IMG/VR virus record: IMGVR_UViG_3300027653_000005
Location: 1-37,182 of that record
Direction: 5' to 3' (one strand)
Source of the DNA: a virus
Taxonomy: Duplodnaviria > Caudoviricetes
DNA: 37,182 bases
Below the pieces are notes generated by a model. That model saw nothing but the letters and a program-made list of their open reading frames with translations, did not search any database and was not told where the DNA came from. The number at the start of each line of letters is the position of its first letter. Position 1 is the stretch's first letter. A program made the position numbers and the translations under genes. This document shows, one piece after another, positions 1 to 37,182 of this stretch.

Positions 1-127
1 CTAAACACCGTAGTAGCGCCCAATTCCTTGGCAAGGTCACGTAATTGATTAAACTCACGCCCAGTAGCTTGCGTGAGTGCACCAACCTTATTCATGCTTT
101 GTTCGAACGCGCCGGACATGTGTAGTA
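1..127. repeat. 127-bp exact terminal direct repeat (copy 1), marking a circular contig
   Basis: Bases 1-127 are identical to 37056-37182 and lie inside the tape measure ORF, which reads through the junction. The length matches a common assembler k-mer overlap. Confidence 0.95.
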
Positions 128-332
128 CGGCCGCGCCCATCGCGGTGAGTGGAACGGTTACGGCCGCAGTCATTCGCGTACCGAGGCGCATAATGTCAGC
201 CGTGCGACGTTGGAACTCTTGCGTAGATTTTTCAGCGAATTGCTTTAACTCGCTTTCAGCGGTTGCCATGCCGGAGCGATACCCCGACAGATCCATCGCT
301 GTGCGAAACTCAAACGTTCCAGCTCTAGCCAC
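1..332 (-). CDS. Tape measure protein, 5' part (wraps across the contig junction)
   Basis: GTG at 332 opens MARAGTFEFRTAMDLSGYRSG...AAVLHMSGAFEQS, in frame with the 34142..37174 ORF. This adds 71 aa, for about 1081 aa in total. Confidence 0.85.
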   Translation of the reverse strand, partial: MARAGTFEFRTAMDLSGYRSGMATAESELKQFAEKSTQEFQRRTADIMRLGTRMTAAVTVPLTAMGAAVLHMSGAFEQSMNKVGALTQATGREFNQLRDLAKELGATTVF

Positions 333-738
333 GAGTCACCACCACCCGCTCCCAATCCACCAACTCAACACACCACGGCGGCAAATCCGCCTTATGTTCC
401 AACAATACCGCACTCACCTCATCCGGGTAAGGCGGCAAGATAATCTCGAACGGGTCGACACTATCCGGCGGTAAGAACTCTACAGGCCGCCACGGGTCAA
501 CCGGACGCGGTGGCTTCGCAGGTTTATCCCCATCCGGGTCAGGCCCCGTATACCTCGGAGTGAACGCATTCGATAACTCCGCCATTAGCATCGCCACGGG
601 GTAATTCACATGCCCACGCACATGCGGCAAGTGATGCAAATAATACGCTAATTGCCGTGGCGTGAGACGCTGCACATCCCACGGCTTCAACCCGTACACC
701 GCCAACAGCTCGGCGAATTCGGGGCCTAGCTCTTTCCC
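325..738 (-). CDS. Tail assembly chaperone GT, frameshifted C-terminal part
   Basis: The -1 frame from the GGGAAAG site is open (GKELGPEFAELLAVYGLKPW...) to the TAG at 325. The fusion with the upstream ORF would be about 254 aa and sits directly before the tape measure gene. Confidence 0.85.
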   Translation of the reverse strand, partial: GKELGPEFAELLAVYGLKPWDVQRLTPRQLAYYLHHLPHVRGHVNYPVAMLMAELSNAFTPRYTGPDPDGDKPAKPPRPVDPWRPVEFLPPDSVDPFEIILPPYPDEVSAVLLEHKADLPPWCVELVDWERVVVTRG

Positions 739-1088
739 TCGACCTCTTCCTCCGCGTCACCTTGGTACCCCGGTAAGCCTACGACAGGCCGACCTTGCAG
801 CACGAGCATCAAGTTATGCACTTGCCGGTCTTGGTAATTTTTCAAATCACCGCCGGTAATTTTCTTTTTCTTATCCCCTTCAACTCGTCGCGCATTCAAC
901 ACATCCGCAATCGCATCAAGGTACGCATCGGCATCGGTCGCAATGTTACGCGCGGCCGCACTCAACTTCTCTTGCTCCGCAAGCGTGACAACACCCCCGC
1001 GAAACTCCCGCCCAGCAACTTCGATTTGCACCTCGGTAAAGAAATCATCCATCCGAAACACGGTGCTACTCACATCTTTCTTGCTCAC
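726..1088 (-). CDS. Tail assembly chaperone G
   Basis: 120-aa ORF between the major tail gene region and the tape measure gene, ending at the slippery site. Confidence 0.8.
   Translation of the reverse strand: MSKKDVSSTVFRMDDFFTEVQIEVAGREFRGGVVTLAEQEKLSAAARNIATDADAYLDAIADVLNARRVEGDKKKKITGGDLKNYQDRQVHNLMLVLQGRPVVGLPGYQGDAEEEVEGKS
732..738 (-). other. Programmed -1 ribosomal frameshift slippery site G GGA AAG
   Basis: The minus strand reads GAG GGA AAG AGC TAG. The heptamer is the same as the lambda G/GT site. Confidence 0.85.
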
Positions 1089-1348
1089 GTTATGACCTCC
1101 AACGTCACATCAAAATACACACTATGCCCAGCGGCACATAACTCATCGGTAAGCATGATGCTCACGCCGTTATTCAACTCAACAACGCCGCCCTCAACGC
1201 CACCATGCACGAAAAGAACGGCCGCAGTCACATGACGCGGCCCCAAACTCTCACCAAGCAGAACAACAATTGGATCTCGCGTGCGCTTCGGTAAACCCCG
1301 ACGCGAACGTGTGTGACGAACCGGGCCAAGCGCACGCGAAACCAACAT
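1085..1348 (-). CDS. Hypothetical protein in the tail module
   Basis: 87-aa ORF translationally coupled to both neighbours (TAATG and GTGA overlaps). Confidence 0.6.
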   Translation of the reverse strand: MLVSRALGPVRHTRSRRGLPKRTRDPIVVLLGESLGPRHVTAAVLFVHGGVEGGVVELNNGVSIMLTDELCAAGHSVYFDVTLEVIT

Positions 1349-2082
1349 TAAGGAGTACCCGCGCCTACAGGCTCAAAACGAGCATCCACCGCCCACTGCA
1401 CCGTGTACGACACGGACACAACGCCATCAGCAGGCTGCCCAAACTGCGTGTTCGTAATAAGCGCTGGGCCTTCAGCCACGCGCGCATCCTCACCATCCGA
1501 ATCCGGTAAAACTTGACGCACCCAGAAAATCGCATTCGTATCCGAATACTTCTCTAACTGGTCGACAATCTCCGATGGATGCCAGAACTCACCCGAACGG
1601 TTCGTAGTAGGAGCAACCGACTGAACAATCGGTTTCTGCACCGTCACACTCCCCGCACGAGGCCCGTGCACGATAGAACCCTGCCGCGTAACCGAGGGGT
1701 TACGACTGAAATCAAGATCCTGTGACCGTAAATCACGGTACAAACCGTTCCAATTGCCCTCATCATTATCGCCCAACGCAGCTTTAAGCCCTTCACCATC
1801 AAGGCCGTCGATTGCTTCAACCTTCAACGTTGTAGCATTCTTCGCAGCCGCCTCCGAAGCGATAACCGTTTGGTTCGGGAACACAATAATTGCGCCCATG
1901 GGAACATCTTCCGGCAACGACTGCACCGCAATGTCTTTATCCCCAATTGCATGCGCCCCGTCAACCTCAACCGTTACAACCGCTGGTGCTTGACCATCCG
2001 CGGTGTACGCCAACTCGATATACCCCGGCAAACCATCAACTTGCTGGGAGTACTTCGCATCTCTTAAACCCATTACCCTCAC
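1348..2082 (-). CDS. Major tail (tube) protein
   Basis: Synteny between the tail terminator and the chaperones; C-terminal tube-like pattern (EGPALITNTQFGQPADGVVSVSYTVQW). The start may be the ATG at 2073. Confidence 0.75.
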   Translation of the reverse strand: MRVMGLRDAKYSQQVDGLPGYIELAYTADGQAPAVVTVEVDGAHAIGDKDIAVQSLPEDVPMGAIIVFPNQTVIASEAAAKNATTLKVEAIDGLDGEGLKAALGDNDEGNWNGLYRDLRSQDLDFSRNPSVTRQGSIVHGPRAGSVTVQKPIVQSVAPTTNRSGEFWHPSEIVDQLEKYSDTNAIFWVRQVLPDSDGEDARVAEGPALITNTQFGQPADGVVSVSYTVQWAVDARFEPVGAGTP

Positions 2083-2510
2083 ACCCCTCTAAAAACTTGA
2101 ATGACCGATTGATCCACCACGCCAAGCTCTGCATTAGCCGGCAAATCCAACGGGTCGGAAACTCTCCGCAAACGCCCCACAATAATCTGTGCAGCTTCGC
2201 GCACTGCCGCGCCCGCAAAGTACTCCGCACTCGCATCGGTGCTGGTATTCCGACCGTGCGGAATTAACCGAATCGTAGCAGAAACCTCTAACCTCTGCCC
2301 GCCATGCACCCGGTGCACCGTGCCTTGCTGGTGCGCATCGACAATAACCTCAAGTCGCTCACCACCCGCTCCAACCTCAAAAACGTAATCACTCGGAGGC
2401 TCCCCCAAGTAAATTGCTGGGAATGTCGCGCCGTTTTTCGCGCGGTAATTCCCCAGCAAGTGCCCCAACCAAGCGGCAAGGTCACTACGTAACGCAATAA
2501 TATCAATCAC
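2079..2510 (-). CDS. Putative tail terminator / tail completion protein
   Basis: 143 aa, immediately upstream of the major tail gene. Confidence 0.55.
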   Translation of the reverse strand: MIDIIALRSDLAAWLGHLLGNYRAKNGATFPAIYLGEPPSDYVFEVGAGGERLEVIVDAHQQGTVHRVHGGQRLEVSATIRLIPHGRNTSTDASAEYFAGAAVREAAQIIVGRLRRVSDPLDLPANAELGVVDQSVIQVFRGV

Positions 2511-2935
2511 GGTAATCGACGCTCCAGAATCGTTTCAGCCGATAACGCGAACGCCTCTGCGAACGACCAACGCTTAAACGCCTCTTCCGTCCACCGACGA
2601 GCAGGCAACACCGTGCCATTACTAAGCCGAGCGCCTTCATGCACGTACAGCGCGTACTCCGCAGTCCAGAAGTGAGCGTACACGGTCGGAGACACCTTAT
2701 TCCCAACGTGAGACCCAAGTAACTGACCCATGTCAACAATGTTACGAGGCGAACCCGCCTCACCACGCCGACGCTTAGTCACACGAGGCCACGGATACCA
2801 ATTAGACTCAATCGCACGGTCAAACTGTGCTTTCGCCATCTCATTCGTCACCGCGAACGCCTCAACAAGCGCATCCTCAATCTCACGAGTATTAATCTCA
2901 AGGCGATACAACGGCCCCGTAAAAACCCGCGACAT
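2507..2935 (-). CDS. HK97 gp10-like neck/tail completion protein
   Basis: Motifs RNIVDMGQLLGS, AEYALYVHEG and PARRW, plus synteny. Confidence 0.7.
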   Translation of the reverse strand: MSRVFTGPLYRLEINTREIEDALVEAFAVTNEMAKAQFDRAIESNWYPWPRVTKRRRGEAGSPRNIVDMGQLLGSHVGNKVSPTVYAHFWTAEYALYVHEGARLSNGTVLPARRWTEEAFKRWSFAEAFALSAETILERRLP

Positions 2936-2936
2936 C

Positions 2937-3389
2937 TTAATTCTCCCTCGAGTACGAACTTATGTAAAGCTCCCAATACTCGTTAGAATCAAGCTGTAAA
3001 TAATCAGGATGATCCGTTATCAGCAAATCACCTTCGAAATACGTGCCGAAATCAACACCAACAATATCCGGAGTGATAAGCGACGTGATAGTCATCATGC
3101 CCGCGTACCCGTTGTACTCCACAGCTACTTGCTCACCAACACCTATCCCCGGAGGGAACAAGCGCGGCACCACCAAATCACCACGGAACTTAATCACTTT
3201 CGGGTCAACGCCCGGCTCGTACCGGAGCTGTGTAGCCTTGAACGGTGCAGCGTGAGCTTGCAACACGACAATATCCCCGGCATCTTGCACCGGGTTGCCC
3301 GTGACAGGGTCAACACCACCCGCGCCGGGCTTTAACCACCGGAGCAGTACGCGCTCAAATGGCGCACCGGCCATTACAGACTGGCTCAC
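2937..3389 (-). CDS. Putative head-closure (stopper) protein with a C-terminal extension
   Basis: GVDPVTGNP loop typical of head-closure proteins; follows the adaptor gene; extra C-terminal motif (see findings). Confidence 0.6.
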   Translation of the reverse strand: MSQSVMAGAPFERVLLRWLKPGAGGVDPVTGNPVQDAGDIVVLQAHAAPFKATQLRYEPGVDPKVIKFRGDLVVPRLFPPGIGVGEQVAVEYNGYAGMMTITSLITPDIVGVDFGTYFEGDLLITDHPDYLQLDSNEYWELYISSYSREN

Positions 3390-3727
3390 AGCACTACCTT
3401 AAACACGTTCGACCCGCCAAGACCATCAGGAACGTTACATAAGTCTTTATCGAACGCCTGTTGCGTACCCTCCGCCCATCTCTGCGCAGACGCTACGCTA
3501 CCGAACTCCACAGCCGACCCCGAAGCCGACCGTAAAGACTTGTACTGATTCCAACGCATACCGAACAAACCAGCAAGCACCGCGTACGGCCGATACACCG
3601 TATCTCCCGTATCGCAATCCTTACCCGCAGTTTGCTCCAGCAATAACTCTGCATCGGCGGGAACAGGTGAGAAATACGCCGCAATAACCTCCAACGCATC
3701 ATTAATGTCAGTCAGATCTTGCGCCAC
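3386..3727 (-). CDS. Putative head-tail adaptor
   Basis: 113-aa helical ORF, first of the connector genes. Confidence 0.55.
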   Translation of the reverse strand: MAQDLTDINDALEVIAAYFSPVPADAELLLEQTAGKDCDTGDTVYRPYAVLAGLFGMRWNQYKSLRSASGSAVEFGSVASAQRWAEGTQQAFDKDLCNVPDGLGGSNVFKVVL

Positions 3728-3739
3728 AACTCACCACCC

Positions 3740-4072
3740 CTATTTTTTGGCCTTACTCACTGCTTTGCGTTTCGGCTTCGCTTTGGGCTTCGCTTTGGCT
3801 TCATCTTGACTTGAATTATCCGCGTTATCTGCCGAGGCTTCGGGATTATCCCTTTGTTCGGGAACCTCTTTAGCGGTGGAAATTGTCGCCGCTTCCTGTG
3901 CCTCTTTCAATACCGGGGCCTCATCAATAATCTCAACAACACCATTACCAGCCCATTGCGTCGCTAAATCGCTCTGCATCTCTAGGCTATCACCAATAGC
4001 ACGACGTGGCCCGTCCGGATGCGGGTAACGCTTCCGCATCAAGAACCGCACCCGAACGGACCCGCGACTCAT
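3740..4072 (-). CDS. Hypothetical protein with an acidic linker and Lys-rich tail
   Basis: 110 aa ending AKAKPKAKPKRKAVSKAKK, downstream of the capsid gene. Confidence 0.6.
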   Translation of the reverse strand: MSRGSVRVRFLMRKRYPHPDGPRRAIGDSLEMQSDLATQWAGNGVVEIIDEAPVLKEAQEAATISTAKEVPEQRDNPEASADNADNSSQDEAKAKPKAKPKRKAVSKAKK

Positions 4073-4410
4073 GCGTAAATCCAGCGGTAGTACACACTGG
4101 CTTCAAGGCCGGCCTGCGCCGTGGCATTCGTCACCGCAACAGACTCACCAGCAAGCACGTACCCCGCGCCCTCCGCTACGAACGTACCAGCGCTATCAGA
4201 TTCAACGCCTGCCGCGATAGCCGTTTCACCGGAATCATGCAACACGTTAATCGTGACCTCCGCGCCTGCCGTAGCAGAACCTTTATTGATAACGAGAATC
4301 GGGTCGAAAACAATCACGTCGCGCCCAGTATCATTCTTCCAGACAGCGTGCGTTTCGCCACTATCAAGGTTATCAAGCTCGAACTTCACCGCTCCAGTTA
4401 ATGCACTCAT
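4069..4410 (-). CDS. Putative capsid decoration / head protein
   Basis: Beta-rich 113-aa ORF directly after the major capsid gene; SD AAGGAAGG before the ATG at 4410. Confidence 0.5.
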   Translation of the reverse strand: MSALTGAVKFELDNLDSGETHAVWKNDTGRDVIVFDPILVINKGSATAGAEVTINVLHDSGETAIAAGVESDSAGTFVAEGAGYVLAGESVAVTNATAQAGLEASVYYRWIYA

Positions 4411-4425
4411 AACCAATACCCTTCC

Positions 4426-5406
4426 TTACGAAGCCTTCAGAACACTGAACGGATAACGAGTGGACTCGTTCTCATTCAAGCGGTTAATCGGGTTCGGCAA
4501 CTGCCAACCAAGGCGCATCACGGCACGAAGCGCAACCATATCCTGCTGCGCCAAGTTGTAAATAATCTGCCCTTGATTATCAGTAATGACGGACTCGGTG
4601 AGCACCTTGTACGTCATTTCTTGACGAATCGAATACACCAGCTGAGAGAAATCACCCGCAATCATCAACGTGTTCGCATCAAGCGCGCCAATGCGATCCC
4701 AGTACATCGGGGAGCCATCAAGCTCATACACCGAAGCGCCCTGCACGTCACGACGATCAGGTGAGCGATGGAAAATTGGAACACCGGCATTAATTGCCTG
4801 CGTACCATCCCAAACCTGCTCACGCAACCCACGAAGCTTCGCACGCATCGTAGTTTGCGCCAGGTACCCGCTAACGAAGAACCCGTCGCTTTCAACGAAA
4901 TCAACAAGGCCGCCTTCGCCGAGAATATCGTTATACAGGTCGCCTTTATCGCCAATCGTCAAGACCTGCCCAGCACCGGTAGCGCCTGTGAAAATATCAT
5001 CCGGCCAAGCCGCAGGCGCGCCCTCGCCAACAAGCACCGCCGCGTCAAACGTTTTCGCAAACGCTTCCTCAACGCGCGGACGAATCTGACCCCACATGTC
5101 GTACTCGCTATCATCCAACACGGCTTCAGGGATCGGCATGATAACCGCAATCTCCTCCGCGTGAATGAACTTATTCTCCCAAGCCTGCTTACTCGTTTGC
5201 TTCAAGCCCGTATCGCCATCAACGAAATGAGCTTGCGGCAACTGATTAAGCACCGGAATCCGATGCGTTTTGCTTGACATGTTTTGCAAGCGAGTACCGA
5301 GCTGCATCACGACGCTTTTTTCAACAACGCCCTGAACAATCTCATTTGCTTGCGTAACCGGAATAAGTGCCGCCGCATCACTGCGGTCAGTAATAACTAC
5401 ACTCAT
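4426..5406 (-). CDS. Major capsid protein (HK97 fold)
   Basis: Motifs ALIP, AEEIAVIMPIPEAVLDDS, GDFSQLVYSIRQ and NLAQQDMVALRAVMRLGWQ, plus synteny. Confidence 0.92.
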   Translation of the reverse strand: MSVVITDRSDAAALIPVTQANEIVQGVVEKSVVMQLGTRLQNMSSKTHRIPVLNQLPQAHFVDGDTGLKQTSKQAWENKFIHAEEIAVIMPIPEAVLDDSEYDMWGQIRPRVEEAFAKTFDAAVLVGEGAPAAWPDDIFTGATGAGQVLTIGDKGDLYNDILGEGGLVDFVESDGFFVSGYLAQTTMRAKLRGLREQVWDGTQAINAGVPIFHRSPDRRDVQGASVYELDGSPMYWDRIGALDANTLMIAGDFSQLVYSIRQEMTYKVLTESVITDNQGQIIYNLAQQDMVALRAVMRLGWQLPNPINRLNENESTRYPFSVLKAS

Positions 5407-5426
5407 GAATCAACCACCCCTAAAAA

Positions 5427-5939
5427 TTACCGCCCCGCAGCTTTGCGCAGAACAGCATTCATATCTGTCGCCTCTGGTGCTTTGCCACCCGAAGCAACCG
5501 GAGCCGGACCGCTCTTCACAACAGCAAACATGGGATTATCCGCCAAGAACTTCTCGACATCAATCACCCCATCCTTGCCAATATGCGCATCTTCAAGCAA
5601 AAGCAACGCCTTTTCAGGAGCCGCTACCTTACCAGCAAGTTGCGCAACCCGTCGCGACTGCAACGCTTCAGCTTTCGCCGTCGCATTCTCCTCCTCAAGT
5701 GCTTGCAATCGCTCTTGCAATTGCTCAACCTCACTCAAAGAACTTTTCGCAGCTTTCTTCTCCGCCAATAACTTTTCGTTATGGCCTCGGAGGCGTTCAA
5801 CCTCTGCCTGTAACGCATCGACATCCACCGGAGTATCGACACTTTCAGGAGTTTCGACTGCCTCTTGCTCGACGGGAACATCCGCATCGACCGCTGCATC
5901 AGTCTTGACCTCTTGCTCCAAGCCTTGATCCGTACCCAT
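5427..5939 (-). CDS. Capsid scaffolding protein
   Basis: Acidic N-terminus, coiled coil and C-terminal DMNAVLRKAAGR; SD GGAGG before the ATG at 5939. Confidence 0.75.
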   Translation of the reverse strand: MGTDQGLEQEVKTDAAVDADVPVEQEAVETPESVDTPVDVDALQAEVERLRGHNEKLLAEKKAAKSSLSEVEQLQERLQALEEENATAKAEALQSRRVAQLAGKVAAPEKALLLLEDAHIGKDGVIDVEKFLADNPMFAVVKSGPAPVASGGKAPEATDMNAVLRKAAGR

Positions 5940-5999
5940 AACCCAAACCTCCACAGCCCACAGGGCAAGCGCCACCAGCGCCTATACATGGATAATACA

Positions 6000-6989
6000 C
6001 TACTTGCGCCACTTCGCCACGTCAACAGGCTTAGGCGGTGCCGTGCGACCACGCCACACCTCTGACGGTGCAACGCCTTGCAACGGTTTCTCTTCCGCTC
6101 GCTTCACAGTCTCCGCATGGTGCTCATCAAGCCATGAAATGTCATCCGCACCGCTCTCCACGAACTCTTTACGAACTGCCGCCGTCGTGCACCGGCAATT
6201 CGGATGAAATGGTAACTGAATATCCTCACGCCGATACACCTTCCCGCTTCGCCATGCGCAGTACCCGCACACGCGGTCATCAGCCGTTGCAAGGACAATC
6301 ACGAAGTCGACATTATCCTCTTCGTATTGCTCATTGCGAGCGGTATCGATAGCTTCCATCGACTCGGTGCGTACAATTCGTTCCGCCGAGTAATGCGTGA
6401 GGCCAGTCGCCTTGCGAACTTCGCGAGACATTTTGCCCCACCCCGTGCCAGCAACCGCGCCATCAATAATAATTCCCTCAATAATTCGCGCCGTTTCCTC
6501 CGTGTGCTGCAACAAACGAGCCAACCCGTTCGCCACGCGAGCATCACCAATCGACGTGAGTCGAGCCTCAACACGCGCACTCGCCACAATCTGCCCCACG
6601 TTAAGCATCGGAGCAATCACCGACCTTGGAACACCCGAAGCGGCCTGCACCAACGCACTCGCCTGTGCACGACCCAACGCGGTAGCCTCCGCATCCAGTG
6701 CCGACAACGCCGCGAGTGTTTCCGCCCTATCAAGCTGCAAAGCGTCACGACTCGCCCGCACCTGATCCAACAACGAACGCACCATAGCTTCACGAACCTG
6801 CGCAGACTCAACACCCGCCGAGCGCGCACGAGCCGACAACCGCTCCAACTCAACGAGAAAACGAACCTCGGAACGATTAAGCGACTGCACAATACGGCGA
6901 ATCGCTTCACGCTCCAATTGACGCGCGGCGGAATCAAACCGCCGCACAATCAACTCAATTAGGGCCAGGCTCACCCGGATCACGTCCAA
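6000..6989 (-). CDS. Minor head protein (SPP1 gp7 / Mu gpF family)
   Basis: Motifs AERIVRTE, DDRVCGYC and PFHPNCRC. The true start may be the GTG at 6974. Confidence 0.88.
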   Translation of the reverse strand: MDVIRVSLALIELIVRRFDSAARQLEREAIRRIVQSLNRSEVRFLVELERLSARARSAGVESAQVREAMVRSLLDQVRASRDALQLDRAETLAALSALDAEATALGRAQASALVQAASGVPRSVIAPMLNVGQIVASARVEARLTSIGDARVANGLARLLQHTEETARIIEGIIIDGAVAGTGWGKMSREVRKATGLTHYSAERIVRTESMEAIDTARNEQYEEDNVDFVIVLATADDRVCGYCAWRSGKVYRREDIQLPFHPNCRCTTAAVRKEFVESGADDISWLDEHHAETVKRAEEKPLQGVAPSEVWRGRTAPPKPVDVAKWRK

Positions 6990-8310
6990 ACGCTAACGGT
7001 TCACCACCAGCATCAATACCTAGCTCTTCACTGCCGAGCTTCGACCGCTCCGCCTCCGCAGTCAACCACTCCTCAACCTCTTCCGCATCCCACGTTGGAA
7101 CATACCCAGCGAATGCACGAACAGCGGCGCCGAAATCGATAAGGCCTTCACGCCACCCGGCAATGAGCCAATCAAGCTCTTGCTGCCGCACCCGCTCTTT
7201 CGATGGCTGCACATTAATCGCAACACCCGCACCAAGCCCTTCAGCGATGGCGTAATCATCCACCAATTGCGTAAGCACAAACGATAAATCACGAGCAAGC
7301 TCACGACAAGCCGCCATGTACTGCGCATTCGCCTCTGCAAGCGCCTCACCACTCGGTACCTGCCCACGGCCAATCTCACCCATCAAACTGGCATCTTGCC
7401 GCAACCGAGAAACCTTCCGGTCGTGATGCTCATGCATCTGCGACATATCGCCCGGTAGCAGGAAGCTTGCGTCACCATCTTTCAACATGCGAATAATTCG
7501 CGTCGGGCCACGCTCATCCACCGCCACCTCACCTTTCGTAACGAGCTGCGGGAACGCCGTAGCTTCCTCAACACGATCACTACGCACCTGACTGGCCCAA
7601 TCGGAACGAATCAGCGGAGCAAGCGCGGCAATAAGACCGCGCGGGTACCCGTCACTGTCAGTATCAACAATTCGAAACCGAGGAATCGGCGCGCCCGCCG
7701 GGAACTCTTGCGACGCCGCGACCACAACCGCCGTGGATAATTTTGGAATCTTCGTTAAATCGGTCGTTTCGAGCTGATACATCGTGCCGCCAAGGTCATA
7801 CACCCGAATTACTTGCGTGCCATTCTTATCGCCCGGTTTCGCCCAAATCTGCGCGAGGCCGATAATCTCCGCAGGACTTTCCGCCGAAAACACCGGCTCC
7901 ACATACCCCTGCAACGCCTCTGCACGAACCACGCCATCAAGACCACGGCGAACAACGCCGGCAATAATCCCAAGCACATTCCCGTCATCCAAAATGGAGC
8001 GAGCAAGACCTTCAATGTTCAAATCGCCTTCCAACCGCTCATCAAGCGCCTCGTTATCCCCGCCCCATTCGACTTCGCCAATTGTGCCCACGCGAATATC
8101 CCGCAACATGCGAAAACCCATGCTTTGCGCCTGCCTGCTTAAACGCTCAACATCAGGCCGTGACTGTTCACTAATATCCGGGAATAATCGCGCCCAGTCA
8201 CGAGGCCGCTCATTTTTCGCCCACGCCAAGGCTTCCACCGCGCGATCCAAACGGTTCGACACGCCCGTCAAGCTTATTTGCAAATCATTATCCGTAATCA
8301 CCAACACCAC
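6955..8310 (-). CDS. Portal protein
   Basis: 451 aa between terL and the gpF-like gene; AFPQLV and PSGEAL motifs are SPP1 gp6-like. Confidence 0.8.
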   Translation of the reverse strand: MVLVITDNDLQISLTGVSNRLDRAVEALAWAKNERPRDWARLFPDISEQSRPDVERLSRQAQSMGFRMLRDIRVGTIGEVEWGGDNEALDERLEGDLNIEGLARSILDDGNVLGIIAGVVRRGLDGVVRAEALQGYVEPVFSAESPAEIIGLAQIWAKPGDKNGTQVIRVYDLGGTMYQLETTDLTKIPKLSTAVVVAASQEFPAGAPIPRFRIVDTDSDGYPRGLIAALAPLIRSDWASQVRSDRVEEATAFPQLVTKGEVAVDERGPTRIIRMLKDGDASFLLPGDMSQMHEHHDRKVSRLRQDASLMGEIGRGQVPSGEALAEANAQYMAACRELARDLSFVLTQLVDDYAIAEGLGAGVAINVQPSKERVRQQELDWLIAGWREGLIDFGAAVRAFAGYVPTWDAEEVEEWLTAEAERSKLGSEELGIDAGGEPLAFGRDPGEPGPN

Positions 8311-8316
8311 CCCGAC

Positions 8317-9747
8317 CTATACATAAATCTTCGCGGCTTGCTCCGCACTTGCGAACCGCTCCCTACCGTGCAGCTTATCAATCGCAGCAGCCAAGGCATC
8401 CACGCGGTCATCCACCTCATCGCCCGTACCCGTGAAACTATTCATCTCCGCAATGTGACTATTCAACCAAGTCGCTCCCGCCGGGAGCGGAACGTTACCC
8501 GCATTCCACTCCACCGCCGCATTCACTGACCTATCGAGCTTATCGGTACTTGCAGGCATCGCGTCAACCCGGATACCGTTTTGCTCAAGCAACGCCGCCA
8601 TGCCTTTCTCCGTGCCGGATAAGTACCACGATACTTCCCGCACACCACGAGCTTTCAAGTGAGCAATAACCTCTTGCGGCGTGAATTGCCCCCGAACCTC
8701 CTCCATCACATAAGTCGTAGAGGGGTCACGGTTGTACACTCTGCACCGAAGCGCAACAGTGTAATCCGACGTAGTTTTAGACGTGTACGCCGAGTCGAAC
8801 CCCCACGCCTCTCTGTACGGCCCCATGTTCCGCAAATCACTCGGTTCGTACAAGCGATGACCAAGGAACACTGCCGCACCATCCGGTAACGGTTGCCCCA
8901 TGTAGAGTGCTTCCCAATCGGCGGGTAGCATGAATCTTTTCTGCCGCATGAGCCATTCATACGGCCGCTCCTCGGGCCACAACGCTTCGCCATCCGTAAT
9001 GGCGGGCAGGTTAATCTCCTCATACTCCTCGCCCATCTCATCCAAGACCCAGCCGATGGGATCCATTAGGTGCCAACGAGTACCAACGAGGAACAAAGAC
9101 GCGCCGGGATGCAAGCGACTCATCACCGTGCCGCTTATGAACTCACGCACCTGTTTCTGGTGAGCAAGCGACGCCGCCTCTTTACGGCCCTTCACAAGGT
9201 CATCAAGTACCATCCACCCGTCAACCGCTGAACCCGTCATTTTCCCACCAACACTGGTGTAAATAATCCTGCCTTCGCCCCGGCCTTGGTAATCATGCAA
9301 CACCCAACGACGCTGCGACGGTTTCCGATGCTTAAAAGACACCCGCGCCTGCATCGCCAACACACCCGCATCCGCCGACTGCTGATCCGACAAGTCTTGC
9401 GAATACGTCGCATACGCCGAACGCAAATACGGCTTGCGCCCCGCCAACCAAATCAACCCAGCAAGCAGCGCCGTCGACTTACCGTGCTGCGGTGGCACAC
9501 TAATCACCGCACGCACCTCTTCCCCCGCCTCTGCACGAGTCATCGCATCCAGAATCGGCTCCAAGTGATCCGGCGGCTTCAACCCGAACGATTGAATAAA
9601 CTCACGAATCGGTAACGCGAAACGCTTACGCCTACGTCGCTCACGCTCAATCTCAATAACCACGCGCTCATGCTCACGTTGCGTCAACGGTGATAAAGGC
9701 AACCCACGCTCCAAGTTATGAGCCACAAGTGCTGTTTCATCTACCAT
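8317..9747 (-). CDS. terL: Terminase large subunit
   Basis: Walker A PPQHGKS, Walker B MVLDD, TRWH motif, and nuclease motifs FDSAYT and DDRVDAL. Confidence 0.95.
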   Translation of the reverse strand: MVDETALVAHNLERGLPLSPLTQREHERVVIEIERERRRRKRFALPIREFIQSFGLKPPDHLEPILDAMTRAEAGEEVRAVISVPPQHGKSTALLAGLIWLAGRKPYLRSAYATYSQDLSDQQSADAGVLAMQARVSFKHRKPSQRRWVLHDYQGRGEGRIIYTSVGGKMTGSAVDGWMVLDDLVKGRKEAASLAHQKQVREFISGTVMSRLHPGASLFLVGTRWHLMDPIGWVLDEMGEEYEEINLPAITDGEALWPEERPYEWLMRQKRFMLPADWEALYMGQPLPDGAAVFLGHRLYEPSDLRNMGPYREAWGFDSAYTSKTTSDYTVALRCRVYNRDPSTTYVMEEVRGQFTPQEVIAHLKARGVREVSWYLSGTEKGMAALLEQNGIRVDAMPASTDKLDRSVNAAVEWNAGNVPLPAGATWLNSHIAEMNSFTGTGDEVDDRVDALAAAIDKLHGRERFASAEQAAKIYV

Positions 9748-9756
9748 AAGTGACCC

Positions 9757-10641
9757 CTAATCCTCGATGCCAAGGTCACGCGCCCGCTCATCCAACTCCT
9801 CATCAGACAAGGAACGAATAGCGTCTACGTCGACTTCTTTAATCTCAATGACATCCTTAAACAACCCAAGATGCTTCCCAATCAATTCGCGCACCTTCAA
9901 CTGGTCATGAATCATCGGCTGCGGACCATTCGGCGTGAGCTTAATCCCCGCAAACAACTTTTTAGCGCCTGGAGATAACTTCGTCGTATCCGCGAACACC
10001 GTGCGAGTCTCCCCAGCCCCACCGCAAGCAGGACAAGCCGGATTAGGCAACAAATCATCACTAAACCCAACACCGCCCCTCATGCTTGGCTCAACCGGCA
10101 GGTACTTCCGCCCCGCCTGCACAGCTTCCAACTCCGCCATGATCCACTTCTCATGCGCAACATCGAACTCTAATTGACTGCGCCATTGGTACTCGTGATT
10201 AACGCCGTGGCACCGCCTGCACGCCGTAGTGACGCTGCGCATAATTTCATTAACATCAGCCCGCGCCATCTCCGCAAGGTCTGCCATGGCTTCCTCTGGG
10301 CCGTACTGAAGCGCCTTGCGGTGCTTTGCTAATCTACGTTGTATCTCATCCTGTATTTCAGGTCGCTTCAATACTTCGTGAGCAGTGCGTCCGGCCGTGC
10401 GTTCCGCGTATCCAGCGGCCTTTGCAGCGCCGGTTGCGTTCATCCAATTCTTTTTTGAGAAGTAGTGATCGAGGAATAGCAGGTGGCGTTTATTCGTGAT
10501 GGCTTTCGCGGTTGCGGCGGTGGGTTCGAGTGCTTTGTCTCTGACTTTCTGTGCGGCACGAGCTACATCGGCGGCTTTATTGTTGCCGGCACGTCCGTGT
10601 AGTTTCTTATTTTTCAGCGAGGTTTTACCTGTCGTACTCAT
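9757..10641 (-). CDS. terS: Terminase small subunit with a Zn-binding insertion
   Basis: HTH-like NATGAAKAAGYAERTA, CRRCHG...CPACGG pair, and ELIGKHLGLF. Confidence 0.9.
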   Translation of the reverse strand: MSTTGKTSLKNKKLHGRAGNNKAADVARAAQKVRDKALEPTAATAKAITNKRHLLFLDHYFSKKNWMNATGAAKAAGYAERTAGRTAHEVLKRPEIQDEIQRRLAKHRKALQYGPEEAMADLAEMARADVNEIMRSVTTACRRCHGVNHEYQWRSQLEFDVAHEKWIMAELEAVQAGRKYLPVEPSMRGGVGFSDDLLPNPACPACGGAGETRTVFADTTKLSPGAKKLFAGIKLTPNGPQPMIHDQLKVRELIGKHLGLFKDVIEIKEVDVDAIRSLSDEELDERARDLGIED

Positions 10642-10647
10642 GATTGG

Positions 10648-10653
10648 AGTTTA
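10648..10653 (-). promoter_or_regulatory. Putative leaderless late promoter -10 box (TAAACT) 6 nt upstream of the terS ATG
   Basis: The minus strand reads TAAACT-CCAATC-ATG. There is no SD and no good -35. Confidence 0.5.
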
Positions 10654-10665
10654 CAACACGCGGGA

Positions 10666-10967
10666 AAGGTAGTGCTCACGTTGCATCTGCCCGACTTGTA
10701 TAAGCAGATGGTTTCGTGAGCGCCTTGAATTGAAGAAACCATGGTTACGTTATCACGTCTTGGAATGTTGGGGTAGTAATTGACGCTCGCTCTGGTTAAC
10801 CCGGCCACGGGAATTTTCAGAACGAGCGTCGATGGCAGAACACTTGCAGTTTAACACAATTAGGAACCCCGGCCGTGCTGGGAGAGGAGAAAGACGCACA
10901 AAGGCCGGGGCATGTACTAGGACAGTACGCATCTGCCTAGTGCCAATGTACCGAGGAAGCAGTACAT
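10666..10967 (+). ncRNA. Candidate structured non-coding element (at least five hairpins)
   Basis: Stems GCTCACG/CGTGAGC + CATCTGC/GCAGATG; GACGCTCG/CGAGCGTC; CCCCGGCC/GGCCGGGG; ACTAGG/CCTAGT; ATGTAC/GTACAT. Wobble pairs favour the + strand. Confidence 0.4.
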
Positions 10968-10979
10968 CCTTAATATACA

Positions 10980-11018
10980 GCAAAACGCTCGGTGCCTACT
11001 GAACACCGAGCGCTTTGC
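10980..11018 (-). terminator. Intrinsic terminator of the leftward early operon
   Basis: 9-bp stem CGCTCGGTG/CACCGAGCG followed by TTTTG on the minus strand, about 50 nt after the MTase stop. Confidence 0.65.
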
Positions 11019-11068
11019 CACTCTCACTAAGGACGATACATGCACCCCCGAGCAGGGGTACCCAAAGA

Positions 11069-11830
11069 TTACCACAACGACGGTTGCATGGACAAATCAG
11101 AATCGCCCTCCTCTGCTTCTTCCACGAGTGGTACGGCTTCCACGGGAATATCTTCGTGAGAATCACGCCCAACGCGGTAACGCCACAGCCCGAGAATGAA
11201 CGCGGGAGTGTAGAAAACATCGAATACTTCAAGCGTGAGTGTGTTCCCCACAACAACGCGAGCGGGAATGTGCAGCAAGGCTAGTTGCACGTACAGCATG
11301 AGTGCCGCGTCACGATCCAACTCCCAAGCCGTTACCAGTAATTGCTTTTGCGGGTTTAACCCCCATGACCGCATGAGCTTCGATGCTTCAATGAGCATGC
11401 CGCCAGCACCAGCAGCAGGCTCGTACAGAGTTACGAACCCTTTGCGGGCAATGACCTCTTTCGCGGCATCTTCCTGCATGGATAGGGCCGCAACGAGGCC
11501 GCTCACTTCGCGAGGCGTGAAAAACTGGCCCCACGACCCTTCACCCCACCCGCTAAGCATGAAAATCTCGCCGAGCGCGTCGTGAGGATCTTCCTCCATA
11601 ATCATTGTGAGCATCCCGAGCGCATCCGCGAATGCTTTCATGACCTCGTGCCCGTAACGGTCAACCAAGGTGGCGTATTCGCTCTCTAAATCGTTTTTAG
11701 CGGCACCTGTAGATACTGACGAGCGGAACGTAAGCGACATCGCGGCTACCCAGTCACGGAATAACTCCCAGCCACGGCGAGCCACAGCGTGCTTATTGAT
11801 GAGTTTAATAATCTCCCGCCCGTGATTCAT
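11069..11830 (-). CDS. Truncated N6-adenine methyltransferase-like protein (type I M-like, no NPPF/Y motif)
   Basis: GQFFTP and the SAM-binding motif YEPAAGAGGMLI are present; the protein ends after VVGNTL...FYTP. Confidence 0.8.
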   Translation of the reverse strand: MNHGREIIKLINKHAVARRGWELFRDWVAAMSLTFRSSVSTGAAKNDLESEYATLVDRYGHEVMKAFADALGMLTMIMEEDPHDALGEIFMLSGWGEGSWGQFFTPREVSGLVAALSMQEDAAKEVIARKGFVTLYEPAAGAGGMLIEASKLMRSWGLNPQKQLLVTAWELDRDAALMLYVQLALLHIPARVVVGNTLTLEVFDVFYTPAFILGLWRYRVGRDSHEDIPVEAVPLVEEAEEGDSDLSMQPSLW

Positions 11831-11997
11831 GCCCACAGTGCCCCAAGGAACGCTGCAGCGATCGCTGCCAACACAGACGCAAACATTAATAGCAACACGG
11901 TTTTTTCAAGCCAGTTAATGCTATCCCAACTATCCCACAGCATGTAAGCATTTAAGCCAACGGCGCTTACAGCTACAAGGACAACGAACACGCTCAT
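11827..11997 (-). CDS. Small two-TM membrane protein
   Basis: 56 aa with two hydrophobic segments; ATGA coupling to both neighbours. Confidence 0.6.
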   Translation of the reverse strand: MSVFVVLVAVSAVGLNAYMLWDSWDSINWLEKTVLLLMFASVLAAIAAAFLGALWA

Positions 11998-12164
11998 GAT
12001 GTTGCCCATTGAATCGCTGCAACAACAAGCGCAAGTAATCCCGCGCCTACCCCAATGCGTGACACGGTTCGTACAGATTCACGCTTCCCACGCCAGTGCT
12101 GCACAAGTTGAACCGGTAGTAATCCCCACATGATGATGAGTAGTCCGTTAATCACGTAATTCAC
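11994..12164 (-). CDS. Small two-TM membrane protein
   Basis: GTG at 12164 gives MNYVINGLLIIMWGLLPVQL...GVGAGLLALVVAAIQWATS. Confidence 0.5.
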   Translation of the reverse strand: MNYVINGLLIIMWGLLPVQLVQHWRGKRESVRTVSRIGVGAGLLALVVAAIQWATS

Positions 12165-12427
12165 AGTAATCTTCCAATCACAGCGCTGATTCCCGCTCTT
12201 GTCTGTCCAGCTGTTGAGGGAGAGTTTTCCACTTGCGAGAATTGCGGTGCCGATTGGAACATTGGCGAGGTTCTCGGCGCGCTGGCCAAAGATTTTGGCG
12301 CGTTGAATTGCGGGGGATTTATCCCCGTCGGTGTGTGCGGAGAGGGTGAGGGTGGCATGGCAAGGCCACCCTGTGTGTAGTTCAGTTCGCACGCGGAGAG
12401 AGCCGCCTTGATACTGACAGCGTTCAC
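12161..12427 (-). pseudogene. ssb: Frameshifted, truncated single-stranded DNA-binding protein
   Basis: Frame 1 MNAVSIKAALSACELNYTQGGLA joins frame 2 TLTLS...KIFGQRAENLA...SGKLSLNSWTDKSGNQR through an apparent 1-nt loss near 12357. The joined sequence has an SSB OB-fold pattern. Confidence 0.7.
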
Positions 12428-12666
12428 TCCGTCACCTCTGCAACGTTGTGTTTTTCGAGGACGTAATCGCCGCCATCGCCTGAGAGCGCGTGGCCTGTTT
12501 CCGCCAGCTCTTCAGCGATTGCTGTCGGCGCGAAAATCGGGCTCGGTACCAATCCAAGCAAATCGTTGAACATAGGTCGGCCGTTGAAGACTGCAAGGAC
12601 TTTTTTCCCGGTGATTCTTAACTCGCTATCGCGACGCTCTCGGATTAAAAGCCAAGCCTTGCTCAT
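12424..12666 (-). CDS. Hypothetical protein
   Basis: 80 aa, coupled to both neighbours. Confidence 0.55.
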   Translation of the reverse strand: MSKAWLLIRERRDSELRITGKKVLAVFNGRPMFNDLLGLVPSPIFAPTAIAEELAETGHALSGDGGDYVLEKHNVAEVTE

Positions 12667-12881
12667 TTTTTGCCTCGGCGTTTCCACCACGGGCGCGACA
12701 ACCGCTCCAACTCACGCAACGCTTCGTCCTGTTGCTCCCCGAGTTTCTCAATGAGTTCCAAACGAGCCCTCGCACCTGCCTCCGCTTCCGCTATGAGTGC
12801 TACGTCGCGGAATAACTCCCAGCCACGCCAACCGGCGCGGACTTCCCCGAGGCGTTTCACAATGTCACCGGCGCGGTTCAC
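12663..12881 (-). CDS. Chimeric small protein (MTase-like N-terminus plus coiled-coil PWW tail)
   Basis: RGWELFRD is shared with the MTase N-terminus; the protein ends LERLSRPWWKRRGKK. Confidence 0.55.
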   Translation of the reverse strand: MNRAGDIVKRLGEVRAGWRGWELFRDVALIAEAEAGARARLELIEKLGEQQDEALRELERLSRPWWKRRGKK

Positions 12882-13219
12882 TCTTCGCCTTCAATCCGTG
12901 ATGTGATAATCCAACGCACCTTCTCGCCCTCATCGCCTAAATCTTCCCGAGCACGCTCAACAACCACGGTTTTATTAACCGGTCGGCGCAATTCACGACG
13001 CAACGCGGCCTTCACTTCCGCAACAATCTCATCGACCAACACAGCCCGATCGCCGCCGAACCTGAACCACACCTCGCCCGGCTCGTCAATAAATGCCAAC
13101 CCAGCGAGTACGAACGGCTCACGCTTTGCAAGGGCAACATACTTACGCTCCGGCTCCCAGCGCTTCGTGCGAGAAACACGAACATGCACGCCGTCAACCA
13201 AGTACGCCGATACGCTCAT
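12878..13219 (-). CDS. Hypothetical protein
   Basis: The ATG at 13219 overlaps the upstream stop (ATGA). Confidence 0.55.
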   Translation of the reverse strand: MSVSAYLVDGVHVRVSRTKRWEPERKYVALAKREPFVLAGLAFIDEPGEVWFRFGGDRAVLVDEIVAEVKAALRRELRRPVNKTVVVERAREDLGDEGEKVRWIITSRIEGEE

Positions 13220-13395
13220 GACATGCCCCAAACCACGATGCCAATCGACGCACACACCGAAGCTACCGCCAACATTGCCAAGCCCAAGCGGCCAGCCCAA
13301 TCCGGCATGGCATCATCCAAGTAATGCAACGAGACCACTGCAAAGCCCGGAACGCCGTACAAGAGCGCAAGCGCAAACCACGCCTCCCACTTCAT
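13216..13395 (-). CDS. Small two-TM membrane protein (absent from the ORF track)
   Basis: MKWEAWFALALLYGVPGFAVVSLHYLDDAMPDWAGRLGLAMLAVASVCASIGIVVWGMS, 59 aa, with ATGA overlaps at both ends. Confidence 0.65.
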   Translation of the reverse strand: MKWEAWFALALLYGVPGFAVVSLHYLDDAMPDWAGRLGLAMLAVASVCASIGIVVWGMS

Positions 13396-13760
13396 TCCTC
13401 AACCTCCCAATTCCTCATCTCTTCAAGCAACTCACCGAGAATTGCACGACCCCAAGCCGTTTCGGACGTAACCATAATCGACTCCCCGCGCTCCAAAATC
13501 TCTTGCAAATTACGCGGCAACCGCCACCGATGCGCAAGCCCATCAAGCAACGCCACCGCACCTTGGAACGAAACGGCCATTACGTCACCCGCTGCAGCAA
13601 CGCGATCGAAGCTTGCAACGAACTCTCGCCACTCACGCTTCCATGCGCGACGCTCCCGAGCTTTTAACGGCCGCTCCCACGGTTTACGAGGACGCGGGCC
13701 AATCGTGCCCGTGACCGAGTAATCCGGGAACACTTTCGGCGCTCCAGCAACTTCACTCAT
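13392..13760 (-). CDS. Hypothetical protein
   Basis: SD GGAGG and a coupled start at 13760. Confidence 0.55.
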   Translation of the reverse strand: MSEVAGAPKVFPDYSVTGTIGPRPRKPWERPLKARERRAWKREWREFVASFDRVAAAGDVMAVSFQGAVALLDGLAHRWRLPRNLQEILERGESIMVTSETAWGRAILGELLEEMRNWEVEE

Positions 13761-14119
13761 GACTTCCCTCCCATCAACACTTGACCCATAATCCACGCAT
13801 CAATACGACGCTGCACATCACTCACAAACTCATGCACACCGCCCCCGCCCTTCAAAGCGCCCGCCAACGCAGCAACAAGCACCACTCCGAACGATGATAA
13901 ATCAACCTCGCCCGCATCAACATCCACCACAAGCAACGACATGAGCGCACGCATATCACTTTCCTGCACTGCCAGTTGCGCCGCATTCAAAGCAGCAACG
14001 AGCGATAGGTGAAACTCTTCCATCTCGCTAACCGTAACGCCGAATAATTCCGCGACGCCTTCCATTGTTGCAGCCGCTTCGTACCGCTCAACCGGCACAA
14101 GTAAACCTCGCTTACTCAT
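13757..14119 (-). CDS. Hypothetical protein
   Basis: SD GGAGG and a coupled start at 14119. Confidence 0.55.
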   Translation of the reverse strand: MSKRGLLVPVERYEAAATMEGVAELFGVTVSEMEEFHLSLVAALNAAQLAVQESDMRALMSLLVVDVDAGEVDLSSFGVVLVAALAGALKGGGGVHEFVSDVQRRIDAWIMGQVLMGGKS

Positions 14120-14550
14120 TGCACATTCCTCCAATACCATTCCTCATTCTCTTTCAAAGCCGTAGCAGCCTCTTCCTCGGTGGCGTAGTAATTCCACCAC
14201 GGCCCATCATCATCCGACAGCCGCACGGCATACACGCGCCCAGTAGGCACAAGCACATCAACCGCACGCACCTCGCCAGAACCATCAAGGCCAGCAACGC
14301 CCTCCATTTGCTCCTCAAGCAACGACCGCATCGCCCACGTAAACGCGAACGATAAATCCGGGTCATCACTCACCATGCGCATCTCTAAATCTAAATCAGT
14401 GCCCAAGCGCTTCACGAGTTGCTCAAGACGAAACGCCAAGACACGATCATCACTCGCACGCAGCTTCGCAGCAGCACGCTCAAGCGTTACACGCAATTCC
14501 GCACCGGCTTCCATCGGCAAAGCGTGCGTTTCTGGATGCTTACTCCTCAT
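14116..14550 (-). CDS. Hypothetical protein
   Basis: SD AAGGAGG; 144 aa. Confidence 0.55.
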   Translation of the reverse strand: MRSKHPETHALPMEAGAELRVTLERAAAKLRASDDRVLAFRLEQLVKRLGTDLDLEMRMVSDDPDLSFAFTWAMRSLLEEQMEGVAGLDGSGEVRAVDVLVPTGRVYAVRLSDDDGPWWNYYATEEEAATALKENEEWYWRNVQ

Positions 14551-14719
14551 GACTGCCCTCCTTCAATTTCTCCGCCGCGTGCCGTAACTTATCCGACAAC
14601 GCCCCCAGACGGTCACGAACCGAATCTAAATACCCACGAGACGGCTCATCCAGCACTTCCTCCATAACCGCAGCAGCCTGCAACATCACCGCACGCGCTT
14701 GCAACAACTCATCCATCAC
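14540..14719 (-). CDS. Small helical hypothetical protein
   Basis: GTGA-coupled start; MMDELLQARAV... Confidence 0.5.
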   Translation of the reverse strand: MMDELLQARAVMLQAAAVMEEVLDEPSRGYLDSVRDRLGALSDKLRHAAEKLKEGSHEE

Positions 14720-15261
14720 TGCACATACTCCGCACTGATAATTACCGGATGAGTCAGCGGAACGGTGCCCCCATCGGCAAATTCGAACGCATACGCCCCA
14801 TGCTCTTCCGCGCACACAACGACCGCGAACTCTACGAGCTCTTCCCCGTTATCGATATCAGTAAAGCGAACCTTATACAAATCACCGAGCTCTGCATCAA
14901 ACGGCGCACGCTCAACCGGATTAGTTGCAAGATACTCACGCACCGCAACGAATCGAGGATGATCCTTGCCCTCCCCAAGCGCCCATGAATCCCAAACCTT
15001 CATCACGCTATCGGTTTCCGGCTCAACCGTTGTAAAGCACCTATCATCACTTCCGGACACACGCGGGACCACGATCACACCATTGCTAGCGACAAACACG
15101 CCGAGCTTCGCCAGCGCGTGCTCTTCAATTGCGCGGAACATGCGGCCAGTTACGTAGGACATCGCCCCCTCCTTCCACGACTCAACGAAACCATCATGCG
15201 GACTATTCTTAAACGACACGCCTTCCCGGCTAACAAAATCTTCCACTAATAAATCTTCCAT
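14716..15261 (-). CDS. Hypothetical protein (alternative start at 15162)
   Basis: Two in-frame SD+ATG starts, at 15261 and 15162. Confidence 0.55.
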   Translation of the reverse strand: MEDLLVEDFVSREGVSFKNSPHDGFVESWKEGAMSYVTGRMFRAIEEHALAKLGVFVASNGVIVVPRVSGSDDRCFTTVEPETDSVMKVWDSWALGEGKDHPRFVAVREYLATNPVERAPFDAELGDLYKVRFTDIDNGEELVEFAVVVCAEEHGAYAFEFADGGTVPLTHPVIISAEYVQ

Positions 15262-15320
15262 CTCATTCCTCTCTAAATCTCCCGGCACAACGCACCGACA
15301 CATCGGCGCAAACCGACGCA

Positions 15321-15509
15321 CTAGAACAGCACCAGCACGGTCAACACAGCGAAACACGCAACGGCAACAACAAGCGCGGCACGAATCGCAACGGCACGAC
15401 CACGCGACGGGTTCCCCAAATCCCACAACGCAATCACAAACGCGAGCAGGCCAAACACGAGCATTGCACCCGCCAAAGTCGCGAGAAAAACGTGATTATC
15501 GGTCATCAT
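15321..15509 (-). CDS. Small two-TM membrane protein
   Basis: 62 aa with two hydrophobic helices. Confidence 0.6.
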   Translation of the reverse strand: MMTDNHVFLATLAGAMLVFGLLAFVIALWDLGNPSRGRAVAIRAALVVAVACFAVLTVLVLF

Positions 15510-15840
15510 CCTCACTCCAAAACAACTGAATGCCAATAACGGCACCGGTTGTATCATCCGTCACGTGATGATCCTCACGAATTGAGAACCCACGCTCACC
15601 CAGAAGGCCTACAGCAAGCCACCACGCAGCGCTAGGGGCAATAGAAAGGTCAAACCCTACCGTCATGCCACCAAGGCCACGCCCAGCCGTTACCAACGCG
15701 TTAGAAACAATCATGTCGCACAAACCCTCCGCCTGTGCACGCGTAATATCAGGAAGCACTTGCAGCCCGCGCTCCATACGGGCTGCAACATGCTCACGCC
15801 AATCGGCAATATCATCGAACCGGTTCGCGCTCATCATCAA
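15496..15840 (-). CDS. Hypothetical protein
   Basis: 114 aa with a coupled start. Confidence 0.55.
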   Translation of the reverse strand: MMMSANRFDDIADWREHVAARMERGLQVLPDITRAQAEGLCDMIVSNALVTAGRGLGGMTVGFDLSIAPSAAWWLAVGLLGERGFSIREDHHVTDDTTGAVIGIQLFWSEDDDR

Positions 15841-16241
15841 TCCTCATTCTCTGAAACAAGCACAATGTTGCCATCAAAAACAATCACTGAATACGCACGC
15901 CCATAATCATTTGTAATCACGCGCCCAGTGAAATCACCATCCCGATACCAAGGAATTACCCACCACATGTCGCGATAGCCCTCCACAGCAATCTCAATCC
16001 ACATCTGCGTCAACTCAACGGTGTAGAAAGCCATGAGCGAGAAACACGTGTACCCGAGCTCCTCAACAACGGACTCGTAAGGCTGGCAACCAATCGTGCC
16101 ATCAAGGTCATTCGCGAGCCTAAACGCGAACTCCTCCCCTGATAAACCCTGCGCGGATACGGACCCGCCACTAAGCGCTACAGCCACAATCGCCAGCAGC
16201 AACACAAACATTTTCTTCGACTTCTCAAACATTTTACGCAT
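15837..16241 (-). CDS. Secreted/periplasmic protein with a signal peptide
   Basis: SD AAGGAGG; MRKMFEKSKKMFVLLLAIVAVALSGGSVSA/QG is a typical SPase I signal. Confidence 0.65.
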   Translation of the reverse strand: MRKMFEKSKKMFVLLLAIVAVALSGGSVSAQGLSGEEFAFRLANDLDGTIGCQPYESVVEELGYTCFSLMAFYTVELTQMWIEIAVEGYRDMWWVIPWYRDGDFTGRVITNDYGRAYSVIVFDGNIVLVSENED

Positions 16242-16776
16242 TTTCTTCCTCCTTAACGAAGATCCCGTCGACCATGCGGCCGGTACGGCCTTTAATCTCA
16301 TGCCAAGCGTGATTCAAGCACGCCGCAAGCGACGCACCAACTTGCCCGGCATTCTTATCCAACGCGCTAAGCGCTTCCCAAATCGCGAGTGCCACGAGCA
16401 CGTCACGCGACGGTGAACGGTCTTGCAACGCCACCGCCAGCATCGTCAACGCGTAATCAATCGCTACGCGACGATGGTCAGCAATTGGTGGCAACTTATC
16501 CACCACGCCTTCCTGCGCGGCGATGATGATGAGCACCACGGCCGTATCGCCAATGGCATCTTTCATCTCATCTCGAATACCGGCCAACTCGGTGGCGTTC
16601 ACATACGCCGGGTCGCGCCGGTACTCTGCGAGGGCTTCCACCGCCAACAAGTACTCCCCATGCTCTTCCATGAGTTTCAGGAATTGCGCGGCGGGGTTAC
16701 TGCCAGCGATTAGGTTACGAGCTTCCGCCCACGTGACAACGTTCGCGATGAGCTCTTGATACGAGTAATTTTCCAT
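16234..16776 (-). CDS. MazG-like nucleotide pyrophosphohydrolase
   Basis: Motifs WAEARNL, QFLKLMEEHGE, DAIGD and EIKGRTGRMVDGIFVKE. Confidence 0.88.
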   Translation of the reverse strand: MENYSYQELIANVVTWAEARNLIAGSNPAAQFLKLMEEHGEYLLAVEALAEYRRDPAYVNATELAGIRDEMKDAIGDTAVVLIIIAAQEGVVDKLPPIADHRRVAIDYALTMLAVALQDRSPSRDVLVALAIWEALSALDKNAGQVGASLAACLNHAWHEIKGRTGRMVDGIFVKEEENA

Positions 16777-16802
16777 GCCTACCTCTTTCCGCCCCCTTGG
16801 GC

Positions 16803-16858
16803 TACGTTGCACTTTACCACACTTTGCTACACATTGCTACACCCTCGCAACGGTTGCG
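16803..16858 (-). promoter_or_regulatory. Internal promoter/operator with 10-bp tandem repeats and an inverted repeat
   Basis: Minus strand GTGTAGCAAT GTGTAGCAAA GTGTGGTAAA GTGCAACGTA; extended -10 TGgTAAAGT; inverted repeat CGCAAC-G-GTTGCG at 16846-16858. Confidence 0.55.
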
Positions 16859-16859
16859 C

Positions 16860-17231
16860 CTATTTACGCACCGACAAATCACCAATAAGCCACCCCTCCC
16901 CCGTCGCCACCCGCGGATTAGCATGCACCCACGCATGACACTCCGGACACAACGCAGCCCACGTCGACACATCAAGGTAGCGCTCACCAGTCCGACCCGC
17001 CTTATGATGCAACTCAAGCCCGCGATCCGACCGACCACACCGCTCACACCGCCCCATGCCCTGCAAATAAGCACGAGACTTCTCGCCATACACGCGACTC
17101 TCCACCCTCCGCTGCCGCGACATGGGATTAACACGAGTGCGAGACTTCAAGCCCTCACGAGCACGCAACGGCGAGCGCCGCAACCCTTTCGGCTCACGCT
17201 TCGCCCTTGGCTTCGGCTTCGGGAACTTCAC
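16860..17231 (-). CDS. HNH endonuclease
   Basis: CERCG...LELHH...LCPECHAWVH, with a basic N-terminus. Confidence 0.85.
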   Translation of the reverse strand: MKFPKPKPRAKREPKGLRRSPLRAREGLKSRTRVNPMSRQRRVESRVYGEKSRAYLQGMGRCERCGRSDRGLELHHKAGRTGERYLDVSTWAALCPECHAWVHANPRVATGEGWLIGDLSVRK

Positions 17232-17422
17232 GACCGCCCTCCCTTCACAATGCTCAAAAACGTTGCAACTACGAACCCAATAATCACCGACGGCCACAAC
17301 ACACCAATAATCACCGGTGGAATACCCGGCAACGGCTCCGAATCACACGCCCATAACGCCGTCAAAGCGCCGCAGCAGACGTACAGAATCAAACTTACCA
17401 GCAGCCACGCAAATACGCTCAT
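17228..17422 (-). CDS. Small two-TM membrane protein
   Basis: 64 aa with two hydrophobic helices. Confidence 0.6.
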   Translation of the reverse strand: MSVFAWLLVSLILYVCCGALTALWACDSEPLPGIPPVIIGVLWPSVIIGFVVATFLSIVKGGRS

Positions 17423-18195
17423 GCCTCTGCCTCCTCTAGCTCTTTCGCCAACTCATCCGACACCCAGCGCAACCCCTTCGGAGTGACACGCACCGAGTGA
17501 GTAATCCGCAAACGACCATCATCAGACCGATACTCTTGAACCCTCTGAATCAACCGCTTCGCTCTCAAAGCCGCATATTGAGCGATATACCCCTGCTCAT
17601 TCGAGTTACGAGGCCGCGACACTTGCTTACGCTCCAACAACCATTGAAACAACCAGCGCTCACCAACCTGCAGAACTTTCGCAGCTTCCCGCACACTCAT
17701 CTCACCTTCAGCTTCCTGCACGCGGTTCGCGAACTCAACAGCCGGCGCTTGCTCTTCGATTTTCTCCTCCAACTCCAAACGCTTTCGCGTCATCTCGCCA
17801 ACAAGTGCCAACATTTTCGTCGGGTCAGCCAGAATCTCCTCAAAAGTCAGCTCCGCATCACCGCGCGGCCGGAAATACGCATCGACCAACGCCTCTTGAA
17901 CTTCCCACGCCAAATCGTCACCGAACGTTTTAACGAGCAGCAAATAACCCCGCTCGCTTATCAGCGTGATGCCTTGCGGTGCCGTGATGCCCATCTCTGC
18001 CGCTTCGTACGTATTACGTACGAAGTAATGGCGGCCTTCCACAAACCGATCTTTGTTGCGATTGAACGTGTTCCGAGCGGTGCCGCTCACGCGGCCATGC
18101 ACGCGGTCAATATCAGCCAACGTTACAACCCGCTGCCCGCCAATCTCCCGCACCTGCAACTCCGAATCAAGAACCTGAACAATCTCACTCATCAC
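17419..18195 (-). CDS. Antirepressor-like protein (ORF6N + KilA-C/ANT domains)
   Basis: QRVVTLADIDRVHG...NRNKDRFVEGRHYF is ORF6N-like. APAVEFAN...SVREAAKVL...LFQWL...VTPKG is ANT-like. Confidence 0.85.
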   Translation of the reverse strand: MMSEIVQVLDSELQVREIGGQRVVTLADIDRVHGRVSGTARNTFNRNKDRFVEGRHYFVRNTYEAAEMGITAPQGITLISERGYLLLVKTFGDDLAWEVQEALVDAYFRPRGDAELTFEEILADPTKMLALVGEMTRKRLELEEKIEEQAPAVEFANRVQEAEGEMSVREAAKVLQVGERWLFQWLLERKQVSRPRNSNEQGYIAQYAALRAKRLIQRVQEYRSDDGRLRITHSVRVTPKGLRWVSDELAKELEEAEA

Positions 18196-18829
18196 AATCT
18201 CCCTTCAACGCCCTTTGCAGCGCAAGGCGAATCAAGTGCGAGTTCGACCAACCGCAAGCAGCCGCACCCGCCACCAGCACGTCATGAACCGAGCGACGCG
18301 AACGAACAACAAAATGAGTTTCCACCGCCCCTTCCTTCAAGCCACGCAGCACACTCCGACCAGCATCACGCTCCGGCAACTCCATGCCCTCCGGCCAATG
18401 CCCCCGCTCACGCAACATAATCGCCGCACACCTCCGCACATGACCCTGCAACGAAGCCCCCAAGCCAGAAGCAACCTCAACAAGCCGAGCATGCTCCGAC
18501 GCGGAAATACGCACACCAATCTGCCCGAACTCTTCAACCCACAACTTCCCAGACGACGCACGAGCCGTACCCGGCGCTGCACGCGGCCGCTTCGGCTTAC
18601 GCTTCACAGGCTCCGGAGCTAACTTACGAGCACGAAACTCCTCAAGCGTCACGCCTCCCGGTGGAACGGCAAACACCTCACGATCATCACGCACCACGCG
18701 GTCACGAACTTCCGTATTAAACCCTTCAAGACGCTCAGCCGAAGCAACTAGCAATTCACCGAAACCTGGATGATGCTGCAACGCAGAAATAAACGCACGC
18801 CGCAGCCTTGGCGATAACCTACTCACCAT
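18185..18829 (-). CDS. Putative DNA-binding protein with two ribbon-helix-helix-like repeats
   Basis: IGVRISASEHARLVEVASGLGASLQGHVRRC and FVVRSRRSVHDVLVAGAAACGWSNSHLIRLAL; SD GAGGAGG. Confidence 0.55.
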   Translation of the reverse strand: MVSRLSPRLRRAFISALQHHPGFGELLVASAERLEGFNTEVRDRVVRDDREVFAVPPGGVTLEEFRARKLAPEPVKRKPKRPRAAPGTARASSGKLWVEEFGQIGVRISASEHARLVEVASGLGASLQGHVRRCAAIMLRERGHWPEGMELPERDAGRSVLRGLKEGAVETHFVVRSRRSVHDVLVAGAAACGWSNSHLIRLALQRALKGDCDE

Positions 18830-19334
18830 TGACCTCCTCACCGAACACGTGCTCACGAATCAAACGCCACATCTGACCTTCATCGATACGCTCACCAAAC
18901 TCGAACTCACCCGACGAAACAGGCTCCGCATTACCTTCAGCAACTAGGCGAACCATTTGCTCACGAGCTGCAAAGAACTCACCACGTCGACGACGAACAT
19001 CATCAACATCATCAGGCTCAACGCTGCGGAACAACGCCCCGTACTCCTCGACCGGTACAAGCGGCATCGCAATCATCAGTGGCAACTTACTACCCGCAAA
19101 TTCGGAGTACGCACCAAATTCGGAGTACCCGAGAATCTCATCGCTCGACCAGTCACGCAACCGCTCAATGCCCGCACCGGATAGAGTTCGATTTAACGCC
19201 CGCACGTGCGCCTGCACACCCGGCGCATCTGGCTCCTCAACATCAAGCGCGAACCGCTCCAGCACATCACTGTATGGAGCGATAAGCAATTGCCGACCGC
19301 CAGCAATGATCTCAATCTCAACAAACGCAGGCAT
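18819..19334 (-). CDS. Hypothetical protein
   Basis: 171 aa, TGATG-coupled. Confidence 0.55.
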   Translation of the reverse strand: MPAFVEIEIIAGGRQLLIAPYSDVLERFALDVEEPDAPGVQAHVRALNRTLSGAGIERLRDWSSDEILGYSEFGAYSEFAGSKLPLMIAMPLVPVEEYGALFRSVEPDDVDDVRRRRGEFFAAREQMVRLVAEGNAEPVSSGEFEFGERIDEGQMWRLIREHVFGEEVNGE

Positions 19335-19630
19335 CAGACTTTCCTTGCCTCGAACAACATCACACGCCGCGCCGTTACCCGCAACGCATCAGGCTCACCA
19401 ACAGGCTCACCCTCCGCATCAAGCAACCACACGAACGTGAGTTGCTCAACAGCTTCCCCATTGACCTTATCCAGCCGCCACAAATAAAAATCATGCGCAG
19501 CATCAACAACCGAGCGAGCACGAACCTCCGAGTAATCTTCCGGGTTCGCAGCAACCGCCACGCGATACTCCACAAGCGGCAGACGCACACGTGGATCAAT
19601 ATCAGCACTTTCAGGAACAAACACTTTCAT
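19334..19630 (-). CDS. Hypothetical protein
   Basis: SD GGAGG before the ATG at 19630. Confidence 0.55.
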   Translation of the reverse strand: MKVFVPESADIDPRVRLPLVEYRVAVAANPEDYSEVRARSVVDAAHDFYLWRLDKVNGEAVEQLTFVWLLDAEGEPVGEPDALRVTARRVMLFEARKV

Positions 19631-20028
19631 CTCAATACCTCCGGTAAAACATGCCCACCCAGTGCCGGGTAGGCACCCACCACGCGCAGAAACAAACCGC
19701 ACAACGCTTCCGCTTCCGCATCGTGATGCTCAACAATCTTCGCTAACAAGGAATCATCACGCCACAGCACCCACGCGTGACCGTTACGCCGCGCCGTGTG
19801 AACCGTGACACGCATGCCAGCGCGATGAAACTCATCACGCACAGCAGCCGACACAAGACCACGAACACGCACCAACGCCGTAGGCACCGTCAAACCAATA
19901 ACCTCCCACTTCCCGTCGACACGCATCCCAGCAATGCCGTAATCACCAGTGGCAATACCCACAGGGCCACCGGCCATCTCAACCTGCCGCACGAGACTCC
20001 GCAAGCGCTCAATCCCAATCGGACTCAC
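19627..20028 (-). CDS. Hypothetical protein
   Basis: SD GGAGG before the GTG at 20028. Confidence 0.5.
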   Translation of the reverse strand: MSPIGIERLRSLVRQVEMAGGPVGIATGDYGIAGMRVDGKWEVIGLTVPTALVRVRGLVSAAVRDEFHRAGMRVTVHTARRNGHAWVLWRDDSLLAKIVEHHDAEAEALCGLFLRVVGAYPALGGHVLPEVLR

Positions 20029-20230
20029 TCGCCGCCTCCATCTGCCGCGCCAAATACTCCTCAACAGAAGCACGTGGAATACGCCATTCACTATTGTGAC
20101 GAGTGCCGATCTTAAACGCGCCTTTCAATTGCCCACGCTTAATCAACGTTTGCAACGTACGCGGTGCAATCTGCAAATACTCCCGCACTTCGCTGCCCGT
20201 CATCAACTCACCTAAACCTGCTTTACTCAT
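20009..20230 (-). CDS. Excisionase-like HTH DNA-binding protein (HTH_17 / MerR-like)
   Basis: LMTGSEVREYLQIAPRTLQTLIKRGQLKGAFKIG...WRIPRASVEEYL; first gene of the leftward operon. Confidence 0.85.
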   Translation of the reverse strand: MSKAGLGELMTGSEVREYLQIAPRTLQTLIKRGQLKGAFKIGTRHNSEWRIPRASVEEYLARQMEAASESDWD

Positions 20231-20267
20231 TCATCCTTCCTTCCCCGCCCGCTCTGGGCGTGCCCTC

Positions 20268-20297
20268 ACCTTATCCCCACCACGCCGCAAATGTCAA
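20268..20297 (-). promoter_or_regulatory. Leftward early promoter
   Basis: TTGACA-18 nt-TAAGGT. Confidence 0.5.
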
Positions 20298-20314
20298 CAC
20301 GCTACGCCATCCGG

Positions 20315-20344
20315 TTGCACCCTCATAATCATTTGTGCTAATCT
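20315..20344 (+). promoter_or_regulatory. Rightward early promoter
   Basis: TTGCAC-18 nt-TAATCT, with an extended -10 TGc. Confidence 0.55.
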
Positions 20345-20379
20345 AAAAACGCGCAAAGCGCAGAAAGAAGGAACCCAGA

Positions 20380-22569
20380 ATGAAACAAGTCAGAATCGAA
20401 ACAATCGACCTCAAAAACTTCAAAGGCCTCACCGCCACCTACCAATTAGACGGCGACAGTCACCGCTTCAGCGGATGGCACGCCACCGGCAAAAGCCGCA
20501 TCGGCGACGCAATCATGTTCACCCTCGACGGAGCAGACCAAAAAGGAGAACAAAACCCCGAACAATTCAAAAACAACGACGCCGAACCCGGCGAACGCCC
20601 CGCACGCGTCACCCTCACCATCACCATCAACGGGAAAGAACACACCTTGCTGCGTGAAATCAGGGAACGCACACACGACGCAGACGGCCACCGCGTAGTA
20701 ACCGGCCACAGCACGTACTTTGAACTCAACGGCACCAAAGTCACGAAACGAGACTACGACGACTTCATCGCCGACGAAATCGGAACACCCGCCGACATCC
20801 GGAAAGCAATGCAATTGTGGGGAATCGTGCACCTCTCACCCGGCGAACTCCGCCAAGAAATCCTCTCAATCGCCGGCGACGTAACACTCCAACAAGTCGC
20901 CGACGCACACCCCGACGTAGCACCAGCACTCGAACTCGTAGAAGACGGCGACCTTACCAAGACCCGGAAAAACTTGGATCGTGAAATTCGCGCCATTTCA
21001 CCACAGAAAACGGAGTTGCAAAACCGAATCGACGAAAACCAGCACGCCCTCGACACGCTCGACAAGCCGGAGAATATCGTCGACCTCGAGCAAGCAGTCA
21101 CCAAGGCCGAGGCAAGCGAAACAGAAGCCCGCGCCACTCTCGAAGCGCTCGAACGCGGCGACAATACGGACGCTCGCAACAAAATCGCAGCCCTCGAACG
21201 AGAAATACACGAGTTGCGCGACGCCCAGACAAGCCGCCGAAAACAAGCAGTGGCGGCCGAGCGTCACGACCTTGAACAGGAAGCATCCGAGGCACAAGAA
21301 GCAGCCGACGAGAAACAAAAAGCGGCACGCGCCGCAGAAACCACCCTCGCCGACGACCAGCGCGACGAACGCCGCATGGCCATGGAAATCAAAGACATCG
21401 AGCAACACGTCGCCACCCTCAAAAAAGGCGTGGAAACCGCGCTCAAGAATCGTGACGACCTCCGCGAACAATGGGCAGAAGTATCCAACGAACCCGTAAC
21501 CGTCACCGCGAGAGACGTAACACCCAACGAGGCCGCCCTCATACAGGCCGCCCTCGACCTCGTAGTGGAACTCGACGAACTTGACCAGTCCGACCTACCC
21601 GACACGGCATGGAAAGCCGTAGACGCGCTCGTAGCAACATGCGACGCAACGAAATACGGCATGAGCGCCGAAGAAGCACAACAAGCAGCCGAAGCCGCCA
21701 AGCAAAAGAAACTCGACGACCTTGCCAAAACCGGGCAAGATGCCAACGAAGCCGTCGAGACGCGCCAAAAAGACCTCGACGCAGCCGCAGCAAACCTCGA
21801 AGTGCTGCAACAAGACCACGAAACAATGACCGGACAGGTCGCACTTTCACAAACAGCCGTCGACCAAGCACGAGCAGCCGAACAGGAAGCCACCAAGGCC
21901 GCCACCGCTGCACGTGACGCACTCGCTAACCTCGCAATGCCACCCGAAGACCCAACCGAATGGGAGCACCTCACACGGCAAATCGAGGAACTCAAGCAAG
22001 CAATCGACGCACCAGCCGAAAACCTCGACGCAATCCGCGCACAGTACGACGAAGCCAAGCAGGCCGCAACCGCTGCACGCGCCGCACTTGCAGATGCCAA
22101 GGCACTCGCCAACGTAGCGACGAGCACCGAGAATCGAATCGAACAACTCCGCAACCAATTCCAAGCCGTTGTCGAGAACCACGAACGCCTGCTACGCAAC
22201 CGAGACCTGCTTGACAAACTCGCACGGAAACAAGTCGAAATGCTCGACGAGAACCTCGCAAACACCTTCAAGGTAGCCAAGTTTCAATTACTCCGCATCA
22301 ACTTCGAAGGCAACCTCGAAGAAGTCTGCCGCATCTACACACAAGACGGCGTGCCATTCACCGCTACAAACGAAGCCGAGCAAGCAGAAATCGCGCTCGA
22401 CATCGCACTCGCCAAGCAACGCGCCATCGAAGTGAACGCCCCCATCATCGTGGATCGACGCGAAAGCTACTTATCGCTCCCAATGCACCTTGACGGGCAC
22501 CAATTCGTAACAATGCAAGTCACGGACACCCAAGGCGCACCCCTCACCGTAGAGAAAGTAGAGAAATGA
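20380..22569 (+). CDS. Rad50/SbcC-like AAA ATPase with a long coiled coil
   Basis: IDLKNFKG start, Walker A GWHATGKS, Walker B IIVDRRES. Confidence 0.85.
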   Translation: MKQVRIETIDLKNFKGLTATYQLDGDSHRFSGWHATGKSRIGDAIMFTLDGADQKGEQNPEQFKNNDAEPGERPARVTLTITINGKEHTLLREIRERTHDADGHRVVTGHSTYFELNGTKVTKRDYDDFIADEIGTPADIRKAMQLWGIVHLSPGELRQEILSIAGDVTLQQVADAHPDVAPALELVEDGDLTKTRKNLDREIRAISPQKTELQNRIDENQHALDTLDKPENIVDLEQAVTKAEASETEARATLEALERGDNTDARNKIAALEREIHELRDAQTSRRKQAVAAERHDLEQEASEAQEAADEKQKAARAAETTLADDQRDERRMAMEIKDIEQHVATLKKGVETALKNRDDLREQWAEVSNEPVTVTARDVTPNEAALIQAALDLVVELDELDQSDLPDTAWKAVDALVATCDATKYGMSAEEAQQAAEAAKQKKLDDLAKTGQDANEAVETRQKDLDAAAANLEVLQQDHETMTGQVALSQTAVDQARAAEQEATKAATAARDALANLAMPPEDPTEWEHLTRQIEELKQAIDAPAENLDAIRAQYDEAKQAATAARAALADAKALANVATSTENRIEQLRNQFQAVVENHERLLRNRDLLDKLARKQVEMLDENLANTFKVAKFQLLRINFEGNLEEVCRIYTQDGVPFTATNEAEQAEIALDIALAKQRAIEVNAPIIVDRRESYLSLPMHLDGHQFVTMQVTDTQGAPLTVEKVEK

Positions 22570-23243
22570 ACGAAATAAACTTCGACGCACTCGAACGGAA
22601 AGCCCAAGCCTTCGCAGCATCAGGCATGTTCGGGAAAATGAGCAAAGATGAGGCGCTAAGTCGCCTCATACTCGCTCACGACCTCGGACTCGGAGACGTT
22701 AGCGCAATGCGAGACATTTACCACGCCAACGACGGCAATATCGCCATCAGAGGCCCCGCATACGCCGCTAAGGTATCCAGCCACCCGAACTACACCTTCG
22801 ACATGACAGAATCAACACGGGAGCGCTGCACCATCACCCTCACCCGCAGAAGCGACGGGCAGTCATGGACAAGCACCCTCACGATTGAACAAGCCGAGCA
22901 AGAGGGCTTCTCAAACACGGAGGCATGGACAGCCAACCCGGATGCAATGCTTTACTACCGCCTATTATCGAAAATGGTGCGGTGGTACGCCGGGGATATT
23001 TGGAACAACAACACGATCTACTCAAGCGCCGACTTCACAGAAACTCAAAACGTTGCGCCAGAGAAACCAATCGACATTGACAACCTTCCAATCCCAGAAC
23101 CCGAACAGGTATCCTTGGAAGAACTCGACGAACCCGAAGAAACAACCGAACCCGTCGAGGAAGAAACCACTGAAACGGAGGAAAACACAGTGCCTGAAAC
23201 AGCCGAAACCAACACCGTATCCGCGAAAGACGCACCATTCTAA
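22566..23243 (+). CDS. RecT-like single-strand annealing protein
   Basis: Motifs LGLGDVSAMRDIY, LTIEQAEQEG and WTANPDAMLYYRLLSKMVRWY; acidic tail ending APF; position in an AAA-RecT-MBL module. Confidence 0.75.
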   Translation: MNEINFDALERKAQAFAASGMFGKMSKDEALSRLILAHDLGLGDVSAMRDIYHANDGNIAIRGPAYAAKVSSHPNYTFDMTESTRERCTITLTRRSDGQSWTSTLTIEQAEQEGFSNTEAWTANPDAMLYYRLLSKMVRWYAGDIWNNNTIYSSADFTETQNVAPEKPIDIDNLPIPEPEQVSLEELDEPEETTEPVEEETTETEENTVPETAETNTVSAKDAPF

Positions 23244-24256
23244 TGCTCATCTTCGAACAAATCGCAAGCAGCTCAGCGGGAAACATGTACTTGCTGCACG
23301 CACCACACACGAAACCCCTGTTAATCGAAGCAGGCCTGCCCATCGCAGCTATCACAGAACGGGTAAGCCTCGGCGGCCTATCCGGCCTGTTAGTCAGCCA
23401 CGAACACAAAGACCACAGCGCCAGCGCCGCCGCAATCACCGCACGAGGCGTACCAACCGTTGCGCTCCCAGAAACCGCAAAGAAAATCGGGATACGAGAA
23501 TCGAGAAACTACATCCCAGTAAAACCCCACGGAGTCAACGTACAAGTAGGCCCATGGCACGTACGGGCCATACCCGCAAGCCACGACGTACCATGCGCCG
23601 GGTTCGTCATCACACACCCCCAGCATGGCCGCGCACTGTTTTGGACAGACAGCGCAACACCACCGCCACTGATTAAGAACCTCAAGGTGGCTGCTATTGA
23701 AACAAACTACCGCCCGGAACTGTTGGAACACCGCCGGCAAGCCGGAGAAACAAGCAATTACCTCGCCCAACGAGTCAAAGAAACCCACCTAAGCATCGGT
23801 AAAGCCCTTGCGTGGATAACCGCGCAACACGCCAGGGAACCACTAGAAGCCGTACACCTGCTTCACATCAGCGCTAGGCATGGAGACCCCACAGCGTTCG
23901 CTAGCGCAGCGAGAATGGCCGCACCCGGCGCTAGCGTCACCGCACTTGGGGAAAAAGTCGCAACACCCTCACCCGACACCGTTTGCGTCACCCGTCACGA
24001 CGCACTCGCCCAGTACCTCAAAGAAATCGGACTGATAGACGAGAACACGCCGATACTCAAACGAGCAACACCCGACGAAATTCGCGGCAAACACGCCGTG
24101 GGAATCATTCCGTACTGGCTTGCGCGGTACGCCGCATCGGTAACGGTGATCCAATTGAATCGTCCGGCGGTTAATCGCAACCGGGAATTATCGTTGCCAG
24201 AAGTCAGGGAAGCAGCGGGTAAGCCTGTGACGTATCGAGTGGAGCAGATCAGTTAA
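23243..24256 (+). CDS. MBL-fold metallohydrolase fused to a C-terminal Csx16-like domain
   Basis: The N-terminal part has SSSAGN, HxHxDH (SHEHKDH), SHD, IETNY and LLHIS. Residues ~245-337 carry VTRH...G(I)IP.(W)LA...RELSLPEVR...TYRV. Confidence 0.8.
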   Translation: MLIFEQIASSSAGNMYLLHAPHTKPLLIEAGLPIAAITERVSLGGLSGLLVSHEHKDHSASAAAITARGVPTVALPETAKKIGIRESRNYIPVKPHGVNVQVGPWHVRAIPASHDVPCAGFVITHPQHGRALFWTDSATPPPLIKNLKVAAIETNYRPELLEHRRQAGETSNYLAQRVKETHLSIGKALAWITAQHAREPLEAVHLLHISARHGDPTAFASAARMAAPGASVTALGEKVATPSPDTVCVTRHDALAQYLKEIGLIDENTPILKRATPDEIRGKHAVGIIPYWLARYAASVTVIQLNRPAVNRNRELSLPEVREAAGKPVTYRVEQIS

Positions 24257-24315
24257 TCAATTGTGAGCCCGTTTACATTCGGCCTTAACATACCTTCATT
24301 CCTTGCCCGCACCGG

Positions 24316-24345
24316 TTGACAACGTTGACCCGTGCGGGTTATACT
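24316..24345 (+). promoter_or_regulatory. Strong sigma70-type promoter with an operator in the spacer
   Basis: TTGACA-18 nt-TATACT; perfect inverted repeat ACCCG-TG-CGGGT at 24328-24339. Confidence 0.75.
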
Positions 24346-24373
24346 TTATACAAGAAAGAAGGAGGAACCACCA

Positions 24374-24982
24374 ATGACCAAAGAAGCCTACAGCATCGCA
24401 ACCAAACACAACGGCCGCTACAACATCATCGCCACCGTCAGCTACGGGCACGTCACCGACCGCCCAGAAAAGGAGCCAACCATGCCAACCCTCGAAACCA
24501 TTTACATCGACACCACCCCAAACTCGCAGGACTTCCGCGACAACTTCCTCCACCAGCACGACGCACGAATCTACGCCGACGAAATCGGCCGCCGCGGACT
24601 CAACCAAGTCATCCAAGACGAAATGAACCAATTCGTACAAGACGATTGGGCCACGGCCGAAGAAACCGAAGAGAACACGCACGAACTCACCGCCGCGCAA
24701 TTCGCGGAAATCATGATCGAACACGTCGTGGACACGGTCGAAATCACCAGCCGCGACCCACACACGCACCTCAACTACGAAACCGTCGACGGCGACGAAG
24801 AAGCCGCCGTAATTATCGACCCCGCAATCGATGAATGGGAAGACGCGGCCGACGCGGCACTCAAAGCAGAAGGCCTCACGCGCGTCACCCCGTGGATTGA
24901 AAACGAGCACGGAGAAGTCACCTGCAAAGTCACTGTGCACAGCAGCCGCCGCGACATCATCCAGCTCGCCGGAATCAGATAA
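24374..24982 (+). CDS. Acidic hypothetical protein (candidate anti-defence; alternative start at 24482)
   Basis: SD AAGGAGG before 24374 and AAGGAG before 24482; very D/E-rich. Confidence 0.7.
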   Translation: MTKEAYSIATKHNGRYNIIATVSYGHVTDRPEKEPTMPTLETIYIDTTPNSQDFRDNFLHQHDARIYADEIGRRGLNQVIQDEMNQFVQDDWATAEETEENTHELTAAQFAEIMIEHVVDTVEITSRDPHTHLNYETVDGDEEAAVIIDPAIDEWEDAADAALKAEGLTRVTPWIENEHGEVTCKVTVHSSRRDIIQLAGIR

Positions 24983-25032
24983 CCAATAAGGCCCGGCCGG
25001 AGCCAGCAATCCGGCCAGAAAGGAACCCCGAC

Positions 25033-25260
25033 ATGAGCACCTCAACCTACAAACCAACCTACGGAGGCGAACCCCTCACGCACTGCGACAATTGCGGCAG
25101 GAAACTCGAATCGTACCAAGTCAGCAAATACCACGAGCTCGACGAGAAGCACGGCGTACCACAAGATGAGCGGTGGGCACTCTGCCGTGCGTGCGAATAC
25201 GAACGCGATGCGCTGCACGCCTACCTCGACAGCGTCAGCAACGACTACGAGCCAATCTAA
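25033..25260 (+). CDS. Small zinc-finger protein
   Basis: HCDNCG...LCRACE; SD AAGGA. Confidence 0.7.
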   Translation: MSTSTYKPTYGGEPLTHCDNCGRKLESYQVSKYHELDEKHGVPQDERWALCRACEYERDALHAYLDSVSNDYEPI

Positions 25261-25271
25261 GGAGCCAAAGC

Positions 25272-25367
25272 ATGATCACCGCCATTATCATCGCAGCAAC
25301 CGCATCAATCACCCTCACCGCCCTTGTAGCCCTGTACGACAGAATCGAGGAAACATGCAAAAAATAA
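25272..25367 (+). CDS. 31-aa single-TM peptide
   Basis: SD AAGGAG; MITAIIIAATASITLTALVALYDRIEETCKK. Confidence 0.55.
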   Translation: MITAIIIAATASITLTALVALYDRIEETCKK

Positions 25368-25579
25368 ACGTACAACACGCCAGCATCACCATCGAACACG
25401 ACACAAGCGGAGTCACCATCAGAATCGAACCAAGAGAACAACCAATGGGCGAACTCATTCCACTCGCCCAATACGCGCGGGAAACAGGCCAAAACGCCCG
25501 CACCCTCCGCACACACGCCAAGCAAGGCAAACTCCCCGGCGTGACAATCGTCAACGGCCGCTACATGATGCCGAAATAA
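25355..25579 (+). CDS. Small HTH protein (candidate Aca-like autorepressor)
   Basis: SD GAGG; LIPLAQYARETGQNARTLRTHAKQGKLPG...NGRYMMP is a MerR/HTH_17-like winged helix. Confidence 0.7.
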   Translation: MQKINVQHASITIEHDTSGVTIRIEPREQPMGELIPLAQYARETGQNARTLRTHAKQGKLPGVTIVNGRYMMPK

Positions 25580-25644
25580 CGTGTATACTCACTCTTGGAA
25601 GAACCCCGTGGGCACAGACGGGCACTCCATCTTCCATATCATCA

Positions 25645-25676
25645 GCGGCCCGCCAAACAACCCACCGGCGGGCCGC
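25645..25676. other. 10-bp GC-rich perfect hairpin between converging operons
   Basis: GCGGCCCGCC-12 nt-GGCGGGCCGC, with no adjacent U-tract. Confidence 0.55.
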
Positions 25677-25691
25677 CCTCCATATACAGTT

Positions 25692-25738
25692 AAATAAAAA
25701 AGAAATGGCGCTCACCCCCTCGCCGAGTGAACGCCATT
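25692..25738 (-). terminator. Intrinsic terminator of the late operon
   Basis: AATGGCG/CGCCATT + TCAC/GTGA stem, followed on the minus strand by TCTTTTTTATTT. Confidence 0.65.
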
Positions 25739-25814
25739 CCGCCGCGTGCCCGGAGCATCACCCAAGCCCCGAAAGGAGAAACACATACGCGCGTGTATGC
25801 ACCCTAATCCTAAA

Positions 25815-26108
25815 TCACTGCACCGCTTTACGCAACTCCGCAAGCACATCAAGAATCTCACCCAGTTGCTGCCCGCCATACACCGCTGCAATACCCAGCA
25901 TCGCAACAAGCATCACCATCGCACCCATAAAAATAAGCTCCCGCCTCTCCCACTTTTCCCGGTGCTCCGTGTTTTTCTCAACATTCTTCGCCATGATGGC
26001 AACTTGACCAACCACACCCGGGTCACCGTTGCCGTAGAAATCTTTCCACATCTTCGCGTGATTAGCCGCTATTTGCTGCGGCGTTAATTCCGGCAATGCA
26101 CTCACCAC
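25815..26108 (-). CDS. Membrane protein in the lysis cassette (C-terminal TM)
   Basis: Hydrophobic helix LIFMGAMVMLVAMLGIAAVYG; last gene of the late operon. Confidence 0.6.
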   Translation of the reverse strand: MVSALPELTPQQIAANHAKMWKDFYGNGDPGVVGQVAIMAKNVEKNTEHREKWERRELIFMGAMVMLVAMLGIAAVYGGQQLGEILDVLAELRKAVQ

Positions 26109-26446
26109 ACCACCACGATCGATAATTCCGGCACGCCTCGCACCGGCCCAGAATCAAACAACGCACGGTACAACACGTTCACTTGCACCGCTAACGTCGA
26201 ATCAGGCGGTAAGTACGTGAACCCCATCCCGCCCATAATCACGGCGGATACGTCGTGCCAATCCGTGCGTACCTCGCCTTGAATAATCGGAGCAACCCGC
26301 ACCCCGAACAGCTCACCAGCCGATACTTCCACACTTACAAGCGCAACAGCTTCCACCGTGGATAAGCGCACACCAACCGTGTAATCCTGCCCAGCCCCCC
26401 AACCAGACAAAAGAAACGCCGCTAGGAGTAGGAGCCACTTTCTCAT
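26102..26446 (-). CDS. Exported beta-strand protein, outer-membrane-protein-like
   Basis: Signal peptide, alternating hydrophobic strands and a C-terminal Trp. Confidence 0.55.
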   Translation of the reverse strand: MRKWLLLLAAFLLSGWGAGQDYTVGVRLSTVEAVALVSVEVSAGELFGVRVAPIIQGEVRTDWHDVSAVIMGGMGFTYLPPDSTLAVQVNVLYRALFDSGPVRGVPELSIVVVW

Positions 26447-26946
26447 CGCAAACCCAACCGCCCACGAGCCGCATCAACAACCTTCGCACGCTCACCCTCA
26501 TCAACAATCGGAGTCGCTTTCGGCAACGCCTTCACCACAGCCAACTCTGCCTCGACTTGACTTTCTAGGAACTTATGCACCGCCGCTTCGCTACCAAGCT
26601 CACCAAGGAGCCGCTCACGAGCTTGCTGGGTAAGACTACCCCACGCACTCGCCACGGCCTTATTCAACGCCGCTACGGCTTCCTCACGAGTCAATTTGCC
26701 ATCACTCGCCGCCGCCTTCAAATCATTCACCGCGATTTGCGCTGTTTCTTTCACTGCAACTTCAACCGCTCGCGTGACCTCATCCAGTACGCGGCGCACG
26801 GTTTCATTATCCACCCGCGCCTCGAGGAACCCACGAATCGCTGTGAACAACGCGGGAATACCCCACGCCAACACGGCGCTCAATAACGCCGCAATTGCAG
26901 GTACAACAATCTCATAAATTAATTGCGAAAATTCCACCAACACCAC
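26443..26946 (-). CDS. Holin-like protein (single N-terminal TM, LL-H-like)
   Basis: N-terminal TM plus AVEVAVKETAQ...DLKAAASDGKLT...FLESQVEAEL; adjacent to the endolysin. Confidence 0.7.
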   Translation of the reverse strand: MVLVEFSQLIYEIVVPAIAALLSAVLAWGIPALFTAIRGFLEARVDNETVRRVLDEVTRAVEVAVKETAQIAVNDLKAAASDGKLTREEAVAALNKAVASAWGSLTQQARERLLGELGSEAAVHKFLESQVEAELAVVKALPKATPIVDEGERAKVVDAARGRLGLR

Positions 26947-26967
26947 CCCTTCAAGCCTTGCCTCGCC

Positions 26968-27651
26968 CTACTTTACCGCATCGCGAATGTCAACCCAAAC
27001 CCGCGCCCCGTTATGAGACAATCGCACGACAACTTCCTCATCGCCTGTTAGGTCGAACACTTGCAATTGCTTGCCCCGGTGAGTTACCACGAGCTTCCTA
27101 TCGCCCAGCAGCTCACCCTTCCAGAACCGCAACCGCTCAATACGCCCCGGCAACCCATTCAGCCCACCATTGATAATCTTCGTCACACTCTCAATATCGT
27201 CACGCTCCGCAGCCTCATCAAGCAACGGTCGCTCATTCCAGAACCACACTGCGCACTCTGCCGCAATCACCGGATCAAGCAGCAAATCGGGATTGCCCAC
27301 CACGTCATGCCCCGAGGCCTTCGCGAACTTCGCGTAATTCGCCCGCCCCGTGAGTTGGATAAACCCCCGCCCACGGAACCGCCACCCGTCACCCTCAAGG
27401 TAATTCCCGAGCCTCGACCCGTACACGTGATTAGCAATAACCTCCGCTTTGCCTGCCATTTTGCCCGCGGTGACGGGATTAAAGCGATTAGGCCAAATCT
27501 CTAGCAATCGCTTCGCGGAGTAATTCAAATTCTCCTCTAAAAACTTGAACCCCCCGGACTCCCAATCCACTTGCGCCATGAAATGACAAAGGCGCAGGGA
27601 ACTCAACCCCCCGCGCCTTGCAGCATCAAGAACAACCGCCCTTAATCCCAT
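26968..27651 (-). CDS. Endolysin, glycoside hydrolase family 19
   Basis: Motifs HFMAQVDWESGGF, GDGWRFRGRGFIQLTGRANY and VTKIINGGLNGL. Confidence 0.92.
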   Translation of the reverse strand: MGLRAVVLDAARRGGLSSLRLCHFMAQVDWESGGFKFLEENLNYSAKRLLEIWPNRFNPVTAGKMAGKAEVIANHVYGSRLGNYLEGDGWRFRGRGFIQLTGRANYAKFAKASGHDVVGNPDLLLDPVIAAECAVWFWNERPLLDEAAERDDIESVTKIINGGLNGLPGRIERLRFWKGELLGDRKLVVTHRGKQLQVFDLTGDEEVVVRLSHNGARVWVDIRDAVK

Positions 27652-27887
27652 TCCCCATCACCAAACTCGCCAAACTCATCGCCATCATCATCCTCTGGCA
27701 ATTCCTCAATAATGAGCGGCACGAAAATAAGCCCGCCGCGATACTCCGGCGCGCCCTCACGAGCAGATTGCCGCTCCTCATCAAAATCAGACGGCAACGC
27801 CTCGTACTCCACAACCTTTCCCTGCGCCTTATAAACCAATTCCCCATCAACAATAAACCCGCGCTTCACTCTCGCCATTCGCACCAC
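27642..27887 (-). CDS. Small acidic tail-associated hypothetical protein
   Basis: 81 aa between the TR remnant and the endolysin. Confidence 0.6.
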   Translation of the reverse strand: MVRMARVKRGFIVDGELVYKAQGKVVEYEALPSDFDEERQSAREGAPEYRGGLIFVPLIIEELPEDDDGDEFGEFGDGEWD

Positions 27888-27917
27888 TCCAATCTACGCC
27901 GCTAAATCAGCAGCACT

Positions 27918-27987
27918 AATCAAAAAACGAGCCTCACGCGCCGGCATTGGAACCATTGTTCCAGTTGCCGCCGAACTGAATCACGCG
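27918..27987 (-). repeat. Degenerate DGR template repeat (TR) with an internal deletion
   Basis: 27937-27987 reads RVIQFGGNWNNGSNAGA with AAC/AAT codons and is 37/51 nt identical to the VR. It is followed by an ARFL remnant. Confidence 0.8.
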
Positions 27988-28026
27988 AGCGCCCAAAATC
28001 CCTATGAAACCCATACTATCACACCC

Positions 28027-28048
28027 GCAGGTGGGAAGACCCCCCTGC
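28027..28048. promoter_or_regulatory. GC-rich hairpin downstream of the VR (DGR target-recognition hairpin-like)
   Basis: GCAGG-T-GGG-AAGA-CCC-C-CCTGC: 8 pairs, one mismatch and a 4-nt loop, 6 nt after the RBP stop. Confidence 0.65.
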
Positions 28049-28054
28049 ACCCCC

Positions 28055-29716
28055 CTAAGCGACTTTCCTAAGGAGGCGCGCACCGATGCTCACGCTCGTG
28101 CCCGAGGCCGCGGTATTTCCGGTCATTAAGAAGGCCCCGGCGTGGGATCCAGCGTTCCAGAAACCGCCGAACAAGAGCACGCGCCAGCCGGTTGTAGTGA
28201 TGTACCACCTATCCGCATAGTACGTCGACGACGACCCGCCCGTACCCACCGGCAACGCCGCAAAAGCAAGCAACGGGTCAAACCCCAACTCGGTAATATA
28301 TTGCGCATCATTCGGCGACAAGGCGTACCCGAGCGGTTCGTAATCCGGACCGGCTGCCACGTTCGAAACATATTTGCTTGCATCCCGCGCTATCCACGCC
28401 TCGCCATCTGTGATGTTAATCCCGTCAACCCATTCGTAAATGTTGCCCCACAAGTTTTCCACCCAGCGGTACTTCATGGGCATTCGCGCCCCCGTATTAC
28501 CAAGCGAACCGCTTGCAGCTTGCACCACATCGAGCGCACCGGTGGGCCACCCGAATGACCACACCACTTCGCCACCATCAACATCTACCGGGTTGCCATC
28601 AAACGTGATGAAATCACCGGTTAAATCAATTATTTTCCGCCCACGAAACACGGAGCTGTTACCGCGACTGGCGCCAATCCCGATGAGTTGCCCAACATCG
28701 AAATGAACATCAGCACCTTCAACCTCAACCGTGTTCGTGCCTTGCGCAGCGCTTAGAATCACGCGGGAATCATCGTAACTCATGCCCACGGCGCCTTCCA
28801 TGACGCTTTGTGAATTGAGGGTAGCGAACTCAATCACGAATAACATTTGCATCATGAACATTGCCTCAACATCCATGATTTGCCCACCGGGAGTTTCACG
28901 CGCCGCCGTCCGAAAATCCACGATATTTGTTGCGGCGGTGGGCGCTAATCCCGGCTTACTCACGAGTGCCCCGCCCTCAATCACGCCGTTATAACGCCCA
29001 ATAAGAAACCTATCCAACTCAAGTCCCGTAGAGAAATCAGTGAACGCATTCCACCGCTGAAAACCCGCATGCCACTTCTCACTGACCTCCAATTGCCACC
29101 AATCCGGACCGCTAGAAACACGGTAATAAAACTTGCCAATCTCAACAACGTGATTCCCGAACTCATCCACCGTAGGGTAAATGTTCCGGTACACCGGCGC
29201 AGTATCGAAATCGTTTTGAACAAACGAACCATCCACACCAATGTTCGCAACAAGACCGACCGCATCTTTAATTCGCACACATGTTGGGTCACTGCCCTTA
29301 TCCCAACGCACCCCGAGAATCTCACTGCCGGTATACGCAACGTTAATCACCGGCTTTTTCGGGTTCGACTTATCAATCGTCACACCCGTGCCTGCCTCAA
29401 CATCAAGCAAGCCAACATTAATCTCTTTCCACACCGCCGCGCCAACCGTCGCATCCGTCAACACGTAATACGCCGGCGGCGATTCATTATCCTTCACCCA
29501 CGTCGCACCAACACCAAACCCCTCACTCGCATCATTATGCACAGAAGGAGCCAACGGACCAACATACGAAGCGCCCTTCAACAACTTACGCATCTCTTGA
29601 ACCGTTAAAGTCTTATCACGATCACCCACCGGCTCCGAAACATCCATCACCGGCAACCGATCCGCATTCTGCAATTGATCCGCCGTAATTGGCGGCTTGT
29701 CACCCCAACGAGCCAT
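28055..29716 (-). CDS. Receptor-binding tail protein with a C-terminal C-type-lectin (DGR-target-like) domain
   Basis: ENLWGNIYEWVDG and RVLLFGGFWNAGSHAGAF...SIGARL are CLec/Mtd-type motifs; N-terminal adaptor DRLPVMD...KTLTVQEM. Confidence 0.85.
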   Translation of the reverse strand: MARWGDKPPITADQLQNADRLPVMDVSEPVGDRDKTLTVQEMRKLLKGASYVGPLAPSVHNDASEGFGVGATWVKDNESPPAYYVLTDATVGAAVWKEINVGLLDVEAGTGVTIDKSNPKKPVINVAYTGSEILGVRWDKGSDPTCVRIKDAVGLVANIGVDGSFVQNDFDTAPVYRNIYPTVDEFGNHVVEIGKFYYRVSSGPDWWQLEVSEKWHAGFQRWNAFTDFSTGLELDRFLIGRYNGVIEGGALVSKPGLAPTAATNIVDFRTAARETPGGQIMDVEAMFMMQMLFVIEFATLNSQSVMEGAVGMSYDDSRVILSAAQGTNTVEVEGADVHFDVGQLIGIGASRGNSSVFRGRKIIDLTGDFITFDGNPVDVDGGEVVWSFGWPTGALDVVQAASGSLGNTGARMPMKYRWVENLWGNIYEWVDGINITDGEAWIARDASKYVSNVAAGPDYEPLGYALSPNDAQYITELGFDPLLAFAALPVGTGGSSSTYYADRWYITTTGWRVLLFGGFWNAGSHAGAFLMTGNTAASGTSVSIGARLLRKVA

Positions 29717-29728
29717 AAAAAATCACCC

Positions 29729-31798
29729 CTAATTTTGTTTCGACGGCTGCCCGTCATCAAGCATCCAAAACTCACCACTATCGAGCTGTAAAAACTCCGT
29801 CGACGGTGCCGGATGCACCGCGCCACTACTTGACGGGTTCGGAATCTCAACCTGAATATCCACGCTGAACACCCCACCCGCAGCGTGCCCTACGCGGTAC
29901 TGTCGACCAACAAGTACCCCAACTTCCCCTGTTGGTAATGATACAACGCGCCCCACGTGCTCATTCCGCACCTTCGCTGAACCAATCGCCGTGAGACTAA
30001 GCGTGCGCGTAACCATTGGCTGCAAACCACGAAGCACACCACCCGTCGCAATCGCCTCTAACTGCGGAACACGAACATCGTACCCCTCCACAGTCAACGA
30101 TTTTTCAACAACCCCATACACATCCTGCGACAACTTAATCGCGTTACCACCACCCGGCGCTGGCACGAAATCACCATCAGTAAGCACACCGTACTGGCCA
30201 GACAATGACGACGTGGAGCGCTTAATCGCCGTTGTAGCATCCGCAAGCGCCACCTCAAGCACAATCGTGTACCAACCGCCCGTAGCCCAAAAGTAATTCT
30301 GAAGGGATTGCCAATCCGCAACCGTGAAAATCACACCACCCGCAGTTTCAGACCACCGCGCCCGCAGCTTCACCCAACGATCAAGCGGAGAATCGGGATG
30401 CTGCCACGTCACCACATCCACTGTTTGCCCCGTAAATGGAATGAAATCATTATGAATCGCCACAACCGCCGCTGCTTTCGAAGCATGCACCTGCTCAACG
30501 GGGCCGTCGCCTTCAGCGCGTGAGAAGAACTCTGCAGCTGCCGCGTTTAACATGAATGACCCGCCGGAATCACGCAGCTTAATCCCATCACCGGCTACTA
30601 ATTGGTCCTCCTCGCTAATAACCCACGCGGCGGGCAATTGCTCACTTGGGTTCGCCATCCACTTCAACCCTGCTTGCAGCGGCCCGGACCCGGTGATTGG
30701 CGGTTGCAGGTTCGCGCGATTTGGTGGCGTGTACCAGATTGCACCGGCGTTTGTGGTCGTGTTACGCCCGAACAGGCGATGCCCGCCGATTTGAAACCAC
30801 GCTGGTTCAAGCACGCCAACGTTTTCCTGTTCCGTGACGGGGTACGCCTGCACTGTCCAACGATTCGTAATGTTCAATAAATCAGGCTTACCTTCGCTAA
30901 TGCTTACAATGTCGCGGTGCTCAAGGTTAATTGGTGAATCATCCGCATCAGGGCCGTAAGCAGGCACGATTTGCAACCGCCCAGCTTCGTCTTGCCGCCA
31001 CACCGTGCCCGGAAACGGTGAAAGTAAATCTTCCAGCACATCCAACATGCTGTACTCACGACCCGACGGGCCAGACTCACGGGCATACAACAATCCCCTC
31101 ACGGTGAGCCTGCCCATCTCTGGCGCTGCTCTGTAATCCGCTGGGGTCCCCATGTCCGCGGTGAGTGTTCGAAGGTCAGGAACAGGCGCGTAATCAAACC
31201 ACGGGAACATTAAATTCCCGTCTGAATCTTTCGCGTCATTCTTCCAGAAGTTAAAAACGTACTCGATTGCTTGCTTCGCGGTGCGGTCATCGCCCGGGTT
31301 CCACTCAATGCGTGGCGTGATAGCACGCGCCATGAGTGTGAGAATTGTTGCACCGCTTGCCGTGATGACACCACCCGGGTTTTGCGTCGGACGCGGGTAC
31401 ACAAGCAGGTCGCGATTAGGATCGTGCCGTGAGCGTGTAACTTCCCGGTGAGCGAGCACCTCTTCACTGTTTAACCTTGCGAACACGCTGTACTCGCCAT
31501 TGAAGCCAACGTCAATCGCTGGGGCGTCAACCGTATCCAACAGTGAGCCGGTATCGATGCTCGTGAATACACCTAATTCGTTTACAGCGCCGACGCCTAC
31601 GAATGGAACACGCCACCACGCGTACCCCTGCACATCTGTGAGACTATACAAGTTACCGAGGCCCCAACCCCGCCCAAGAAATGACCGCGAATCAACCGCC
31701 CCATCATCCGGCAACTCCGCACTAACCGTGACAACTGGAATTACCGGAGGCGTGAAACGCAAACCACTCTCAAGAGTAAAGGGGTTAAGGCCAGCCAT
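29729..31798 (-). CDS. Tail tip / baseplate hub-like protein
   Basis: 689 aa in the tail-tip block; WRQDEAGRLQIVP is hub-like. Confidence 0.65.
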   Translation of the reverse strand: MAGLNPFTLESGLRFTPPVIPVVTVSAELPDDGAVDSRSFLGRGWGLGNLYSLTDVQGYAWWRVPFVGVGAVNELGVFTSIDTGSLLDTVDAPAIDVGFNGEYSVFARLNSEEVLAHREVTRSRHDPNRDLLVYPRPTQNPGGVITASGATILTLMARAITPRIEWNPGDDRTAKQAIEYVFNFWKNDAKDSDGNLMFPWFDYAPVPDLRTLTADMGTPADYRAAPEMGRLTVRGLLYARESGPSGREYSMLDVLEDLLSPFPGTVWRQDEAGRLQIVPAYGPDADDSPINLEHRDIVSISEGKPDLLNITNRWTVQAYPVTEQENVGVLEPAWFQIGGHRLFGRNTTTNAGAIWYTPPNRANLQPPITGSGPLQAGLKWMANPSEQLPAAWVISEEDQLVAGDGIKLRDSGGSFMLNAAAAEFFSRAEGDGPVEQVHASKAAAVVAIHNDFIPFTGQTVDVVTWQHPDSPLDRWVKLRARWSETAGGVIFTVADWQSLQNYFWATGGWYTIVLEVALADATTAIKRSTSSLSGQYGVLTDGDFVPAPGGGNAIKLSQDVYGVVEKSLTVEGYDVRVPQLEAIATGGVLRGLQPMVTRTLSLTAIGSAKVRNEHVGRVVSLPTGEVGVLVGRQYRVGHAAGGVFSVDIQVEIPNPSSSGAVHPAPSTEFLQLDSGEFWMLDDGQPSKQN

Positions 31799-31803
31799 TC
31801 ACA

Positions 31804-32661
31804 TCACCAACTAATTTTCAAATCGCCAAGAGAAAGCACGTCACCACTGGAGAAGGTGGGTCCACCCGCAGGGCCGAAATTAATCGCATAGAACCGAGTG
31901 CCCGCGGCTAAAAAGTCAATGTGACTGCACTCTCCAGGCGAGGACACTTGAACCTCCGCTGCAATCCTGATCCCATACTGACCATCCGCCTGCGCATGAA
32001 AGCTCGCCTCGGCAAACAAGTTCGAGAGCTCCCTAAGAAACACGGTCCCCGAGCCAAGCCCCGCCACGGTGCTAAGCGATCGCAAGGTGTTGCTTCCAAA
32101 ACTCCAAAGGAACGACCATGTCGCATCAGTGAAGTTTCCGGCCCCAGAAATATTGATCGGCCCAGCCCCAGATCCAACAGCACTAATCAAAAACTTGTAC
32201 TCAAGCGTAAGGCTCGCCCCGCTCGGCACAACAATCGGCGATGCACTGCCCCCGCTATCCTCGAACACACCGGCCGTATTTATATTCGCGCCCGCACTGT
32301 CCGAGTGGGAAAAACCCCATGTATGCAACGTTTTACCCCCCACCTGCCCAGAAGAGAAGGACGCAATCATTGACTCCCCATTATCGCCTGGGCCAGTACC
32401 ACTCCAGAGCATGCTTCGAGACCCGCACACTACGCGAGCTTCCTCATCATTCAATTGGGTAGTGGCGGCCGTTATCGACTGCGCAGACGACCCCACGGCG
32501 CACGCGTGAGTAATCGACCCAGTGCCAAATATCCCATTACCGTGAATATTCGCACGGCCCTGATCCAGCACCATGTTATGCTGCACGCGCTCCTCAATAA
32601 TCACACCCGCCGCGCTCCGAACAATTGCCCGACAAACATTAGACCCAAAACCCAACTTCAT
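31804..32661 (-). CDS. Minor tail protein
   Basis: Gly/Ser-rich beta protein; HNMVLDQG...CAVGSS N-terminus. Confidence 0.6.
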   Translation of the reverse strand: MKLGFGSNVCRAIVRSAAGVIIEERVQHNMVLDQGRANIHGNGIFGTGSITHACAVGSSAQSITAATTQLNDEEARVVCGSRSMLWSGTGPGDNGESMIASFSSGQVGGKTLHTWGFSHSDSAGANINTAGVFEDSGGSASPIVVPSGASLTLEYKFLISAVGSGAGPINISGAGNFTDATWSFLWSFGSNTLRSLSTVAGLGSGTVFLRELSNLFAEASFHAQADGQYGIRIAAEVQVSSPGECSHIDFLAAGTRFYAINFGPAGGPTFSSGDVLSLGDLKISW

Positions 32662-33642
32662 TTACGTCACACTCCCTGAACTAATCGGCGTGACGGTAAC
32701 AACCAACTCATCGCCGTACTCTGTTTCAGGCGGCCCAATCATGGCCCCTGCACTAATCGGAGTCACCAACACCGGCAACTCATCACTTTCCTCCACTAAT
32801 CCGTGGAACACGCTTCCAGATGATATTGCCGTAACCGTGACTGGCAACTCATCCGGATCGATAAGCTGAACGCCTTCATAATAAACACCCGACGCAATCG
32901 GAGTTACCGAAAACGCCAACGAATCATCAAGGTGGGTAGGGTTATACCGCAATCCCGACGCAATCGGCGACACCGTGAGCGCCAACGCATCCTGCGAGAA
33001 CGTAGGAGAGAAATACCCCTCCGACACCAACACTTTCACAAGCTCCCCCGACGTGTTCGACGACACCGGCAACTGAAAACCACCCGGAAACGTCAAAACC
33101 CTTTCCACCATCACGCGCTCACTAAACGTTTCAATCACTGACGTGCCCGACGATCCAACAACGGCCACCGCAACCTCATTAAACGTGTTCGATACAAACC
33201 CGAACACATCAATATTCCCATACTCTTGCGCCCAAATCACATCACTCGCAACAACGAACGAAATAACATTATTCGCCACCCACTCCACTTGCCACGTGGA
33301 ACCATTCCAAAACACCCACCGCGCCCGAGACCCATCCACACAGCCAATAACAAGACGGCCAACGCCATCCATTGCTGCACTGAACACGTTGCGACTTGCA
33401 GGCATGACACTGCCAATCCACGGATGCCCCTGCACCGCTACAATCGACCAATTACCATCGCCATCATCACGGTACAAATTCAAGACACGATCACGCTCAA
33501 GCACCAAGGCATAAGCCACGCCACTTGCTTCCCACATGTTCGACGGTGCTACATTCATCTCACCGCCACGAAACAGGAATAACTCCGCCGTGTAAAACGG
33601 AGTGCCCCCACGCCTGCGAACAAACGGCCGTAATACACTCAT
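32662..33642 (-). CDS. Minor tail protein with five C-terminal repeats
   Basis: Beta-rich N-terminus; five copies of DxLxxxV(T/S)(P/A)Ix(S/A)G. Confidence 0.6.
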   Translation of the reverse strand: MSVLRPFVRRRGGTPFYTAELFLFRGGEMNVAPSNMWEASGVAYALVLERDRVLNLYRDDGDGNWSIVAVQGHPWIGSVMPASRNVFSAAMDGVGRLVIGCVDGSRARWVFWNGSTWQVEWVANNVISFVVASDVIWAQEYGNIDVFGFVSNTFNEVAVAVVGSSGTSVIETFSERVMVERVLTFPGGFQLPVSSNTSGELVKVLVSEGYFSPTFSQDALALTVSPIASGLRYNPTHLDDSLAFSVTPIASGVYYEGVQLIDPDELPVTVTAISSGSVFHGLVEESDELPVLVTPISAGAMIGPPETEYGDELVVTVTPISSGSVT

Positions 33643-34142
33643 TGGAAAGCTCCCAGAGACCGCGCCAACACAACACCCGTACCGGCAATAAAAACACTAT
33701 CAACCGGCGTGAGCGTCACATCCACCCGCCACGCACCAAACGTGCCACGCACCGTCGGAGTCACATCAAGTATCCCCCACCCTGCTACCGGCGCGGCATC
33801 ACCTGCTAATTGAAACTCAACTTTGACAAGCTCACCCGAGGCAATCACACAATCCCGATACAAACTAATCGATTGATTAACCTGACCCCGCAAATCAGCC
33901 GCCAACGCCGCCAGAGTACGCGCATGACCTTCAAACCCCAGCCCCGAACCTTCCACAGTGAACGCAACCGGCCGACGAGTAGCCAACAAGCCCTGCACAC
34001 CCGTGAGTTGCTCACTCTTCAACACCGACATCTCAACCGCACCAAACCGAGGCGGCGACACGACGGGATTGAACCAATCAAGCGGCGCTTTAGAATCATC
34101 ACGCACACCGACATAAACCTCGCTAGAAAAACGTACTTGCAT
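33639..34142 (-). CDS. Putative distal tail protein
   Basis: 167 aa, immediately downstream of the tape measure gene. Confidence 0.55.
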   Translation of the reverse strand: MQVRFSSEVYVGVRDDSKAPLDWFNPVVSPPRFGAVEMSVLKSEQLTGVQGLLATRRPVAFTVEGSGLGFEGHARTLAALAADLRGQVNQSISLYRDCVIASGELVKVEFQLAGDAAPVAGWGILDVTPTVRGTFGAWRVDVTLTPVDSVFIAGTGVVLARSLGAFQ

Positions 34143-37100
34143 TACACACCCACCGCGCTTTCAAGATTCTGAATACGCGGAATCAACGACCGCTCAATCG
34201 CACCCAACATCCGCTCCGCCAAGCCCTCCTCATACGACCGAATAGCCGACCGAGACGCCTGATCCGTGAGACTCTCAACCTGCAACGCAGAGTTAATCAC
34301 CACATTAATACTAAAACTCGACACGCCACGAGCCTGCGCACCCGCAGCCCGCTGCCGCTCCCGCTCCGCCTCCGCCTGCCGCCCCTGATTACCCTGAATA
34401 AGACCAGCAATCCCACCCAGTAGCGACGTACCAACACCAATCCACGGCACCGCAGCCGCTAAAGACCCACCAATCGCACCGAACAAGCTCGAAGCGAACC
34501 CGCCGACACCGCTAATAATCCCCGAAGCACTTCCGGATTGAATCGACTCAAAAAGACCCAACAGAGACTCACCAGCCGACTGAACATAAGATGCAAACTC
34601 TTGCCCCGACAACCGCGCCGCACCCGTCATCTCATCACGCTGCTTCTGCAACGACTCCAACCGCTCTTGCGCCGCATCGCGCTCACCTTGCGTCACCGCG
34701 TACCGGAACTCCTCCCCAGCAATACGAATATCCTCATCAAGACCCGCTAACGTGCCTGACAAGTCAAACCCGCCACCAATATGGTCAGTACCCAGCGGCA
34801 CGGAACGCCCAACGGATGCACTCACCGTCGGAGACGGCAACGCACGCATCACGAAATCATCCACACTCGGAGAAATAACTAAATCCTGCGTCGTGCTACG
34901 CCGCCAAGCCTCTTGAATCAACCAACGATTGCGACCACTCGCCGCACCCGCCCTCATGCCATCAGACGGGCCAAGAACCTCGGCGGCCATCATTTGAGCT
35001 ACACGATCCGGGTCATACATCTCTGCAACGTACGCAGCATACGCACGCGCATCTTCCCTATCTTTCTCCGCCCGCTCTTTCGTGTACCTCGCACCCCGAG
35101 CCTGCCGCGCATCTTCCCTATCTTGCGCAAACGTTTCTTGCATCACACGTTGCACGGCCTCTTCCCACGGCGATAAAAACTCCGCCGCAACATCCGGAGC
35201 AAGCGACACCGCGCCCGGCTGCCTAAATATCCACGCAATCGCCGCCGCAACAATCTCATCACCCGTAATCGCTGCTAAGTGATCCGCCGAACCGTACTCA
35301 CCAATCTCAATCATCCACCGGCGAAACTCCGCAAAATCTTGCCCGAGTGGTATCAACTCATTCAACGCTTCCGCCGGAGTCATCAACCCGACCGTGACTA
35401 GCTCTATAATCTCCGCAACGCGAGCATCAACATCCGCCACGGCGCGCTCCACAGCCGTCTGTACAGGCTCTGGGGTACCCGGCGTACCACCAGTGCCCGG
35501 AGCACCCGGCGGTGGCGTAGGAGCAGGCGTACCCGTCGACCTAGGCGTACGAGTACCCTGCACTAACTCATACGCATGTTGCACCGCGTCGCGATACTCA
35601 AGTAAAACACTCAACACGTTCGACGTAGCCGGGCCGCCACTCTCAAGCAAATCGACGATGCCATCAATAACGCCCAGCGCCCCGGCGAAATCACCATGCT
35701 GTAATCGAGCAATAACCTCAAGGTCAGCACCACGAATCGCCGCATCCCCATACATCGACGCACCACCAGCACGAAGCGCATCAAGCGGACTGGCCACACC
35801 AAACTGTGAACGCACCATGCCTGACAACGTCGTACCCAACTCAATCGCTAACAGTGCCTCCGCCGCATTCTCTGCCTCGGTCACGATATGCGTGAGCATG
35901 CCACGAATCATCACGAACGACTCCCGAGCCTTGCCACTCAACGTTTCCGCCAACGCATCAAACCGAGCTTCCATCGTGCCCAGTGGATCCTCCGACGCAG
36001 CCGCCGCACGAGTAATATCATCAAGCAACCCTGGCAACGGCTCCAAAGCCTTATCCGCATCACCCGCCGCCTTCATAAGCGCCGAGAACCCAATCGCAGC
36101 AATACCCAGCACGCCAGCAGGGCCAGCAAGCCCACCCATCGCAGTATTCAACGTGTTAAACCCCGTCGTGAGAACCGGCAACAAATTCCGAAGCGTACCA
36201 AGACCAAGCAGGAACGGCCCAACCGCCGCAGCCGCAGCCGCCACCGCAGTACCAACAGCCAACACAGGCGATGGAAGGTCAGCCGCAGCCGACACAAGCC
36301 GCGTAAGCACATCAACAAGCGACGTAGCCACACCCAGCAAGCCAGAATCACCAATCGCAATCAACAAGCCCTCTGTGGCGCTCTTTAATCGAGTGAGCGA
36401 CCCACGGAACCCCTCTAATTGCCTATCAGCAATCCGCTCCGCCGTACCACCCGCATTCTCAAGCTCTCGAGTGAACTCACGAATCGCACCCGAACCTTGC
36501 GAAATCAACGCCAACATGCCCGGACCAGCACGATCGCCGAACAACTCCATAATCTCCGCCGACGAAACACCTCGCTCCTCAATTTGAGCCAGAATATCCG
36601 CAAACGGAATCATGTCGCCATTCACGTCACGAACAGTAATACCCCACTTTTTCCCGGCCTCATCCAACCGAGTGAGAATGCCCCTAAGCGTCGTACCCGC
36701 CATCGACCCCTGTATCCCAGCATCAGACAACGCACCAACAGCAGCCGCAGCTTCCTCAAACTGAATACCAAACCCACTCGCAACCGGGCCAACGAACTTC
36801 ATCGCATCACCCAATTGATTCAAATCAGTATTAGCACTCACGAACGCCTTGGTGAGGACATCAACGGTGCCACCAAGGTTTTCCACTTCAATCTGGTACC
36901 CCGTCATGATATTCGTGACAATATCCGCAGCACGTGCTAAATCAAGCTGCGCCGCCGATGCTAATCGCAACGTTGCAGGCATCGCCCCAATAATCTGATT
37001 AGTTTCAAGACCAGCCATTGCAAGGAACGACATGCCATCAGCCGCTTCGGACGCACTAAACACCGTAGTAGCGCCCAATTCCTTGGCAAGGTCACGTAAT

Positions 37101-37182
37101 TGATTAAACTCACGCCCAGTAGCTTGCGTGAGTGCACCAACCTTATTCATGCTTTGTTCGAACGCGCCGGACATGTGTAGTA
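34142..37182 (-). CDS. Tape measure protein (TP901-type core), main part
   Basis: FEQSMNKVGA...LGATTVFSASEAADGMSFLAMAG...GIQGSMAGTTLR; continues from 1..332. Confidence 0.95.
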   Translation of the reverse strand, partial: LHMSGAFEQSMNKVGALTQATGREFNQLRDLAKELGATTVFSASEAADGMSFLAMAGLETNQIIGAMPATLRLASAAQLDLARAADIVTNIMTGYQIEVENLGGTVDVLTKAFVSANTDLNQLGDAMKFVGPVASGFGIQFEEAAAAVGALSDAGIQGSMAGTTLRGILTRLDEAGKKWGITVRDVNGDMIPFADILAQIEERGVSSAEIMELFGDRAGPGMLALISQGSGAIREFTRELENAGGTAERIADRQLEGFRGSLTRLKSATEGLLIAIGDSGLLGVATSLVDVLTRLVSAAADLPSPVLAVGTAVAAAAAAVGPFLLGLGTLRNLLPVLTTGFNTLNTAMGGLAGPAGVLGIAAIGFSALMKAAGDADKALEPLPGLLDDITRAAAASEDPLGTMEARFDALAETLSGKARESFVMIRGMLTHIVTEAENAAEALLAIELGTTLSGMVRSQFGVASPLDALRAGGASMYGDAAIRGADLEVIARLQHGDFAGALGVIDGIVDLLESGGPATSNVLSVLLEYRDAVQHAYELVQGTRTPRSTGTPAPTPPPGAPGTGGTPGTPEPVQTAVERAVADVDARVAEIIELVTVGLMTPAEALNELIPLGQDFAEFRRWMIEIGEYGSADHLAAITGDEIVAAAIAWIFRQPGAVSLAPDVAAEFLSPWEEAVQRVMQETFAQDREDARQARGARYTKERAEKDREDARAYAAYVAEMYDPDRVAQMMAAEVLGPSDGMRAGAASGRNRWLIQEAWRRSTTQDLVISPSVDDFVMRALPSPTVSASVGRSVPLGTDHIGGGFDLSGTLAGLDEDIRIAGEEFRYAVTQGERDAAQERLESLQKQRDEMTGAARLSGQEFASYVQSAGESLLGLFESIQSGSASGIISGVGGFASSLFGAIGGSLAAAVPWIGVGTSLLGGIAGLIQGNQGRQAEAERERQRAAGAQARGVSSFSINVVINSALQVESLTDQASRSAIRSYEEGLAERMLGAIERSLIPRIQNLESAVGV
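37056..37182. repeat. 127-bp exact terminal direct repeat (copy 2)
   Basis: Identical to bases 1-127. Confidence 0.95.

What the first reader, a model, noticed from the sequence alone, without database searches (positions are those of the whole stretch)
23243..24256. Phage MBL hydrolase fused to a Csx16-like domain: candidate anti-type III CRISPR ring nuclease
Seen: one uninterrupted ORF joins a complete MBL fold (HxHxDH = SHEHKDH) to a ~93-aa domain starting near nt 23975 (DTVCVTRHDALAQYLKEIG...GKHAVGIIPYWLARYAASVT...NRELSLPEVREAAGKPVTYRV). I see no separate SD or start for that domain. Codons switch to G/T-ending in its 3' half, which suggests an add-on. Established: the (S/T)RH...GxxPxxLA...RELSxxE...Y.V pattern matches the Csx16 (Cas_VVA1548) family, proposed ring nucleases for cyclic oligoadenylates. 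Phages use a ring nuclease (AcrIII-1) against type III CRISPR, and an MBL-fold enzyme (Apyc1) against Pycsar cyclic nucleotides. Inference: the usual MBL of the AAA-RecT-MBL module has gained a signal-degrading or signal-sensing domain. It could be a new anti-CRISPR architecture that opens cA4 and degrades the products, or a nuclease regulated by cOA.
Basis: partly seen in the sequence, partly recalled or inferred. Interest (0 to 1): 0.85.

Follow-up and report, generated by a model that had tools for sequence, protein, structure and literature searches.

The report
Phage MBL–Csx16 fusion, candidate anti-CRISPR
A soil and compost phage has a Csx16 domain joined to the end of the metal-dependent hydrolase in its DNA-recombination gene set; Csx16 is an enzyme family shown to destroy the alarm molecule of type III CRISPR, so the protein is likely an anti-CRISPR that probably just rides along on an early gene rather than working together with the hydrolase.

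Summary
ORF 23243-24256 (337 aa) joins a complete MBL hydrolase (aa 1-240), the third gene of an SbcC-RecT-MBL module, to a Csx16 domain (aa 244-337; PF09652 above cut-off). Contigs from 8 of 8 laid runs (7 studies) bridge the junction without an indel.

Csx16 is a proven cA4 ring nuclease (PMC12409355). This copy keeps the conserved Arg-His, is predicted to dimerise, and its H252 sits, by alignment range, at the catalytic His of three AcrIII-1/Crn2 structures (weak Z, 4.0-4.9).

It belongs to a large mobile-element Csx16 group (908 clusters) with many unrelated extensions. The MBL partner appeared only in this phage lineage, and no MBL lay near 52 other viral loci. Most likely it is an untested anti-type III ring nuclease carried on an early gene. 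Coupled catalysis, cA4 regulation of the MBL, and Apyc1 membership are unsupported. The copy is divergent (H274R, G313N), so it may be weakened. The codon shift starts mid-domain, not at the junction.

This scan noted phage Csx16 fusions to other partners on other DNA. Verdict: new variant of a known kind.

The parts
20380..22569 (+). SbcC/SMC-like AAA ATPase, first gene of the recombination operon (context)
   Evidence: phrog_77 E 2e-29; SD-like match upstream
22566..23243 (+). RecT-like single-strand annealing protein; its stop overlaps the ATG of the fused gene (translational coupling inferred)
   Evidence: phrog_561 E 4.6e-5; overlap seen in the sequence
23243..24256 (+). Fused MBL-Csx16 ORF, 337 aa
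   Evidence: junction bridged in 8 of 8 laid runs
23243..23962 (+). MBL-fold hydrolase (YycJ/RNase Z-like phage family), aa 1-240; H53, H55, D57, H58, H114, D136, H182 and H208 are kept
   Evidence: stand-alone relatives are 226-247 aa
23972..24253 (+). Csx16 (PF09652) domain, aa 244-337; predicted homodimer through aa 290-304 and 329-337
23993..23998 (+). R251-H252, the conserved T-R-H motif; H252 is the likely catalytic histidine (inferred)
   Evidence: H in 149 of 162 aligned homologous domains and 43 of 44 viral domains; alignment ranges against 2j6b, 6scf and 8y7f/8y7g
24062..24064 (+). R274, where most relatives have His; by spacing it may match the phosphate-binding Arg of AcrIII-1/Crn2 (inferred, no residue-level alignment)
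   Evidence: His in 133 of 163 and 41 of 44; Crn2 R514 role from PMC11317161 passages; sequences
24170..24172 (+). Codon 310: Val in the window, Asp in the other strains, at a position that is mostly acidic in the family
   Evidence: T>A at 24171 in 8 of 8 laid runs; P0002 and P0152 have D310; E 99 and D 25 of 163

Best explanation
The gene encodes one protein with two modules that likely work independently: an MBL hydrolase that probably serves the phage's SbcC-RecT recombination module, and a C-terminal Csx16 domain predicted to dimerise and likely to cut the type III CRISPR signal cA4, acting as an anti-CRISPR. Steps: (1) the fusion is the last gene of the SbcC-RecT-MBL unit (gene order shown; early co-expression inferred). 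(2) Two Csx16 domains pair through their C-terminal strands and leave the N-termini free for the MBL (predicted). (3) cA4 binds across the dimer and is cut to linear products, with H252 as the likely general acid (family activity shown for another Csx16; residue role inferred). (4) Lower cA4 keeps Csx1/Csm6/Can-type effectors off (inferred from AcrIII-1). (5) The fusion probably arose when a mobile csx16 gene landed behind the MBL gene and the stop and start between them were lost, which gave it early expression (inferred).
Confidence: 0.52

Rival explanations
1. The Csx16 domain is a weakened or non-catalytic relic, or only a cA4 sponge, tolerated on the end of the MBL.
For: Long branch and departures at H274, G313, V285, L289 and P304. 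The window has V310 at a mostly acidic position. A related family, Csx15, includes sponges (PMC13148439).
Against: R251-H252, G287, P290, R312, E315 and L316 are kept. The frame is intact in 8 of 8 laid runs, and contigs over the domain show only 0-3 differences. The model is confident (pLDDT 94.8) and a dimer is predicted. An Arg at 274 may match the Arg that AcrIII-1/Crn2 use there (inferred).
Confidence: 0.22
2. A coupled or dual anti-defence enzyme: Csx16 opens cA4, and the MBL hydrolyses the 2',3'-cyclic-phosphate products or Pycsar cNMPs.
For: The MBL keeps a full two-metal site. It is fold-related to RNase Z, YhfI and Apyc1. Some Atlas neighbour clusters carry PF23023 Apyc1 on 14-65% of members, and Porphyromonas phage relatives are annotated Apyc1-like.
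Against: NF041851 scores 15.3 bits against a cut-off of 400. Apyc1 is not the top fold hit (rank 21). The pairing is a singleton, with no fused or adjacent MBL elsewhere. The MBL sits in the usual recombination module. From my own knowledge, linear A2 products are not known to activate effectors, so removing them gives little gain.
Confidence: 0.15
3. The Csx16 domain is a cA4 sensor that switches the MBL nuclease on or off, tying phage recombination or repair to the host's CRISPR alarm.
For: Sensor-plus-nuclease architecture. RNase Z/Apyc1-type MBLs are homodimers (PMC9117128), so a second dimerising domain could change their assembly. The divergent residues lie around the presumed ligand site.
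Against: The dimer is predicted without ligand. The likely catalytic His is kept, which suits an enzyme. The pairing does not recur. Published Csx16 fusions to Csx1 are read as off-switches (PMC8284326).
Confidence: 0.09
4. The fusion is an assembly or sequencing error joining two separate genes.
For: It was found in one phage lineage only.
Against: The junction is bridged without an indel in 8 of 8 laid runs from 7 studies. Two further full-length 337-aa variants exist. There is no internal start for the domain.
Confidence: 0.01

Closest known systems
Csx16 (Cas_VVA1548, PF09652), CRISPR-associated cA4 ring nuclease (PMC12409355)
   Different: Phage-encoded, not in a CRISPR locus; falls with viral and plasmid copies rather than the three CRISPR-locus copies in a quick tree; fused to a 240-aa MBL; second His replaced by Arg and Gly313 by Asn; activity untested. 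At 337 aa it exceeds the 250-aa cut-off that the survey states for CRISPR loci (its phage search is described as similar).
AcrIII-1 / Crn2 (DUF1874), viral cA4 ring nuclease anti-CRISPR
   Same: Proposed function; best but weak fold match; H252 falls at the catalytic His by range in three structures.
   Different: Not a family member: profile probability 2.4%; the first 36-38 residues of AcrIII-1, which hold the invariant N8, have no counterpart in the alignment ranges.
Phage RecT-linked MBL hydrolase (phrog_392; recT-lactamase B2 module, PMC8093625)
   Same: Gene order SbcC-like ATPase, RecT, MBL; full metal-binding motifs; about 240 aa.
   Different: Carries a C-terminal Csx16 domain; the 7 other relatives found are stand-alone.
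Apyc1 anti-Pycsar phosphodiesterase (PMC9117128)
   Same: MBL fold, HxHxDH motif, phage-encoded.
   Different: Far below the family cut-off (15.3 against 400); not the closest structure; sits in a recombination operon.
Csx1-Crn2 and other effector-ring nuclease fusions (PMC7293037, PMC11317161)
   Same: A nuclease joined to a C-terminal ring-nuclease domain.
   Different: Those are host effectors with a CARF sensor, where the ring nuclease limits the effector's own activation. The MBL here has no known cOA sensor and is viral.

Membership tests
Csx16 (PF09652) | Profile match above the curated cut-off | tested here: met
   37.5 bits against 25, aa 249-333; 40.5 bits on DNA
Csx16 (PF09652) | Conserved N-terminal (S/T)RH, GxxP and RxxEL residues | tested here: met
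   Invariant across 7 sequences including 3 CRISPR-locus copies
Csx16 (PF09652) | Second His and the Gly of RGxEL, conserved in most members | tested here: not met
   R274 and N313. His in 41 of 44 and Gly in 44 of 44 viral relatives. The His is not universal: N, Q or R in L068, L070 and L002
Csx16 (PF09652) | Homodimer (from the published AF3 model) | tested here: met
   Prediction only: 0.76 against best control 0.00; mark reached by 20 of 30 solved pairs and 1 of 23 single chains
Csx16 (PF09652) | cA4-specific cleavage | not testable with these tools
   Needs an HPLC-MS assay
Csx16 (PF09652) | Location in a type III CRISPR locus (cellular members) | tested here: not met
   Complete 37,182-bp phage record; no other cas family among the 41-42 ORFs scanned
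AcrIII-1/Crn2 (DUF1874) | Sequence or profile membership | tested here: not met
   HHalign of A1 against 10 DUF1874 proteins: probability 2.4%, 16 columns; no DUF1874 hit in Pfam
AcrIII-1/Crn2 (DUF1874) | Shared fold and catalytic His position | tested here: inconclusive
Anti-CRISPR (functional class) | Protects a phage or plasmid from type III immunity in vivo | not testable with these tools
   Needs a challenge assay; host unknown
Apyc1 | Family model NF041851 above cut-off | tested here: not met
   15.3 bits against 400
Apyc1 | MBL fold with HxHxDH two-metal site | tested here: met
   shared by the whole superfamily, so not diagnostic
Apyc1 | cNMP hydrolysis and the Apyc1 nucleotide-binding loop | not tested
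   Loop described in PMC11724313 passages; not compared here
Phage RecT-linked MBL (phrog_392) | Profile match and SbcC-RecT-MBL gene order | tested here: met
   E 3.2e-39; same order in ON453897

The most novel reading that the evidence does not exclude
The two halves are functionally linked. Either this is a single phage enzyme that removes two classes of immune signal (cA4 through Csx16, cyclic-phosphate products or cNMPs through the MBL), or it is a recombination nuclease gated by the host's own type III CRISPR alarm, so that the phage repairs its DNA when cA4 rises.
Probability: 0.2. Interest if true: 0.82.

Novelty: new variant of a known kind. Interest (0 to 1): 0.5.

Why it matters
Csx16 is a proven cA4 ring nuclease, but I found no test of a viral copy as an anti-CRISPR, and the published survey found it in only 2 of 28,114 cultured-phage genomes. 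Phage Csx16 therefore looks far more common in uncultured viruses than in cultured phages and may be a major anti-type III family. This gene is a stable natural fusion seen in seven studies. It shows how such a domain can be captured onto an early core gene and missed by length-limited searches. It also offers a direct test of the predicted catalytic His and of the natural His-to-Arg change at a site that may mirror AcrIII-1.

Tried and rejected
Searches for the same fusion elsewhere found only this lineage. One search gave 1 hit among 74 candidates, the sister strain P0002. One search found no short relative, a word-index miss, since one search found 908. One search gave one stand-alone Csx16 locus. 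One search gave the window's own contig (L057, not independent) and two stand-alone Csx16 loci. One search found no INPHARED match with the window's domain. One search found no viral relative of the SbcC gene, so no sister phage with an unfused or adjacent arrangement could be examined.

I first read the word shares of 0.6-0.67 as strains lacking Csx16. Laying the contigs rejected that: they carry the domain and differ in the 5' MBL part.

The codon shift as a marker of the junction was rejected.

Sequence searches of the PDB gave only chance matches (ribosomal S0, DARPins). Foldseek found nothing at E<=0.001 in PDB or BFVD for the domain. The profile comparison with DUF1874 was not significant. 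I considered mapping R312/E315 onto AcrIII-1 R85/E88 by spacing and dropped it, because the short aligned block gives a different register.

The full-length model is unreliable over the Csx16 half, because only 3 of 10 alignment rows cover it. No inter-domain contact is claimed.

Host assignment failed: terminase and endolysin matches are at most 44% identical and scattered.

RNA-library contigs (X19) cover the junction, but no silent control stretch was laid, so this is not evidence of transcription.

The viral-versus-cellular contrast (51 loci against 3) used different numbers of patterns and is not a fair rate. One search found 1 of 301 genomes over the cut-off, the seed genome itself.

The tree is the quick tree, 32 of 51 inner branches are open, and the viral rows were chosen by motif.

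The supplement of PMC12409355 (tested sequence, conserved residues, names of the two phages) could not be read, and the paper that first predicted Csx16 was not held. Either may already list fusions or residues.

Full report
OBSERVATION. The window is a complete 37,182-bp phage record with direct terminal repeats, with head, tail and lysis genes on the minus strand. On the plus strand, three overlapping genes form a unit: an SbcC-like ATPase (20380-22569), a RecT-like protein (22566-23243) and the ORF in question (23243-24256, 337 aa, no internal stop). The ORF matches phrog_392 over aa 4-240 and PF09652 (Cas_VVA1548, Csx16) over aa 249-333 at 37.5 bits against a cut-off of 25. No ATG, GTG or TTG lies in frame between codons 226 and 260, and the ATG at codon 225 has no SD-like match.

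THE FUSION IS REAL. Twenty public runs from 12 studies hold all or part of the stretch (soil, manure, fertiliser, compost, wastewater). I laid 8 of them, from 7 studies, leaving out the run flagged as the possible source. Each has a contig that bridges the junction, and no indel is listed inside the ORF. Two further 337-aa variants are in the protein collection. Strains differ by up to 13-17% over parts of the 5' MBL, while the shorter contigs over the Csx16 part show 0-3 differences. The difference tables were cut (161 and 44 rows not shown), so this contrast is partial. All 8 runs read D310 where the window has V310.

CODON SHIFT. It coincides with one of four islands that lack the genome's GC skew. 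It does not mark the junction. A later replacement of the 3' half is possible but untested.

THE MBL HALF. All metal-ligand positions are invariant across ten aligned sequences. The seven relatives other than the sister strain are 27-35% identical, 226-247 aa long and lack PF09652, and 116 INPHARED records match this half. The best of them, in Bacteroides phage Versailles, sits in the same SbcC-RecT-MBL order, unfused. PMC8093625 (passages) describes recT-lactamase B2 pairs in prophages that lack a recognisable exonuclease, which suggests a recombination nuclease role (inference). Fold neighbours are RNase Z-like proteins and YhfI, with Apyc1 at rank 21. The Apyc1-type model NF041851 scores 15.3 bits against 400, so Apyc1 membership is not met.

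AGAINST FULL ACTIVITY. The copy has a long branch (1.23 against a median of 0.59). It has R274 where 41 of 44 viral relatives have His, and N313 where all 44 have Gly. By spacing, position 274 may correspond to the phosphate-binding Arg of AcrIII-1/Crn2, so the change could be benign; this is inference only.

IS THE PAIRING MEANINGFUL? Among the 149 homologues, 62 have an extension of 50 aa or more on one side and 14 hold tandem domains. The 79 extensions of 40 aa or more show only 7 pairwise links and none to the MBL; some may be wrong start calls. A motif scan gave 51 IMG/VR loci, plus one. None of these 52 encodes an MBL, RecT or SbcC relative in the flanks held. Of 87 flanking ORFs, 18 have a Pfam hit, several to replication genes and none to an MBL or Cas family. 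Copies on plasmids and in two cultured viruses lie outside CRISPR loci, and the nearest Atlas clusters are mostly viral among the few members with a record. A domain that attaches to many partners, and to this one only once, points to gene capture rather than a conserved two-step machine. Only 150 of 908 clusters were inspected.

MECHANISM. Most likely (0.52) there are two independent modules. The MBL works with RecT, the Csx16 dimer cuts cA4 and mutes type III effectors, and the fusion supplies early expression. Shown: the fusion, family membership, gene order and residue conservation. Predicted: the dimer and fold. Inferred: catalysis by H252, the anti-CRISPR effect, early timing and the origin by loss of a stop and start. 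Rivals: weakened copy or sponge (0.22), coupled or dual enzyme (0.15), cA4-gated nuclease (0.09), artefact (0.01).

NOVELTY. Paper searches for Csx16, VVA1548, Apyc1 with ring nucleases, and RecT with MBL listed no report of an MBL-Csx16 fusion or of a tested viral Csx16. Most subscription papers are not in the library, and the paper that first predicted Csx16 was seen only through a review (PMC8284326 passages), which mentions Csx16 fused to Csx1. Also read: PMC12830947 part 1 of 7, and passages of PMC13148439, PMC9117128, PMC11724313 and PMC7498323. Earlier notes of this scan describe four other phage Csx16 fusions or duplications on other DNA, and none resembled this protein by sequence. 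Both parts are known and the combination appears new: a new variant of a known kind, interest 0.5.

Noticed in passing
window 24307-24345 (+): A strong sigma-70-like promoter (11 of 12, 24316-24345) flanked by a short inverted repeat, followed by a gene with a strong SD at 24374 (24374-24982, no family hit), a small possible zinc-ribbon ORF and an HTH-like ORF. This is a separate small early unit that could hold more anti-defence genes.
   Followed up: partly
whole window: Strong genome-wide strand bias (plus strand C 12834, A 9773, G 7770, T 6805) that sets third-codon letters by strand. Four islands lack it, near 10250-11050, 12050-12650, 24000-24400 and 31100-31550.
   Followed up: partly
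window 23200-23850: Co-occurring strains carry MBL 5' alleles 13-17% apart that rejoin a nearly invariant 3' MBL-Csx16 stretch, which could reflect a recent sweep or frequent recombination.
   Followed up: partly
proteins P0035, P0065, P0093, P0076, P0011: A shared unknown domain occurs fused N- or C-terminally to Csx16 in several homologues; it may be the partner domain named in earlier scan notes.
   Followed up: no
L002:4998-5300 and L059:1100-1402: Stand-alone viral Csx16 copies that lack both histidines (TRY, and R at the second site), upstream of an SNF2 helicase gene; possible non-catalytic variants.
   Followed up: no
L065:6992-7777 (Allomeiothermus plasmid pMESIL02): A 261-aa gene annotated Csx16, with three matching places in the record, beside conjugation genes and outside any CRISPR locus in the stretch shown.
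   Followed up: no
L064:6992-7276 (Deinococcus plasmid pDEIPR02): Stand-alone csx16 in a run of small genes with SSBs, resembling a plasmid leading region where anti-defence genes gather.
   Followed up: no
window 16234-16812 (-) and 11069-11836 (-): The phage also encodes a MazG-like pyrophosphatase and a DNA methyltransferase, both possible counter-defence genes.
   Followed up: no
window 24440-25032: One contig of run X2 skips 591 bases here, so the 24374-24982 gene may be absent or replaced in some strains.
   Followed up: no
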